Shown: positions 1-64,000, numbered from the stretch's first letter. The stretch: 64,000 nucleotides of DNA from Candidatus Micrarchaeota archaeon (GCA_021850805.1 JAJZKO010000004.1:8336-72335); one strand, 5' to 3'. Translations and numbers: made by a program. Notes: generated by a model from the sequence alone, not told the origin.

Positions 1-246
1 AACAACAACTATCAATGGCATAAGCCCATTAGCAGCCACATTCTTCCATGTCCTCCTGCTCTCGTAGACGCCCCTGCGCTTCTTTACTTTCTTTCCGAAA
101 TTGGTAACAAGGGATGAGAGAAGCAGGAAGATCACAAGCACAGCGAGATAATAACCTCCATTTCCCGTCCCAAGAATGAATATCAGCACTCCAAGAGCCG
201 CAGCAAGGGCCAGACCATAGTAATCCAGAGTAAGAAGAGTCCTCAT
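1..246 (-). CDS. DUF92/TMEM19-family membrane protein (5' part; runs off the window start)
   Basis: Hand translation from ATG at 246: MRTLLTLDYYGLALAAALGVLIFILG...RRTWKNVAANGLMPL. Hydrophobic helices plus an R-x-x-x-NV-x-ANG motif typical of DUF92. Confidence 0.75.
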   Translation of the reverse strand, partial: MRTLLTLDYYGLALAAALGVLIFILGTGNGGYYLAVLVIFLLLSSLVTNFGKKVKKRRGVYESRRTWKNVAANGLMPLIVVV

Positions 247-300
247 ATGAATTCCACTATTAAGAAACATTTTTAAATATAGGTGTATTATATAGTAACA

Positions 301-365
301 ACTAGTTTTTAGCGTGGGAAGACTAAAACTGGTCGCCTTGCCAGCAAACCTTAGGGTTTGCTGGC
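301..365 (+). other. Two tandem hairpins (possible sRNA or cis-element)
   Basis: Stem 301-333 (ACTAGTTTTTAG/CTAAAACTGGT, one G-U pair, one bulge) and a perfect 11-bp stem GCCAGCAAACC-TTAG-GGTTTGCTGGC at 340-365. Confidence 0.5.
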
Positions 366-435
366 CTATTTCTATAAAATTATATCCTCTCACATGATTA
401 AATATATTTGTACTGAAAATCCAACATGTGATCCG

Positions 436-1314
436 ATGGAACTTAACAACCCCATGCCAAAATACAACCTATTCGGGGTGGAAAACCCTGAATATTCAGA
501 AGCCCAGGTAGTCGTCCTTCCGGTTCCTTATGACTCTACGACAACGTACAAATCCGGTGCCAGGGACGGCCCGCATGAGATAATAAGCGCAAGCAGGAAC
601 ATGGAAACGTATAGTGAAGAGTTCGGATGCGACATAACCGAGAAGATAAGGATCTTCACTACTGACGAGCTAGCCCCTAACCTCAATTCCCCAGAAGAGA
701 CTGTAAGGTCGATAGAGGAGGAAGTGTCAAAGATACTGAAAGACGGAAAGATGCCCGTGCTCCTTGGGGGTGAACATACAGTAGCGGTAGGTGCTATATA
801 TGCGGTATCAAAACACATGAAGGATTTTAGCGTAATACACTTCGATGCACACTCGGATTACAGGGACGAATACATGGGCAGCAAATACTGTCACGCATGC
901 ATAATGGCAAGGGCGAGGGAGAGATGTGATAGCTGCTTCAGCGTAGGCGTGAGGAGCATAGACGAGACAAGCGCAACAAAATACGGCAAGGACATACTTT
1001 ACAGAAAAGACATGCACAACATGACCATAAAAGAAGTGTCCGAAGAGATAATCAGAAGAACAAGGAAGAATGTCTATATAACCATAGATACGGATGTGAT
1101 AGACCCATCGCAACTGCCCAGTACAGGCACCCCGGAACCAGACGGATTAAGCTTCTTTGAGCTCACCCAGATACTAAAGAGCGTTATAATCGAAAAGCAC
1201 CTTGTAGGGATAGACTTCAACGAGTTGGCTCCAATAGGGGGACTGACAGCCCCGAATTATCTGGTAGCAAAACTGGTGTACATGGCCCTGGGTTACGCAT
1301 TCATAAAGAACTAG
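436..1314 (+). CDS. speB: Agmatinase (ureohydrolase family)
   Basis: GGEH, DAHSD and DTD metal motifs, STGTPEPDG. Start moved to ATG 436, which follows a GTGA SD-like site. Confidence 0.9.
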   Translation: MELNNPMPKYNLFGVENPEYSEAQVVVLPVPYDSTTTYKSGARDGPHEIISASRNMETYSEEFGCDITEKIRIFTTDELAPNLNSPEETVRSIEEEVSKILKDGKMPVLLGGEHTVAVGAIYAVSKHMKDFSVIHFDAHSDYRDEYMGSKYCHACIMARARERCDSCFSVGVRSIDETSATKYGKDILYRKDMHNMTIKEVSEEIIRRTRKNVYITIDTDVIDPSQLPSTGTPEPDGLSFFELTQILKSVIIEKHLVGIDFNELAPIGGLTAPNYLVAKLVYMALGYAFIKN

Positions 1315-1321
1315 GGATCCA

Positions 1322-2170
1322 TTACGGATGAAGACCCGGGGTCTTATTGTACATCGAGAAAAGTGCCAGATGCTCATCAGGGTTGTAATACTTTAGCCTG
1401 CCGTCCAGACCTGCTATCCTCTTTGATATCTCGGTTGGGCTTATGGCCTTCGGGTCCCTGTCCTTGGAAGCAAGGATAAGGGTGAAGACCATGCTGAATC
1501 CAGGCATGTAGAAATTCATGGCTCTTACCACTGGAAAAACCTTTTTCAGGTAAACAGGCATCTGTGAGTAATCCCAGCCATTTTTCTTCAGGTCCCATCC
1601 AAGCGTCACATACACGCCGTCTTTAGTCAGGCTCCTGCTTATCTGCCTTGCAAACTCTTCGCTGTAAACTTCTGTTGCTATTGACACCTGGTAAGGGTCT
1701 ATAAGATCCCCAAATATCACATCATACTTGGTCTTTGTCTTATGTACAAAATCTATCGCATCACCTATGACAAGGTTGACACGCTTATCCTTGCGCTTCA
1801 ATGCATACGGAAGATATTTTCTGCATAAATCAACCACCTCGCCGTCTATCTCGACCCAATCAATTGATACATCCTTATATCTAAGGAGTTCGCTTGCTGT
1901 AGTCCCCTCTCCGCCTCCGAGGATCAGCGCCTTCTTCGGGTTCCGTACAGTAATCATGGAAGAATGGACAAGCACCTCATGATACACATGGCAGTCTATC
2001 TCCGAAGACTGTATTACGTTGTCAAGGGCAAGGAATGTCCCTATCGTTGGGCTTCGCGCTATCAGAACATTCTGAAATTTAGTCCTGCCAAAATGAAATA
2101 CCTTGTCTACCTCCCTTACAGTAGAAGATCCATAAGGTGTGGTCTCGCTGAAAAGCAATCCTCCTCTCAT
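1322..2170 (-). CDS. speE: Polyamine aminopropyltransferase (spermidine synthase)
   Basis: YHEVLVH, LILGGGEG, VEID and DxxDP motifs. Confidence 0.9.
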   Translation of the reverse strand: MRGGLLFSETTPYGSSTVREVDKVFHFGRTKFQNVLIARSPTIGTFLALDNVIQSSEIDCHVYHEVLVHSSMITVRNPKKALILGGGEGTTASELLRYKDVSIDWVEIDGEVVDLCRKYLPYALKRKDKRVNLVIGDAIDFVHKTKTKYDVIFGDLIDPYQVSIATEVYSEEFARQISRSLTKDGVYVTLGWDLKKNGWDYSQMPVYLKKVFPVVRAMNFYMPGFSMVFTLILASKDRDPKAISPTEISKRIAGLDGRLKYYNPDEHLALFSMYNKTPGLHP

Positions 2171-2297
2171 CTAAAAACCCATATACAATACACGCGAAGC
2201 AATTAAAAGCCGAAGCCTGCCAGAAGTATTCGGATAACGCAGCAAATATTTATATTCTTATTTAAACCTATCATATCTGCAAATTCTTGGTAATCCA

Positions 2298-2720
2298 ATG
2301 CCTGAGACAAGAGCGTCACAGAGGACAAAGACTATAAACAAAAGAGAGCTCGTTACTGGCAAGCACGTATACGGCAATCTTTATGATATCAGCCCTGAGC
2401 TCCTTTACGATACGGAACTTCTATCCAGGATAATATCCGAATCAGCAAAGATAGGCAACATGCACATCGTGGAAACAATAGTCAAGAAGTTCCAGAACCT
2501 CAAGGGCGGAATCGACGGCGGCGTCTCTGTAATAGCCCTGATAAAGGAAAGCCACATAACCATACACACATGGCCTGAAGGTAATTATGCCGCTGTGGAC
2601 GTCTTCTCCTGCGGCCAGCAGAGCAGCCCGGAGAAAGCATTCGAGTACATAATACTCAAACTGAAGCCGAAGACTTACAAGATGTTCAAGGCAGACAGGG
2701 GCAACACGGTTCCTACCTGA
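2298..2720 (+). CDS. speD: Pyruvoyl-dependent SAM decarboxylase family proenzyme (AdoMetDC or arginine decarboxylase paralog)
   Basis: ESH self-cleavage motif (KESHITIHTWPE) and DVFSCG; next to speE and speB. Confidence 0.85.
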   Translation: MPETRASQRTKTINKRELVTGKHVYGNLYDISPELLYDTELLSRIISESAKIGNMHIVETIVKKFQNLKGGIDGGVSVIALIKESHITIHTWPEGNYAAVDVFSCGQQSSPEKAFEYIILKLKPKTYKMFKADRGNTVPT

Positions 2721-3471
2721 CCATCCTGCGCCTTATTATCCTGTCGAGTTTGTCAGATAGTTCCTCCTTCATCGAAGGGAACCTGACTATGCGCAGGTTC
2801 TTTTTTGAGATATCTACCATAAAAGAGTCGCCTTTGCGGAGCATTGCCACCTCAATCCCGTCACACCTAAGTATCCCTTCATATTTTACTATATCGACCC
2901 TGAGTCTTTTGTCGCAGCCAAGCACGATAGGGCTATTGTACGGCCCGTCAGCATTTATGAACGTGGTGCAGAAGACATGGGTATCAAGTATGACAGGACC
3001 TCCTGCAGACTTGTTATATGCAGTAGAGCCGACACTGCATGTCACTATAAGCCCGTCTCCGCTCATCGCATAAGGATATATCGGGTGCTTTGTAGATGCG
3101 CCCTCATACACCCTGAAACTCACTTCCTGCGCTATGTTGTGGAGTGAGACTTCGTTAACGGCATAATATCGCCTTGATTTATACCTTAAGGATATCCTCC
3201 CCCCTATACTCTCCACTTTATATCTTCCATTCTTCAGAAGCCGTATAACCCTGTCCAGATCCTTCATCGATACGTCTGCATAGAAGCCCATGCTTCCCTG
3301 CTCATCATATCTTATTGGAAGTATCGGTCCGTCATGCTCCCTGGCCGCCCTTACAAATGTACCGTCCCCTCCTATCGCAATGCATATGCTTGCCTTGTCA
3401 CTGACTTCAAACGCATCGTATATCTTCCTGAGCTGCGGATAATCCTTATTTGTTACGAGCTTTATCCTGAT
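2713..3471 (-). CDS. nadK: NAD(+) kinase (non-canonical start; frame extends to 3471)
   Basis: GGDGT motif lies upstream of the ORF-track ATG (3291) in the same open frame. NE, GDGLIV, GSTAYNKSAGGP and DG motifs follow. Confidence 0.85.
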   Translation of the reverse strand: MRIKLVTNKDYPQLRKIYDAFEVSDKASICIAIGGDGTFVRAAREHDGPILPIRYDEQGSMGFYADVSMKDLDRVIRLLKNGRYKVESIGGRISLRYKSRRYYAVNEVSLHNIAQEVSFRVYEGASTKHPIYPYAMSGDGLIVTCSVGSTAYNKSAGGPVILDTHVFCTTFINADGPYNSPIVLGCDKRLRVDIVKYEGILRCDGIEVAMLRKGDSFMVDISKKNLRIVRFPSMKEELSDKLDRIIRRRMVR

Positions 3472-4830
3472 CTACTCACCGGTAAAAAAATGTATAGGCC
3501 TGCCAAGCGCTTCCTCTGCCGCCTCCATGTACGCCTCCGAGAGTGTCGGGTGCGGGTGTATGGTGTCCGCAATATCCTCCAGTGTCCCTCCCATCTCTAT
3601 AACCTCCGCAGCCTCAGAAATCATGTTTCCTGCATCCTGCGATACGATCTCTATTCCCTTCACGAGCTTATATTTGTTGTAAAAGACCTTCACAAATCCT
3701 TTGGTCTCATCTATCGCTATCGCCTTTCCGAGCGCGCTGAGCGGGAACTTCGCGCTCTCAAGCCCTGCACCGCCAATCTCTCCTGCCGATGCTATCTCAG
3801 GATCAGAGAATACCACAGATGGTATTACTGCATTATCGAATTCTGAATCTAGTCCTGCAGCGACTTCTCCTGCAATCACGCCCTGCCTCATTGCCTTGTG
3901 CGCGAGCATCGGTTCGCCAACAACGTCCCCAATGGCCATTATCTTATCGTCCTCAGTCTCGAGCCTCCTGTTCACCTTTATGAATCCCCTGCCGTCTCTG
4001 GACACCTTCGTATTCTCCAGCCCAAGCCCCATAGTATATGGCTCAAGCCCTATTGCAACAAGCACAACCTCGGAATCAATCTTGGTGCCATCATCAAGCC
4101 GAACCTGATTCCCCGAAAACGAGACAGGCATAGATGCATAAACTTCAATGCCAAGCTCCCTCATCCTTGCAGAGACAATATCCGAAGCGTCCCTGTCGAA
4201 ATGCGAGAGTATTCCTGATCGCGCTATTATCCTGACTTTCTTTCCCATCTTCGCATATATGGTGCCTATTTCCACCGCAACGTAACCACCCCCCACTATC
4301 GTCATTGTTTCTGGAGGATGCTCAAGCATCAGCGCGGCCTTGTAGTCTATGATGCTCTTGCCATCGAAAGGCAGGCTATCAAGTGCCTTAGGCACGGATC
4401 CAGTAGCGATTATGGCCTTCTTGAAATCAAGCGAAGTGCCGTTTGTCAACTGTATCGTCGAGGAAGATAGGAAGGTGGCCTCGCCCTTTATAACCTCCAC
4501 CTTGTTCTTCCTGCACAGGAACTCTACTCCCTTTTCCAGCTTTTCAGATACCGCCATCCTCCATCTGTACAGAGCGCCAGCATCAAACTGCCCTGATAAA
4601 ACCACTCCCTTATCCTTCGCATTAAGTGCCCTATGATAAAGATCAGAATAGTAAATCATTGTCTTTGAAGGTATGCATGCATAGTTCAGGCAGTGCCCAC
4701 CCATCTTATGCTTCTCCACCACTGCAACCGAGAGCCCGAGCTGCGCGGCGCGTATTGCCGCAATATACCCCCCTACTCCACCTCCTATTACTGCGAGGTC
4801 TACTTCTTCAGGCAAGGATCCCATCACCAT
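3472..4830 (-). CDS. lpdA: Dihydrolipoyl dehydrogenase (E3)
   Basis: GGGVGG FAD motif, CLNYACIPSK redox disulfide, HPHPTLSE. Confidence 0.95.
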   Translation of the reverse strand: MVMGSLPEEVDLAVIGGGVGGYIAAIRAAQLGLSVAVVEKHKMGGHCLNYACIPSKTMIYYSDLYHRALNAKDKGVVLSGQFDAGALYRWRMAVSEKLEKGVEFLCRKNKVEVIKGEATFLSSSTIQLTNGTSLDFKKAIIATGSVPKALDSLPFDGKSIIDYKAALMLEHPPETMTIVGGGYVAVEIGTIYAKMGKKVRIIARSGILSHFDRDASDIVSARMRELGIEVYASMPVSFSGNQVRLDDGTKIDSEVVLVAIGLEPYTMGLGLENTKVSRDGRGFIKVNRRLETEDDKIMAIGDVVGEPMLAHKAMRQGVIAGEVAAGLDSEFDNAVIPSVVFSDPEIASAGEIGGAGLESAKFPLSALGKAIAIDETKGFVKVFYNKYKLVKGIEIVSQDAGNMISEAAEVIEMGGTLEDIADTIHPHPTLSEAYMEAAEEALGRPIHFFTGE

Positions 4831-4838
4831 AAAAAAAC

Positions 4839-6053
4839 CTAAATCATATCGAGAAATTCAGGATCCTCGAGATACTTCTTCAGTGCGTTGCCAAATAACA
4901 CTGCCTCGGCCCCGTCTACCACCCTGTGATCGAAAACAAGCGAGAACGGCAGAACCTTGCCTGCCACAACATTCCCCTCCTTCACTACTGGCATATCGCG
5001 TATTAAGTGGACACCCAATATTGCAACCTCAGGGTAATTTATCATTGGAACAGAGAGATATCCGCCTCCAAGGCTGCCTATGTTGCTTATAGTGAAAGTG
5101 CTGTCCCGCATCTCCTCGATGCTTACCTCCCTCTTTCTTACCTTCGAGGAGAGTTCCTGTAGCTCCTGCGCTATCTTTAGTATGCTCTTCGAATCAGCGT
5201 TCCTTATCACAACCACCTTAAGCCCATCAGGCCCCTCCGCGCCTATGCCTATGTTGTAGTATTTCTTTATCACTACCTCCTCTTTATGCTGGTCATAGCT
5301 CGCATTGAACCTGGGGTTCTCCTTAAGCGCCTGCACGGCAGCCTTTATTATGAAAGGCAGGAAGGTCAGCTTTACTCCAAGCTTTTCTGCGTTGGCCTTC
5401 TCCCTGCTTACAATCCCATAAAGGCTTCCTGCATCTATTAAGTCCATATGTGCGGCCCTTGGTATCGTCCACGAAAGCTCCATATTCTTTGCAATAGTCT
5501 TTCTGGTCTGCGATAACGGCACGCGCTCAATCTCTTCAGAATGTTTCTCTTCAAGAAGCTCAGAGAAGACCGGTACAGAAGCCTTAGCAGGAGAAGCAGG
5601 CACCTTTGCAGCCCTTATATCATTTTCAAGTATTCTTCCTCCAGGGCCTGTCCCAATCACCTTACTTATATCCACTCCAAGTTCCCTAGCAAGTTTCCTT
5701 ATGTGGGGAGCAGCAATAACTTCCCCCTCCTTGCCTTCTTTTATGCTGCCTTTCTGCCCCTGTTTATCAGCGACGACACCCTTGTCCTGCGCATGCTGAA
5801 CTGCATCCGCAGTGGAAGTGGCACCTTCTTCACCTACCGTCGCAAGCAGGTCACCTACCTTGACCTCCTGCCCTTCCTTGACTGCAAAATGCACCCTGCC
5901 CGATATCGGGCTTGGGATATTTACCACTGCCTTGTCGGTCTCTATCTGCATTATTGGCTGATCTTCTTTGACATTATCGCCCTCTTTAAAGAGCAGCTTC
6001 TCAAGCTTGCCTTCTGTAATGCCTTCTCCCACATCAACAAATCTTATCTCCAC
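4839..6053 (-). CDS. pdhC: 2-oxoacid dehydrogenase E2 (dihydrolipoamide acyltransferase)
   Basis: Lipoyl ETDKA, E3-binding GTGPGGRI and catalytic FDHRVVDG motifs. Confidence 0.93.
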   Translation of the reverse strand: MEIRFVDVGEGITEGKLEKLLFKEGDNVKEDQPIMQIETDKAVVNIPSPISGRVHFAVKEGQEVKVGDLLATVGEEGATSTADAVQHAQDKGVVADKQGQKGSIKEGKEGEVIAAPHIRKLARELGVDISKVIGTGPGGRILENDIRAAKVPASPAKASVPVFSELLEEKHSEEIERVPLSQTRKTIAKNMELSWTIPRAAHMDLIDAGSLYGIVSREKANAEKLGVKLTFLPFIIKAAVQALKENPRFNASYDQHKEEVVIKKYYNIGIGAEGPDGLKVVVIRNADSKSILKIAQELQELSSKVRKREVSIEEMRDSTFTISNIGSLGGGYLSVPMINYPEVAILGVHLIRDMPVVKEGNVVAGKVLPFSLVFDHRVVDGAEAVLFGNALKKYLEDPEFLDMI

Positions 6054-6057
6054 ACAC

Positions 6058-7023
6058 TCAACTACTAAGTGATTTATCTATGGCCTCTGCTATCTTTTTC
6101 TCGTTGGGCAAGTAATATTTCTCATATCCTGGGAAAGGATAAGGGAGGCTAGGGGACGCAACACGTAATATCGGTGCATCAAGCTCATATATGGCCTCTT
6201 CAGCTATCCTTGCCGCAACCTCTGCCCCAGCCCCAAAGCTTTCCGATGCCTCATGGACTATGACCACATGCCCTGTCTTCTTTGCCGACTCCACAAAGGT
6301 CCTGGTATCAAGAGGGTTTATTGTCCTTAAATCTATTATCTCCGCATCCACTTTCTTAGCATCAACAGTCTTCTGAACCACATTGACCATCGTTCCGTAA
6401 GTGATAATGGTTATATCATTCCCTTCCCTTAACACATTTGCCTTTCCTATGGGTACCTCATAACTCCCATCTGGTATATCCTGCTTAAAGAGCCTGTAGA
6501 GCTTAGTAGGCTCGAGAAACACCACAGGATCGTCTAATTTTACAGCGCTCAGCATGAGTCCCTTTGCATCATACGGTGATGAAGGCTCCACTACAACAAG
6601 CCCCCCCATATGCGAATAATATACTTCAGGGCTTTCGGAATGATGTTCAAGGGTCCTCACACCTCCGCTTACAGGAGTCCTCACAACCATGGGAACAGTA
6701 AGCGTAGAACGGGACCTGCTCCTGAACCTGGCAGCATGGTTAACAAGCTGGCTGAATCCAAGAAACATAAACCCGGCAAACTGTATCTCCGGTATGGGTC
6801 TTAGCCCGGCAAGAGCCATACCAACAGAAGTTCCTATTATCCCTGATTCTGCAAGCGGTGTGTCTATGACTCTCTTCTCGCCAAACTTGGCAAGCAGACC
6901 CTCGGTTACCCTAAAAACTCCCCCGTCCTTGCCTATATCTTCTCCAAGCAGAACAACCTTGCTGTCATTCTCCATTGCTATCCTTAAAGCGTCATTAATC
7001 GCCATTACCATATTTGCCTGCAT
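6058..7023 (-). CDS. pdhB: Pyruvate/2-oxoacid dehydrogenase E1 beta
   Basis: GEDIG..GGVFR, DTPLAE, EIQF, HHSES. Start set at ATG 7023 (MQANMV). Confidence 0.93.
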   Translation of the reverse strand: MQANMVMAINDALRIAMENDSKVVLLGEDIGKDGGVFRVTEGLLAKFGEKRVIDTPLAESGIIGTSVGMALAGLRPIPEIQFAGFMFLGFSQLVNHAARFRSRSRSTLTVPMVVRTPVSGGVRTLEHHSESPEVYYSHMGGLVVVEPSSPYDAKGLMLSAVKLDDPVVFLEPTKLYRLFKQDIPDGSYEVPIGKANVLREGNDITIITYGTMVNVVQKTVDAKKVDAEIIDLRTINPLDTRTFVESAKKTGHVVIVHEASESFGAGAEVAARIAEEAIYELDAPILRVASPSLPYPFPGYEKYYLPNEKKIAEAIDKSLSS

Positions 7024-7024
7024 C

Positions 7025-8107
7025 TTAATCACCCAGCCAGTATCCTGCTGCTTCACCTGCAGAGAGTTCCGAAGAGAGGACATCAGGCATAAAGCTGTAT
7101 ACATTCTTGAAGACAGAAGAAGGATCTGGAACAAATTTTTCTGCTTTTTCAAGCGCAGCATCAAGCGTCTTCACATTTTCTTCGTGCAATTCCCTTTCTT
7201 TGTCATCGTCCCAAAGATTCTTTGCAGATAGATACTTGCGTATACGCAGCAGCGGATCCCTATTCTTCCATATTGCTTCATCAGAACTATCCCTGTATTT
7301 CGTAGGGTCATCAGCTGTCGTATGCATGCCCATCCTGTATGTTATTGCTTCTATGACAAATGGGCCTCCCTCGCTCAAAGATCTCCTTATAGCATCCTTT
7401 ACGGCCTTATATACTGCCACGACATCGTTTCCGTCCACCTGCATGCCCTCAATCCCAGCGGCAAATGCCTTCTGCGCAAGTGTCAGTGCAGCGCTCTGCT
7501 TTGCCCTTGGTATGGATATAGCCCACTGATTATTCTCTATAATCACTACAAGCGGCACTTTCCATACGCCTGCAAAATTAAGTGCCTCGTAGAAGTCTCC
7601 TTCAGATGTGCCACCGTCCCCAACATAAACCACCACCGCAGCCCCGGTATTGTTGTATTTTTGCGCAAAGGCAATCCCTGACGCGTGTGGAAGCTGCGTG
7701 GAGACAGGGACGGCATTGGTCAGATACCTAAGTGGTTTACTTACTACGCATCCCTCTTCAAAACCCATCCAGTATATGAAAAGCAGCTCAAGCGGAATGC
7801 CCCTCTCTATCTGCACCGCATGCTGCCTAAAAGACGGTACAAATATATCCTTCTCCCCCATCGCAAAAGCGCTTCCTATCTGCGTCGCCTCTTCTCCGAG
7901 AAGCGGAGCATAAGTTACCGCCCTTCCCTGCCTCTGCAGGCTCAGGAGCTTTGCATCAAAGTCCCTCGCGAAGCCCATCCTCTTATACATCCTCAATACT
8001 AATGCATCATCCACATCCTTGGGAAAAAGCGCTGCATCTGCGTTCCCATTCTCGTCTATTATCGAGATATACTCTATCTTATCATCAAAAACCTGCTTGA
8101 CAACCAA
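7025..8107 (-). CDS. pdhA: Pyruvate/2-oxoacid dehydrogenase E1 alpha
   Basis: TPP motif GDGGTSEGDF...NNQWAIS and TYRMGMHTTADDP. Confidence 0.93.
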   Translation of the reverse strand: MVVKQVFDDKIEYISIIDENGNADAALFPKDVDDALVLRMYKRMGFARDFDAKLLSLQRQGRAVTYAPLLGEEATQIGSAFAMGEKDIFVPSFRQHAVQIERGIPLELLFIYWMGFEEGCVVSKPLRYLTNAVPVSTQLPHASGIAFAQKYNNTGAAVVVYVGDGGTSEGDFYEALNFAGVWKVPLVVIIENNQWAISIPRAKQSAALTLAQKAFAAGIEGMQVDGNDVVAVYKAVKDAIRRSLSEGGPFVIEAITYRMGMHTTADDPTKYRDSSDEAIWKNRDPLLRIRKYLSAKNLWDDDKERELHEENVKTLDAALEKAEKFVPDPSSVFKNVYSFMPDVLSSELSAGEAAGYWLGD

Positions 8108-8174
8108 ACAACCGCCTATTTAATCTGCAATGCAAATTATAAATTAATATCTGAAAAAATAGGCACCATTCATA

Positions 8175-8861
8175 TCAAAGGAGAATAATGGAAAGTGTCC
8201 GTGCCTTATCGAGTAAAGATGCGCTTGTAAGGTTATCCCCGTTTTCTATCGTTCCGACTGCCTCAAGGAATGCTCTCAAATCCTTCCTGTACAGCTTAAC
8301 CCTACTCACGCTAGCCCCGCGCATCTCCGCTCCAAGCATGCGCGCCCCGCGCAGATCTGCTCCCTTAATATCCGCGCCGAAGAGATAACTTCCTTCCATA
8401 ATCGCATTTCTAAGAATAGCGCCTTTCATATAAGCCCCCCAAAAATAAGCATCGGAGAAATCCGCATGCGATAAGTCTGAATATGCCATGTAAGCGCCGC
8501 TCATGTTTGCGCCTCTGAAAGACGAATGCGCCAATCTTGCATAGCCAAGATTTGCCCCGCCAAAGTTTGCACATTCGCAGTCGGATCCTGTAATATTCGC
8601 ATACCCTAAGTTTGCACCTCCAAAATTCATACCGCGCAGATACGCATTTTTGATGGATGCGCGGTACAGGTTAGCGCCTCCGGCATTCATCGCACCGATC
8701 TTCTTACTGTCAAGCATCAGTGCACCCAAATTTCTTTCGCCGAAAATGATGCCAAGAGCGCGCCTCTCTCCCATCCTGCCCCTGCCACCAGCCTTTTTCC
8801 CAAGCAAAAAATCCGCATAAAGCGATGCTGCATCTTGTACATCAACACGCATATCAATCAC
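8175..8861 (-). CDS. Pentapeptide repeat protein
   Basis: About 25 tandem A-(N/D/Y)-(L/F/M)-x-x units (GANLGYANITG...). Confidence 0.9.
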   Translation of the reverse strand: MIDMRVDVQDAASLYADFLLGKKAGGRGRMGERRALGIIFGERNLGALMLDSKKIGAMNAGGANLYRASIKNAYLRGMNFGGANLGYANITGSDCECANFGGANLGYARLAHSSFRGANMSGAYMAYSDLSHADFSDAYFWGAYMKGAILRNAIMEGSYLFGADIKGADLRGARMLGAEMRGASVSRVKLYRKDLRAFLEAVGTIENGDNLTSASLLDKARTLSIILL

Positions 8862-8959
8862 GCAAATTCCAAAAACCCCTACCGATTCTGTATCAATTTA
8901 TAAGCATTTATAATAAAAACTACTATTACTATTAACTGTTGTTTGTACGGTTGTGATTG

Positions 8960-9706
8960 ATGGAAGCAATAATATTGTGCGGAGGATTTGCGACGAGGCT
9001 TGAACCAATAACCTTGTTTGTGCCAAAACCGCTTCTGCCTATCCAGGGCAAACCCATAATAGATAACACCATGGATAAGATGCGCGCTGCAAAGCCAAAG
9101 CGCATCATAATATCTACAAACAAGAAGTTCTCAGACCAGTTTGAGCACTGGGCCGTCTCGAGGGAGCGCACGTCAGGCACAGGCAAAATAGAGATACTTG
9201 TAGAGCCCACACTCCACAACAAAGAGAAATTCGGCGCAGTAAAGGGGATAGAGTTTGCTATAAAGAAGAAGAGGATAAACGACGACCTACTCATAGTCGC
9301 GGGGGACAATTTCTACAAATTTGATTTGCAGCGCATGATCAAGCGATTCAGGGAACTACGCAAGCCTGTAATAGCATTGCACGATATAAAAAAGAAGGAG
9401 GAGGCAAGGAGGTTTGGTGTCATATCGATGAAAAACGGCATAATAGCCCACTTCGAGGAGAAGCCAGAGAAGCCAAAGTCAACCCTGATAAGCACCGGAA
9501 TATACCTATTCCCTAAAGAAACCCTGAGAATGTTTGAAGAGTATCTATCAGACAGCAACAATCCCGACGCCCCGGGATATTTCCTGCACTGGCTGATAAA
9601 CAAGGAAAAAGTATACGGGGTAACATATAATGAAGAGTGGTACGACATAGGCACAATAGATACATACAGGAAGGTATTCGAGTCCTGCATGAAAAGGAGT
9701 GGATAA
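8960..9706 (+). CDS. Sugar-phosphate nucleotidyltransferase
   Basis: ILCGGFATRL..PKPLLP, AGDN, EEKP, WYDIGT. Confidence 0.9.
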   Translation: MEAIILCGGFATRLEPITLFVPKPLLPIQGKPIIDNTMDKMRAAKPKRIIISTNKKFSDQFEHWAVSRERTSGTGKIEILVEPTLHNKEKFGAVKGIEFAIKKKRINDDLLIVAGDNFYKFDLQRMIKRFRELRKPVIALHDIKKKEEARRFGVISMKNGIIAHFEEKPEKPKSTLISTGIYLFPKETLRMFEEYLSDSNNPDAPGYFLHWLINKEKVYGVTYNEEWYDIGTIDTYRKVFESCMKRSG

Positions 9707-9752
9707 TCTACATCGTGAGATGGATATGCAGACAGTTTACTGGTGAAGCATC

Positions 9753-10889
9753 TCACAGTCTCTCTATTAATTCAGCATAAAGCGAAGCCACTTCGCCGAG
9801 ACCCTTTCTCGAAACCCATTCATTCTCTGCATGTGGGTTATCTCCGTTAGGTGCTATTGTTATAACTGGCACATGCAGTATATTGGATATTATATTATCG
9901 TCAGCAACAGAGCTGCCGTAGTTAATATGATGGGTTCCACACCTCTCATCCACAATGCGTATCACCCGCCTGACGCTCTTATCAGACAGCTTCGTCTCGT
10001 AAGGGTCTATGTAAGGCGTCTCCCTTTTAGCTATGGAGACATCTACCACAGTGCGCCTGTCCAGGGTCCCGCTCGACTTCAGCCTCCTTACAAGCTCCTC
10101 TACCCTCTTCTTTGCCTTAGTTCCTGTATCCGGAGGCACCAGATGGAGATCTACACCTATCCTTGCACTCTCAGGTATCGCAAGCCCGGTAGACCTTCCT
10201 TCAAAGAGATTTGCGAAAGCAGTCTCGCCTCCAAGTGCCTTGTGCTTAAGCAGCTTTAAGTCACCAAGCCCCAAAACTATCTTTGAAGCCTCATCTATTG
10301 CGTTTATCCCTTTCTTTGGCTGTGCGCCATGAAAAGCAAAACCTCTTACATCTATGTTAATCACAACCCGCCCTCGCCTCCCTGCAGTTATCACGTCCGC
10401 GCCTCCCTTATACTTCTCCGAATGCCCGGAGTCGCCGGACAATGCTATTGACACCCCGCTGAACCATTTCCTGTTTGAAGAGAGCGCCTTCCATCCACCA
10501 ACAGATATGTTCTCCTCGTCAACACAGAATACGGCCTTGAGGGATCTTCCTTTACTGGCAGCCAGCCCAGAAAGTATCGCAGCCAAGCCCCCCTTCATGT
10601 CACACGCGCCCAGACCTATTAACCTATCCCCATCCCTCTCAAGCTTTAGTGGATTTGTATGCCATCTTCCGTGCGGTATTACTGTATCCATGTGGCCGTA
10701 GAGGAGTATTGGCCTTCCGCTGCCCTTCCTCTCGGCAAATATGTTAAAGCGCCCTTCGCTGACATACTGCCTCCTTACAACCATCCCTTCTTCTTTGAGA
10801 TAGCCTTCTATAAATTCGCCTATCCTGGACTCATTGGGAAAAGATGAGTCGATAGAGACCAGCTTCGAGAGTAAAGGTTCCACATCCAT
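9753..10889 (-). CDS. M20 family metallopeptidase/deacylase (ArgE/DapE/LysK-like)
   Basis: GHMDTV, GACDMKGG, DEE and PHAENE metal ligands. Confidence 0.88.
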   Translation of the reverse strand: MDVEPLLSKLVSIDSSFPNESRIGEFIEGYLKEEGMVVRRQYVSEGRFNIFAERKGSGRPILLYGHMDTVIPHGRWHTNPLKLERDGDRLIGLGACDMKGGLAAILSGLAASKGRSLKAVFCVDEENISVGGWKALSSNRKWFSGVSIALSGDSGHSEKYKGGADVITAGRRGRVVINIDVRGFAFHGAQPKKGINAIDEASKIVLGLGDLKLLKHKALGGETAFANLFEGRSTGLAIPESARIGVDLHLVPPDTGTKAKKRVEELVRRLKSSGTLDRRTVVDVSIAKRETPYIDPYETKLSDKSVRRVIRIVDERCGTHHINYGSSVADDNIISNILHVPVITIAPNGDNPHAENEWVSRKGLGEVASLYAELIERL

Positions 10890-10896
10890 GATATCA

Positions 10897-11928
10897 TCAG
10901 AATAAATTGTCGAATGCATGGCAGTTGGAAAATGCCTCCAGAGCAGCTTCTCTTACAGACGTCTCATGGTACATTACCTGAAGGCTTTTCATGTGCCCTT
11001 CTATCTCTACATGGTTCCTAAGGAGACCGCCAAAATCCCTGTTTATTTTTGCCGCGTTTATAACAGCCCCATTCTCATTGTTTGATTCTGAAAAGAGGGA
11101 ATAATCCGGATACCTGCTAAGCATGAAGTAAAGCATCCCTACCTGCATCCCGAAATGTATATTGTTGTGCCTGTGCCCCTCTTTTACATATGTGTCCGTG
11201 AATTCCGCCAGCCTTACCACATTCCTCCCATTATCCAAGGGAACTTCATTCATCTCGCATATCGATATGCCTATCAGTTCACGTCCGGCTTCTGTCTCTC
11301 TGTAGGCTACAGAGACTATATTGCTGTTATTAAGTATAGCGCCCCTTACTTCTTCACTGTTGTATTGGAAAGCGCCAAGGAAAGAATTAAGCTCCGGCTC
11401 ATGATCGGAGAGAAGCGACCTTCTGGAGTTCTCATCTACAACAAGCCTAACCATATATCCTCCTTCAAGCGCATATGTGCCGGCCTCTCTCTCTGCCCTG
11501 TCTATTACAACCCTCTCGAGCCGTTCGGCTATGCTTACTTTCCTCTCTGCTCTCGCCTGTCCGAGCCTCTCGTCGCAAGTAGCCCTTTTCTGTTCTGTAA
11601 GTTCCCTGCTCGGCGAGTTATACCCTATATAGACGAGCGAGTAGCCATTTCCAAGACCGAAACTGGCCTCAACATGCTCAATTTTATGAACCAGACCATC
11701 AGATACTACTGCCCTCACAGAGAGCCTTGAGAATGAGTCATCATCAAGCCTGGCTATACCTTCTCTAACAGTCCTGTTTAGAAAATCTGCCCTGAAATCA
11801 TTCCTTATCGTATACGGTATGAAACCTTTAAGCCTTTTAGAAGTTGCCGGCTCTATACCATCCCGTGGACCAAAGCTTGTATTAGCCCTTGACTCCTGCC
11901 TGTAAAGCGAATTTATAAGGGTGCTTTT
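10897..11928 (-). CDS. Hypothetical protein with C-terminal GNAT-like region; 5' end disrupted or start unclear
   Basis: Frame stays open about 70 codons upstream of GTG 11718, back to TAG 11929-11931. AEFTDTYVKEGHRHNNI resembles GNAT motif A. Confidence 0.55.
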   Translation of the reverse strand, partial: KSTLINSLYRQESRANTSFGPRDGIEPATSKRLKGFIPYTIRNDFRADFLNRTVREGIARLDDDSFSRLSVRAVVSDGLVHKIEHVEASFGLGNGYSLVYIGYNSPSRELTEQKRATCDERLGQARAERKVSIAERLERVVIDRAEREAGTYALEGGYMVRLVVDENSRRSLLSDHEPELNSFLGAFQYNSEEVRGAILNNSNIVSVAYRETEAGRELIGISICEMNEVPLDNGRNVVRLAEFTDTYVKEGHRHNNIHFGMQVGMLYFMLSRYPDYSLFSESNNENGAVINAAKINRDFGGLLRNHVEIEGHMKSLQVMYHETSVREAALEAFSNCHAFDNLF

Positions 11929-12001
11929 CTAAACACCTTGTTCTCTCCATAGGGTCACCATGAATAAATGATAATACCATTCTTCCATAACTCCTATTTA
12001 A

Positions 12002-12032
12002 ATATTCGTATTTATTCTTACGAATATCGTAA
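12002..12032. promoter_or_regulatory. Predicted Lrp/LysM-type operator
   Basis: Palindrome TTACG-AATAT-CGTAA (12018-12032) overlapping a 9-bp inverted repeat ATATTCGTA/TACGAATAT, directly upstream of minus-strand TATA (TATTTAAA, about 12004-11997). Confidence 0.6.
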
Positions 12033-12036
12033 TATA

Positions 12037-12453
12037 CTATTTAAGTATGGCATAGCTTACCGTATCCATTACGCCATCAATCTGCCTTATAGACTCAAGC
12101 TTTGAGTTGAGTGCGTCAGCAGTAGCTGCCTTAAGTACGCATACCACGTCGTAGCTCCCCGAAACCTCGTATATCTTCTCAGCGCCTATCCTCCCTATCT
12201 CTTCACCAACCGAAGAGGTATCCTTCTTCGCCGAGACGCTTATCATAACAACTGCGCCAATACCCAGGTTTGCATCTATCGTGAACCTTCTTATTACACC
12301 AGATCTGTACATCTTATTGACGCGTGCTCTGACCGCTCCTTCAGTAAGCCCCAGCTCACGCCCAATCTTAACGTAACTTACCCTGGAATTATCTATCAGC
12401 ATGGATAATATCCGCTCATCAGTGGCATCCATGGTATATATTTGGTTGCTCAT
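12037..12453 (-). CDS. Lrp/AsnC family regulator (LysM-like)
   Basis: HTH LGLTEGAVRARV..GVIRRFTI and RAM domain YEVSGSYD. Confidence 0.9.
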   Translation of the reverse strand: MSNQIYTMDATDERILSMLIDNSRVSYVKIGRELGLTEGAVRARVNKMYRSGVIRRFTIDANLGIGAVVMISVSAKKDTSSVGEEIGRIGAEKIYEVSGSYDVVCVLKAATADALNSKLESIRQIDGVMDTVSYAILK

Positions 12454-12528
12454 AATAAAAATCTAATAGTATACTATTTCCGCAGCAATACGATTAACTA
12501 TAAATATTTGATTCTGGAATATAGAAGC

Positions 12529-13245
12529 ATGTCCGAAATAACCATAGGAAAAAAGATGATGGCAGAAGCCATAGGCACATTCATACTTGTCTTCATAGGC
12601 GCAGGATCGGTGGTAGCATCAAACTACTTCGTAATGGCGAACAGCGCATTCCCGCAACTGCTTCTCATAGCATTTGCCAACGGCCTCGCACTTGCCGTGG
12701 CAATAACAATAGCGATGGGCATATCCGGTGGCCATATAAACCCTGCAGTAACAATCGGTTTCCTGACAGCAAAGCTGATAAATACCAGAGACGCACTCCT
12801 ATACATAATATCACAGGTTATCGGCGCAACATTAGCAGGACTCTTCCTGCTATTCCTGCTGCCCGTTACATTCTCACTTCCCGTACATCTGGGCACACCG
12901 TCACTGGCCTCAGGGGTGAGTGTACTACAGGGCATAAGCATAGAAGCTGTAATAACATTCTTCCTTGTTCTTGCGGTATTCGGCACGATTGTTGACAGGC
13001 GCGCCCCGCGGATAGGCGGCTTTGGCGTAGGTCTTGTGCTTGCCGCATCGGCAATGGTGGCCGGTCCGTTCACAGGCGCCGCGGCAAACCCTGCAAGGGC
13101 GATCGGTCCTGCATTGGCTTCAGGGTTCCTGCAGAACTGGTATGTATATTGGATAGGACCGATAGTAGGCGGGATAGTCGCTGCTCTCGTATATAATTAT
13201 CTATTCAGGGAAGGAGTCGAGAAGCCATCCAAAAAGCGCAGATAA
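12529..13245 (+). CDS. Aquaporin (MIP family)
   Basis: SGGHINPAVT and ANPARAIGP NPA motifs; six TM helices. Confidence 0.95.
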   Translation: MSEITIGKKMMAEAIGTFILVFIGAGSVVASNYFVMANSAFPQLLLIAFANGLALAVAITIAMGISGGHINPAVTIGFLTAKLINTRDALLYIISQVIGATLAGLFLLFLLPVTFSLPVHLGTPSLASGVSVLQGISIEAVITFFLVLAVFGTIVDRRAPRIGGFGVGLVLAASAMVAGPFTGAAANPARAIGPALASGFLQNWYVYWIGPIVGGIVAALVYNYLFREGVEKPSKKRR

Positions 13246-15402
13246 CTATCTCAGGAAGAGTTTCCGCAGGGAGTTCCTGAGGGATTTGTAGCTTGGGCAT
13301 CTGTATCTTGCTTCGCTATCCCCGTCTCCAACCTTAACTGAAATGGCACTCTCAGGTAGCACGTAGAAGAGGCTCTCGTCCGTTATATCATCCCCCGCAC
13401 TGAATACAAACCCATGTTTTTTCCTTGCCAAGACAAGCTCGTAGTATATGCCTTTGCTCATCATATTGCTTACCTCTACGACTTTCTTGCCGAAAAGAAC
13501 ATTGACCTGGCTGTTTGCCGTTATGTTAGTGAGCGTATTATATACCTCGTTTGCGGTATCTTCAACTCCGGCTATCCTTACCTTTCCGTAATGCCATGCT
13601 AATGAATTTTCCTTCTGCTCTATAAAAGACCCATCGATCCTGGCCCTGTATTCCTCCATTATTTCTCTGACAAGGCCCATCCACTTTGTATCGAAGCTGG
13701 CAGTCCTCTCCCATCTATCCGTACCCTGGTCCTTGTGATACGCTCCGTGTTCAGCCACCAACGATATATCCATCCCGCCAAACCATCTCTCCATATCCGC
13801 CTTTTTTCTCCCACTTATAATCACTACGGTGTGCCCACGCCTTGAGATGCCCTGCAAGAGCTCTAAAAGTTCAGCATCGGGTTTGGCTTCTCCAGGATTC
13901 TCACATAAAGGCACCAGCGTGCCATCATAGTCCAGGATAACGAGGCCGCTGCCAGAGGAAGAGATCCGACTGGAAACTAATCTTAAGGTCTCTTCATCAA
14001 AGACCATTGGTTTTATGGAATTTGCTTTAACAGAGGAGTCAAGGCTGCCCATGAAATTCTCCGCCCACCTCCTTACGCCACCTCCCAGAAGCCTCTTTCT
14101 TATATTCTTGTTCAATGTGTAATCATATGCACCAGATATCCCCAAGGCCTTTTCCATAGCGTTGCTTATATCATCTAGATCGTATGGATTTACTATAAGC
14201 GCCTCTTTCATGTCTTTAGACGCGCCTGCGTTGCCACTGAGTATCAATACGCCCTTAAGGTTGTCCTTTGAGGCTATATACTCCTTAGCTACAAGGTTCA
14301 TCCCATCCCGAAGCGGAAGGTTTAGCATTACATCGGCAGACTTGTAGAAAGCAATGAGCTCGCCAAAGCTCAGAGTGTCGTAGATATACAGTACCGGGGT
14401 ATTCCCGTCCTTGGCATATCTGCTGTTTATCTCGCTGACAAGCATCTCTATTTCCCTCTTCACATGCCCGTATTTCTCGACATGCTCTCTGGAAGGAACA
14501 ACCACAAGGACATAAAGAACCCTGCCCACCTGCTCTTGGTTCTTCGCAAGGAAGTATCTGAATGCATCAAGCTGCTCTATTATACCCTTTGTATAATCAA
14601 GCCTCGAGATGGAGAAGATAAGCTTCTTCCCCCTTACTATTCTGGCAATCTTCCTCCTGTAGTGTGCTACATTCTCGCTCTTATAGGATGAAAACCTGTC
14701 AAAATCTATGCCTATGGGAAAAGCTCTCACCGTGCTGGTATGCCCATGCAGTTTTATCAATCCAAAGCGATTCTCATACCCGTTCAGGACACGTGCGCTC
14801 TCCAGAAAGGCATTTACGTAGTCATATGTATGGAACCCTACAAGATCAGAACCAAGCATTCCGTGTATTATCTCTTTATGCCATGGTAGAAGCCGGAATA
14901 CATCGTAGCTTGGAAAAGGAACATGAAGAAAAAACCCCACCTTCGCATCATTGTATTTCTTTCTTATCATATCCGGGAGGAGTCCGAGGTGATAATCATG
15001 CACCCATATCGCATCGCCCTTCTTTGCAATCTTGGACAGCGCCCCCATGAAAAGCCTATTTACCCGTTTATATGCATTCCAATAATCCTGCGAGTATGTG
15101 GTATACATAGGGAAAGAGTGTAGCAATGGCCACATAGTCTTGTTTGAAAACCCATTATAATACAAATCGAATGTTGGTTTTGGGATGTTTACAGGATAGC
15201 ACCTGAATTCCTCTATAAGCTTCTTCTCCACATCAGAGTCGATCTTCGTGCCTGGGTATCCTATCCACAACGCCTTATAATCATTGTAAAATGAGCTCAA
15301 TCCTGTCGCAAGGCCCCCAACGCTTCCCTTAAATCTGACCTCTCCATCAACATTTTTTATTGATACAGGCAGCCTGTTCGATACTATTATCAGCCTTCCC
15401 AT
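13246..15402 (-). CDS. Bifunctional trehalose-6-phosphate synthase/phosphatase
   Basis: GT20 motifs (SNRLP, HDYHL, RLDYTKG, RDGMNLVAKEY) fused to a HAD domain (LDYDGTL, GDDITDE). Confidence 0.95.
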   Translation of the reverse strand: MGRLIIVSNRLPVSIKNVDGEVRFKGSVGGLATGLSSFYNDYKALWIGYPGTKIDSDVEKKLIEEFRCYPVNIPKPTFDLYYNGFSNKTMWPLLHSFPMYTTYSQDYWNAYKRVNRLFMGALSKIAKKGDAIWVHDYHLGLLPDMIRKKYNDAKVGFFLHVPFPSYDVFRLLPWHKEIIHGMLGSDLVGFHTYDYVNAFLESARVLNGYENRFGLIKLHGHTSTVRAFPIGIDFDRFSSYKSENVAHYRRKIARIVRGKKLIFSISRLDYTKGIIEQLDAFRYFLAKNQEQVGRVLYVLVVVPSREHVEKYGHVKREIEMLVSEINSRYAKDGNTPVLYIYDTLSFGELIAFYKSADVMLNLPLRDGMNLVAKEYIASKDNLKGVLILSGNAGASKDMKEALIVNPYDLDDISNAMEKALGISGAYDYTLNKNIRKRLLGGGVRRWAENFMGSLDSSVKANSIKPMVFDEETLRLVSSRISSSGSGLVILDYDGTLVPLCENPGEAKPDAELLELLQGISRRGHTVVIISGRKKADMERWFGGMDISLVAEHGAYHKDQGTDRWERTASFDTKWMGLVREIMEEYRARIDGSFIEQKENSLAWHYGKVRIAGVEDTANEVYNTLTNITANSQVNVLFGKKVVEVSNMMSKGIYYELVLARKKHGFVFSAGDDITDESLFYVLPESAISVKVGDGDSEARYRCPSYKSLRNSLRKLFLR

Positions 15403-15682
15403 TTCCAGATACCTTGGAGATAAATAGTAAGCAAGCTTATTATTTATTAAGGAGATTTTTAGCCGCTGCAGCTTCCAACCCTTTAGATAAGTCTATTATA
15501 TTTCTCCAAGTATCATCCGCTCCAAACCATCTTCTCCTACCTGACATATCTGCTTTCCCAATCTGACAATGGAATAAACGCTGCACAACGGCGCCCAGAA
15601 GCCAAATATAACAAAAAGGAATCAATCCCGGTTTAAATAAGCTAATTCGGGATAGTACGTATCCGATGCGGCAAGAAGTGCC

Positions 15683-15804
15683 TGGCGGGGGCGAGATTTG
15701 AACACGCGACCTCTAGATATCTTAGCAATCACAGCAAGTTGCTCATCACTCAAAAATGCTTTGCATATGAGTCTAGCGCTCTAACCAGGCTGAGCTACCC
15801 CGCC
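15683..15804 (-). tRNA. tRNA-Met(CAU), probably elongator, with 47-nt intron at 37/38 (15719-15765)
   Basis: GGCGGGG/CCCCGCC acceptor, CTAGA-CT-CAT-A|intron|A-TCTAG anticodon arm, TTCAAAT T-loop, relaxed BHB. Confidence 0.88.
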
Positions 15805-15851
15805 TAATCTTATAATTCTAACAAACAAAAATTAATAAATGGGGCATAAAA

Positions 15852-16361
15852 TTAACCGAGTATCCGTATTATCAGTTCCTCTGCTGCCTTAGCTGCCAGG
15901 AGCAGGAAAACCCCAAATATGGCGATGAAGATTCCCACCGCGCCTACGTTAAAGAGCACAAAAGCGAACGCAAGAGCCACAGCAGGAGGATGCTCGCTTT
16001 CTGTGACATGAAGAAGCAAGGCGACAAAGAGCAGGACGATGGCTGCCGAAGCATAAAAACCCAGGATGCCTATAAGTACATATCCAATGTATCCGATGAC
16101 GCCTCCTATAAAGTAAGACCTCACGAAAACATCCTTTCGTGCGGCATACGTGCCAGGCATCATGAACAATATGAAGCCGCTTGCTCCAAAAGAAGCAAAA
16201 ATAATGGAAGAGTAGCCAAATCCCTTTTCTAAGCCGATGTTTACGTAGTCAAGGACATAAATTATTGCGACTAGTGCGAAAGTGAAGATAAGTGCTGCAA
16301 GATAAGGTGTATGCTTATGCTTCCATGCTGCGACATCTCCCTTCCTAGCCTTCCTGCGCAT
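15852..16361 (-). CDS. HPP family membrane protein
   Basis: ASFGAS and EHPPA motifs; hydrophobic. Confidence 0.85.
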   Translation of the reverse strand: MRRKARKGDVAAWKHKHTPYLAALIFTFALVAIIYVLDYVNIGLEKGFGYSSIIFASFGASGFILFMMPGTYAARKDVFVRSYFIGGVIGYIGYVLIGILGFYASAAIVLLFVALLLHVTESEHPPAVALAFAFVLFNVGAVGIFIAIFGVFLLLAAKAAEELIIRILG

Positions 16362-16412
16362 AAATGTAATCTGCAGATAAGTGTTAAAAACGATGCTTTA
16401 TATAAAGAAAAC

Positions 16413-17165
16413 ATGGAAGCGCTAGTCAGGAGGCATGACCCGAAGGAGCTTTCCAAGGCAAACGAGATTCTATCTTCTGCAGCAAGCTATTTTTATAAGA
16501 ACGTCTGCCCTGTAAGGACCGCCAAGCCGGAAATAATACTTCTCGAAGGTCTGCGAAGCGAGGAAGGAATGTTCGGATACTATTTTTCAGGCAAGCTGGT
16601 TATAGATCCGGATTACGGAATAAACGAGAAGACAATACCGCATGAATTTTTCCATCATCTCCAGGAAGCCACAGGAAGGAATCCAAACATTCCGTACCAC
16701 ATGCTTACCGCAGACCACAAAGCAGTGAAGGAAGCAGGGCCGAACCTCTTCGCAGCATTGTACATGTCGCGCGACATGAAGGGAACAGAGCGCATATTCT
16801 TCATTGCTGATTTTCTTAATACCAAATACTCTGACGAATGGAATCCACTGGATTTGGCGTTTGCAAGATATGGCGAATATAACAGGGCACAGGCGTTCCT
16901 CCCCCGGAAGCGCAAAGACGTCTACATACCAACATACGCTGAAGGAAAAGCCATTGCACTTCTTTCCATAGCGTCCTGCGGGCTTGATGTATACACATCA
17001 GCAAGACAGTTGCTGGAGGATCCGGAGAGCGTGCTCAGGAACCTCGAAGCAGCAGCAAGGAAAGACAAAGACTTAATTATATTATCAAGGCTAAATGAGC
17101 TTAAGAGCATGCACAACCGCCCTAGCTTCCTGCTGAAAGATATAGCTGCTGTTGCTAGGACCTGA
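16413..17165 (+). CDS. Hypothetical protein with HEXXH zincin-like motif
   Basis: TIPHEFFHHLQE followed by a downstream E (AVKEAG). Confidence 0.6.
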   Translation: MEALVRRHDPKELSKANEILSSAASYFYKNVCPVRTAKPEIILLEGLRSEEGMFGYYFSGKLVIDPDYGINEKTIPHEFFHHLQEATGRNPNIPYHMLTADHKAVKEAGPNLFAALYMSRDMKGTERIFFIADFLNTKYSDEWNPLDLAFARYGEYNRAQAFLPRKRKDVYIPTYAEGKAIALLSIASCGLDVYTSARQLLEDPESVLRNLEAAARKDKDLIILSRLNELKSMHNRPSFLLKDIAAVART

Positions 17166-17168
17166 AAT

Positions 17169-17241
17169 GGCCTTGGTGGTGTAGCGGCTAGCATAGGGGA
17201 CTGTGGATCCTCCGGTCCGGGTTCGACTCCCGGCTAAGGCC
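17169..17241 (+). tRNA. tRNA-His(GUG) with encoded G-1
   Basis: G-GCCTTGG...CTAAGGC-C acceptor, GGGGA-CT-GTG-GA-TCCTC anticodon arm, GTTCGAC T-loop. Confidence 0.92.
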
Positions 17242-18731
17242 TAGAAAAGATACAGCGCGGAAAGCCTCACTACCTTCTTTATAAACTTGTAAACACTGTT
17301 GGAATTTCTCTTTACATCTTTTATAAGGGCTTTGTAACGCGTCTTCTCCTCAGGAGAGAGAGTGCCCTCCTTTACTATCTCCTGCTTTTTGCCATCTACG
17401 ATCTGCACCTCTCTCTTGCTTATTATATCTTTCCTTACCATCCCATACCACTCGTCAAGGGTATTCCCCTTGGAGCGTATCATCTTCAGGAAGTCCTTCA
17501 TCTTTATTTTCCTCCTCTTCCCTGTCCTGTCCTCCTCTGCAGCAGGTATAAGTGCAGCCTTATCGCAAATTTCCTCGATATCTGCCTGTGAGAAACCCAT
17601 TGTCGCCCTGGCAAGCCTGCCAAAATTTATTCTGGCAAGAGGCATCTTTCTGGTATTAAACTTGAATGCCTGTTTTCTGGTCTTGTAATCCGGAGGCGGT
17701 ATATATATCGCGTCCCCGAACCTCTTGCTCCTCTTGAGGGCAGGATCTATGTCCCATGGCTGGTTTGTAGCACCTATAACGAATATACCTTCAGGATTTG
17801 CCTCAACCCCATCCATTTCCTGAAGGAATTGGTTCACTGCCATTCTCATGTAATTCTGGCCTCCGTCTCCGCCTCCACCACCTCCGCCGCCTCCCCTCTT
17901 AACCCCAAGCGCGTCCAGCTCGTCAAAAAATATCACGCACGGGGTATTCTTTCTGGCCTGCTCGAATATGGCATGCATGTTCTTCTCAGTATTTCCCGCA
18001 TACATATCGACTATCTCATTTATCCTTGCTATTATGACATTCGATCCTGTCTCTCCGCCTATTGCATTGACAAAATAAGTCTTCCCGCATCCAGGAGGCC
18101 CGTAAAATATCACTCCTAGCCCTAGCTTCTTCCCGTATGCCTTGAGCATCTCGGGCTTCTTTATAGCGAGTATTATATTGTCGTGTATAGATTCTTTCTC
18201 CTTCTTCATCCCTACAACATCATTAAATGTTATGGTGGATTTGTGCCACTTTGCAGTCTTGAGCTGGCCATCCTCTATCTTTGTTCCAGTGCCTTCCTCG
18301 AAGGTCTTCTCTGTCTTTGAGACATCAATCTTTGCCTTTAACCCATCAAGCCGCGTCTTGGCCTGCTCGTAATTAGGATTCTTTGCAAGTGCCGCTTCAT
18401 ACCACTCCTTCGCACCTTTAAAGTCGTTCTGATACTCGGATATTATACCCATCACATAAGGTGCATCGCAGCTGTCAGGCTCTATATTCATAACCGTCTC
18501 AGCGTCCCTTGAAGCCTCTTCATACCTATTTATCAGCGCATAAGAAAGCGATCTGTTGAAGTAAGCGCTTGCATACTTTGGGTCTTCCTTCAATGCCTTG
18601 CTATAAAGGTCTATTGCCTCTTCAAACTTGCTCTCCTCGAATGCCTTCCCCGCTTTCTTGTAGAAATCTTCGGCAAGTGGATTATTTGTACCGCTTTTTT
18701 CGTTTTTTTGGTTCTCCTTTGTCTCTGCCAC
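17241..18731 (-). CDS. TPR-domain AAA+ ATPase (classical clade, single AAA domain)
   Basis: N-terminal TPRs, GPPGCGKT, IFFDELD and ATNQPWDIDPALKR. Confidence 0.88.
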   Translation of the reverse strand: MAETKENQKNEKSGTNNPLAEDFYKKAGKAFEESKFEEAIDLYSKALKEDPKYASAYFNRSLSYALINRYEEASRDAETVMNIEPDSCDAPYVMGIISEYQNDFKGAKEWYEAALAKNPNYEQAKTRLDGLKAKIDVSKTEKTFEEGTGTKIEDGQLKTAKWHKSTITFNDVVGMKKEKESIHDNIILAIKKPEMLKAYGKKLGLGVIFYGPPGCGKTYFVNAIGGETGSNVIIARINEIVDMYAGNTEKNMHAIFEQARKNTPCVIFFDELDALGVKRGGGGGGGGGDGGQNYMRMAVNQFLQEMDGVEANPEGIFVIGATNQPWDIDPALKRSKRFGDAIYIPPPDYKTRKQAFKFNTRKMPLARINFGRLARATMGFSQADIEEICDKAALIPAAEEDRTGKRRKIKMKDFLKMIRSKGNTLDEWYGMVRKDIISKREVQIVDGKKQEIVKEGTLSPEEKTRYKALIKDVKRNSNSVYKFIKKVVRLSALYLF

Positions 18732-19154
18732 TCACACACCCGCGATAATACCATCAAGGAGATGGTTAAGCTGCCTGTCAACATAACTTATGTTTTTATC
18801 TTCTCTAGGCACATTAAAAAGCTTATACGATTTGAAGGAACCGAGAAGCGTAAGGGCCTTCCCATGAAGCTCTCTAAGTCCCGTATCCCTTACCTTATAC
18901 TCGCCTTTCAGCTGCCTCACTACTATCTGACTGTCGGAGTAAAGTTCCATCTCCCTCTCCGCCTCTGGGATGCTAAGCACGAACTCGAGCGCGCCTATGA
19001 CTGCTTTATATTCTGCAGCATTATTTGTGGCCTTGCCATTATAAAAATAACGTTCCCCTATTTTCTTCATATATCCGTCGAATACAACATATCCAGACGC
19101 ACTGATTCCCGGGTTGCCCCTTGACGCTCCATCCGTATAAATCTTAAATACCAT
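18732..19154 (-). CDS. rnhA: Ribonuclease HI
   Basis: YTDGASRGNPG, TNNAAEY, DSQIV, VPRE.N..VD. Confidence 0.92.
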   Translation of the reverse strand: MVFKIYTDGASRGNPGISASGYVVFDGYMKKIGERYFYNGKATNNAAEYKAVIGALEFVLSIPEAEREMELYSDSQIVVRQLKGEYKVRDTGLRELHGKALTLLGSFKSYKLFNVPREDKNISYVDRQLNHLLDGIIAGV

Positions 19155-19194
19155 AGCACCAAACTACAATCATATATACAGTGATTTATTGCCC

Positions 19195-19734
19195 ATGCAG
19201 ATAAAAAAATGTATTGTAGGGAGTACAGTAATACTTGATAAGAAGGGACTCTCCACGCTTCTTATAAAACATAAAAAGCTCAACGTGTGGATTAACCCTG
19301 GAGGCCACCTGGAAGACCAGGAATTCCCATACGATGCCGCAAAAAGGGAAGCCATGGAAGAGACAGGGACTAAAGTAAGCATTATAGATGTCAGGCAGAG
19401 TGCAACAAAAATAAACGATGCGCACAGCCGCACGTCAATCTTCCCTCTGCATATACTAGAGGAGAAAGTGGTTTACAGTGATTCCACACATACACATCTC
19501 GACTTCGTATACATCAGCGTAGCGGATAAGACCAAGGTACACAAAGTAGGAAAAGGGGAGTCAAAAGAGATAAAATGGTATAATCAGGCGGAGCTGCCAA
19601 GGAATCTTATGTTCAAAAATAGCATCATGGTTATAGAATCCGCGTTCAAATCCTACTCCTCCATGCTCGCGTCAAGAAGGTCACGAAGGGATCCGAAGTC
19701 CAGAGTCTCTCCTTCCCCTATGCACAAGGCATGA
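19195..19734 (+). CDS. NUDIX hydrolase
   Basis: PGGHLE..E...AAKREAMEETG Nudix box; HTHLD. Confidence 0.9.
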   Translation: MQIKKCIVGSTVILDKKGLSTLLIKHKKLNVWINPGGHLEDQEFPYDAAKREAMEETGTKVSIIDVRQSATKINDAHSRTSIFPLHILEEKVVYSDSTHTHLDFVYISVADKTKVHKVGKGESKEIKWYNQAELPRNLMFKNSIMVIESAFKSYSSMLASRRSRRDPKSRVSPSPMHKA

Positions 19735-20405
19735 ATGCTACCAAGATCAACATCGCCACCTAGCATCCGGGCAAGTTCACTTTCAGAACCAGGGCTTATC
19801 TCAAATCCTTCTGAGAAATAGCTTGCCGCAGGAAGCACAAGCATCTTGCCTCCCCTTATCTTGCCATATAGAAAGCAGCGCAGCCTCTCCTTCGCTCCTA
19901 ATCTGGTGTACAAGGCAATAGAGGGGTGTATATGGCCAATTATAAGTAATTTGCCTCCATTGAGATTCACAGGTTTATCTCCATGCGCAAATACATACTC
20001 GCCGCGGCGCAACTCGCCATTGTAAATAACTATCCCGGTCCCTTCCCCCACGCGGCCTATGAAATTGTCATGGTTGCCCTTCACCAGCAAAAATCTCCTT
20101 ATTCCCAATCCTTCTGAGAAGGAGACAAGCTCTTTAAGCTCGTTGAACTCTTCTAAATGAACCTTTGAGAAGTCATTTTTTATGTCGCCATTGACTATAA
20201 GTTCCTTGACAACTCTTCCAGCAGCTGCACTTCCTATATACCCCTTTATGCTGCTTAAGTTGGCCTTAGGGAGGAAATACCGCCTCCGCTCCGCCATAAC
20301 CCCCTCATATCCAAGATGCAGATCGGAGCACACCAAGGCCTTCAGGTCCCTCAGATAAGCAATAGGTGTGCCATCGACTATCTCTACATTCTCAGAGAGG
20401 CGCAT
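19653..20405 (-). CDS. Calcineurin-like metallophosphoesterase (Lhr-associated MPE)
   Basis: SDLHLG, NGD, GNHD, HG and GHIHP motifs; overlaps the Lhr stop. Confidence 0.9.
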   Translation of the reverse strand: MRLSENVEIVDGTPIAYLRDLKALVCSDLHLGYEGVMAERRRYFLPKANLSSIKGYIGSAAAGRVVKELIVNGDIKNDFSKVHLEEFNELKELVSFSEGLGIRRFLLVKGNHDNFIGRVGEGTGIVIYNGELRRGEYVFAHGDKPVNLNGGKLLIIGHIHPSIALYTRLGAKERLRCFLYGKIRGGKMLVLPAASYFSEGFEISPGSESELARMLGGDVDLGSIHALCIGEGETLDFGSLRDLLDASMEE

Positions 20406-23064
20406 GCTTAAGCCTCTTTATCTTTGAGAGAACGTCTTTATGAAGCTCACGGAGATGCCTCCTCCTATCCTTCATCATTATCACATCCGCTTCCCCGAAA
20501 GTGATAAGATTATGCGAAAATGGCGAAGGCGAAGGCGTCTTTATAACAATATATCTTGCCCTTCCATCAAGAATATCCTTTACTACCTCTGCGGCCCTAT
20601 CTACATCCATTACGTCTTCGAGTATCTCCCTGTAAGTCTCCTTAAGCACGGGGAAATTCGGGCTTATGCTCTCAGCTGCCTTTAGTAGCGTCTGCGAGTT
20701 TACCTGCTGCCTTCCGACACTGATCTTATATCCCTTATAGTTCCTGAGAACCATAAAACTCCTCACGGCGCAGTGCCTGAACCTGCGCTTCATAAGCTCC
20801 GTTCTTCTTATATTGCTTTTGAGAAGCTGCCTTATGTCGCAACCGTTCAGCCTCATAATAAGCTCCCTTACCGTCTCCTCGCCTATCCTTACATTGCCAT
20901 CTAGGAAAATTGCAAACCCGTTATCGTTTATGAATATACCCAGCTCTGTGTCGAGGATATCCTCAAGGAGGAACCCGAATATCCTTGATAGCGCATCGTT
21001 TATCCTTCTGCCAAAAAGAAAGTGGAAAACAATCATGGACTTGGTGCCCTTCCTGTCTTTTGTTATCTCAACAAGGAGCCTCTTGTTTGTAGGTATCACC
21101 CCGGCAAACATGTGCTGCTCTATAAAGTATCTTGTTATGGCCAGGCGGGCATAGGTATTCACAGGCATATCCGAAAGGGCCTTAAATGACTCCAGCGACG
21201 AGATAAACCTATCCGAAGACGTCTTTGCGAAAGTGAACCCCTTGCGCATAACATCCTTCGCTACGAGCATGCCTACCCTGTCTCTGAACCTGCCTATCTC
21301 CATTGCAAGTTCGTAAGTCAATGGCATCTGCTCGGAGAACCACGGCGGTACAGTGGGCACCATCCCATAAGCAGTTTCCACATAACATCTCATACCCTGA
21401 GCATGCTTGAACAGGTAAGTCCTGCCGCTCAGGACAAAAACGTCACCAGGCTTGAGCCTGGATAAAAAGTTCTCCTCAATATTGCCTATATTCTTGTTGT
21501 TCGAATCATACACGCTTACTGCCACCTCGTCAGGTATGGTCCCAATGTTGAGATAGTATATTATCTTGGTATATTTGCCTCTTCTCCCGAAAACTCCTGT
21601 CTTCTCATCATACCATATCTTTCCATACACCCTTCTGCTCTCAAGGCCAACATGCATGCCCGAAAGATACTCGAGAAGCGATATAAAATCCGCCTTTTCC
21701 AGTGTCTTATATGGATACGCCCTTCTTATCACTGCAAGCGCTTCTTCCATCTCCCACTTTTTGCTAAGAGCCATGCCAACGACATGCTGCGCCAAGACAT
21801 CAAGGCAATTTTTTGGAGTGTTGAATGAGTCCAGGTGATGCTGCAAGGCGGCATTGAGCATTACTGAGCACTCTACTAGATCATCCCTGTTGACCACTAT
21901 TATCTCTCCGCGTGCAACATCCTTGAAACCATGGCCACTTCTGCCTATCCTCTGCAGCGCCTTAGAAACGCTTTTAGGGGAACCCAACTGTATCACATTC
22001 CCTATATATCCTATATCTACCCCAAGCTCCAGGCTGGTAGAGGAGACAACGCATTTCAATGAACCCTTCTTAAGCAGGTCTTCCACCTCCAGCCTCACGT
22101 CCCTGGATAAAGACCCATGATGTGCGGCTACATCATCATTGTCGTACTTAAATCTCCTGGTAAGGTTATATACTGTCCTCTCTGTACCGCTTCTCGTATT
22201 TGTAAATACCAAGGTGGTCTCGTTCTTCTTTATTATTGAATTTATAATCCTGTATATCTCGCTTTCCATTCTTTCCTCCTTTACATTTATTATGTCTTTC
22301 ACAGGGCTTATTACCTCAAAATCAAGCTTTTTGTCCCATGTGCCATCGACTATTGTGCAGTCGCGCTCTCTTCCGCTGCTCTCAGAGCCAACAAGGAATC
22401 TTGCGGCTTCTTCAAGAGGATGCAGGGTCGCGCCCAGACCTATCCTTATGAAACCATGCCCTATAAGGTCTTCGAGCCGCTCAAGGGATAGGGAGAGATG
22501 CGTGCCTCTTTTGTTGTTTGCAAGTTCATGAAGCTCGTCTATAACCACATACTCCAATTCCGAGAAGGCCTCTATAAACTTGGAGGAGTTGAGTATGATT
22601 GCAAGGCTCTCCGGCGTGGTCACAAGGATATTCGGCGGTTTCCTGAGTTGCTTCTGCCTCTCAGAGGTAGGGGTATCGCTTGTCCTGGTGCCAACTGTTA
22701 TCCTGCCGATATCCGGGGAAACCGATTCGTATATCTCCTGAAGAGGCGAATTGAGGTTTTTGTATACATCATTATTCAATGCCCGCAGCGGCGATATATA
22801 CAGGCAATACACCTTGTTACCAAGCGTCCCCCCCTCCGCCTTATCCATAAGCCTGCTCAATATGGCCATAAATGCAGAGAACGTCTTGCCGCTGCCTGTC
22901 GGTGCGGTAATCAGCAGGTTCTCCATTTCCTTTATCAGCTTGAACGAATACATCTGTGGCGGAGTAAGCTCCTTATACCTCGATGCAAACCACTTGCGTA
23001 TTACCGGATTCAATGCAGCCATGCTTTCATTATAGCTGACGCTGGCTCCAGCTTGTTTTATCAT
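20392..23064 (-). CDS. lhr: ATP-dependent Lhr-family helicase
   Basis: APTGSGKT, DELH, HHGSL, SLELGVD, QRIGRSGH, PPWFSE. Start could be 23073. Confidence 0.93.
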   Translation of the reverse strand: MIKQAGASVSYNESMAALNPVIRKWFASRYKELTPPQMYSFKLIKEMENLLITAPTGSGKTFSAFMAILSRLMDKAEGGTLGNKVYCLYISPLRALNNDVYKNLNSPLQEIYESVSPDIGRITVGTRTSDTPTSERQKQLRKPPNILVTTPESLAIILNSSKFIEAFSELEYVVIDELHELANNKRGTHLSLSLERLEDLIGHGFIRIGLGATLHPLEEAARFLVGSESSGRERDCTIVDGTWDKKLDFEVISPVKDIINVKEERMESEIYRIINSIIKKNETTLVFTNTRSGTERTVYNLTRRFKYDNDDVAAHHGSLSRDVRLEVEDLLKKGSLKCVVSSTSLELGVDIGYIGNVIQLGSPKSVSKALQRIGRSGHGFKDVARGEIIVVNRDDLVECSVMLNAALQHHLDSFNTPKNCLDVLAQHVVGMALSKKWEMEEALAVIRRAYPYKTLEKADFISLLEYLSGMHVGLESRRVYGKIWYDEKTGVFGRRGKYTKIIYYLNIGTIPDEVAVSVYDSNNKNIGNIEENFLSRLKPGDVFVLSGRTYLFKHAQGMRCYVETAYGMVPTVPPWFSEQMPLTYELAMEIGRFRDRVGMLVAKDVMRKGFTFAKTSSDRFISSLESFKALSDMPVNTYARLAITRYFIEQHMFAGVIPTNKRLLVEITKDRKGTKSMIVFHFLFGRRINDALSRIFGFLLEDILDTELGIFINDNGFAIFLDGNVRIGEETVRELIMRLNGCDIRQLLKSNIRRTELMKRRFRHCAVRSFMVLRNYKGYKISVGRQQVNSQTLLKAAESISPNFPVLKETYREILEDVMDVDRAAEVVKDILDGRARYIVIKTPSPSPFSHNLITFGEADVIMMKDRRRHLRELHKDVLSKIKRLKHAPL

Positions 23065-23205
23065 AAATACCATATAAGGATTCAAAATAAATAACCTTTA
23101 CCATGCCAAGCCCTCCCATCCTTCTGCAGCATATCTGGCAAACCAAAGGTTAAACATAGTTATTTTAAAGATTTGCAATAAATTAATTCTAATTCGTTGG
23201 TATAA

Positions 23206-23478
23206 ATGGCAAAACCGCAGAAAAACAAGGACAAAAAATCAAAACTGCTTGAAGCATTTACCAGGTCAGAGCAGATCGCAGAGCTTTATGCTAAGGGCGT
23301 AACAGAGAGCGAGGCGCTTCTCAACAGCCCGCAGGATAGACCTATGGACGATGCGCATATAAACGACCTTCTCGACCAGGAAAGGAGCAAAGCGTTTGAG
23401 GGCAGGCAGAAAATCACTTCATCGAGCCCAGCTCGCGCAAAGCCGACAAGAAAAACTGCAAAAGGAAAGAAGCGCTAA
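23206..23478 (+). CDS. Small hypothetical protein with basic termini
   Basis: 90-aa ORF in an otherwise empty gap, with TATA (TTTTAAA) upstream. Confidence 0.65.
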   Translation: MAKPQKNKDKKSKLLEAFTRSEQIAELYAKGVTESEALLNSPQDRPMDDAHINDLLDQERSKAFEGRQKITSSSPARAKPTRKTAKGKKR

Positions 23479-24653
23479 GCTCCTCCCTTGCCTATAGAAA
23501 GCCTGACCCCGTTCTGGTTTCTCGTTATGGTTATATCCAGATTGTCTCCGCCAAGTATATGCCTGAGTTCTTCATATGTGTAAGAGCCGATGTCTATCTT
23601 ATTCTTAAGGACCTCTGCCCTGCGCTCTATAAGAGACGCTTTCTTTATCTCACTGTATTTTAACCTAAGTGTAGGCTTCTCAGCTCCGTATATATCTTCG
23701 ATGCCGAGTTCTATCGGCTTATAACCCTCGCTCTGGTATATGAACGGTTCAACCGCATCAAACTCTGCGGAAACCTCCTTTGCTATATTGCTAGGCGCAT
23801 TGCCTGCCCCGGCGATCACGAAGTCATCGGCGTTCAGGAACCCCACAAAAACCCTGCTATCCTTTTCCACCGTAACCTTGTCTTGCAGTAATTGCGATAC
23901 CAGCCTGAGTATCGTTATGCCTGATTCATTTCCGAATCTGCTTGCGAATGCAGCCAACCCGTCCACCCTAAGCCTGCCTATCTCGTAATCACTCTTCTGT
24001 TCAAGGACCTTCTCAATCGCATCAGAGATCTTATCCTCATTGGGCAGATCTATCAAAGGGTCGAATTTTTTGCCCTTTTTCTTCAGGAAGATCCTAACAA
24101 GGCTTCTCAGCTCCGCAGGCTCAAAGGGCTTCTTAATGTAATAATCTGCCCCGTTCTTTATCCCCTTAAACCTGTTTGAAGTGGCATCCATTGCACTTAC
24201 TATTATAACAGTAATATCCTTCAGGTTTGGATTTGTCTTTATACTATTGCATATCTCAAGCCCGTCTGCGCCAGGAAGCATAAGATCCAAAACAACCAAG
24301 TCTGGCTTCTCACTCCTTATCCTCTGCAATGCCTCTTTTCCATCATAAATCTGGGATATATCGAATTCCTTTCCTATAGTGATTGCCATGAGCCTGCTTA
24401 TGTTTCTGTCATCCTCCACTATCATTATTCTCCTGAGAAGAGAGTCGCTCTGCAGCAGATAATATGTAGGTATCCCGCCGCTGTTCCTTGACGCTATAGC
24501 GCTGGATGCCTCCAGCTCGCGAAGCCCTTTCTCGAGGTCGGCATGCTCAATCTTCCTTGCGACAGCAAAATCCCTAAGCTCTGCAAGGGTAACCTGCTGC
24601 CTGTCGTTTATCATCGAGATTATTTCAGACTTTATTTCCTCTAAATCATTCAT
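23475..24653 (-). CDS. Response regulator: wHTH-like + REC + degenerate GGDEF-like domain
   Basis: IMIVEDD, LDLMLPGADG and KKPF receiver motifs; DPLIDLPN...FG..SG...FVGFLNADDFVI. Confidence 0.85.
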   Translation of the reverse strand: MNDLEEIKSEIISMINDRQQVTLAELRDFAVARKIEHADLEKGLRELEASSAIASRNSGGIPTYYLLQSDSLLRRIMIVEDDRNISRLMAITIGKEFDISQIYDGKEALQRIRSEKPDLVVLDLMLPGADGLEICNSIKTNPNLKDITVIIVSAMDATSNRFKGIKNGADYYIKKPFEPAELRSLVRIFLKKKGKKFDPLIDLPNEDKISDAIEKVLEQKSDYEIGRLRVDGLAAFASRFGNESGITILRLVSQLLQDKVTVEKDSRVFVGFLNADDFVIAGAGNAPSNIAKEVSAEFDAVEPFIYQSEGYKPIELGIEDIYGAEKPTLRLKYSEIKKASLIERRAEVLKNKIDIGSYTYEELRHILGGDNLDITITRNQNGVRLSIGKGGA

Positions 24654-24695
24654 ACCGATCGCCTAATTCTATAAAGTCTAAAAGGATTATTATAC

Positions 24696-26891
24696 TTAAC
24701 CATTCTTGCCCTTCTTCTTTTCTTTTTCGCTTATCGGTATGGTGAACCAGAAGTCGCTTCCCACTCCTACTTCTGACCTGACGTGCATCTTCCCTCCATG
24801 CAGGTTTACTATCTCCTTCACTATTGTCAGTCCAAGCCCCGTGCCGGATCCTTCCTGCTTCGTAAGGCCGCGCCTCTGAAGCTGATAAAACTTCTTGAAT
24901 ATCTTTCCTATGTCATCCTTGTTTATACCTATGCCTGTATCCTTAACATCCACCCTGACGCTCCTGCCAACCTTTGTTATATACACCTCTACAGAGCCTT
25001 TCTCAGTAAACTTTATTGCATTGGTTATCAGATTTACGAAAACCTGTATCAATCTATTTGGATCAGCACTCACACGCGGCACATTATAATCTACATGCCA
25101 TCCGAAGCCCACTCCCTTCCTTGAACAGAGCTCGCTCAGGGAGCGTATGCTCGGATGCTGTCCAAGCTCCTCAAGGTTTACCTGCTGGTAATCCAACCTT
25201 ATCTTGTTAGCTGAGAACTTGGCCACGTCAAGCACCTGCATTATAAGGTCCATCAGCCTGTTCAGGTCGCCCATCATGGTGTTCAATATGTCATTCTGCT
25301 CGTCTGTCAGCTTGCCAAACTCGCCATCTACCATAAGCTTCATGAAGCCGTATACTGCAGTTATCGGGGTCTTCAGGTCATGGGATATATTATATATAAA
25401 CTGGGTCTGTAGCTCAAGCTCTGACTTATAATTCTTCAGTTCCTTGTTGCTCTTGTCAAATGCATCTTCGAGCTGCTGCATCTGTCTCTTCGTCCTAAGC
25501 TCCTTGTTTATTATGTAGTATCCGCAAACCTCCCCATCCGCATCCCTCTCAGGCGTTATTGACTGGTAACATGGTATAAGCTCGTCTGTCCCCTTTGCCA
25601 CCATATTGACCAGTACGTCAGTAATCGGGCTCCTGTTGGCTTTGGCTATAGACAAAGAATTGCTTATCTTGTTCTGACTCTCTATATCTGCACATATTAC
25701 CGAGAAAGGCTTCCCAATTATCTCCTGATTCCTATATCCAAAGAGTGCTTCGGATCCCTTATTGAAAAAATTTATGTAGCCGTTGGTGTCTATCCTGAAG
25801 ATGGCATCGCTTGAGAGGTGCGTCAGGGTGTCAAGCCCAGCTTTGATAGAGTTCAGATAACCTGAGGAGTCCCGCCTGAGCACTATATGATACCTGTCCT
25901 CAAACCTGTAGAAAATACACTGAAATCTCTTTGTTACCTGGTTCCCAAAATCCAATTCCAGCGCGACTTCCCCCTTCCCGGCTGTAAGTTTCTCTAAGAA
26001 ATCTTCCCTTCCGCTTACTATATTCTCGGTGAACGCTTTTCCCAAAAACAAACCCGCCTCATCGCCATAACCGCCACACCAGGTCACCTTAAGTGACTTA
26101 TCAAGTATCAAATAATGCTGCTCTGGGAGGCTCTCGAGGAAATCAAGCCTTTCTTTGAGCTCTGCTGTCTCGGTAAAGTCATCAACTACGCAAAGGTTTG
26201 CGTTATTATTTATCTGGGTAAGAAGGAGCCTTAACCTGTGGCTCCTGTACTGAACATCTATCATACTCCCAAAGGGCATCTCCCCATGTATCCCGAACTC
26301 AGCGCGAAGATTGATCTTTGATGCTTCAGCAGGTGACATCCCAAAGATATTCAGAAACGACTTATTTGCCTTGAGTACCTTTCCGTCAGAATTGAAAACT
26401 GCCTGAGGCACGAAGCTATCGAACGCAGCGTCGAAATATCGCGCCGCGGCAAAACTCTTATCCTTCTCCGCCCTAAATGCAACCATATACTCCATAAGCT
26501 CCTTAAGATAGCCTATCCATACCATCTGCCTGTCTTCGAATACGTATTCCTTTTTAGAAAGTAGGGTGACAGTGCCAATTGGTTTTGAATCGAGTATAAC
26601 AGGCAATATCAGGCAGCTCTTAAATCCGCTTCTGAAGTAGTTTATCAGCTCTGGAAAAGAAGAGTAGTCGCTAAGCCTGTTATCCACATAATACCTCATA
26701 GTATTGTAAACCATATCCTCAGATGCTGTTCTGGTCCTTTCATTGTAAGGCTTAGGAATGACTTCCTCGAAATGGAGTTCGGTTTTTATCAGCTCGGCAA
26801 ACCCATCGAGCAATTTTACCGGAGAGCCCTGTTTCTCGCTTAATTCCTTAACTTTTAGGATAAGATTGCCGTAATCCGGAACGTAGTCCAT
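24696..26891 (-). CDS. Cytoplasmic sensor histidine kinase (GAF-like, PAS, HisKA, HATPase_c)
   Basis: ISHDLKTP H-box, NLITNAIKF, DTGIG, GTGLGL; PAS at NKGSEALFGY..EIIGK; no TM segment. Start set at ATG 26891. Confidence 0.92.
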   Translation of the reverse strand: MDYVPDYGNLILKVKELSEKQGSPVKLLDGFAELIKTELHFEEVIPKPYNERTRTASEDMVYNTMRYYVDNRLSDYSSFPELINYFRSGFKSCLILPVILDSKPIGTVTLLSKKEYVFEDRQMVWIGYLKELMEYMVAFRAEKDKSFAAARYFDAAFDSFVPQAVFNSDGKVLKANKSFLNIFGMSPAEASKINLRAEFGIHGEMPFGSMIDVQYRSHRLRLLLTQINNNANLCVVDDFTETAELKERLDFLESLPEQHYLILDKSLKVTWCGGYGDEAGLFLGKAFTENIVSGREDFLEKLTAGKGEVALELDFGNQVTKRFQCIFYRFEDRYHIVLRRDSSGYLNSIKAGLDTLTHLSSDAIFRIDTNGYINFFNKGSEALFGYRNQEIIGKPFSVICADIESQNKISNSLSIAKANRSPITDVLVNMVAKGTDELIPCYQSITPERDADGEVCGYYIINKELRTKRQMQQLEDAFDKSNKELKNYKSELELQTQFIYNISHDLKTPITAVYGFMKLMVDGEFGKLTDEQNDILNTMMGDLNRLMDLIMQVLDVAKFSANKIRLDYQQVNLEELGQHPSIRSLSELCSRKGVGFGWHVDYNVPRVSADPNRLIQVFVNLITNAIKFTEKGSVEVYITKVGRSVRVDVKDTGIGINKDDIGKIFKKFYQLQRRGLTKQEGSGTGLGLTIVKEIVNLHGGKMHVRSEVGVGSDFWFTIPISEKEKKKGKNG

Positions 26892-26909
26892 GAATAAGAA
26901 TTGCTTAGA

Positions 26910-26924
26910 AACTTTATAAAAGTT
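26910..26924. promoter_or_regulatory. Palindromic, probably bidirectional TATA box
   Basis: AACTTT-ATA-AAAGTT, centred in the 50-nt gap between divergent ATGs at 26891 and 26942. Confidence 0.6.
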
Positions 26925-26941
26925 AACAAAAAAGCAAATAT

Positions 26942-27619
26942 ATGGAAAACGAGAAAAGGACAGCGCCCGCAATAAAATACATAGGCGGCTATCTCGCCAC
27001 AAAAAAGCTAAAGGGGTCGTCAGGGGATCGGAAGGAGGAAGTCATCGAGAATGGCGTCGTGTACCGCCTATGGAACCCATATAACAGCAAGCTTTCTGCG
27101 GCAATAATATCCGGACTTAAAAATATGCACATAAGGGAAGGAAGCAAAGTCCTCTATCTCGGTGCAGCTAATGGAACAACCTGCAGCCATATAAGCGATA
27201 TAATAGGGCCTGAGGGTGTAATATACTGCGTTGAGATATCCGAAAGGAGCATGAGGGACTTGTTGCAGGTGTGTGAGACCAGGCCTAATATGATACCAAT
27301 ACTATCAGATGCCAGAAACACAGATTCATACGCCGCAGAGCTAAGCGGGATAGACATAATATATCAAGATGTCTCGGCAAGGGACCAGGCAGAGATACTC
27401 CTTGCCAATAAAGAGTTCCTTAAACCAGGCGGATATGCTTATGTGGCAATAAAATCACAGAGCATAGACGTCTCAAAAGACCCAAGAGACATATACAAGG
27501 AATTCATTAGCAAGGTCTCAAAGGAGATGGAGCTGATCGAGACAATAGACATTAACAGATACGACAAGATGCACCTATTTGTTATTTTTAGAAAACCTAT
27601 AAAAAGCCCAAATAAGTAA
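26942..27619 (+). CDS. flpA: Fibrillarin-like rRNA/tRNA 2'-O-methyltransferase
   Basis: YRLWNPYNSKLSA, LYLGAANGTT.SH, DVSARDQ. Confidence 0.95.
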   Translation: MENEKRTAPAIKYIGGYLATKKLKGSSGDRKEEVIENGVVYRLWNPYNSKLSAAIISGLKNMHIREGSKVLYLGAANGTTCSHISDIIGPEGVIYCVEISERSMRDLLQVCETRPNMIPILSDARNTDSYAAELSGIDIIYQDVSARDQAEILLANKEFLKPGGYAYVAIKSQSIDVSKDPRDIYKEFISKVSKEMELIETIDINRYDKMHLFVIFRKPIKSPNK

Positions 27620-27627
27620 TTTATTTC

Positions 27628-28467
27628 ATGAAGCCCAAGCGGATCAGCACCATAATAGTTAATGAAGCAATAGCCACTGACATTAACTCATTCAGCCAGA
27701 TAGAATGCCCGTGCTGCGGCATGGAAATACTGTCTGCAGATGGGCACTCTGGATTCTGCCAGTTCTGCGAATACTACACAAACACCAACTATATACAGAA
27801 CGTGCCAGACACCGTACAGAAAGGTGACTTCACCGCAGCCTTAAAGAAAGCCGACTTGCCAGCAGCATCCAGGATTCTGGAAAAAATGGTCGTGGCAAAC
27901 AAACCAGAAATATTCTACCTCGCAGGCAACTTTTACGCTTACTTCTCAGACTCAATATACATGGATGTGAATTACGCATCAGAAGGATTCATGGAGAAAA
28001 ATTCCGAGCACAGGACCAACAGCGAGTTTGAATTCAACTCCATGCACCTTACCTCCAAATCACGCGAGTACTTCTACAAACTGCTCAAGATTACAAACGC
28101 AGAGAAAGAGGACCAATCCATAGTATTCCTGAGGTTCATGTCCTACATGAAGCTCAAAAAACATGCCGAGGCAGAATGGGAGCTAAACAGTCTAAGAACT
28201 TTGTCAAAGGATGCGATGCTGGTGCAATATGCCTCTGCCGTATTTTACGCGCGAACAGAGAAGGAGCCAGACGCCTCGCATATAATCCCTCTCCTGCAAA
28301 ACAAAACAACAAACGCATACTACTATCTTGCCAAGATGCTTATTAACCAAAAGCAATTCTCATACGCAGAGGAGCTACTAAAAAAGATAAACAAATCAAC
28401 AATAATGCCAAGCGCAATATACGAATCGTTTGTATTGAAAGGCCTGCGCGCGGCGTCAGGGCTCTGA
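27628..28467 (+). CDS. Hypothetical protein, N-terminal Zn ribbon and helical/TPR-like C-terminus
   Basis: CPCC...CQFC; begins 8 nt after fibrillarin. Confidence 0.7.
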   Translation: MKPKRISTIIVNEAIATDINSFSQIECPCCGMEILSADGHSGFCQFCEYYTNTNYIQNVPDTVQKGDFTAALKKADLPAASRILEKMVVANKPEIFYLAGNFYAYFSDSIYMDVNYASEGFMEKNSEHRTNSEFEFNSMHLTSKSREYFYKLLKITNAEKEDQSIVFLRFMSYMKLKKHAEAEWELNSLRTLSKDAMLVQYASAVFYARTEKEPDASHIIPLLQNKTTNAYYYLAKMLINQKQFSYAEELLKKINKSTIMPSAIYESFVLKGLRAASGL

Positions 28468-28564
28468 TTATCCGTGCCGCACGGGCATTACAAGCACATA
28501 TTTAAAAAGAAGAAGCACTAATGGATTAATACTAGGCTCAGTTCCAATCCTAATAAATGGTTGA

Positions 28565-30352
28565 ATGGTTAATTCCTACGAAAGGGATTATGCATTTCTG
28601 TCTAATGGCTTTACCTCAATCATAGAGCTGAATGGCTCTGTGGAATGGTTCCCATGCCCGAGGTTCGATTCGCCCTCCATATTCTCAAGCCTGCTTGATG
28701 ATTCAAAGGGCGGGCATTTCTCCATAAGGCCCGAGAACGCCGAATATTCAATAAAATCCAATTATCTGGATAACAGCCTTGTTCTCCAAAACGAATTTTC
28801 CACCGAGAAAGGAAAAATAAACATTACAGATTTTATGCCTCTGGGGGTAATAGGAATATCCCGCATATACGAATCTTCGATTCCATTCATAGCGGAGATA
28901 AAGCCAGCATTCGAATACGGCCTCATAGCCCCATCAATAGAGGAGGTTGAAGGCGGTATGGTCTTCAAGAATACCAAGTCAAAGGAGGGCTTCGAGATAA
29001 GCATAAAGGGAGATTACGAGATACTTGACGAAGGAGTCGTACGCATAAAGCCAGGAAAGGGCTATCTCTTTGGCCTTTACTCAAGAGACATGAAGTATGG
29101 CCTTTTCGGCACCGGAAGCTCTGTGTACAACGATCCTTATGAATCCCTTGCATTCTCACTAAGGTATTGGAGCGAGCAGATACCGAAAAGCAAGAGGATA
29201 GAAGAACTGCAGGAAACAAAGTTGAAGGCTGTGTATTACAGGTCCTTGTCGGTAATCCTGGGTCTCATATACCTGCCATCAGGTGCTGCAGTGGCAGCAG
29301 CTACTGCATCATTCCCTGAAATATTCGGAAAGTCACGGAACTGGGATTACAGGTACACCTGGGTCAGAGACGCATCATTTGCTGCGGAGGCCCTTACAAA
29401 AGCAGGCAACCTCTCCAAGGCAAAGCGCATAATAAGCTTCCTGATAAGCGTCATAGATCCCGGGTCGTCCAAGAGTTTTGACCATCCACTGTATTCCATA
29501 GACGGAACGTATCCACAGGCAGAGGAAGTTCTTAATTGGCTTAAGGGGCACAAGAAATCGAAACCAGTAAGGATAGGCAACGAAGCGTATACACAGGTGC
29601 AGAAGGACATAGAGGGCGAATTTGCCAGCGCCTTTTACACATACATACAGAACTCCGGAGATATAACTTATCTCAACGAGAACTGGTGGGCAATAGAGTC
29701 AATAGCTAAATATACAAAAAATTCCTGGAAATCAAAGTCGGTAAGCCTTTGGGAAGAGAGGGCGCACGGAGAGAGCTATGTACACACCAAGGTAATGGAA
29801 TGGACGGCGCTCGACAGGGCTTACAAGCTTGCCCTTATAGCAGGGGAAACGGATTCCGCAGAAGATTGGAAAGCAGCAAGCAAAGAGATAAGGGATGAAG
29901 TACTTACACAAGGAATATCAGAAAAACAAAAATGTTTCGTAAACTATTACGGATCAGAAGAGGTTGACGCGGCGCTCCTGACACTGCCAATCTACGATTT
30001 TGTAAAAGCTGACGACCCGATATTCCTGGCGACCTTGAAGAAGATAGAAAAGGATCTCTCAATAGGCGATGGAATGTATATACGTTACCGGAACGACTTC
30101 ATAGGGGAAGTGGCACATCCGTTCACGCTCATAAATACATGGATGTCAAGAGTATACACTAGGCTTGGGGAAAACCACAAGGCTATAGAAGTCCTATCAC
30201 GCCTTGCAGAGCACTCAATGAGCCTTAACCTATTTTCCGAGCACGTTGAGCAATCGACTAGAGAGCCAAGGGGAAACTTCCCGCAACTTTTCCCCCACGC
30301 CGGATTCGTAGATGCACTTACCGAATATAAGGAGAAGTTCCACAGCCCATAG
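28565..30352 (+). CDS. GH15 glycoside hydrolase (trehalase/glucoamylase type)
   Basis: PRFDSPSIF, RNWDYRYTWVRD, LWEER, GNFPQLF.H. Confidence 0.92.
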   Translation: MVNSYERDYAFLSNGFTSIIELNGSVEWFPCPRFDSPSIFSSLLDDSKGGHFSIRPENAEYSIKSNYLDNSLVLQNEFSTEKGKINITDFMPLGVIGISRIYESSIPFIAEIKPAFEYGLIAPSIEEVEGGMVFKNTKSKEGFEISIKGDYEILDEGVVRIKPGKGYLFGLYSRDMKYGLFGTGSSVYNDPYESLAFSLRYWSEQIPKSKRIEELQETKLKAVYYRSLSVILGLIYLPSGAAVAAATASFPEIFGKSRNWDYRYTWVRDASFAAEALTKAGNLSKAKRIISFLISVIDPGSSKSFDHPLYSIDGTYPQAEEVLNWLKGHKKSKPVRIGNEAYTQVQKDIEGEFASAFYTYIQNSGDITYLNENWWAIESIAKYTKNSWKSKSVSLWEERAHGESYVHTKVMEWTALDRAYKLALIAGETDSAEDWKAASKEIRDEVLTQGISEKQKCFVNYYGSEEVDAALLTLPIYDFVKADDPIFLATLKKIEKDLSIGDGMYIRYRNDFIGEVAHPFTLINTWMSRVYTRLGENHKAIEVLSRLAEHSMSLNLFSEHVEQSTREPRGNFPQLFPHAGFVDALTEYKEKFHSP

Positions 30353-30366
30353 GCAAGTAGATCAGC

Positions 30367-31785
30367 CTACCCCTTAACTACCCCTATGGGAACGTTTCTC
30401 GAGACCAGCGAGGCAAGTCCTGCTCCAGAAACTACCCCTACAACATCATCTATATCTTTGTAGACCCACTCTGCCTCTTCACTTACCAACTTCCTGCTCT
30501 TGATCCTCAGTTCTATACCTTTCTGCTCCATCGATTCGAAAGTCCTGCTCTGCGGTATCTCGCGCAAGGCCCTGTGCCTTGACATTACCCTTCCTGCTCC
30601 ATGGCACGCAGATCCGAAAGTTTCATCCAGTGCACCTTCCGCACCGCATAGTATGTAACTGGCGGTACCCATGCTGCCTGGTATAAGAACAGGTTGCCCG
30701 AAAGAGATATAGGATTTAGGGACGTCTTTTGAACCTTTAGGAAGCGAGCGTGTCGCGCCCTTCCTGTGTACATACAATTTCTTCCTGGAACCTCCTACCT
30801 TGTGCTCTTCAAGTTTCACTATGTTGTGTGCAACATCGTATAACACCTGCATGCCCATCTCATCTGCACTCTTCCCAAAAACCTTCTCAAATGATCTCCT
30901 AACCGAGTCTGTAATCAGCTGCCTGTTAGAGAATGCAAAATTGACTGCGCACTTCATTGCCTTGATGTAACTCTCTGCTTCCTTGCTTCCTACATAGGCA
31001 TAGCTTAACTCGGGGTCTTCAAGGGCAATCCCCTTCCTACTGCGGTATTCTGCGAGTTCCATAAGGTAATCTGTACATATCTGATGCCCAAACCCACGTG
31101 AGCCTGTATGTACCATAACAACCACCTGATCCCTGAAAAGGCCGAAGGCCTCTGCTGTGCGTTCATCAAATAGCTGCTCAACTTTCTGCAGCTCAAGGAA
31201 ATGGTTGCCTGCCCCTAGCGTACCAATCTGGTTAAGCCCCCTCTTTTTTGCAAAGCTGCTAACCGCGCCAAAATCTGCACCCTCCATAAATCCCCCTTCT
31301 TCTATGAATTTCGGATCGGAATCAAACCCGTATCCCTTCTCTATGAGGTAACCTATCCCTTCCTCGCTGACTCTCTTTAGATCGGCTTCCCCAAATCCTA
31401 TATTATTCTTGCTGCCAACACCGCTTGGAACATTGGTGAACAACGAATCAAGAAGGCGGCCAATAGACCCTTTTATTTCAGAGTGCCTGAATGAGGTAAG
31501 TATCACCCGTACTCCGCAGTTTATATCATACCCAACCGCACCAGGCGATATTATCCCATCATCAGCATCGAATGCCGCGACGCCTCCGACAGGGAACCCG
31601 TAACCTTCATGGCCATCCGGCATGACAATTACATCCTCAACAAGGCCGGGCAGGTGTGACGCATTCAATGCCTGCTTGAGCGTCTCGTCCCCTTTCATTA
31701 TATCCATCATGCGACTATTCGAATACACCTTAACCCGCGAAGAATCTATCCTAAACCTGAATTCATCAAGCTTCTTTACAATCAT
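30367..31785 (-). CDS. rtcB: RtcB tRNA-splicing ligase
   Basis: MPDGHEGYGFPVG, DINCG, GNHF, HTGSRG, HRKGA, SACHGAGR. Confidence 0.96.
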   Translation of the reverse strand: MIVKKLDEFRFRIDSSRVKVYSNSRMMDIMKGDETLKQALNASHLPGLVEDVIVMPDGHEGYGFPVGGVAAFDADDGIISPGAVGYDINCGVRVILTSFRHSEIKGSIGRLLDSLFTNVPSGVGSKNNIGFGEADLKRVSEEGIGYLIEKGYGFDSDPKFIEEGGFMEGADFGAVSSFAKKRGLNQIGTLGAGNHFLELQKVEQLFDERTAEAFGLFRDQVVVMVHTGSRGFGHQICTDYLMELAEYRSRKGIALEDPELSYAYVGSKEAESYIKAMKCAVNFAFSNRQLITDSVRRSFEKVFGKSADEMGMQVLYDVAHNIVKLEEHKVGGSRKKLYVHRKGATRSLPKGSKDVPKSYISFGQPVLIPGSMGTASYILCGAEGALDETFGSACHGAGRVMSRHRALREIPQSRTFESMEQKGIELRIKSRKLVSEEAEWVYKDIDDVVGVVSGAGLASLVSRNVPIGVVKG

Positions 31786-32018
31786 AATCCCGCCAAATTA
31801 CACATAAGAATAACAATAATTCAAACAGCCAAATAATCACTATACATCCTTCAATATCTATATAACATTGCATTTACAATCTGCCTGCATCTAATGCAGT
31901 GAATTTTATTTTCGGACCACTTCTACCATAGACAATACCGATTAGGGTAAGTATTAAATATGAGAAATGCCTACATAAATTAAGCTTTTAAACATTGTAT
32001 ATTAAGTACTATGTTTAT

Positions 32019-32115
32019 GCAGGGATGGCGGAGCCAGGTCAAACGCGGCAGACTCAAGATCTGTTGACTTAGGTCTGCGGGAGTTCAATAACAAGAACAA
32101 ATCTCCCTCCCTGCA
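32019..32115 (+). tRNA. tRNA-Leu(CAA) with 12-nt intron in the T-loop (32089-32100)
   Basis: GCAGGGA/TCCCTGC acceptor, CAA at 32055-32057, long variable arm; T-loop TTCAA[TAACAAGAACAA]AT forms a bulge-helix-loop. Confidence 0.88.
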
Positions 32116-32138
32116 TTGCGTAGTTATGTGGTGATTAG

Positions 32139-32882
32139 TTGGTAACGAAAAAGAATCCAGAAACGAGAAAAAAGCCCCAGAAATTTGCGAAGAAGGTTGC
32201 AAAGAAAAGCATCTCCAAACACACAAAACCAAAGCCCAAACAGAAGTTGAAGGATTCGGTAATGCTTGACATACCTCTTTATCCGCAGACCGAGGAATTT
32301 ACCAGCTCTGCGGCTTCGGCAATGATGGTAATAAAGTATCTGAATCCTGCATATAAGCTCAGAAAAGAAGAAGAATTTGTGATATGGCAGGAAGCAGTCA
32401 ACGGCAGCGTATGGCACGGATCCAAATACGGTCTTGCATATGCGCTAGGCAAGAGGATAGGCGGCGTTGGGATAGTCAGTAACACGAAAGACGAAGGCTA
32501 TGAAAGGAAGCTTGCAGTATACGAGAACATAAATCTTGATACACTCACAGCATCATTCAATGAGATAAGGCAGAAATCCCAGACGCTAAATATCTCGGAA
32601 GAGCAGTCAGAGGTAACCACGTCAACAATAAAGAAAGCCCTCTCCAGCAACCAGATACCGATAGTCCTTATTGATGTCAAAGCAATAAATTCCATACCCG
32701 AACCATCCCCACACTGGGTGGTGGTGAAGGGCTACGATAAGGACGCATTCTACATAAACGACCCTTACTCAAACAGCACAATAAGCATAGACACCGAGGT
32801 ATTCAAGGCAGCCCTCGGGTTCGACAACGATAAGCATATGGTATATGTAGATTCAAGGGCAGCCAAAAGAAAGAAAGGCTGA
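32139..32882 (+). CDS. Peptidase C39-like (DUF3335-type) protein, catalytic Cys replaced
   Basis: PLYPQTEEFTSSAAS, PHWVVVKG and YINDP; Lys-rich N-terminal tail. Confidence 0.75.
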   Translation: MVTKKNPETRKKPQKFAKKVAKKSISKHTKPKPKQKLKDSVMLDIPLYPQTEEFTSSAASAMMVIKYLNPAYKLRKEEEFVIWQEAVNGSVWHGSKYGLAYALGKRIGGVGIVSNTKDEGYERKLAVYENINLDTLTASFNEIRQKSQTLNISEEQSEVTTSTIKKALSSNQIPIVLIDVKAINSIPEPSPHWVVVKGYDKDAFYINDPYSNSTISIDTEVFKAALGFDNDKHMVYVDSRAAKRKKG

Positions 32883-32900
32883 CACCAATCAGATAAATAG

Positions 32901-33644
32901 CTATTCTTCTATGTACGGTGCAAGGAAATAGGTTATCTGCGCATCTCCTATGGGATAGCTGACTTTTAATGGCTCATTAGTCTTAAGCGATATATTAATG
33001 GGCACTCCTGCAGGGCATGATTTTACCATATTCTCAAGGAACTCCAAGTTAAATACCGAATCTGCGTTCTTTGTAGCTGACACCTTCTTCGTCACTGCAC
33101 CATCCGCCTGATGCTGTTCCTCAAGCTCTCCTGAATCTCCTCTTGCACTTATTCCAAAATGATCTTTTGAAGCCCTCAATGAGATGTAAGAAGATATCAG
33201 ACTTGCATCCTTTATTATCTCCCTAAGCGCATCCCCTCCAATCTCTATATTCGCATCGAATTCTATCGATGGCTCCTTCTCTGCGCCCTTTCTGGCTTCC
33301 ACCATCTGCATAACATATCTCCTGCTCCCGTTCTGGCTTATAAACTCAAAGACGACCTTATTCCCGCTGTCCTTCATGACAAGGGATTCGTTGTCCCTGG
33401 CCCTTGAGAGTATCTTGCTCAGGTTCTCCAGATTAAGGCCTATATTCGCATCCTTGTCTATCTTAAACTTGGTGAATGCCTTATTAGGTATGAAAAAAGA
33501 TACCATGCTTATGCTTGAAGGATCCATGGCCTTAAGCCCGATGCCCTCCTTGCTTATGTTAAAAATACCCTCATCAACAAGGCTTACTATGGACGAAACA
33601 CAGTCTCTCCAATATCTTGCGTTGCTGAGTTCTAGTTCAAACAT
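32901..33644 (-). CDS. pcn: DNA sliding clamp PCNA
   Basis: KAMDPSSISMV and YFLAP; 247 aa. Confidence 0.95.
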   Translation of the reverse strand: MFELELSNARYWRDCVSSIVSLVDEGIFNISKEGIGLKAMDPSSISMVSFFIPNKAFTKFKIDKDANIGLNLENLSKILSRARDNESLVMKDSGNKVVFEFISQNGSRRYVMQMVEARKGAEKEPSIEFDANIEIGGDALREIIKDASLISSYISLRASKDHFGISARGDSGELEEQHQADGAVTKKVSATKNADSVFNLEFLENMVKSCPAGVPINISLKTNEPLKVSYPIGDAQITYFLAPYIEE

Positions 33645-33755
33645 AAAACCACATTATTATTGAACACGATAATAATAAATAACCTACTTATCGATAATAA
33701 ATCAGTAGAACCGGCTCCTCCAGGACCAAATCTGAAACCGAGTAATGGCCATAGT

Positions 33756-34562
33756 ATGATATGCATCATAGGATCTACTTACGATAAAGTCTCATCAGGA
33801 ATAATGCAGCACATATTCGAATCAATATCTATCAAGAATCCCGAAGTCGGGAAGCAATATACCTCCGGCAGCCTCATGATATACATGCATGACGGCCCTC
33901 TTACCGAATTCAGCCTTGAGATCCCGGAAGCTGATGTATTGTGCTTTGTAAGCAAGCATTCTAGCGCTGCACAGAAGGGTGCAATAACAACACATGCTAC
34001 AGGAAACTGGGGCAGCGATGCCTTACTAGGCGGGAAGCCAAGGTCCCTGTCAATGTCTGCGCCGCTTGAGATGCTCGCCTTCCTCTTGACTTCGTCCAGG
34101 GCGCAGCGAGGCTCTAGCGAAATAGATGTAACGTATGAGGCTACCCACCACGGCCCTCTTCTGTCAAAAAGTGCACTCTTTGTAGAGCTTGGCGGGAACA
34201 ATGATGTTGCCTCTTCAGACCATCTGCACATACAGATGGCAGAGGCAATACTGGAGTCGATGGACGAGGCGCGAAGCCAGGAATACAAAAAAGTGGTAAT
34301 AGGGATAAGCGGCACGCATTACCCTTCCAAATTCTCAAAGCTGGCTGTAGAAAAGAACTACGCCTTCTCACATATCCTTCCAAAACACCATGCATTTGAC
34401 GAGATTGGAGGGGAAAATCTCTCACTTCTCCGTCAGGCAGCCGAAAAGACCCCCATAAAGGTTGATTCTGCAGTTATCGAGTGGAAGAGCTTCAACTCGG
34501 TTTCCAGGGAAAAAATAATAAAAGCACTTGGAGAAATTGGATTAGATTACGAAAGAGTCTAG
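33756..34562 (+). CDS. dtdA: D-aminoacyl-tRNA deacylase (archaeal DTD2)
   Basis: SKHSS, THATGN, EATHHGP, FVELG, GTHY. Start set at ATG 33756. Confidence 0.9.
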   Translation: MICIIGSTYDKVSSGIMQHIFESISIKNPEVGKQYTSGSLMIYMHDGPLTEFSLEIPEADVLCFVSKHSSAAQKGAITTHATGNWGSDALLGGKPRSLSMSAPLEMLAFLLTSSRAQRGSSEIDVTYEATHHGPLLSKSALFVELGGNNDVASSDHLHIQMAEAILESMDEARSQEYKKVVIGISGTHYPSKFSKLAVEKNYAFSHILPKHHAFDEIGGENLSLLRQAAEKTPIKVDSAVIEWKSFNSVSREKIIKALGEIGLDYERV

Positions 34563-34571
34563 GCGCACGAA

Positions 34572-35090
34572 ATGAAGGCATTGGTATTTGTAACCCAAAA
34601 GGATTTCAAGGACGAGTCTCTCTCTGCTATAAGAAGATCATTACAGAAATGGGATGTGGAAGTTGTGGTCTCATGTACTAAAAAAGGCGAGGTTTACGGA
34701 TACCACGGCGCCTCATACCATGTTGATACCACTCTTCTCGAGGTTAGTGCATCCGATTATGCATGCATAATACTAATAGATGGTCCTGGAATAAGTGCGC
34801 TCTCAGGGGAGATGCGCCAGGTAAGTGAGACAGTGAGGAATTTCTACGGCGCAGGAAAAGTCGTATGCGCGATAAACAATGCAATAAAGATACTCGCAAA
34901 ATCCAATATAATAAAAGGGAAGGAGATATCCGAGCCAAAAGACAGCGAGACAGCCTCAATTGTAGGCCTATATGGCGGGGTGCTTACAAAAAACAAGGTA
35001 GAAAGCGACGGTGGAATAATCACTGCAGGAAATCCTGATGAGGCATCAGAGCTTGCCGATGTCATGCTAAAAGCGGTAAAGGCAAAGTAG
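34572..35090 (+). CDS. DJ-1/PfpI family protein, catalytic residues degenerate
   Basis: Fold motifs kept (GKVVCAI, VESDGGIITAG) but AICH reads AINN. Confidence 0.8.
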   Translation: MKALVFVTQKDFKDESLSAIRRSLQKWDVEVVVSCTKKGEVYGYHGASYHVDTTLLEVSASDYACIILIDGPGISALSGEMRQVSETVRNFYGAGKVVCAINNAIKILAKSNIIKGKEISEPKDSETASIVGLYGGVLTKNKVESDGGIITAGNPDEASELADVMLKAVKAK

Positions 35091-35396
35091 TCAGCGAAAT
35101 ATATGCCTTTCAGCTCCGCAAGCGCATTTGTATACTATATAACCTTTGCTGCTGGACAGCCTCACCGTGCATGTCTCTCCAGGGATGAGTACGTCGCCAC
35201 ATCCTTTGCATATGGAATCCTTAAGCCTCTTCGGCATCTTTACCTTATAGTGCCTGCTTATGGACCTGGCTATCTCAACATATCTCTTCCTGAAAGCCTG
35301 TGAGCCGCAGGTTATCTCCCTTGATTTAGCCAATTCAATAAGCCCTTCAATCCTTTCTGCCGCAATCTCCTTGACAAACTGGGATCCCTTCTTCAT
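35091..35396 (-). CDS. rnp4: RNase P protein component 4 (Rpp21)
   Basis: IAAERI..L, RYV.IA, CKGC..LIPG, CACG. Confidence 0.9.
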   Translation of the reverse strand: MKKGSQFVKEIAAERIEGLIELAKSREITCGSQAFRKRYVEIARSISRHYKVKMPKRLKDSICKGCGDVLIPGETCTVRLSSSKGYIVYKCACGAERHIFR

Positions 35397-35399
35397 GTG

Positions 35400-35717
35400 T
35401 TAAACCTCAACAATTATCTCTCCGCTTGAGGCGTCCGCATAAGCCGCGTAGGATCCTATATCTGTAGCCCAGTGGGTATTATCATTCGCCTTGCCGGTCT
35501 TTATGTCAAAAGCTGCAGCGTGAAGAGGGCATATGACCTCGCAGCCATCAACATATCCTTCACTAAGCGATCCGCCCTCATGCGTACATTTGTCGTCAAG
35601 TGCGTATGGGGTGCCTTCCTTTAAAGTTATAAGAATCCTCTTGCCTCCAGCTTCAAAAGCCCTGAGCTCCCCATCTTTTAATTCAGATATCCTGATCCCG
35701 GTATTATACTTGGCCAT
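35400..35717 (-). CDS. Rieske-type [2Fe-2S] ferredoxin
   Basis: CTH...L..G....CPLH...FD..TG. Confidence 0.92.
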   Translation of the reverse strand: MAKYNTGIRISELKDGELRAFEAGGKRILITLKEGTPYALDDKCTHEGGSLSEGYVDGCEVICPLHAAAFDIKTGKANDNTHWATDIGSYAAYADASSGEIIVEV

Positions 35718-35729
35718 GGCAACATCTCA

Positions 35730-35817
35730 TGGGCCCGGAGAGATTTGAACTCTCGACCTACGGCTTTCTTAATTCCTATATAAGACCGTCGCTCTGACCA
35801 GGCTGAGCTACGAGCCC
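35730..35817 (-). tRNA. tRNA-Ile(UAU) with 13-nt intron at 37/38 (35766-35778)
   Basis: GGGCTCG/CGGGCCC acceptor; ACGGT-CT-TAT-A|TAGGAATTAAGAA|A-GCCGT; CUUA/UAAG central helix. Confidence 0.88.
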
Positions 35818-35883
35818 AAGTATTAAATATCACTTACGCAAGCAAAATATAAATACTGGCATAAACTTTTAAAAGGCTTGCAT

Positions 35884-37179
35884 ATGGATCTCGGCGAAGG
35901 GTTAAGGAAAGCTTTGGCAAAACTGTCTGGCGCAACGATAATAGACGCGAAGACCATAAGGGAATTCACAAAGGAGATGCAGAAGGCCCTAATTTCCTCT
36001 GATGTGGACCTGAATCTAGTCCTTAAGATAACCAATAAGATAGAAGAGGCGGCGCTGAAGCAGAAGATACCACAGGGCCTATCGCCAAAGAACTACATAA
36101 CAAATATGGTGTATGAGGAGCTGGTAAGCCTAATGGGCGAGACATACGAACCCCAGATCAAGCCGAAAAGAATACTCCTTGCAGGAATCTACGGCTCTGG
36201 GAAGACAACGTCAGCAGCAAAGCTTGCCAAGTTCTATCAGGACAGGGGCCTTGGGACAGGGCTTATCTGCTGCGATACATCCAGGCCTGCTGCTTACGAA
36301 CAACTCAAAACGCTTGCCGAGCAGGCAAACGTAAGCTTCTATGGCGAAAAGGACGGAAAGGACATAGCATCTATAGTAAAGAATGGGCTGGAAGCGCTCA
36401 AGCAAAAGAAAGTCATAATATGCGATTCCGGAGGGCGCAGCGCAATAGACCACAACCTTATAGAAGAACTGAATCTCATAAACAAGACCTTCAGGCCTGA
36501 AGAGAAAATACTGGTACTCAATGCGGACATAGGGCAGGTAGCAGGCAAGCAGGCCGAAGAATTCAACAGGGCAATAGGGATAACAGGAGTGATAGTGACA
36601 AAGATGGACGGCTCGGGCCGCGGCGGTGGCGCACTAAGTGCAGTCAGCGCATCTCAATGCAAGATAAATTTCATAACAACAGGAGAGAAGCTCAAGGACA
36701 TAGAGCCATACGATTCAGGCAAATACATAGGCAGGCTCCTCGGGATACCAGACATAGAACTATTGATAAAGACCGTCAATGAATCCCTTGCAGAATCAGG
36801 GATAGAGAAGGACAGCGTAGATATGGAAAAGCTTACATTCGATACATTCTACAAGCAGCTAAAGGCCATGTCAAAAATGGGTCCGATGAAAAGCGTAATG
36901 GGGATGATGGGCCTCGTAGATCTACCTAAGGATGCTGTAGAGACAGGAGAGAAGAAGCTGAAGATCTACGAATCAATAATAAGCTCGATGACCAGAGAAG
37001 AGAAAAACGAGGAGGTTCAGCTGAGCCAGAGCAGGATAAAGAGGCTTGCCGCAGGCAGCGGAAGGACGGAGAAGGACGTACGAAGCATGATAAGCGACTT
37101 CAACAGGATGAGGAAACTCATAAACACATTCAAGAACGACAGGAACCTGAAGCGGAACTTCAAGTATGCGGCACAATAA
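35884..37179 (+). CDS. srp54: Signal recognition particle protein SRP54
   Basis: GSGKTTS.AKLA, DTSRPAAYEQL, TKMDGS..GGG and M domain (SMT..E, SRIKR.A.GSG). Confidence 0.95.
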   Translation: MDLGEGLRKALAKLSGATIIDAKTIREFTKEMQKALISSDVDLNLVLKITNKIEEAALKQKIPQGLSPKNYITNMVYEELVSLMGETYEPQIKPKRILLAGIYGSGKTTSAAKLAKFYQDRGLGTGLICCDTSRPAAYEQLKTLAEQANVSFYGEKDGKDIASIVKNGLEALKQKKVIICDSGGRSAIDHNLIEELNLINKTFRPEEKILVLNADIGQVAGKQAEEFNRAIGITGVIVTKMDGSGRGGGALSAVSASQCKINFITTGEKLKDIEPYDSGKYIGRLLGIPDIELLIKTVNESLAESGIEKDSVDMEKLTFDTFYKQLKAMSKMGPMKSVMGMMGLVDLPKDAVETGEKKLKIYESIISSMTREEKNEEVQLSQSRIKRLAAGSGRTEKDVRSMISDFNRMRKLINTFKNDRNLKRNFKYAAQ

Positions 37180-37207
37180 TAAAAAAAATAAAAAATAAAA
37201 AAATAAA
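37180..37207 (-). terminator. Oligo-T terminator
   Basis: Repeated T-tracts on the minus strand directly after the stop of the 18-aa ORF. Confidence 0.55.
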
Positions 37208-37264
37208 TTATCTCTTTACTTTCTTGCTACTTTTCTTTTTCTTTGCTGCTTTCTTGCTTGCCAT
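37208..37264 (-). CDS. 18-aa Lys-rich small protein MASKKAAKKKKSSKKVKR
   Basis: ATG..TAA frame with GTGA SD-like site, upstream AT-rich TATA elements and downstream T-tracts. Confidence 0.6.
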   Translation of the reverse strand: MASKKAAKKKKSSKKVKR

Positions 37265-37384
37265 CTTATTCACTGTTTAAATCCTTAACTTTAAAAATAT
37301 TTAAACAAATATAAATTATCCATAAATAGCCATATAACTACTTATATCAAAATAAAAAAGTTATATTGCAGTAAAAGTGATACT

Positions 37385-38500
37385 TTGGGCAACGAAAATG
37401 CAGTAAGCGGCAAGATTGAAGAACTTGAGGAAGAGTACTCAAAAACAAAGCACAACAAGGCCACAAACAAGCATCTCGGTATACTCCGCGCAAAGATTGC
37501 AAGGCTTAAAAAGGAGGCAGCGCATAAAAAAACGCATCATGGCACAGGGTTCTCAGTTAAGAAATCGGGCAATGCCACCGTCGCCTTGGTGGGCTTCCCC
37601 AATGCAGGCAAATCCTCTCTACTAAAGCACCTAACAAATGTAGAATCGAAAGTTGCAGACTACGCATTTACAACCATAGCAGTCATACCAGGCATAATGG
37701 AGATTAACGGCGCAAGGATACAAGTGCTAGATCTCCCCGGCATAATAGAAGATGCGTACAAGGGCCGCGGCGGAGGCACTATGATAGGAAGCGTGATAAG
37801 GATAGCTGACCTCATAGCCATAGTCGTAGATGCAAATGCATACAAGGACGCATATAGGATAATAGATGAGCTCCATAAACTCAACATATTCCTTAACGAG
37901 CCTGCGCCTGATATACGGGTGGAGAAGAAGACAAGCGGAGGCATACGCTTCTTCGGAAAGATTGTCGGGCATGAGGAACGCTATATGATAGAGGCGTTGA
38001 ACGAGACCGGGATATACAATGCAGATATAACATTTGGAACTCCTGTAGACGCGGAAAAATTCATAAACTATATAACAGAAAGCACAGTATACACCCGCTC
38101 CATAATAATCCTCAACAAAGTAGACCTTATAAGCCAGGCGGAGGTCAATACACTCTCTGAAAGGCTCCACAAGGATACCGGCATGGATGTCCTGCCGGTA
38201 AGTGCATCGAAGCGCATAAATATAGATAGTGTAAAAAGGGAGCTGTTCCAGCATCTCAATCTTATAAAGGTATACTTAAAGCCCAAAGACGGAGTTCCTG
38301 ACCTGGAGAAGCCGCTTGTATTGAGGAAAGGGGCCACAGTGGGCGAGGCGGCAAGGGCCATACACTCCAAGACGGCAGAGAACCTAAAATATGCGACAGT
38401 CACAGGGACAAGCACGAAATTTGACAACCAAAGGGTGGGCCAGGACCATGTTCTGCACGACGAAGATATAATAACGCTGTTTTACTATAAGATAATCTAA
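37385..38500 (+). CDS. DRG/OBG-family GTPase with TGS domain
   Basis: NKATNKH.G.L.AK.A.L, GFPNAGKS, YAFTT, DLPGII, NKVD, QRVG.DH.L.D.D. Confidence 0.93.
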   Translation: MGNENAVSGKIEELEEEYSKTKHNKATNKHLGILRAKIARLKKEAAHKKTHHGTGFSVKKSGNATVALVGFPNAGKSSLLKHLTNVESKVADYAFTTIAVIPGIMEINGARIQVLDLPGIIEDAYKGRGGGTMIGSVIRIADLIAIVVDANAYKDAYRIIDELHKLNIFLNEPAPDIRVEKKTSGGIRFFGKIVGHEERYMIEALNETGIYNADITFGTPVDAEKFINYITESTVYTRSIIILNKVDLISQAEVNTLSERLHKDTGMDVLPVSASKRINIDSVKRELFQHLNLIKVYLKPKDGVPDLEKPLVLRKGATVGEAARAIHSKTAENLKYATVTGTSTKFDNQRVGQDHVLHDEDIITLFYYKII

Positions 38501-38512
38501 ACGGCGAGATAT

Positions 38513-38953
38513 ATGACAATAAAATACTGGGAATACGAGGACGTGCCACTGAAGGAAAAGCTGAAGAACCCGAACGTGAAGGAGATTGCCAAGATATATT
38601 TCGAGAATGAGACCAAGGCGTATAGGTTTGCAAGAGCACTTTCAGAGGTAAAGCTGCATGGCAAGCTGAGGTTGAAGGACTGCCCGGAAGACCTCCCACA
38701 AGCAACATGGAAGAGGTATATGGACTTTGGCGTAATAGTGGGTCTCTTAAAACATGAGGATGGAGAATACTCATTTACCGATAGGTACTCAAGACCCCTC
38801 AAGAACATAGCAATATACATAAAGGCATGGATGGAGACGCAGGAAAAGGAAGACCTGGCGTTATTGTTTGCCACGGCAAAAACAGCAAAGCAGGTCAAGA
38901 GAGGCGGCAAGTCAAGGAAAGATCAAGAAGGCCAAAAGGACGAGGTTGCATGA
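38513..38953 (+). CDS. Hypothetical protein (possible winged helix)
   Basis: ATWKRYMDFGVIVGLL..EDGEYSF resembles an HTH plus wing; lies within the DRG-NFACT run. Confidence 0.7.
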   Translation: MTIKYWEYEDVPLKEKLKNPNVKEIAKIYFENETKAYRFARALSEVKLHGKLRLKDCPEDLPQATWKRYMDFGVIVGLLKHEDGEYSFTDRYSRPLKNIAIYIKAWMETQEKEDLALLFATAKTAKQVKRGGKSRKDQEGQKDEVA

Positions 38954-39726
38954 AAATATCCCTGGATTTTACCAAATCAGCGCAGAAGAATGCAGAAGAC
39001 TACTATAACCTGGCCAAGAAATCAGAAAGAAAAGCATCAGGTGCGGCAGCCAGCATAAAGAGGATGGAGAAGGAGCTGACTGACCAGCCAGGCAACGCGC
39101 CACGGGAGAAACACGCCCAGAAACGAAAGGATACAGAATGGTATGAGGAGTACAACTGGTTCTTTACGCCAAAAGGCGAACTTGCGATAGGCGGCCGCAG
39201 CGCCAAGCAGAACGAGGCAATTAATTCCAAATACTTCGAAGATAAAGACCTGTTCTTCCACGCGGATATATTCGGGGCATCCGTAGTGGTACTCAAGGGC
39301 GGTGCTTCCGCTTCAAAAGAGTCAAGGGAGCTAGCGGCGCAGTTCGCGGCGTGCTTTTCTAGTGGATGGGCGGAAGGGGCATTCTCCCTTAACGTATACG
39401 CGCTCGGGCGCAGCCAGGTATCAAAATCCAAGCAGAAAGGCTCCTTAGGGACAGGCAGCTTCCTTCTCGAGGGAGAGAGGGAGTGGTATAAAAACATGCC
39501 GCTAAGCCTATGTGCTTACATCTCAAAGGATAAGAAAGGCGAAGACAGGTTTACCATAGCACCGCAAAAGATACTCGCCTACGGAAGCACACCAGAACCA
39601 CGCGTCATAGTCTCTCCTGGCACTGTAAAGAAATCAGACGCGGCAAAAATAATAAGCAAAAAACTTGGCTTTACTGATATAGACTATATAATGCAGCACC
39701 TTCCCGCAGGCGAGTTTAGTGTGTAG
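38950..39726 (+). CDS. NFACT RNA-binding domain protein (short Rqc2/RqcH-like)
   Basis: LD..KSA..NA..YY..AKK, WYE.Y.WF, GGRSA.QNE, HADI.GAS, GSF...GER. ATG overlaps the previous stop. Confidence 0.85.
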   Translation: MKISLDFTKSAQKNAEDYYNLAKKSERKASGAAASIKRMEKELTDQPGNAPREKHAQKRKDTEWYEEYNWFFTPKGELAIGGRSAKQNEAINSKYFEDKDLFFHADIFGASVVVLKGGASASKESRELAAQFAACFSSGWAEGAFSLNVYALGRSQVSKSKQKGSLGTGSFLLEGEREWYKNMPLSLCAYISKDKKGEDRFTIAPQKILAYGSTPEPRVIVSPGTVKKSDAAKIISKKLGFTDIDYIMQHLPAGEFSV

Positions 39727-39730
39727 GCTC

Positions 39731-40264
39731 TCATTCGTGCCCGCCTTTCGAATGGACTCTCTTGACAGCCGAGTCTATCACTTCACGCGCCCTTGACGCG
39801 TTTTCCCACCCACTTACCTCTGACCACTTTCCTGGCTCTATGCTTTTATAGTACTTGAAGAAATGCGCAATTCTGTCCTTTACATTCTCCGGAAGCTCCT
39901 TAACATCGTTTACAAGTTTAAACTCTGGGTCTATCTTATCCGTGCCTACCCCGAGTATTTTGGTATCTATTCCCTCTTCATCCTTCATGAGAAGCAAGCC
40001 TATGGGCCTTACCACTACAGTAGTTCCAGGGAAAAACGAGGCACCGCTTATGACCATTATGTCAAGAGGGTCTCCATCTTCACCAAGCGTTCCGCAGACA
40101 AACCCATAATTGTAAGGATAAACCATCGATGTATGAAGTATTCTGTCGACTTTTATGCTACCGCTATGTTCGTCGTATTCGTATTTCACATTGCTGCCCT
40201 TCGGTATCTCTATGAGGCAGTTGACTTTTGATGGCGCATCCTTACCTATCGTTAAATTTGGCAT
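39731..40264 (-). CDS. ppa: Inorganic pyrophosphatase (family I)
   Basis: EIPKGS..KYEYD, YPYNYG, DGDPLD, FF..YK..E.GKW. Confidence 0.96.
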   Translation of the reverse strand: MPNLTIGKDAPSKVNCLIEIPKGSNVKYEYDEHSGSIKVDRILHTSMVYPYNYGFVCGTLGEDGDPLDIMVISGASFFPGTTVVVRPIGLLLMKDEEGIDTKILGVGTDKIDPEFKLVNDVKELPENVKDRIAHFFKYYKSIEPGKWSEVSGWENASRAREVIDSAVKRVHSKGGHE

Positions 40265-40322
40265 GTAATCAGATGTAAACTATCCAATAAAAGATTTAAA
40301 CTCTTTGTAGCAAAGATAGTTT

Positions 40323-41933
40323 ATGCATACTAAATATGTAGTAATACTAGGTTCACTGATGAGTGGTCTGGGCAAAGGCGGCATAACAGCTTCGATAATG
40401 AAGATGCTCGATTTCTATGGGTACAGAGTCCTGCCGATAAAATTCGATGGATATCTAAATTACGACTGCGGCACCATGAACCCGTACAGGCATGGCGAGG
40501 TATTTGTCCTTAATGATAAAAGCGAAGTAGATATGGACTTCGGCATATACGAAAGATTCATAAACAAGGATCTCACCGGCAACCTATCCATAACAGGCGG
40601 CAAGCTATACAGTACTCTAATCAAAAAAGAGCGAAGCGGGGAGTATCTCGGAGAGGACGTCCAGGTAATACCGCATGTAACCAACGAGATAATAAATCAC
40701 GTAAGGGGAATATCAGAATCGGAGAAGCCTGATGTCATAGTAATAGAAGTAGGCGGCACGGTAGGCGACATAGAAAACAGTTACTTTATAGAGGCAATGA
40801 GGCAGCTTGCCATTAAAGACAAGACTATTTTTATAAACCTTACTTATGTTCCTACCCTTGATGTCGTTGGCGAACAGAAGACAAAACCGGCACAGATAGG
40901 ATTCAGGACAATACTGCAATCAGGAATAATGCCCTCATTCGTAATATGCAGGAGCAAGGACAAACTTCTTGCGAAGACAAAAAAGAAGCTCGCACTGTTC
41001 ACGAACCTTGACGAGAGCAGGATAATAGACGATGAAGATCAGATGACCCTGTACAAGCTCCCCCTATCATTCATGGAGCAGAAGATGGACAAGATGCTCA
41101 TTAAAGATTTGGGGCTCCCAGAAAGAAAATTAAACAAGCAGAAACTCTCGACATGGAGGAACACTGTGGATAAGATACTCAATCCGGAAAGGTCCGTTAA
41201 TATAGCAATACTTGGAAAATATACGAACCTGCAGGATTCATATGCCAGCGTAAAGGAGGCCCTCATACACTGCGGAGCCAAATCAAATGCGAGGATAAAT
41301 ATCTCCTGGATAGAATCCGAGAAGCTAGAATCTGGAACAGACCCATCTGCAGTCTTTGCAGGCATAGACGGGGTAATAGTTCCGGGAGGATTCGGAAACC
41401 GTGGAATAGAAGGGATAATAAGAGGAATAAGGTACTGCCGGGAGCAGAAGATACCTTATCTTGGAATATGCCTCGGCATGCAACTCATGGTCGTCGAGTA
41501 CGCAAGGAACGTATGCGGGCTCAAAGACGCAAACTCCTCAGAGTTCAATAAAAACTCGAAGAATAAAGTGATAGACATAATGAAGTCCCAGCTCGGAAGA
41601 AGAGCCAAGGGCGGAACAATGAGGCTTGGGCTTGAGGAGTCAAAAGTTGCTGACAAAAAGAGCATAGCATACAAGTCTTACAGTGCCATAACAATCCAGG
41701 AGCGTCACAGGCATAGATATGAATTCAACAACAGGTATATGGATCTTATGAAAAAGAAAGGCCTGCTCTTTACCTCTTTCTCATCGGACAACATAGTGGA
41801 GACTGTGGAATGGCCCGGCTATGCGGGTATAGGCACACAGGCACACCCTGAGCTAAGGTCAAGGATCGAGAAGCCCGCCCCTCTGTTCGAGTATCTGGTG
41901 TCTAAAGCATTACTCAGGAGAGAAAAGACTTAA
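40323..41933 (+). CDS. pyrG: CTP synthase
   Basis: SGLGKG, HGEVFV, GICLGMQ, ERHRHRYE, QAHPE. Confidence 0.96.
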   Translation: MHTKYVVILGSLMSGLGKGGITASIMKMLDFYGYRVLPIKFDGYLNYDCGTMNPYRHGEVFVLNDKSEVDMDFGIYERFINKDLTGNLSITGGKLYSTLIKKERSGEYLGEDVQVIPHVTNEIINHVRGISESEKPDVIVIEVGGTVGDIENSYFIEAMRQLAIKDKTIFINLTYVPTLDVVGEQKTKPAQIGFRTILQSGIMPSFVICRSKDKLLAKTKKKLALFTNLDESRIIDDEDQMTLYKLPLSFMEQKMDKMLIKDLGLPERKLNKQKLSTWRNTVDKILNPERSVNIAILGKYTNLQDSYASVKEALIHCGAKSNARINISWIESEKLESGTDPSAVFAGIDGVIVPGGFGNRGIEGIIRGIRYCREQKIPYLGICLGMQLMVVEYARNVCGLKDANSSEFNKNSKNKVIDIMKSQLGRRAKGGTMRLGLEESKVADKKSIAYKSYSAITIQERHRHRYEFNNRYMDLMKKKGLLFTSFSSDNIVETVEWPGYAGIGTQAHPELRSRIEKPAPLFEYLVSKALLRREKT

Positions 41934-42624
41934 GAAGAAGCAGCCCCTGCTTCATGCCTGCTTTGCTCGCACCATACTTTCTGGAATCAAACGTATATCC
42001 TACTTCATGCACGCTTATGCTCCCTTTCCTGGTGCATTTTAAGAAATCAAAAAGTATCTTGTAGCCTCCCTTGACAAATCTATGGCTGTTCTTCCTGTAA
42101 ACATCCATGAACCTTAGCCTGCGCATGCCAAAGAAACCTGATAATATATCGGCAGAGCCCTGACATTTCCTAATGTACAGCACAATGTTCCCGGCAATAA
42201 TGAGCATCCTTGATATTATGCGCCTGTAAAGTACCCACCCTTCGACATTCTCCCTAACAGCTATCGCAACATCCGCCCCGCTATTAAGTGCCGCTGCAAT
42301 CTCGCCTATATATCTGGGATTATGCTGCAGATCCGCGTCCATTATTATTACGAACTCTGTCCGTGAGCGCTCTATGCCCTTTATGACGCTTCCCGTGAGC
42401 CCCAATCGTCCTTTGCTTAGAGGAACAAGGAGAGAAACATTCATCTTTCTCCTAATCGCCCTGTTCACTACCTCCTCTGTCCCATCATCAGAGTTGTCGT
42501 CAACTACCAGTATCTTTATTCCCTCATAACTCCTGGCAATAATCTCCATGAGCTTTCCGATAGACCTTTCCTCGTTCAGTGTCGGGAGTATTACGGTAAA
42601 ATTGCTATAATTATTTTTCCCCAT
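41914..42624 (-). CDS. GT2 polyprenol-phosphate glycosyltransferase (DPM1-like)
   Basis: ILPTLNE, VVDDNS.DGT, MDADLQH, D..SGF, G.SK. Confidence 0.9.
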   Translation of the reverse strand: MGKNNYSNFTVILPTLNEERSIGKLMEIIARSYEGIKILVVDDNSDDGTEEVVNRAIRRKMNVSLLVPLSKGRLGLTGSVIKGIERSRTEFVIIMDADLQHNPRYIGEIAAALNSGADVAIAVRENVEGWVLYRRIISRMLIIAGNIVLYIRKCQGSADILSGFFGMRRLRFMDVYRKNSHRFVKGGYKILFDFLKCTRKGSISVHEVGYTFDSRKYGASKAGMKQGLLLLKSFLS

Positions 42625-44206
42625 TTATCATCCCTCCAAGAAATAAGTAATACCTTACAGCAAGCTCAAGAAGCCATCCGGCAAACGCGATTCTTGTAGC
42701 AAGTCCATTAAGAACGGAGAGGTCTTCATCCTCCAAGACGTCGAGCAGAGCCAAAACGGCTGGATACGCAAGGATTATCTCCACAATCCCAAAAACGAGC
42801 ATAAGTTCGTTTGCATGTATAAACATCCCGCTTGCGTAAAGAAGCAGAAAGACCGCAAGATTAGCAAACAGAAGCCTGGCTATCTTGCCGTAAGACTGGC
42901 TCAATCCCAAAACCCTGCTGTTATACCTTAGAATAAAGTAAAGATACGCAATGGTGCCGAGATAATAAACTGCGAATATGGCTCCAAGCGAGCCAAAATA
43001 AGTGGCAAATATAAACAGCCCTGCCATGGTAATTGCGGCTGATATAAGGCTGTATTTAAGTACAGGGTATACCTTGCCCCTGCTTATGGTTGCATACGAA
43101 GCGATTGTACCTACAAAACCAAGAAGCATCCCCACGCTTATCATAGATATATTTTCAGCCTCGAAAGGGTATGCTGAAGTGAAGAGAGTCACCGTGAATG
43201 CGCCTGACAACGCGAGCAGATAACCTATTATCGGTGTTGTAAAGAGCAACATAAAGAAAACAGTATACCTATACATCTTATCCATCCTATGCCTCGCAAA
43301 CCTTCCCGCACCAGCATACGAAAGCATAGGCACCATAACCATTCCTATTGAATTGGCAAGCAATCCTATGATGTGGCTCATCTTAGTAGCCACACCATAT
43401 ACCCCGACTACAGCAGGCGCAAAAAGAAGCGCCAGGAAGACAACGGCAAAGTTGCTCATTGATGTATTTACTACATTTGCCCCTGCGAGCGGGAGGGAGA
43501 ACCTAAGCATATCTCTCTGCCTCTTGAAGATTCCCCTTGGTTCAAATTCCATGCCTGCATGCCTCTTAACCATCAGCATGGTGTAAATACCGCCAATTAA
43601 GAACCCCACGACATATCCGGTAACCGCACCAAAAGGTCCGAAGCCCATATATACCAGTGCTACAGCAAGAAAAGCCTGCATAATAATTGATGTGCTGTTC
43701 CCCACTGCCGCATGCACGCCTTTACCAACGCTTATAAGTATGGATGAAAAAATGCTCAGCATTATGGAGAATACAGCTCCAAGCAGCGCAAAGGCAAGGA
43801 TAAACCATCCATTCCCATAGGTTCCATGGAGCAGCAGCGGAGCAAGAGCAAAAGCGATAGCGCCTCCAAATACCAATACCAGAAAACCGAATACAAAAGC
43901 CAGCGCGATGCCGTCACCCACCGCAACCTTTATCCTTTCCGCTCTCTTTCTGACTTTCCATAATGGTATATACCTGCCGAAGTAACTCTCGATGCTTGTG
44001 CTTCCGAATGCGCCTGCAAGTCCAGCGAAGCCCAGCGCAATGACATATACACCGTACCCCTGTGCCCCAAGGAATCGTGCAACAAGAATAAACGAGGCAC
44101 CAGAGAAGACAATGCCTATGACTTTGCTGTACATTATAAGCACTGCCACCCTCGCGTTATCGAGACCGAGTTCCAGAGCTTCCGATCCGCTGTTTATGCC
44201 AGGCAT
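42611..44206 (-). CDS. MOP/Wzx-type oligosaccharide flippase
   Basis: ARFLGAQGYGVY and VGVYGVA; about 14 TM helices. Confidence 0.85.
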   Translation of the reverse strand: MPGINSGSEALELGLDNARVAVLIMYSKVIGIVFSGASFILVARFLGAQGYGVYVIALGFAGLAGAFGSTSIESYFGRYIPLWKVRKRAERIKVAVGDGIALAFVFGFLVLVFGGAIAFALAPLLLHGTYGNGWFILAFALLGAVFSIMLSIFSSILISVGKGVHAAVGNSTSIIMQAFLAVALVYMGFGPFGAVTGYVVGFLIGGIYTMLMVKRHAGMEFEPRGIFKRQRDMLRFSLPLAGANVVNTSMSNFAVVFLALLFAPAVVGVYGVATKMSHIIGLLANSIGMVMVPMLSYAGAGRFARHRMDKMYRYTVFFMLLFTTPIIGYLLALSGAFTVTLFTSAYPFEAENISMISVGMLLGFVGTIASYATISRGKVYPVLKYSLISAAITMAGLFIFATYFGSLGAIFAVYYLGTIAYLYFILRYNSRVLGLSQSYGKIARLLFANLAVFLLLYASGMFIHANELMLVFGIVEIILAYPAVLALLDVLEDEDLSVLNGLATRIAFAGWLLELAVRYYLFLGGMINGEK

Positions 44207-44218
44207 ACGCTCACTCGC

Positions 44219-45802
44219 TTATATCTTAAAGAACAGCTTTAGATACCTCATCATCGCTCCGGTACCCCATTCAAGTATCCATATCCCCGCAGACGAGCCT
44301 CTTATTATCTCCATGTCCTCCGCGTCAAGAGTTCCTGTGGCAAAGAGCAGAATTGGATAAGCAGCTAATGATACAATCAGCCCGACAGCTATCTCTAAAA
44401 CAAAATTTCCAATGAGAAGGCAGAGCCAGAGAAGGAATCCAAGGCATAATGCACTTATTACAAGCCTTGCGAATTTGCCAGCACGCAACCTGAAACCTAC
44501 CAGCAGCCTTGCCCCGTGCAGCAACAGCAGATCATCCACCACGCTCCCAACGAAAAACAGCGCAAATATGCCCCCTATAATCCCAAAATAAGGCACAAGC
44601 GCCACTACAAGCAGCAGCTGTATAACTGTGGATATAACATTGTACTTCAGTATTGCCCTGGAAAATCCATTTGCAACAAGCAGATTAGTCACGTATATTC
44701 CGACTATGTTTATTGCAGTGCCAAAAACCATCAGGGAAAACAGCTCCGGCGCTTCCGCATATTTGCTTGAGACGAGCAGGTAGATCTCAGCATGGGCAAA
44801 GATGCCAACGAAAACAAGCATAGGCAGGGTTATGCTAAAAGAATAGAGCAATATCTTATTGTATGTATAGTTTGCCCTCTCGCTCTTTGTTACCCTGTGG
44901 GCATATGAGAACGCCTGCAGGAGCACCGTAAGCACCGTGCCGTAAATCAAGGTTATGAAGCTTATGCCCCTGTTGGCTATCCCGTAATTTCCAAGCTGCG
45001 CAGAGGCTACGAAGAGACCAAGAAAGAGTATTGCAAATCCTCCAAGCCCAAAACTCAGGAAATTATTGAAGGCCAGCGGCATTGAGAAACTGGTAACTTT
45101 CCTGAGCTCTTCCCAGGAAGGGATACGAATCGTTACTTTGCCGTAACTCTTTAAGGTCGTAAATACGTAATAAACGCCAATCAAAAGTCCCGCAGCGCTG
45201 CCTATTACAAGCCCTGCGAGAGCTCCATCAACACCAAATCCATAATAAACAAGCGCTATGCTTGCGATTAGCTGTACAAGGCTTGAAGTAAAATAAGTCA
45301 GCGCAGCAAGCTTTGATTTCCTAAACCCTATCAGTATGTTATACAAACCACCAGTCGCTATTGCCTGGAAAGGGAGATACGCGCAAGCTATCATGAGCGT
45401 GAGCGGAGCAACGGTACTTCCATTAAAGAAAGCCGCAGCCACAAAAGGGCTTATTGCGATCCCGACAAGTGCGGAAATTGATGCCAGCGGAACCAGCAGG
45501 AACAGGCCATTTGAGAGTATCCTGCCTACCGTGCCAGGATCCTTATCCTCAGCCATCTCGGAAAGATTCCTGAGAAAGTACGAGCCTACCCCGAACGCAT
45601 TGAAAGCGCCTATAAGCGCCGCAAAGCCTACGGCAAGGATGTAAACCCCGTAATCCGAAGGCTGAAGAAGCCTGGCGACTACCACGAGCATCAGCAGATT
45701 AAGCAGCGATCCCGACATTCTTCCAAGGAACAGATTATAAAGAGAGCTCAACGCTACCTTGCCAAGTAGTGTATTCTGCGATGCAGGGACTGTCTCTTCC
45801 AT
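44219..45802 (-). CDS. MOP/Wzx-type oligosaccharide flippase (tandem paralog)
   Basis: ARLLQPSDYGVY and LGNYGIA; same layout as its neighbour. Confidence 0.85.
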   Translation of the reverse strand: MEETVPASQNTLLGKVALSSLYNLFLGRMSGSLLNLLMLVVVARLLQPSDYGVYILAVGFAALIGAFNAFGVGSYFLRNLSEMAEDKDPGTVGRILSNGLFLLVPLASISALVGIAISPFVAAAFFNGSTVAPLTLMIACAYLPFQAIATGGLYNILIGFRKSKLAALTYFTSSLVQLIASIALVYYGFGVDGALAGLVIGSAAGLLIGVYYVFTTLKSYGKVTIRIPSWEELRKVTSFSMPLAFNNFLSFGLGGFAILFLGLFVASAQLGNYGIANRGISFITLIYGTVLTVLLQAFSYAHRVTKSERANYTYNKILLYSFSITLPMLVFVGIFAHAEIYLLVSSKYAEAPELFSLMVFGTAINIVGIYVTNLLVANGFSRAILKYNVISTVIQLLLVVALVPYFGIIGGIFALFFVGSVVDDLLLLHGARLLVGFRLRAGKFARLVISALCLGFLLWLCLLIGNFVLEIAVGLIVSLAAYPILLFATGTLDAEDMEIIRGSSAGIWILEWGTGAMMRYLKLFFKI

Positions 45803-45859
45803 AAAACCAATAAAACTAGTAAGGATATAAAGATAAAGGCACAGAAAACTTAAAAACTA

Positions 45860-48094
45860 ATGCAATCAAATAAATTCATGCGTTTTGATGCTGATCTTTA
45901 TATCCGCAGGCACAAGAGCGAAATATCCGCAATCCTCGGATACCTTGCAATAACTGCAATATTCTTCTGGCCTTTAGTTGCCGGAATCAGCAGCTTCATC
46001 CCTGGTACCGGAGGGGATACCTACCAAAGCGCATGGGAACTATGGTGGGTGAGCTACTCAATTCTATCTCTGCACACGTCCCCGTATTTTACATACTTCA
46101 TCTACTTTCCCATAGGCGCAAACCTGCTTACGCAGACAATGGCGCCGCTTGCAGGTATATTAAGCGCGCCATTTGAGGCATTCGGTTCTGCCGTAGCACT
46201 GAACATTGTATTCATAGCGGGTTTTGTGCTGTCCGGATTCTTCATGTACATTTTTGCATACTACCTTACCAGGAACCGCTACGCTTCTTTCCTTGCAGGG
46301 GCAATATACGCTTTCAGCCCCATGCATGTATTCCAGTCTTTTGGGCACCTGCAGTGGATAAACATAGAATGGATACCTCTATTCTTCATGTTTCTGATAA
46401 TAGCCTTGAAGGAGAAGAAACACAAATACGCTCTCTACGCGGCCCTTTCATTCATATTCCTTACTTTCATGGGCGACCTGGAGCAGTCAATAGCCGTTTC
46501 TATAGGGGCGGTAGTGCTTCTTGCATCTTACTACCTAACCAACGACAGAAGATCAATATACAATAGGCGGAGCCTAATATACCTCGCAGAGATAGCCGTT
46601 GCAATATTCATACTTGGGTCTCCGGTATTCATAAGCATAATAATCGCACTGCAGCACGGGATATTATCTACGGTAAATGCAGTATCCTCCACCCAGGCAA
46701 ATATCCTATACAGCCCAGACGTGCTAAGCTTCTTTGTACCGAGCTTGATGAACCCTCTACTGGGATTCATACCAAATGCGCTGAACTATCTATACGCATC
46801 TGATCCAACAGAGCGTACCGTATACATCGGCTATTCTGTGATATTTCTTGCGCTTGTCTCCATATATGATTTCAGGAGCAGGAAAAGCCTCAAAAGCCTT
46901 GCACCATGGATAATTCCAGCTGTTATCTTCCTGATCTTAAGCGTAGGTCCTTATCTACAGGTGAACGGTGCGGTTATATCCTCGGTACCAATGCCTTATC
47001 TACTTCTCCACAAAATACCTATCCTGAATGTGTTTCGCGAGCCCGGACGGTTCGATATAATGTTTGAATTATTTATATCGGTGCTCGCCGCCTTCGGCTT
47101 CATTGCAATATCGAAAAATAAGATAGGCCCGCTTCGCACGGAAAAGGGCTTCTTTGTCCTTTTCCTGGTCTTGGTCCTATTTGAGTATTCAACAACCCCT
47201 ATCTCAAATGCACAGCTTCAGGCTAATTACGGGAATGCATATATCCCGGCAGCGTATAAGGACCTCGGTAACGCGACAAGCAACTTCTCCATAATAACTC
47301 TCCCTGCACTCCCGTATTACTACAGCTCTTCTCCGGAATTATATCCGGGCATCGCAATGTATTACCAGACAGCATCAAGGAAACCCCTGATAGGCGGATA
47401 CGCTACCAGAAGCAACAACACGCAGCTCGAGCTTCTATCGGATATTCCTATGGCAACAGCATCAGAATACCTGCAATACGGGCAAAATCTCTCATATTTC
47501 TCCCCTATAACAGAGAACTATACAAAACTGAATACGTTCTGGCTTGCAAACTATCGGACAAAATACGTAACAGTGATAAGGGGTGCATATAACGATACCG
47601 AGCTTCCTGCGCTCCTAGAGTACCTATACGGCATGTTCGGGCAACCTGTATATCAGAGCAATACCACTGACGTTTTCCAGACCAGTGGAGCAATATCCAA
47701 AGGGATAGGGTCCAGCCTGGTGAGCTACACCGCAGGCACATGGATCCCGGGGTTCTCATTATGCCAGTCGTCAAGCTGTAATGCCACACTCTCAAACATG
47801 TGGTGGGGCAATACGACGAGAGGAATAATAGTCTATTCGCCAAACCAAACCTCCGCATCAATGCGATTCGATGCGATATCAGCATACAACGACAGCATCC
47901 TATACCTGTATACTAATGGAAACCTGGCACATGCTTTCAATCTGACAGGAACTGCAGAAGCATACTCCGCCAACATAACAATCAAGCCAGGTCTGAATTC
48001 CCTTATCCTATACTATAAGCAGAACGCATATGTGGTGAACGACTCCATACTTAACTTCGGAATAGAGAACATAACGCTAAACAGGACCAGCTAA
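45860..48094 (+). CDS. Polytopic membrane protein, GT-C/YfhO-like, with extracellular C-terminal domain
   Basis: GD.YQ..W, A...AG.IYAFSP, FREPGRF, GGYATR; sequon-rich C-terminus. Confidence 0.7.
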   Translation: MQSNKFMRFDADLYIRRHKSEISAILGYLAITAIFFWPLVAGISSFIPGTGGDTYQSAWELWWVSYSILSLHTSPYFTYFIYFPIGANLLTQTMAPLAGILSAPFEAFGSAVALNIVFIAGFVLSGFFMYIFAYYLTRNRYASFLAGAIYAFSPMHVFQSFGHLQWINIEWIPLFFMFLIIALKEKKHKYALYAALSFIFLTFMGDLEQSIAVSIGAVVLLASYYLTNDRRSIYNRRSLIYLAEIAVAIFILGSPVFISIIIALQHGILSTVNAVSSTQANILYSPDVLSFFVPSLMNPLLGFIPNALNYLYASDPTERTVYIGYSVIFLALVSIYDFRSRKSLKSLAPWIIPAVIFLILSVGPYLQVNGAVISSVPMPYLLLHKIPILNVFREPGRFDIMFELFISVLAAFGFIAISKNKIGPLRTEKGFFVLFLVLVLFEYSTTPISNAQLQANYGNAYIPAAYKDLGNATSNFSIITLPALPYYYSSSPELYPGIAMYYQTASRKPLIGGYATRSNNTQLELLSDIPMATASEYLQYGQNLSYFSPITENYTKLNTFWLANYRTKYVTVIRGAYNDTELPALLEYLYGMFGQPVYQSNTTDVFQTSGAISKGIGSSLVSYTAGTWIPGFSLCQSSSCNATLSNMWWGNTTRGIIVYSPNQTSASMRFDAISAYNDSILYLYTNGNLAHAFNLTGTAEAYSANITIKPGLNSLILYYKQNAYVVNDSILNFGIENITLNRTS

Positions 48095-48188
48095 GCACAA
48101 AATACTGCCGAACCCTGCAGAAAATCTTTAAATAGCTTCTTGCAGAAAACCATACTAAGGCGAAATTGGTTTTAGGGGTGTTGGAAGA

Positions 48189-48431
48189 ATGGAAGAAAAC
48201 AACTGTGATTTGGCAGTGGGCAGTATGTACGATGTGAAAGTATCAGTGCGCGATCCCAAGGGAGAAGGGATATGCCGCATAAGGGATACTGTGGTATTCG
48301 TCAAGAATACCAGAGTAAGACTCGGGAAGACCTACAAGGTTAAGATAACAAAGTCTTTCAAGTCGTTCGCATACGCTGAGCTGGTTGAAAATAGCAAGTA
48401 TTTTATAGGTAACGGTAGCCTAATAATATAA
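48189..48431 (+). CDS. Single TRAM-domain protein
   Basis: VG..YDV.V....KGEGI.R....VFV....G....VKI......FAYAE. Confidence 0.85.
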   Translation: MEENNCDLAVGSMYDVKVSVRDPKGEGICRIRDTVVFVKNTRVRLGKTYKVKITKSFKSFAYAELVENSKYFIGNGSLII

Positions 48432-48485
48432 CTATATACAATTATTTTATTCTTTTTTTATTATTCTTATTTACGGTGTCTTATT

Positions 48486-49118
48486 ATGAACAAAGAGTTT
48501 TACGAGAAAATAAAGTCAGGTACAACGACAATAGGCATAATATGCAAGGACGGCGTCGTGATGGCTGCCGACGCAAGGGCTACAATGGACACGTTCATAT
48601 CAAGCTCTGAAGCCGTCAAGGTCTACTGCCTTAACGACAACCTTGGGATGACAATCGCTGGAGGCGTGGGAGACGCAGAATATCTCGTGAAACTGATAAA
48701 AATGCAGAATGAACTCTACAGGATGAGCGAGAACAAGCAGCTCAGCCCTACATCTGCAACATCAATACTTTCTCTTATACTTCAAGAGAACAAAATGATG
48801 CCGTTCATGGTGCAGCTGCTTCTGGGCGGCCTTAACAATGGGAAGCCCGAGCTCTACAACATAGATCCGGTAGGCGGAAGCACAAAGGAATCAAGGTTCA
48901 CATCAACGGGCAGCGGCTCCCTTACGGCTCTAGGTTATCTCGAGGGGATATATGACCCTTCAATGGAGGTCCAGGAGGCGGCCAAACACGCAGCTTACTG
49001 CCTGAGAATAGCCATGAAGAGAGATTCTGCTACAGGGGACGGGACAAAGATAGTCTCAATAACAAAGAAGGGCTTCAAGGAATACACCAAGGAAGAGATA
49101 GAAAAACTGCTTAAATAA
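48486..49118 (+). CDS. psmB: Proteasome beta subunit
   Basis: SG|TTTIG propeptide cleavage site, TGSGS, RDSATG. Confidence 0.95.
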   Translation: MNKEFYEKIKSGTTTIGIICKDGVVMAADARATMDTFISSSEAVKVYCLNDNLGMTIAGGVGDAEYLVKLIKMQNELYRMSENKQLSPTSATSILSLILQENKMMPFMVQLLLGGLNNGKPELYNIDPVGGSTKESRFTSTGSGSLTALGYLEGIYDPSMEVQEAAKHAAYCLRIAMKRDSATGDGTKIVSITKKGFKEYTKEEIEKLLK

Positions 49119-49162
49119 ACGTACATTCTTAAAACGACGAATTTTTTCGTTACTGTGATTGT

Positions 49163-51100
49163 GTGGGCGACGAACAGGAAAACAAGGCTATGCTTGACAA
49201 GATAAAGGAACTTATACCAAAAGAAGCCGAAGTCTCAAAGGTAGAGTTCGAAGGTCCTGACATAGCCGTATATGCTAAAAACATACAGTTTATCTACAGC
49301 GACGAGCATGTAATAAAGAATATATCAGCATCAATAAAGAAAAGGCTGATAGTGCGCTCTGTGGCATCGGAACTTATGGATCCCGAGGCCGCAATAGCAA
49401 AGATAACCGAGATAGTGCCAAAAGAAGCCGGGATAAGAGAAGGTGGCATAAGGTTCTCACCAGACTTCGGCGAAGTATATATCGAGGCACTGAAGCCGGG
49501 CCTTGTGATAGGAAAGGGCGGGTCAACCCTCATGCAGATAGTCAGGGAGACAAGGTGGATACCAAAAGTCCTCAGGATACCAACAATGAACAGTGATACC
49601 ATAAGCGGAATCCGTCAGCTGCTTTTCAAGGAGAGTGAATTCAGGAAAAATTTCCTGAAGAGCATCGGCAAGAAGATCAATTCCATACCACTTAAAAGCG
49701 AGTGGGTAAAGGCAACAGCACTCGGCGGATTTAAGGAAGTGGGTAGGAGCTGCCTTCTTATAGAGACAAAAAACTCAAAAGTAATAATAGACTGCGGGAT
49801 AAGCCCAGAGCCCGGAATAAAAGGCGCAGCTGCAAATACCGACGAGAACAAAGCATTCCCATATCTTGACAGCACAAACATAACGATAAACGAGATAGAT
49901 GCGGTTATACTGACGCACGCCCATATGGACCACATGGGATTTGTTCCATACCTTTTCAAGTTCGGATATTCCGGACCTGTCTACTGCACGCCGCCTACAA
50001 GGGATCTGGCTGCATTGCTTTTATACGACTACACACGCCTCGTAATGAAAAGCGGCGGCAGCCCGTTGTACGGGGAGAAAGACATACGCACAATGCTTAC
50101 CCACGTTATAACAAGGGATTATGGCGAAGTTACCAATGTTACTGACGAGATAAAACTCACATTCCATAACGCGGGGCACATCCTCGGAAGTTCGACGGTG
50201 CACCTTCACATAGGCGAAGGATTATACAATATAGTATCCACGGGCGATATGAAGTATGGATTCACCAGACTGCTGAATGAGGCAGAGACAAGATATCCAC
50301 GTGTAGATGCACTCTTCATAGAGAGCACCTATGGGGGTCCGCGCGATATAACCGTAAACAGGAAGCAGGCCGAGCTGGACCTGATAACCGCAATAAAGTC
50401 CGTTACCGACAATGGCGGAAAGGTGCTCATACCCCTCTTCGCCGTAGGAAGAAGTCAGGAGATACTCCTGGTTCTGGAAACCTACCTATCAAATAACCCG
50501 CAGTACAAAATAAACGCTCCAATATTCCTGGACGGCATGATACTCGAGGCAAGCGCTATACATACTGCATATCCCGAATATCTGAAGCAGACATTGCAGC
50601 AGCGCATACTATCAAACAACTCCCCATTCGAGAGCGAACTCTTCGAAGTCGCAAAGGGAGAACGGAGCGATATAATAGAAAAAGGGCCTGCGGTAATACT
50701 GGCAAGCGGAGGGATGCTTAATGGCGGTGCAAGCCTTGAGTATTTCAAGGCCCTGGCCAATGATGAGAAGAACATGGTCATATTTGTCGGATACAACAGC
50801 GTAAACTCCCTTGGGAGGAGGGTCCAGAACGGGATAAACGAGATGGTGCTCCCAGGCGAAGACGGAAAAATGGCACAGCTAAAGGTGAACATAAAGGCAA
50901 ATACTGTAGATGGGTTTTCAGGTCACAGCGACAGGAGGCAGATAATGGACTTTGTCAGCCATATAAAACCTTATGCTAGAAAGATATTCACCATGCACGG
51001 GGAGGAATCAAAGTGCGAAGATCTCGCCCGCACGCTTGGAAACATGATGCATGTAGATTCAAGGGCGCCTATGGATCTTGACACCATGCGCTTCGTATAG
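49163..51100 (+). CDS. fttA: aCPSF1/FttA KH-domain beta-CASP ribonuclease
   Basis: KH KPGLVIGKGG, LGGFKEVGRS, THAHMDH, GFSGHSD; follows psmB as in many archaea. Confidence 0.95.
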   Translation: MGDEQENKAMLDKIKELIPKEAEVSKVEFEGPDIAVYAKNIQFIYSDEHVIKNISASIKKRLIVRSVASELMDPEAAIAKITEIVPKEAGIREGGIRFSPDFGEVYIEALKPGLVIGKGGSTLMQIVRETRWIPKVLRIPTMNSDTISGIRQLLFKESEFRKNFLKSIGKKINSIPLKSEWVKATALGGFKEVGRSCLLIETKNSKVIIDCGISPEPGIKGAAANTDENKAFPYLDSTNITINEIDAVILTHAHMDHMGFVPYLFKFGYSGPVYCTPPTRDLAALLLYDYTRLVMKSGGSPLYGEKDIRTMLTHVITRDYGEVTNVTDEIKLTFHNAGHILGSSTVHLHIGEGLYNIVSTGDMKYGFTRLLNEAETRYPRVDALFIESTYGGPRDITVNRKQAELDLITAIKSVTDNGGKVLIPLFAVGRSQEILLVLETYLSNNPQYKINAPIFLDGMILEASAIHTAYPEYLKQTLQQRILSNNSPFESELFEVAKGERSDIIEKGPAVILASGGMLNGGASLEYFKALANDEKNMVIFVGYNSVNSLGRRVQNGINEMVLPGEDGKMAQLKVNIKANTVDGFSGHSDRRQIMDFVSHIKPYARKIFTMHGEESKCEDLARTLGNMMHVDSRAPMDLDTMRFV

Positions 51101-51120
51101 AACGACAAGCAGAGAAGCGG

Positions 51121-52221
51121 CTAGAAGACTTCAGGTCTTGGCCAATCTATATCCATCGGGTTTAGCTCCTCTTCCTCTATCTCTCTTCCTGCACTCATCC
51201 TGCTGAAAGTGAGCATTACTATCTCAACAAAGGCTATTACGCTCATCCCAAGCAGATAATATGTGCTGTCGTTAAGGTACTGGTAGCTTATTATTACTGC
51301 GCTTACCGCTGCTACTATCGCACCAAAGAAAAACCCTGCGTTCTTCTTACTGAGAATCGCAAAGCATGATACAATGCCAAGAACGAAGACAGCAAAATTG
51401 GCAAGCTCAAGATAATAGGCTTGGCTATTGGTTGCTATAAATATGGAAAACTGGCCTGCTAGAAGCTTATCGCCTACGAAGAATATCTGCCCTGGCGCGA
51501 AGTATGCCAGCACACCAGAATTTACAATAAATAAGATCGCAGCAATTATTGCAAAGGCACCGAGAGAGCTGCCCTTCGCTGCCTTCTTGTCTGTTGCCTG
51601 ATCAAGATCCTCTATGCAGTAAAAATTGCCATCATGCTCCATAAGATCCGCATAGCAGAAAGGTCTTGAGCAGTATTTGCATGTCGCATACGCCTGCCTC
51701 CAAGGATGGTTTACGCACGAGAGCCCATTTGCGGCTGCCATCTCGCTCTTCTCATTCTTGCTAACTTTCTTATTTGCCTTAGGCACATTGCCTTCCGCCT
51801 CTGGCTGAACCGATGCGCGTCCGCTCTCCTGGATCTTTATTACTGAATTAAAACTTTCTTCAGTCTCCTTTTTCTGCTCGGCGATAGCTTTCCTGGAAGG
51901 CGACATATCTACGGATCTTGGTTGCTGTATAGGTTCCGGGGCCTTCTTAGGTCTTGCAGCTGCCTGCTGGACAACTTCCTGCTTGGGAACCGGCTGCACC
52001 ATCCTCTGCGGCTCTGCCTTTGCCTCTTTTATCTCGGGTTGCACCTTCACCGCCTTTTCCTGCTGCAGTGCAGGTTCAGGCGCCTGCTTCTGTTGCGGCT
52101 GTACAGCCACCTGTTTAATAGGAGCAGCGGGCTGTTGCCTTTGAGCCTCCGCCTTCCTCCCGCTCTCCTTGCCCATGTTCCTTAGTTTAAATATTAAAAT
52201 ATCATCGTCAGGCGAGCCCAT
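51121..52221 (-). CDS. Hypothetical membrane protein: P/Q-rich N-terminus, B-box-like Zn finger, about 4 TM
   Basis: CVNHPWR.A...C.YC.RPFC..D.......YC. Confidence 0.75.
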   Translation of the reverse strand: MGSPDDDILIFKLRNMGKESGRKAEAQRQQPAAPIKQVAVQPQQKQAPEPALQQEKAVKVQPEIKEAKAEPQRMVQPVPKQEVVQQAAARPKKAPEPIQQPRSVDMSPSRKAIAEQKKETEESFNSVIKIQESGRASVQPEAEGNVPKANKKVSKNEKSEMAAANGLSCVNHPWRQAYATCKYCSRPFCYADLMEHDGNFYCIEDLDQATDKKAAKGSSLGAFAIIAAILFIVNSGVLAYFAPGQIFFVGDKLLAGQFSIFIATNSQAYYLELANFAVFVLGIVSCFAILSKKNAGFFFGAIVAAVSAVIISYQYLNDSTYYLLGMSVIAFVEIVMLTFSRMSAGREIEEEELNPMDIDWPRPEVF

Positions 52222-52234
52222 GCAAATTCACTAT

Positions 52235-52465
52235 TCAATATCTGCTTCCGAACCTGGCCGCCTGCGCCTTCTTGCGCTCGAATATGCCCTTATGCTTTGC
52301 GCAGCTTATGCAGTAGTAGACCTTCCTCCTTGACATGTACCGCGCGCCTTCCTCCTTCTGCTCCGCACCGAATCTTATGGATCTCTCGTCAGCTACGGCC
52401 TTGCTCCTGGGGGTCTTCCTCCCGCAATTGTCGCATGTTACTAAAGCTTCCTTACCTCTCAACAA
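52235..52465 (-). CDS. rps26e: 30S ribosomal protein eS26
   Basis: V.CDNCGR..PR.KA...YCISCA.H.GI; TTG start after GGTG. Confidence 0.85.
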   Translation of the reverse strand: MLRGKEALVTCDNCGRKTPRSKAVADERSIRFGAEQKEEGARYMSRRKVYYCISCAKHKGIFERKKAQAARFGSRY

Positions 52466-52555
52466 AACACCTGTAAATTATATTACACATCAGCTATATA
52501 AATTGTGGCTGCATAAATGAATCATAGTACCTTATACTCTCAAAGCGGCGGCAAT

Positions 52556-52873
52556 ATGGAAACAATAGCGTGCAGAAGAATCACAAGCGAGATACTCCCT
52601 GCAGTAAGGGCATCCATAGCAGAGGCAATGCACAAAAGATACTCATATAGCGAATCCGATATAGCCAAATCCCTTGGCATTGTGCAGGTTGCGGTGAGCA
52701 AGTACCTTAATTCAAACTATTCCGCAAAGACAAAAATGGTCAAGGATTACATAATAAAAAACAGGCTAAACGAAGACATACTCAGTTCAATAGTGAACAG
52801 AAAAAGCAAAGAGGATACAAACGCAATGATATATGCGCTCTGCATGACGCTGGCCTCTAAACTTGATTTTTAG
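52556..52873 (+). CDS. Predicted HTH transcriptional regulator (COG2522-like)
   Basis: ILPAVRA.IA......YSESDIAKSLGI.Q.AVSKYL. Confidence 0.8.
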   Translation: METIACRRITSEILPAVRASIAEAMHKRYSYSESDIAKSLGIVQVAVSKYLNSNYSAKTKMVKDYIIKNRLNEDILSSIVNRKSKEDTNAMIYALCMTLASKLDF

Positions 52874-52880
52874 TGATCTT

Positions 52881-54146
52881 ATGGCTGAAGAATTGAATCC
52901 TTTCAAGATATCACAAGAGCAACTGGACAAGGCTGCAGAGGTGATGGGCCTGGATAAGAATGCCCATACCATACTAAGGGAGCCAAAGCGGATAGCGACC
53001 CTAAATATACCTGTAAAGATGCGGGACGGAAGCACAAAGGTCTTCACCGGATTCAGGGTGCTCTACAACGATGCAAGAGGTCCTGGCAAGGGCGGCATAA
53101 GGTACCATCCAAGCGAGAGCATAGATACAGTAAAGGCGCTCTCAGCATGGATGACCTGGAAGACGTCTCTGGCAAACATACCTTATGGAGGAGCAAAGGG
53201 CGGGATAATATGCAATCCAAAAGAACTCAACGAATCGGAGCTTGAGAGCCTATCGCGCGGCTACATCCGCGCCCTTGGCAGGCTGATAGGCCCCAAGGTG
53301 GACATACCTGCGCCAGACGTATATACCAATCCACAGATAATGGCATGGATGATGGATGAGTATAGCAAGATTGTAGGATATGACGAATTCGGGGTCATAA
53401 CCGGCAAGCCGATAGAGGTATGGGGCTCCGAGGGCAGGTTCGATTCGACAGCCATGGGGGGCATGTATGTGATGCGCGAGGCGGCAAAGCGCATGAACAT
53501 GGACATAACGAAGGCAAAGATAGCGATACAGGGTTTCGGAAATGCAGGCAAGTTTGCCTTCGAGCTCGCTACAAAGCTCTTCAATTCCAAAGTGGTGGCG
53601 ATAAGCGACTCAAGCGGTGGAATATATTCGGAAGACGGGCTTGACTATGACCAGCTTGTAAAGCTCAAGGAGACAAAAGGCGAGATAAGTTCATATGAAA
53701 AGGCCGAGAAGATCACAAACCAGCAGCTCCTCGAGCTCGATGCCGATATACTCATACCAGCGGCAATAGAGAACCAGATTACCGCGGAAAATGCGGATAA
53801 GGTAAAGGCAAAGATGGTGCTGGAGCTTGCAAACGGGCCCGTGACGCCAGACGCAGACCAGATACTCTTCGAGAGAGGGATATTCGATGCGCCAGACTTC
53901 CTTGTCAATTCTGGTGGGGTTATAGTCTCTTACTTCGAATGGGTACAGAACCAGGAACATTATTACTGGGAGAGCGACGATGTGTATAAGCGCCTAGACA
54001 AGATAATAACAAAATCGTTTAATGATGTCATGAAGACAAAGGACGATTATGCTGCGAAAGGGAAGAAGATAAGCATGAGGACAGCGGCATATATCCTTGC
54101 GGTTAGCCGTGTAGCCCAGGCGATGAAGACGCGTGGATGGTACTGA
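52881..54146 (+). CDS. gdhA: Glutamate dehydrogenase
   Basis: GP.KGGIRYHP, GGAKGG, DIPAPDV, QGFGNAG, SYFEWVQN. Confidence 0.96.
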   Translation: MAEELNPFKISQEQLDKAAEVMGLDKNAHTILREPKRIATLNIPVKMRDGSTKVFTGFRVLYNDARGPGKGGIRYHPSESIDTVKALSAWMTWKTSLANIPYGGAKGGIICNPKELNESELESLSRGYIRALGRLIGPKVDIPAPDVYTNPQIMAWMMDEYSKIVGYDEFGVITGKPIEVWGSEGRFDSTAMGGMYVMREAAKRMNMDITKAKIAIQGFGNAGKFAFELATKLFNSKVVAISDSSGGIYSEDGLDYDQLVKLKETKGEISSYEKAEKITNQQLLELDADILIPAAIENQITAENADKVKAKMVLELANGPVTPDADQILFERGIFDAPDFLVNSGGVIVSYFEWVQNQEHYYWESDDVYKRLDKIITKSFNDVMKTKDDYAAKGKKISMRTAAYILAVSRVAQAMKTRGWY

Positions 54147-54149
54147 GAA

Positions 54150-54809
54150 TCAGCCCATCTGCGGTCGATCCCTCATCGCCCCAGAGAGCAAGCTATAATC
54201 CTTCTGCTTCATCTCTATCAATGTGGCTTCCAGGGATGATATCACTATCCTTCTGGAAAACGTCCTCATTATAGAATAGATGGCAGAGGCACTGTAAATT
54301 CCAGAGGACTGCACATTGTAATTGTTGCCCCTGTGTACATACTGCTTCCTTTCCGTGCACAATACGCTTAGTATCTTGTTCGAGATGTCCCTCTCCTGCT
54401 GGTTGCTCGAATTCTTTGCCGCACCATCAAACATCCTTATCACATTAATCATGTAAGCCGTGACAAATTGCTCGCTTTTCTTCCTGTCTGCTATGGTAGA
54501 TTCGCGCACTTTGACAAAAGCCTTGTTGTTGATTGTATCCTCAAGGAACATGCAATAATTGAAAAACTGCGAGCCATTTTTCTTCTGATTGTCCCTGTCA
54601 AGAGAGATGAATGGCAGGTAAGCACATGCGTATATATCCGCTATCGCGGAGCTTGACGGTGAATATTTGGCAGCAGCCTTCACATCCGAGGCAATCTTGC
54701 CTATCATGTACCCTATTTCCGGCTCATCCTTCCTTATGCCTTTTGCATACTGCGGGAGCTCACCGCTTCTTATCTGCGGGATCATCTTAGCGCCATAAGG
54801 CGATGGCAT
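54150..54809 (-). CDS. Hypothetical protein (downstream of MoxR)
   Basis: 219-aa ORF starting 4 nt after the MoxR stop. Confidence 0.7.
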   Translation of the reverse strand: MPSPYGAKMIPQIRSGELPQYAKGIRKDEPEIGYMIGKIASDVKAAAKYSPSSSAIADIYACAYLPFISLDRDNQKKNGSQFFNYCMFLEDTINNKAFVKVRESTIADRKKSEQFVTAYMINVIRMFDGAAKNSSNQQERDISNKILSVLCTERKQYVHRGNNYNVQSSGIYSASAIYSIMRTFSRRIVISSLEATLIEMKQKDYSLLSGAMRDRPQMG

Positions 54810-54813
54810 TCAA

Positions 54814-56430
54814 CTACCTGACAAGCCTTATTATATTCTTCTGGCTCTCTATAAGCTTCTCAGCCTCCTCAATAAGCCTGTTTGCCTTTGCTGCAAGTTT
54901 CTCCGCCGCCTCCTCAAGCTTTTTATTGCCGGATTCTGCCGCCTCTTTCACCTCGTCGCTATCCCTAAGCTCCGCTATTCTCGCAGCGACGGTCTTGAGT
55001 GCATCAGGCGAAGAGCTGTTAACCTCTATGCTTCTCTCAAGGTTCCTCAGTGCGCCATTGCCCTCGTTTATCTTTGCGAGGATGAGATCGCTATATCTTT
55101 CCTCAATCACGTTAAGGAGGTTCTGCGCGTTCTCGTTAATCTTCTCTGCCGCCTTTCTCACGCTTTCATTGCTGTGGTTTAGGCTTGTCCTTATTATCTC
55201 ACTCTCAACAGTCTGCAGCAGCCCGCCCTTGACCTGCTTTACACTCTCAAGGCTGGCCCGCTCTATGAATGTCGTAAAGTCCTCAAAGCTCATCCCATTG
55301 CTGAGGTTTCCTCCGAGATCCCTGAGCTGCGTAAGCCTGCCCATCGGGGTATCAAGCTCTTCGTAGAGCATTCCGGAAACGGTCTTGAAGTCATCTTTGT
55401 CGCTTGGCGCTATATACATGAACACAAGCAGGTCCTCTTCTATTGCCGTTGTCCTGCCATTCAGCAGCGCGTGCGCCGCAATCATCTTAGAGCTACGCGC
55501 CTTCCTCCTGTCAGTCATATGCATGCCCCTGTCTTCAAGCAGGGCGAAGAGTTTCATCTGCTTGTCTACCACATACGAAAGGTCAACTGTAGGAAGCATC
55601 TTGTATATCTCTCTTATCATCTCCTTCGTTATCACCGGCTGTACGTCCAGTGCATCACGCTGGAATTCGTTCTTCATGCCAGCCTCAAGAAGTTCTTTCC
55701 ACCGTACCTCAAGGACAGGCTCCGAGAATACCCTCATCATTATCCTGTCGTAGAAAGGCGCGACATCTATGTCATCAGGGACAAGGTTGGCTGCACCTAT
55801 AAAAGTAAGCAATGGTACTTTCAGGATGTTCTGCCCGTCATAGATCACCCTCTCATTGATAAGGGTATGGAGCGAATTAAGTATTGCAGAACTTCCGTTA
55901 AACACTTCGTCAAGGAAGGCGACTTCAGCTTCAGGCAGTTTGCCATTTGTCACTCTCTTGTATTCTCCAGCCTTCAGTGCCACTATATCAACAGGCCCTA
56001 CCAGCTCAGCAGGTTCCGTGTATCTTGTTATCTGGTACTTGAAAACCTCGGCTCCGATAAGCTTTGCTGCCCTTATTGCAAGCTGCGACTTCGCAGTTCC
56101 AGGCTCTCCTATCATGACTACGTGCTCCATTGTCATGAGCGCAAGCGTGATCGCTTCAGCTTCCATATCTTTTTCTACAAAAGGCTCCTTGAGCTTATCC
56201 GAGAATGTCCTTATAGCCTCCAAGGGAGACACATCGGTAGCTACGCTGGCCTTTTCCGAATTCTTGCCATTATTTGCCGCGTTAGAACGCTCCTCCCCAG
56301 CAACGCCATTGGCATCTCTCCTGACGCCATCAACATCTGCAGCCATAAGCTGCTGTTCACGAACAGAAATCCTGCTCATCTCAGGCACATCTGTCCCTGC
56401 CTTCCTCCTAAATTTTGGTAATACTACCAT
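54814..56430 (-). CDS. MoxR/RavA-like AAA+ ATPase with C-terminal coiled-coil extension
   Basis: GEPGTAKS, TEP.EL.GP, G.LPEA..AFLDEVF....AILN.L...INER, YDR, TDRR. Confidence 0.9.
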   Translation of the reverse strand: MVVLPKFRRKAGTDVPEMSRISVREQQLMAADVDGVRRDANGVAGEERSNAANNGKNSEKASVATDVSPLEAIRTFSDKLKEPFVEKDMEAEAITLALMTMEHVVMIGEPGTAKSQLAIRAAKLIGAEVFKYQITRYTEPAELVGPVDIVALKAGEYKRVTNGKLPEAEVAFLDEVFNGSSAILNSLHTLINERVIYDGQNILKVPLLTFIGAANLVPDDIDVAPFYDRIMMRVFSEPVLEVRWKELLEAGMKNEFQRDALDVQPVITKEMIREIYKMLPTVDLSYVVDKQMKLFALLEDRGMHMTDRRKARSSKMIAAHALLNGRTTAIEEDLLVFMYIAPSDKDDFKTVSGMLYEELDTPMGRLTQLRDLGGNLSNGMSFEDFTTFIERASLESVKQVKGGLLQTVESEIIRTSLNHSNESVRKAAEKINENAQNLLNVIEERYSDLILAKINEGNGALRNLERSIEVNSSSPDALKTVAARIAELRDSDEVKEAAESGNKKLEEAAEKLAAKANRLIEEAEKLIESQKNIIRLVR

Positions 56431-56620
56431 CTCCCCAACCTGATGAATGAAGAAAACCTGATAAGGTATTTAAAGATTTTCTGCAGTATTTTCAGAAATG
56501 CCGAATAAGGAAGTCATCGCGGCATAGATTTCAACGCGACGCAATATCCGCACCAAGGAATCCAACCAAAGTGCGAATTTGCAGATTAGTTTTAAATATA
56601 TTGGGAATGCGAAAGCAAAT

Positions 56621-57292
56621 ATGGAAAAAACTGTTGCAGGATTAAATGGCCAGCAGTCTACTGCGCCGCAGGCCCTTCATGGCCTCCAGCGTGACCCGGT
56701 CCCTTCGGTTAAGTCTGCCGCTGCTATAATATTTGAACTCCTTTCCAGTCCCGGTAATGACGGAAAAGGCCAAATGAATTTCGTGAAGATGACTGGAAGG
56801 GATGTTGCAGAGCCTGCAAACGTTACAATCCAGGATCTCGAACTTGCACTATCAAAGCGCAATGAACTTGGCTTCCATACTACTTATGCAGGTTCAGCAC
56901 AGGATCAGGCAAAAGAAATATTCGCAGCAACCGAACGCACGCTCGAAGACTGCCAATCTAAGCTGATGCAGAGGCTTATGACGACACTGGAGAAGAACTC
57001 GCACCTCCTGATCTCGGAGGTATACAATATACTGTCTTCGGACCAAATGATACTTGCTGATTTACGGAAGCTCATACATGACCCGGCAGAGCTTCTCAAG
57101 GAAGAGAACGTAGACCATCTTCTTGATTTCAAGAAGATATGGAAGGATATACTATCAGGGAATACGATGCTGAAGGTAGGAGTTTCTATCGAAGCTTATA
57201 CAATAAATGCATTTCCTGAGCTTAAGAAAATAAACGAGCAGCAGCACATCGGATATCCTATCGGTGGAATGCCGTTCCCATCCAGATACTGA
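56621..57292 (+). CDS. Hypothetical protein
   Basis: About 223-aa ORF filling the gap between MoxR and PolX, with TTTAAATA upstream. Confidence 0.65.
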   Translation: MEKTVAGLNGQQSTAPQALHGLQRDPVPSVKSAAAIIFELLSSPGNDGKGQMNFVKMTGRDVAEPANVTIQDLELALSKRNELGFHTTYAGSAQDQAKEIFAATERTLEDCQSKLMQRLMTTLEKNSHLLISEVYNILSSDQMILADLRKLIHDPAELLKEENVDHLLDFKKIWKDILSGNTMLKVGVSIEAYTINAFPELKKINEQQHIGYPIGGMPFPSRY

Positions 57293-57328
57293 AACCTGAT
57301 TCCACATAGGGCTGCGCAAATTGCAACA

Positions 57329-59053
57329 CTAGGAATCGAAGAAGCCGCGGAGCCTGCTTAAGCCATAGGTATTTATCACATCATCCTTCTGAAGCCATCC
57401 TCGCCTAGCCATTCCTATACCGTATCTCATCATGGAAAAATGCGATGTGCTGTGTGAATCAGTATCTATTGCAAATTTCACGCCGCTGCTGTGTGCCCTT
57501 ATTATGTTCTCATCGTTAAGGTCGAGCCTTTCAGGGAACGAATCTATCTCCATAGCAACGCCATTCTCCTCTGCTTTCGAGGCAATCTTATCTAAGTCAA
57601 ACTCTATCCCACGCCTTCCATTAATTATGCGTTCTGTAGGATGCCCGAGTATATCTATACGGCCGCTATCAAGCGCTTTAGATATCCTCTCAGTCATCGA
57701 TCCGGAATCCATCCCAAGGCTCGTATGGACGCTGCCAATCGCATAATCCAGCCTATCAAGGACTTTATTCCCCAGATCAAGGCCCCCATCCTTTAATATA
57801 TCAACCTCCGCACCCACCAGCACCCTTATGCCGTCAAACTTCTCTGCTAGAGCCTCAATGTAATCTATATGCTTCATGAACTTTGCATCATCCATCCCAT
57901 GAGCCACATACTCGCTTTTGCTATGGTCTGTTATTCCTACGTACTTAAGGCCCCTTGCTTTAGCCGCGTTTACCATCTCCTCTACGCTATTCATACCATC
58001 GCTGTGGTTGCTATGCACATGCAAATCACCAATGATCTCCTCAATGGTTATCAATTCAGGCAGCGCGTGCGCCGCAGCGGCCTCCAGCTCCCCTCTGTCC
58101 TCCCTAAGTTCCGGAGCTATATAATCCATTCCCAGAGCGCGATACATCTTCTCTTCGGTCTCAGCCGCCTTGACGGTGCCGTCCCTGTCGAATATACCAT
58201 ATTCATTAAGCTTCATCCCCTTCTTTATCGCTATCTGCCTCATCTTAACATTATGGCTCTTGCTTCCTGTGAAATACAGGAGCGCAGCACCAAACTGGCG
58301 CGCTTCTATAAACCTTATGTCACAACTTACTCCTGCCTTAAGCCAGAACGTGGCCTTTGCCTCTCCACGTGATATCGTGCTCTCCACTGCATCCATCCCT
58401 GAGACAAAATCCATTATTCTCTCCGATTCTTTTCCTGAGACAAGTATGTCTATATCGCCTATCGTCTCTTTCATCCTTCTTATTGAACCGGCTATAACTG
58501 CTTCAGATGCATATCCTGAATTAAGTATTGCATCCCTTAGCTTCTCCGCCTCAGGCAGCGCCACGCCGAGCAGTATCCTGCCTCTTGAAGCTTCGAGAAG
58601 GCCCAGCCCGTACTCTATCTCTTTTTCGCTCCTCTCCCCAAACCCCACGAGTTCCATTATTCTGTGCTCTTGCAATGCTTTCTTCAGGCTCTCGATATCC
58701 CTAATACCAAGTTCCTTATACAGCCTATATGCTTTTTTAGCGCCAATCCCCTGTATTCTGGTAAGGTTCTCGAAGTCGATTGGGTATTGCTTTTTCAGCT
58801 CTTCATACTTCCTCATTTTTCCCGTCTTAATATACTCCTCAATCTTCAGCGCAAGACCTTTTCCCACTCCCGGTATGTCAAGAAGCCCACTGATCCCACG
58901 TTCCTTATACAGAGTAGAAACGTCTTCCTGCATGCTCTCTATCGAGACGGCAGCCTTTCTGTAAGCCCGTACCTCAAATTTCCTCTTGTCGCCATCAAGT
59001 TCCAGGATATCTGCTATCTCATTGAACATGCGTGCAAGAAGGCCATTCTCCAT
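57329..59053 (-). CDS. polX: DNA polymerase X with PHP domain
   Basis: AYRKAA, HhH motifs, GS.RR.KET.GDIDIL, YFTGSK.HN, DLHVHS..SDG, TDSH. Confidence 0.95.
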   Translation of the reverse strand: MENGLLARMFNEIADILELDGDKRKFEVRAYRKAAVSIESMQEDVSTLYKERGISGLLDIPGVGKGLALKIEEYIKTGKMRKYEELKKQYPIDFENLTRIQGIGAKKAYRLYKELGIRDIESLKKALQEHRIMELVGFGERSEKEIEYGLGLLEASRGRILLGVALPEAEKLRDAILNSGYASEAVIAGSIRRMKETIGDIDILVSGKESERIMDFVSGMDAVESTISRGEAKATFWLKAGVSCDIRFIEARQFGAALLYFTGSKSHNVKMRQIAIKKGMKLNEYGIFDRDGTVKAAETEEKMYRALGMDYIAPELREDRGELEAAAAHALPELITIEEIIGDLHVHSNHSDGMNSVEEMVNAAKARGLKYVGITDHSKSEYVAHGMDDAKFMKHIDYIEALAEKFDGIRVLVGAEVDILKDGGLDLGNKVLDRLDYAIGSVHTSLGMDSGSMTERISKALDSGRIDILGHPTERIINGRRGIEFDLDKIASKAEENGVAMEIDSFPERLDLNDENIIRAHSSGVKFAIDTDSHSTSHFSMMRYGIGMARRGWLQKDDVINTYGLSRLRGFFDS

Positions 59054-59085
59054 AATACCCAATTGCACCTAAGTATATAAAGAAC

Positions 59086-60663
59086 TTATTTTGCATGATC
59101 TTTCTCTGCAAGCTCCAGCACCTTGAGGAGTTGCTCCCTTCCGAACTCCTCCAGACTCAGATAATGCTTTGAAGCTTGCTTAAGTGCGCTATTATTCCCT
59201 TTTACCATGATAGTGATGAGCTCTGCGTTAGCCATCGCGAGGATGGATTTGATGTGGCCCTCATCAACACTGTCCCCTCCATCTGTTATAAGTATTATCT
59301 CGTTCAGCTCCTTGTATTTCTTCTCCGTGAGAAGCTTGCTGCATGCCTCTTCTATGGCCTTAGTGATATTTGTGCCTCCCGTTCCTGCAACTGCAGCCAG
59401 ATTGGTTGCGGCTTTGGCCACCTCCCTTCTTCGCGTGCTGCGCAGTATATCTACTACATCAAACGGATTATCATCGAAGAACAGGTAATGGAAATTCCTG
59501 CTCTCCTTCCTCGCCACCATGAGCAATGCCACCGCTGTTGCCTTTGCCCATAGTATCTTGTCACTCTCGCTCCCTCCCATACTGCCAGATTTGTCGATAA
59601 GCACGAAGAGCGACGACCTGCTCTCTTTTATGCCTCTCCTGTAAAGCGTCAGGTGCCCTTCTGAGAACTTGAGATCAAATAAAAGATCCGGCATGGCAAG
59701 CTCTCCTATGCTAAGCCTCTCAAGGTCATCGCCAATATCGAATCCCGAATTTTCTCCACGCGAGTAGGGCCTGTATCGCCTCTTCACGATCTTGGAAAGC
59801 TCAGGGAGCCCGTTCAGTAGTTCCAGAATCTTCTTTATATCAGTATTCTTTGCCAGATCCATAATCTTTTCGAAATCCGAATCAAAAGAGAGGTCATGGC
59901 CTACGCCTGCCAGTTCCTGATAGAACTTCTCTACCTGCTGCATATTCTCCACAGATTCCTTGGCGTTGCTTATTGCCCCTTCAAGGAGGTCTTTTATTAC
60001 CTGCTTGATCTGCTCCTCACTTAATCCATTCCCAGGACCCTGCTGGTTCACATTCCCTCTCTGGCTTCCGCTCCCATTCTGCTGCCCCTGTTGCCCTTGC
60101 TGCTGTCCTCCTCCCTGCTGTTGCTGCTGTCCACCTTGTTGTCCGCCCTGCTGCTGCCCATTCTGCTGAGCCTGCTGTCCATTCTGTTGCCCTTGCTGCC
60201 CCTGTTGCTGTTCCTGCTTCCCTGTAAGCATCTCCTTAAGCTCCTTTGCAAGCTGCCTCTTTTGCGGATCCGGATCGCCAGAAGCCATCTTATCAAGGTT
60301 CTCCATCAATGAGCTTATGAATGAAGCCGCAGCCACTACGCTAGGCCTTGATTTTGCAACGCTGGTATCCCTGAGCTCCTTGAATCCCTGTGAAGATAAA
60401 GATTGCAGCATAAGCTGGTAATACTCGAACGCTTCCTTGGACTTAAATTCTGGCTCTTTTACCATGGGTATAGGCAGGTAAAAACCACTGAATATGTCCT
60501 TCTTGAATATCTCCTTAACTTCCTCGCTGCTCTTAGCTGCACTGAGTTTCTTCAGTATGGCGGCTATCCTCTCTGCTCTATAATCAAGGACCGGATGATC
60601 GTAATCCACCCCTGCAAGGACGCCTTCCTCCTTCACCTTCTTGCTGACAGTCTTAGTAGCCAT
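59086..60663 (-). CDS. VWA-domain protein (ViaA/COG2425-like) with Q/G-rich insert
   Basis: MIDAS DKSGSM, GGTNI, ITDG, GDDLER. Start set at ATG 60663. Confidence 0.88.
   Translation of the reverse strand: MATKTVSKKVKEEGVLAGVDYDHPVLDYRAERIAAILKKLSAAKSSEEVKEIFKKDIFSGFYLPIPMVKEPEFKSKEAFEYYQLMLQSLSSQGFKELRDTSVAKSRPSVVAAASFISSLMENLDKMASGDPDPQKRQLAKELKEMLTGKQEQQQGQQGQQNGQQAQQNGQQQGGQQGGQQQQQGGGQQQGQQGQQNGSGSQRGNVNQQGPGNGLSEEQIKQVIKDLLEGAISNAKESVENMQQVEKFYQELAGVGHDLSFDSDFEKIMDLAKNTDIKKILELLNGLPELSKIVKRRYRPYSRGENSGFDIGDDLERLSIGELAMPDLLFDLKFSEGHLTLYRRGIKESRSSLFVLIDKSGSMGGSESDKILWAKATAVALLMVARKESRNFHYLFFDDNPFDVVDILRSTRRREVAKAATNLAAVAGTGGTNITKAIEEACSKLLTEKKYKELNEIILITDGGDSVDEGHIKSILAMANAELITIMVKGNNSALKQASKHYLSLEEFGREQLLKVLELAEKDHAK
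60025..60216 (-). repeat. Low-complexity Gln/Gly coding repeat
   Basis: About 64 codons of QQGQQ/QQNG units, including two copies of QQQGQQGQQNG. Confidence 0.85.
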
Positions 60664-60731
60664 ATCCCCCCATCTAAAATAAATGGATGCCGGAAAGCTA
60701 TTAAAGCATTTTCTACACAAAGCCGCAGAAG

Positions 60732-63032
60732 TCAAAGGACGACATTGGTGCTCCCTCCAGATGCCTTGTCGCGTTCCAGGGATATGACTGAACTGCCTCC
60801 TGCTTCCTTGAGCTTTTCATCATGCGTTACTATGAATATCTGGTCCACTATCTTTGGCAATTCTGTACCAAACATCCCTATAAATGCATCTATTCCTGCA
60901 GCATCTATGTTATGCGTCGGCTCATCAAGTATCAGCCACTTAAGGTTTGGCACTAAGACCAGGGCGAATGCTATACGCATTGCAAGGCACGCTATGCTGC
61001 GCTCTCCTCCGCTCGCTATGCTCTCAACGGGAAGCCACTCTCCTTCCCCTCCATTTACCGAATTGAGCATGAGCACATAATCTTCGTTTTCAGCATCAAG
61101 CCTTATACCTGGATAATCATTGTAAGGGTATATGCTTGGCCATACCTCTCCCATTGCGCTGTTTATGGCATTTATGAGCTGTGCCCGCATGCTGCCCTGA
61201 GTCTCCTCTATGGACTCCCTGAACTTTATAACATTGGAAGATATCTCTTTCATATAATTCAGCCTGCGCTCGATCTCCCTTGCCTTTCTTGTGTGTGCCT
61301 CACGCACCTTAATCTCCGAATCAATCTGCGAGATCAACCTCTCAATGGCCAATATCGACTCCCCAAGCCTCGCCTTCTCAGCAGAGAGCTCAGTCTCTCG
61401 GGCTCCGAGATCCATGATATCCGCCTCGGAGACTATTATGGATTCCATCTCCCCGCTCTTCAGCAAGGCCTGGGCCTTGGCATCGGTAATCTCTTTCCTG
61501 TATCTTTCCCTGCGCACGATACTCTCCCTAAGCTTTTCTGAAGATGCTATCTCATTCCTTACGCTTTCCTCCTCCTTCTTTATTCCCTTAATCAGAACCT
61601 CCGTTTCCGATCTGTTTTTTTCAAGAGCGCCTATCCTCCTTGCAACAACTTCTATCTCAGTTGCAGGGTCACTTGCAGATTCAAGAAGAGCAATAAGGCT
61701 CTCGAGCCTGCCCTTCTTTTTCTTTTGCGTCTCCGCATCCAGCCTCTTCCCATCAAGCGTCTTCTTAATCGCCCTGCTTTCCTCCTCAATCTGTACAAGC
61801 GTGGCCTTTTTTGCCTCTAAGAGGCGTTCCCTCAAAGCCCCATCGAGTTCCCTCTCGCATACAGGGCATACGGAATCGTATCTTTTGAGATCCTCTATCC
61901 ATGTGCGTATCTCAGCTATCTTAACCGTATCTTCTGCGATCTTGGCCTCAATGCCTTTTACCTCTGCCTCGAGATTATCAAGTGCCTCCAGAGGCTTCTC
62001 ATTCCTTAGCTTCTCAATCTCATCCATACGCTGCCTTCTGACTGCCATCTCCGATTCGATCCGCCTCTTCCTCTCCTGCAACGAAGAGATATTCTCCCTA
62101 ACGCGCCTGTACTCCTCCTCAGCAGCATTTGCCTTCCCTAAGATCTCCCTCTCCCTAACCTTAAGCTCCGAGATATGCCTCTCTAGAGAAATCGCATCGA
62201 TGTCTTCGTCGATGCTTATCTGTGCAAGTTCCTTCTCAAGCGCCTCTTTCCTGCTGGATATCCGCAATATTTCCTTCTCCAGGCTCATGCGCTTTGCATA
62301 CTGCTCCTTCATTCCGGCAAGCCTTGCAGATACCCCTGCCAGCCTCTCCAAGAGTTCCTTCTCCAATGCACGTTTCTCCTCAAGCGATCCAGATTCCTGC
62401 ATCCTCCTGCTCTTATAGGACGCTATCTCATTCTCCATCCCCTGGATATCCAGGCCCTTAAAAGCGCTCTCAAGACTTCTAGCTTCGCCGTCTATCCTGC
62501 CTGCGAGTGTGCCTGCATTATCCCTCGCAGCCGCAAACCTGTCAAGTCCAAGCATGCTATCAAGCTGCCTCTTTCTCTCCGCAGCCCTCAATCCTAGGAA
62601 GTATTCCAGCCCATTCTGCTCAGAATAGACGACCCTCGCAAAGGATTCGTAATCAACCTTCATTATACTCTCTATCTCCTCGGTCACCTTCACAGGCTGC
62701 GACTGCATGTACTTTCCATTCCTCTCCAGCTTCGCCGATGAGCGCAAGCCAGAGATCTCCCTAGTAACGATATATTCATCATCGCCGGCGCTGAAGCCAA
62801 GTTTTACAATAGCCGAAGCCCCATTCCCAGCGCCCTTCCTTATTATATCCTTTGTCGCAAGCCTGCCTTTCTGCAAGGCGGGGAACGTGCCGAAGAGCGC
62901 GTAAGATATCGCGTCCATTATCGAGCTTTTCCCAGCACCCATCCTCCCTACTATGAGGTTTGTGCCCTTAGAGAATTCTATGCGTGTATGCTCATGGGTC
63001 TTCCATCTCGTGAGCTCTATGAATTTTATCAT
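60732..63032 (-). CDS. rad50: Rad50/SbcC-family ATPase
   Basis: G.MGAGKSS, EQ Q-loop, central CPVC zinc hook, SGGE, LDEPT, VTH. Confidence 0.88.
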   Translation of the reverse strand: MIKFIELTRWKTHEHTRIEFSKGTNLIVGRMGAGKSSIMDAISYALFGTFPALQKGRLATKDIIRKGAGNGASAIVKLGFSAGDDEYIVTREISGLRSSAKLERNGKYMQSQPVKVTEEIESIMKVDYESFARVVYSEQNGLEYFLGLRAAERKRQLDSMLGLDRFAAARDNAGTLAGRIDGEARSLESAFKGLDIQGMENEIASYKSRRMQESGSLEEKRALEKELLERLAGVSARLAGMKEQYAKRMSLEKEILRISSRKEALEKELAQISIDEDIDAISLERHISELKVREREILGKANAAEEEYRRVRENISSLQERKRRIESEMAVRRQRMDEIEKLRNEKPLEALDNLEAEVKGIEAKIAEDTVKIAEIRTWIEDLKRYDSVCPVCERELDGALRERLLEAKKATLVQIEEESRAIKKTLDGKRLDAETQKKKKGRLESLIALLESASDPATEIEVVARRIGALEKNRSETEVLIKGIKKEEESVRNEIASSEKLRESIVRRERYRKEITDAKAQALLKSGEMESIIVSEADIMDLGARETELSAEKARLGESILAIERLISQIDSEIKVREAHTRKAREIERRLNYMKEISSNVIKFRESIEETQGSMRAQLINAINSAMGEVWPSIYPYNDYPGIRLDAENEDYVLMLNSVNGGEGEWLPVESIASGGERSIACLAMRIAFALVLVPNLKWLILDEPTHNIDAAGIDAFIGMFGTELPKIVDQIFIVTHDEKLKEAGGSSVISLERDKASGGSTNVVL

Positions 63033-63080
63033 CAGGCTAGATATTGCCGATAAACAATAAGAATATTGCCTGCAGGAGCA

Positions 63081-63326
63081 TTATATGAGTGTCTCTTCAG
63101 CCACTTCTACCTCATTAACCCCATGTATCTTGCGTATGCGCTCCTCAAATTCCGTGCTTCCTTCCTGATCCTCATGTATAAACATCGCCTTGACAACCTT
63201 TATCCCGAATGCAACATCCTCCAGCTGTATGCTCTCCGGTTTTAGCGACTTGCGGAGACCCTCCACTACCTCGTTCTCCTTTCCTGCATCAGGGTATATC
63301 TTAAAGACGGTGGCTACCTTTCCCAT
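63081..63326 (-). CDS. ef1b: Elongation factor 1-beta
   Basis: MGKV...KIYP, E.VAFGIK, GVNEVEV. Confidence 0.93.
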   Translation of the reverse strand: MGKVATVFKIYPDAGKENEVVEGLRKSLKPESIQLEDVAFGIKVVKAMFIHEDQEGSTEFEERIRKIHGVNEVEVAEETLI

Positions 63327-63493
63327 TACGGTCCCTCATAGCTGCACACGCTGCACTTGTACCTTACATACTTCTCCCTGCAACTCTGGCATCGTATTAT
63401 CTCCTCCTTGCTGCAGCTGGGACACTTGAATTCCACATACTCGCTCGTGAGCCTTCCGCACGAAGAGCAGATACTTCCTGATAGATTAGCCAT
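63326..63493 (-). CDS. Zn-ribbon protein (DUF1610/COG2888), not in ORF track
   Basis: Hand translation, 55 aa: CSSCG...FKCPSC....I.RCQSCR.....YKCSVCSYEGP; stop overlaps the ef1b ATG. Confidence 0.9.
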   Translation of the reverse strand: MANLSGSICSSCGRLTSEYVEFKCPSCSKEEIIRCQSCREKYVRYKCSVCSYEGP

Positions 63494-63564
63494 AAAAACC
63501 GCTAAGTTATAGTATAATATGTATTCAATACTTTAATGTCAAAGTATATAAAAATATCTGAATT

Positions 63565-63639
63565 GGGCATGTGGTGTAACTTGGATAGCACGTCGGCTTG
63601 CGGAGCCGTTGGTTGCGGGTTCAAATCCCGTCATGCCCG
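63565..63639 (+). tRNA. tRNA-Arg(GCG)
   Basis: GGGCATG/CATGCCC-G acceptor, CGGC-TT-GCG-GA-GCCG anticodon arm, GTTCAAATC T-arm. Confidence 0.88.
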
Positions 63640-63675
63640 TATATCTGCTATACAGCAACAAAAAGCCATGATTTT

Positions 63676-64000
63676 ATGGAGATCAAGATAAGGGAGGCAA
63701 CAGAGGCTGACTACAAGTCGATAATGGGCATGATAAAAGAGCTAGCCCGCTTCGAAAGGGCAGAAGACAGAGTAAAAAATTCAGTATCAAGAATGAAAAG
63801 GGAAAAGCGCTTCTTCAGGGCCCTTATCGCATCTGAAAAAGGCAGGATAATAGGCTACGCAGTATTCTTCTTTGCCTACTACACATGGGTAGGAAAAAGC
63901 CTCTACCTTGACGATATATATGTGAAACCGCATTATAGGAGAAAGAAGGCAGGCTCAGCACTGCTAAAAAAAGTCTTCGAGATAGCCGCGAAGGAAGGAT
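63676..64000 (+). CDS. GNAT N-acetyltransferase, SSAT/diamine acetyltransferase-like (partial)
   Basis: IREA...D...I...IKELA.FE, YYTWVG..LYLDDIYV.P.YR....GS.L. Confidence 0.85.
   Translation, partial: MEIKIREATEADYKSIMGMIKELARFERAEDRVKNSVSRMKREKRFFRALIASEKGRIIGYAVFFFAYYTWVGKSLYLDDIYVKPHYRRKKAGSALLKKVFEIAAKEG

Follow-up and report, generated by a model that had tools for sequence, protein, structure and literature searches.

Response regulators in which phosphorylation governs a GGDEF domain are best understood in bacteria, where PleD and WspR change their oligomeric or conformational state upon phosphorylation. In PopA and PelD, a catalytically dead GGDEF domain has been kept as a c-di-GMP-binding module that works through its RxxD I-site, the one in PopA being linked to a receiver (REC) domain. 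DPANN archaea, on the other hand, have very few regulators of any kind. The portions of the census by Galperin et al. (2018; PMC5847659) available to us list one histidine kinase and one response regulator for each Micrarchaeota genome, and describe a "WspR-like (REC + inactivated GGDEF)" regulator in Ca. Micrarchaeum acidiphilum and a single HTH-containing regulator in Micrarchaeota Mia14; in ARMAN-1, the locus tags of the kinase and of the REC-GGDEF gene differ by two. Those portions give no distribution and do not exclude contamination for such regulators, report LtrR-type HTH-REC regulators only from haloarchaea and Methanosarcina, and argue that archaeal regulators act mostly via protein-protein contacts (Galperin et al., 2018). 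As to catalysis, the available part of one study defines the active cyclase motif as [G/A/S]G[D/E]E[F/Y] and describes GSU1937, a GGDDF enzyme that is active and whose GADDF mutant is dead (PMC8835794), while the accessible part of Sidorov et al. (2026; PMC13725321) finds archaeal GGDEF proteins, including some from DPANN MAGs, to be diguanylate cyclase-active in bacterial hosts. No functional study of the regulator described below was found in the literature covered, which leaves out subscription journals.

The locus analysed here lies in a window of 64,000 nucleotides from a Candidatus Micrarchaeota archaeon (GCA_021850805.1), from whose first letter all positions are counted. A first-pass annotation had read from it an undescribed two-component circuit, made up of a cytoplasmic, intact GAF/PAS kinase and a regulator in which a wHTH-like segment and an intact REC precede a degenerate GGDEF domain. 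Both reading frames are present where it placed them, and the regulator's architecture stands on Pfam matches, AlphaFold2 (AF2) models and fold searches. The kinase (HK) and the response regulator (RR) are the single two-component system of this tiny, symbiotic Micrarchaeon: its 883-kb genome, 84% complete, holds one HisKA match, the window HK, and one REC match, the window RR. The word "undescribed" has to go, as both the complement of one kinase and one regulator and the union of REC with an inactivated GGDEF appear in the part of the 2018 census seen (PMC5847659). On balance, RR probably acts as a phosphorylation-driven, non-enzymatic binding switch. The features of the locus are as follows.

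24696..26891, minus strand: HK gene, 731 aa from the ATG at 26891, soluble (open reading frame and Pfam domains)
26511..26648, minus strand: GAF-like stretch of HK, residues 82-127, under the Pfam cut-off
25494..25829, minus strand: PAS domain of HK, residues 355-466 (PAS_9 E 4e-12, PAS_4 E 5e-12, PAS E 2e-8)
24732..25409, minus strand: catalytic core of HK, HisKA 495-560 (Pfam E 1e-14) and HATPase_c 610-720 (E 1e-30)
24654..24695, minus strand: HK-RR spacer, 42 bp, with an AT-rich box and a Shine-Dalgarno-like string before the RR start
about 24686..24694, minus strand: AT-rich box TATAATAAT in the spacer, read by eye, promoter-like
about 24658..24664, minus strand: Shine-Dalgarno-like AGGCGAT ahead of the RR start, read by eye
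23475..24653, minus strand: RR gene, 392 aa (open reading frame)
24444..24653, minus strand: winged-helix-like domain of RR, residues 1-70, acidic (AF2 topology; weak Pfam matches in relatives)
24096..24428, minus strand: REC domain of RR, residues 76-186, phospho-acceptor Asp123 (Pfam E 1e-24)
24042..24086, minus strand: Lys-rich linker LKKKGKKFDPLIDL, residues 190-203, the most conserved stretch of RR
23544..24068, minus strand: degenerate GGDEF-fold domain of RR, residues 196-370 (AF2; fold searches)
23820..23834, minus strand: NADDF motif, residues 274-278, replacing GGDEF
23490..23537, minus strand: C-terminal beta-hairpin, residues 373-388, LDITITR..GVRLSIGK, outside the part that aligns with solved GGDEF structures

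Read further back, the HK frame stays open to a TTG at 27002; the ATG at 26891 gives 731 aa, a form with which L002, a relative of 92% identity, aligns from its first residue on. The marks of a HisKA-type kinase are all in place, namely the H-box His (ISHDLKTP) and a HATPase_c domain with its N-box (NLITNAIKF) and G1/G2 boxes (DTGIG and GSGTG). HK has no transmembrane helix, since hydropathy over 19 residues peaks at just 1.59, in a stretch containing D, S and K, and the cytoplasmic location proposed earlier thus holds. Of the label "GAF/PAS", the PAS part is sound (E down to 4e-12), whereas the GAF part stands only partly: GAF_2 matches residues 85-127 at E 0.008, with 16.8 bits against a cut-off of 28.6, and GAF at E 0.054.

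The receiver of RR is intact. Its acidic pair (E80, D81), phospho-Asp (D123), Ser (S153) and Lys (K175) are each retained in 38 of 38 full-length relatives. Linker residues 191-204 reach 94.9% mean pairwise identity over 29 sequences, against 63-77% for the domains. An AT-rich box and a GG(C/T)GA string comparable to those of the spacer precede the RR start in 7 relatives, by eye, and the box is a putative promoter; the same reading of these seven spacers and the window's own revealed no operator beside the promoter-like box and Shine-Dalgarno-like string. No target gene of RR was found, and an NCBIfam search gave solely REC-based partial matches, all far below the cut-offs.

The GGDEF assignment of the C-terminal domain had been made from short strings, all of which are present: FDPLIDLPNE (197-206), RVDGLAAFASRFGNESG and FVGFLNADDF. 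While the Pfam model (PF00990) does not match the window RR even at E 0.1, and a whole-RR profile against PDB sequences gave only REC among the best 60 of 309 matches, so that solved GGDEF domains are not reached by sequence alone, the call is made because relatives match PF00990 (20 of 29 at E<=1, best 6.7e-6; one at 26.3 bits against a cut-off of 23.8) and because of the fold. The domain, modelled by AF2 at pLDDT 81.5, has the palm-like beta-alpha-alpha-beta-beta-alpha-beta-alpha order, and in the larger AF2 model NADDF lies between strands 269-274 and 277-283, the beta2-beta3 hairpin position of the GGDEF motif. In an unbiased search of 48,161 chains, ranks 1-32 are all GGDEF domains (Z 9.8-7.4) and the highest-scoring chain of another fold is T7 DNA polymerase (Z 7.1); the alternative palm folds tried, namely class III cyclase, Cas10 palm, Thg1 and polymerase palm, were rejected at Z 7.1-5.9. 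The VIA search returned GGDEF in 50 of the 50 best rows (Z 10.0-8.1; the top one with rmsd 3.3 over 132 residues). Foldseek likewise placed GGDEF domains on top for this model and, for the full-length model, the REC-GGDEF regulators WspR, PleD and DgcR (E 3e-13 to 6e-11). The part of the model to which solved GGDEF domains align, residues 7-181, corresponds to RR residues 196-370. Specific to the family are an inserted loop of some 20 residues at about 307-325, with 77% identity and low predicted confidence, and the conserved hairpin at about 373-388, in which D373, I376, T377 and R378 are invariant in a 29-sequence alignment (A1); the "extra C-terminal segment" noted at first pass is therefore real, but small.

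The catalytic motifs of this domain have been lost. Across 39 relatives, 18 different pentapeptides occur at the motif (NGDDF 18, DADDF 3, GNGEF 2, NNTEF 2 and NADDF 1, with NSEMF, GESSF and GDSFF among the others). At the beta1 position, which we take from PleD to bind metal, the window has D (RVDGL) and the family D, E, N, A, R, G or S; the position presumed, again from PleD, to bind guanine reads DLPN in 26 of 39 and DLPD in 13 of 39. The RxxD I-site, expected five residues before the GG position, is absent from RR, which has DSRV at 265-268, and no conserved R..D lies upstream of the motif in alignments A1 and A2. The joint presence of a GG motif and conserved beta1 acidic and guanine-binding Asn/Asp residues that marks active cyclases is not found in the RR family. 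Given the motif variability, the varying beta1 residue and the missing RxxD, catalysis by this domain is unlikely.

A binding switch of the following kind would fit these observations. The soluble kinase would sense a cytoplasmic cue through its GAF-like/PAS region, autophosphorylate on the H-box His and, as the intact motifs suggest, pass the phosphate to Asp123. Phosphorylation would then most likely alter the oligomeric or conformational state of RR, by analogy with PleD and WspR. As no catalysis appears to be left, the output would be binding: the winged helix may bind nucleic acid or a partner, and the dead GGDEF-fold domain may, together with the Lys-rich linker, the loop insertion and the hairpin at the C-terminus, act as a scaffold for dimerisation or for binding a partner. 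The conservation of the dead domain, the loop (77%) and the linker (95%) exceeds the needs of a mere scaffold and hints at a specific ligand or partner. In this reading, the ancestor of RR would be a bacterial regulator with REC and a GGDEF domain of "[IV][GA]GDDF" subtype, which gained the winged helix and lost the cyclase active site.

The N-terminal domain speaks less clearly for this switch. The larger AF2 model (H3-18, E20-22, H23-32, H37-49, E53-58, E61-66; pLDDT 75-87 over the first 50 residues) agrees with the proposed fold, as it has the alpha1-beta1-alpha2-alpha3-beta2-beta3 topology of a wHTH over residues 3-66. Sequence evidence for it is weak: Pfam finds Penicillinase_R in 13 of 29 relatives' N-termini (best E 1e-4) and, in divergent members, HTH_20 (E 8e-4), TrmB (E 1e-4), ArsR and MarR; a profile reaches CodY, SmtB, BlaI and PadR in the PDB only at E 0.07-0.7, designed homeodomains aside; and protein-atlas scores, at about 0.8, are no better than chance. 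Moreover, acidic residues prevail in the domain, whose net charge is -3 to -9 and median pI 4.4, and in a 29-sequence alignment the third helix varies at its exposed positions whereas the wing (A54, R56, S58-I61, T63-Y65) does not vary at all, a pattern unlike that of a conserved sequence-reading helix. DNA binding should accordingly be proposed with caution, and the binding-switch reading is weakened to that extent. The same acidic domain, with its variable third helix and invariant wing, would suit a pure protein-protein adaptor, in which phosphorylated RR docks on a conserved cellular machine and neither domain touches nucleic acid or nucleotide. The loop at 306-328, conserved yet predicted with low confidence as in a docking motif, and the emphasis on protein-protein contacts in the portion of the census seen (Galperin et al., 2018; PMC5847659) point the same way. 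However, no partner was found, and the Lhr helicase and fibrillarin genes next to HK and RR are housekeeping genes without evident link; we consider such an adaptor possible, if on the unlikely side.

RR is a genuine archaeal gene, vertically inherited and constrained. Among the genomes sampled, its C-terminal domain was found in 187 of 400 from the phylum and in 163 of 176 from the order (own family 74/81, sister family 88/94); matches in order genomes are mostly single, with open frames and without internal stops among the matches listed, and five of five near-closed relatives have exactly one REC, which adjoins it. More than 120 full-length homologs share 63-97% identity, and identity across families is 50-72%. 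These results answer the concern that archaeal orthologs might be lacking, and they settle the point left by the 2018 census as to whether "bacterial-type" REC-GGDEF regulators are genuine archaeal genes. Of 14 loci, 9 have HK upstream of RR and in the same orientation; a layout with one gene between HK and RR was seen in 7 loci; the relatives' intervening surface-protein gene had no match in the window (tblastn) or its own genome, an empty answer that is not evidence of absence. The archaeal Lhr and fibrillarin genes both flank the pair in the window, and at least one of them does so in six relatives (L002-L004, L006, L009, L011). In 7 of 14 loci, a gene for a membrane-anchored surface protein rich in Ser/Thr and NxS/T stands head-to-head with the RR gene.

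This head-to-head arrangement gives one hint of a bolder reading, in which the sole two-component system of the Micrarchaeales would be a lineage-defining master switch governing life as a symbiont, for instance the remodelling of the cell surface or attachment to a host. It would act through a dead GGDEF domain with a new, specific ligand or partner site (Lys-rich linker, loop 306-328 and C-terminal hairpin) in place of a classical I-site, and possibly read a cyclic dinucleotide from the cells' own cyclases or from the host; we regard this as doubtful. The pair is present in nearly every sampled genome of the order and RR is far better conserved than its linked kinase (50-68% against just 34-42% identity), which makes it a good handle on the decision-making of these cells, and a single HK-RR pair may offer an entry to host and environment sensing in DPANN archaea.

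A related question is whether RR could be a cyclic-dinucleotide or nucleotide receptor, whose dead GGDEF domain binds the product of a stand-alone cyclase and so integrates phosphorylation with a second messenger, as in PopA and PelD. Immediately behind rpS12-rpS7-EF2, the same genome does carry a GGDEF gene of canonical type (PF00990 at 98.5 bits, motif MGGDEF), with homologs in 54 of 180 genomes of the order. All five of the relatives' copies that were read have GGDEF and an RxxD at the distance of an I-site, and the window genome's copy has the RxxD with one extra residue. No EAL, PilZ or HD-GYP match was obtained in the 84%-complete genome, and RR is therefore the only other GGDEF-fold protein seen there. 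Together with the cyclase activity reported in the accessible part of the 2026 study (PMC13725321), this gene also means that the earlier remark on c-di-GMP signalling as not established in archaea calls for some qualification. The two kinds of domain are unrelated, however. Searched alone in 161 sequences, the RR C-terminal domain matched 22 REC-linked proteins from bacteria, of which 20 have [IV][GA]GDDF, and none of 6 canonical Micrarchaeal GGDEF proteins; hhalign gave a probability of 99.85 over 237 columns with one such bacterial protein, against 28% with the genome's own canonical GGDEF. Judged in this way, the nearest relatives of RR are the bacterial REC-linked domains, and the order holds a REC-linked dead and a stand-alone canonical GGDEF-fold kind, which bears on archaeal c-di-GMP signalling. 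A receptor role is made rather improbable by the missing RxxD and the varying guanine- and metal-contact positions, and also by occurrence: by PF00990, five of five near-closed RR-bearing genomes lack a canonical GGDEF (the matches, in 2/5, are RR's own domain), and order genomes G094, G138, G251, G285 and G320 matched the canonical query and not that for RR.

Very unlikely, in turn, is a residual enzyme in which the common NGDDF form still cyclises nucleotides (to c-di-GMP, cGAMP or another product) under phosphorylation control. GSU1937 is active with GGDDF according to the part of that study available (PMC8835794), much of the own family retains both acidic residues, most close relatives have D or E at beta1 and one relative exceeds the Pfam cut-off; yet most members have N, D or C instead of the first Gly, the window's NADDF lacks the second Gly as well, as in the inactive GADDF of GSU1937, and the sister family has NNTEF, NSDVF, NSEMF, NSDAF or NNESF while conserving the remaining domain. 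A gene recently acquired from bacteria and now decaying, or contamination of the archaeal bin with bacterial DNA, which the bacterial nature of the closest non-family relatives and the reserve in the part of the 2018 census seen (PMC5847659) might suggest, is practically ruled out by the distribution over order and phylum, the mostly single open frames, the archaeal flanks in the window and six relatives and the identity retained across families.

Among described systems close to the window RR, the regulators of the Micrarchaeota census come from the same phylum, with one kinase and one regulator and the same domain calls; compared by description, they presumably belong to the same family. The distance of two locus tags in ARMAN-1 fits the layout with one intervening gene in 7 loci here, while the portions of the census seen never join the HTH and the dead GGDEF in one description. 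LtrR-type regulators resemble RR in domain order, with the HTH before REC, opposite to the bacterial order; they lack a GGDEF-fold domain. PopA and PelD share a dead GGDEF domain and differ in possessing the RxxD I-site. The nearest sequence relatives of both REC and C-terminal domain are the bacterial REC-linked [IV][GA]GDDF proteins, for example P0167 (Gemmatimonadota) and P0242 (REC-GGDEF-REC-HD-GYP), for which NCBIfam offers generic response-regulator names only. They have the DDF ending in common with most of the family of RR, but keep GGDDF or AGDDF, pass the PF00990 cut-off with scores of 44-64 bits and have no winged helix. PleD, WspR and DgcR likewise carry REC directly N-terminal of a GGDEF-fold domain, which the domain of RR matches at Z about 9. 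RR departs from them in its archaeal host and in lacking GG[DE]EF and the RxxD I-site, so that no cyclase activity is expected of it, and it goes beyond them in its N-terminal winged helix, its inserted 20-residue loop and its C-terminal hairpin.

Reading of the open frames places two neighbouring minus-strand genes in the region of the first-pass annotation, a histidine kinase and a response regulator, and Pfam assigns the genes flanking the pair to an Lhr-type helicase and fibrillarin.

Features of the kinase-regulator pair (window coordinates; kinase domains from Pfam)
24696..26891, minus strand: histidine kinase gene, 731 aa from ATG; the open frame reaches a TTG at 27002
kinase residues 355-466: PAS
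kinase residues 495-560: HisKA
kinase residues 610-720: HATPase_c
24654..24695: 42-bp spacer between kinase and regulator
23475..24653, minus strand: regulator gene, 392 aa, downstream of the kinase

The kinase shows H, N, G1 and G2 boxes, and nowhere does its hydrophobicity reach what a membrane helix requires, in agreement with the annotation. Of the "intact GAF/PAS" claimed there, the PAS domain holds and an intact GAF is borne out only in part, residues 82-127 giving a weak GAF-like Pfam signal (E 0.008; 16.8 bits, the cut-off being 28.6). The kinase lies upstream of the regulator on the same strand in 9 of 14 species-level loci, where the linked kinases are only 34-42% identical, as against 50-68% for the regulators. 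In the window spacer (24654..24695) and the spacers of related loci L003-L013, an AT-rich box (TATAATAAT or AATATTA) recurs about 33-41 nt ahead of the regulator start codon and a GG(C/T)GA string immediately before it; this recurrence suggests a separate promoter for the regulator, also in loci where the kinase gene immediately precedes it.

Two further neighbouring genes were noticed, one in the window and one in related loci. A 90-aa Lys-rich ORF (23206..23478, plus strand) is convergent with the regulator gene, the two ends overlapping by 4 bp; Pfam gives no hit for this ORF, which is conserved at 84% identity in the related locus L002 and partly in L003 (46% over 56 aa). Moreover, seven of the 14 family loci carry, between kinase and regulator and head-to-head with the latter, a gene whose product of 323-371 aa has a single membrane helix at its N-terminus, tracts rich in Ser/Thr, numerous NxS/T sequons and conserved cysteines. 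For this candidate target or surface protein, no match was found in the window or in the genome to which the window belongs.

Intervening genes for the 323-371 aa protein (locus coordinates)
L003:2803-3774, minus strand
L004:2745-3860, minus strand
L006:2900-3949, minus strand
L007:2619-3620, minus strand
L008:2400-3434, minus strand
L011:2836-3858, minus strand
L013:2753-3835, minus strand

In the regulator, Pfam recognises one domain only, the receiver (residues 76-186, E 1e-24), whose five signature residues, the phospho-acceptor Asp123 among them, are conserved in 38 of 38 full-length relatives; the receiver is as intact as had been claimed. The N-terminal ~70 residues are modelled by AlphaFold2 as helix-strand-helix-helix-strand-strand, the order typical of winged helices, with pLDDT 75-87 over the first 50. 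Sequence support is weak, yet all in one direction: Penicillinase_R matches the domain in 13 of 29 relatives (Pfam; best E 1e-4), HTH_20, ArsR, MarR and TrmB weakly match divergent members, and a profile search of PDB sequences gives CodY, SmtB, BlaI and PadR at E 0.07-0.7. Leads from a protein atlas scored about 0.8, which is chance level. The N-terminal wHTH of the annotation hence survives as a modelled topology with weak sequence matches, and we call the segment winged-helix-like. It is acidic (net charge -3 to -9, median pI 4.4), the exposed face of helix 3 is variable and the wing (ASRxSGGIxTYY) is invariant; DNA binding by this domain is possible but unproven.

With the Pfam GGDEF model the window regulator gives no hit even at E 0.1; among close relatives, 20 of 29 do hit it at E<=1, with 6.7e-6 the best value. 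In one relative the domain scores 26.3 bits, above the curated cut-off. A 39-sequence alignment yielded an AlphaFold2 model of residues 190-392 (pLDDT 81.5, pTM 0.78) whose top Foldseek matches in the PDB are GGDEF domains (best E 7e-4; TM 0.44 by query, 0.52 by target). VIA re-alignment gives Z 10.0-8.1 at ~3.3 A over ~130 residues, with GGDEF domains in all 50 rows shown, and in a Foldseek-independent search of 48,161 chains ranks 1-32 are all GGDEF domains (Z 9.8-7.4). Below these come further palm folds, namely T7 DNA polymerase (7.1), class III cyclases (6.2-5.9) and a type III CRISPR effector chain (6.0). The full-length model (pLDDT 66.7) is best matched by the REC-GGDEF regulators WspR, PleD and DgcR. 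Supported by the relatives' Pfam matches and the model-based searches, the predicted GGDEF fold stands. The alignment to solved GGDEF domains stops near residue 370. Specific to the family are a conserved beta-hairpin (373-388), corresponding to the extra C-terminal segment noticed earlier, and an inserted loop of low model confidence (~307-325).

At the position of the cyclases' GG[DE]EF the window protein has NADDF, one of 18 forms among 39 family members (NGDDF 18, DADDF 3, GNGEF 2, NNTEF 2; singletons include NADDF, NSEMF, GESSF and GDSFF). Strand beta1 carries D, E, N, A, R, G or S at its acidic position, 13 of 39 members have Asp for the Asn of DLPN, and the family alignments have no RxxD inhibitory-site motif ahead of the pentapeptide. 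According to PMC8835794, a GGDDF enzyme can be active and its GADDF mutant was dead; both glycines are missing from the window protein. Judged by these residues, the domain is almost certainly not an enzyme. Conservation lies elsewhere: in the Lys-rich linker LKKKGKKFDPLIDLP (95% identity), the helix ILRLVSQLLQD, the loop YQSEGYKPIELGIEDIYG (77% identity) and the C-terminal hairpin, where D373, I376, T377 and R378 are kept. We somewhat favour a phosphorylation-driven binding switch, in which the dead GGDEF domain would be the scaffold and the winged helix the effector. A protein adaptor is a possible second reading, a nucleotide receptor is rather unlikely, and a residual enzyme is highly improbable.

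The same genome also encodes a canonical GGDEF protein.

Canonical GGDEF gene of the window's genome
G000:C22:5222-5989 (= L001:5222-5989), plus strand: stand-alone GGDEF gene, 255 aa, PF00990 at 98.5 bits, MGGDEF

Its N-terminus is coiled-coil-like and its RxxD is one residue off I-site spacing; the five relatives' proteins that were read retain GGDEF and RxxD at I-site spacing. The gene directly follows rpS12, rpS7 and EF-2, and so sits in an archaeal context; 54 of 180 genomes of the order have a homolog. EAL, PilZ and HD-GYP have no match in the window genome (84% complete). The gene fits the short GGDEF-only proteins of DPANN MAGs that Sidorov et al. 2026 (PMC13725321) describe, with cyclase activity in bacterial hosts. 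The regulator is independent of it: in five of five near-closed regulator-bearing genomes PF00990 detects no canonical GGDEF gene, its sole matches being the regulator's own domain in two. Five other genomes of the order match the canonical query and not the regulator query.

A decaying transfer is the least credible reading. With the C-terminal 197 residues as query (E<=1e-5), the domain was matched in 187 of the phylum's 400 sampled genomes and in 163 of the order's 176 (window's family 74/81, sister family 88/94, third family 1/1), nearly always once per genome; this lineage-wide distribution excludes both decay of a transferred bacterial gene and contamination, and the archaeal orthologs are real. 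Outside the order the distribution is uneven, some families giving matches (3/3, 6/7, 5/5 and 3/9) and others none (0/30, 0/76, 0/21 and 0/17). The window genome (883 kb, 84% complete) has one REC and one HisKA, and five near-closed relatives (1-3 contigs) have one REC apiece, adjoining a regulator-type C-terminal domain. A word-indexed search returned >120 full-length homologs at 63-97% identity, those named being Micrarchaeota, Micrarchaeaceae, Micrarchaeia or (three) Marsarchaeota, and an exhaustive search added a few clusters at 37-46%. Some close homologs, such as P0010 and P0074 (67-71% identity), bear the label Candidatus Marsarchaeota in their source records, in a family placed elsewhere in Micrarchaeota; binning or naming could be the cause. 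L015, from a MAG named outside Micrarchaeota (Candidatus ainarchaeum sp.), has a full-length member (41% identical, GNGEF) with a kinase-like gene upstream on the opposite strand.

As to origin, the best matches outside the family are bacterial multi-REC proteins, to which the REC and the next domain align as one piece. In a 161-sequence set whose bacterial members were selected by REC similarity, and which is biased accordingly, the C-terminal domain alone matches 22 such proteins, 20 with [IV][GA]GDDF, and 0 of 6 canonical Micrarchaeal GGDEF proteins. The hhalign probability is 99.85 against one such bacterial protein and 28% against the genome's own canonical GGDEF. The simplest reading would be that a REC-GGDDF regulator was acquired long ago and afterwards gained the winged helix and lost catalysis.

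Overall, the first-pass observation is confirmed and its interpretation supported in part only. Literature searches outside subscription journals found no functional work on the regulator. The circuit had been taken as undescribed; the architecture is not new, because it is already in the census of Galperin et al. 2018 (PMC5847659), which gives one kinase and one regulator per Micrarchaeota genome, classes the Mia14 regulator as HTH-containing, lists a WspR-like regulator (REC + inactivated GGDEF) for Ca. Micrarchaeum acidiphilum and leaves a contamination origin of such genes undecided. To this census are added a description of all three domains with its model-based proof at fold level, a distribution that is both lineage-wide and single-copy, the tie to the GGDDF subtype and the independence from canonical GGDEF genes.
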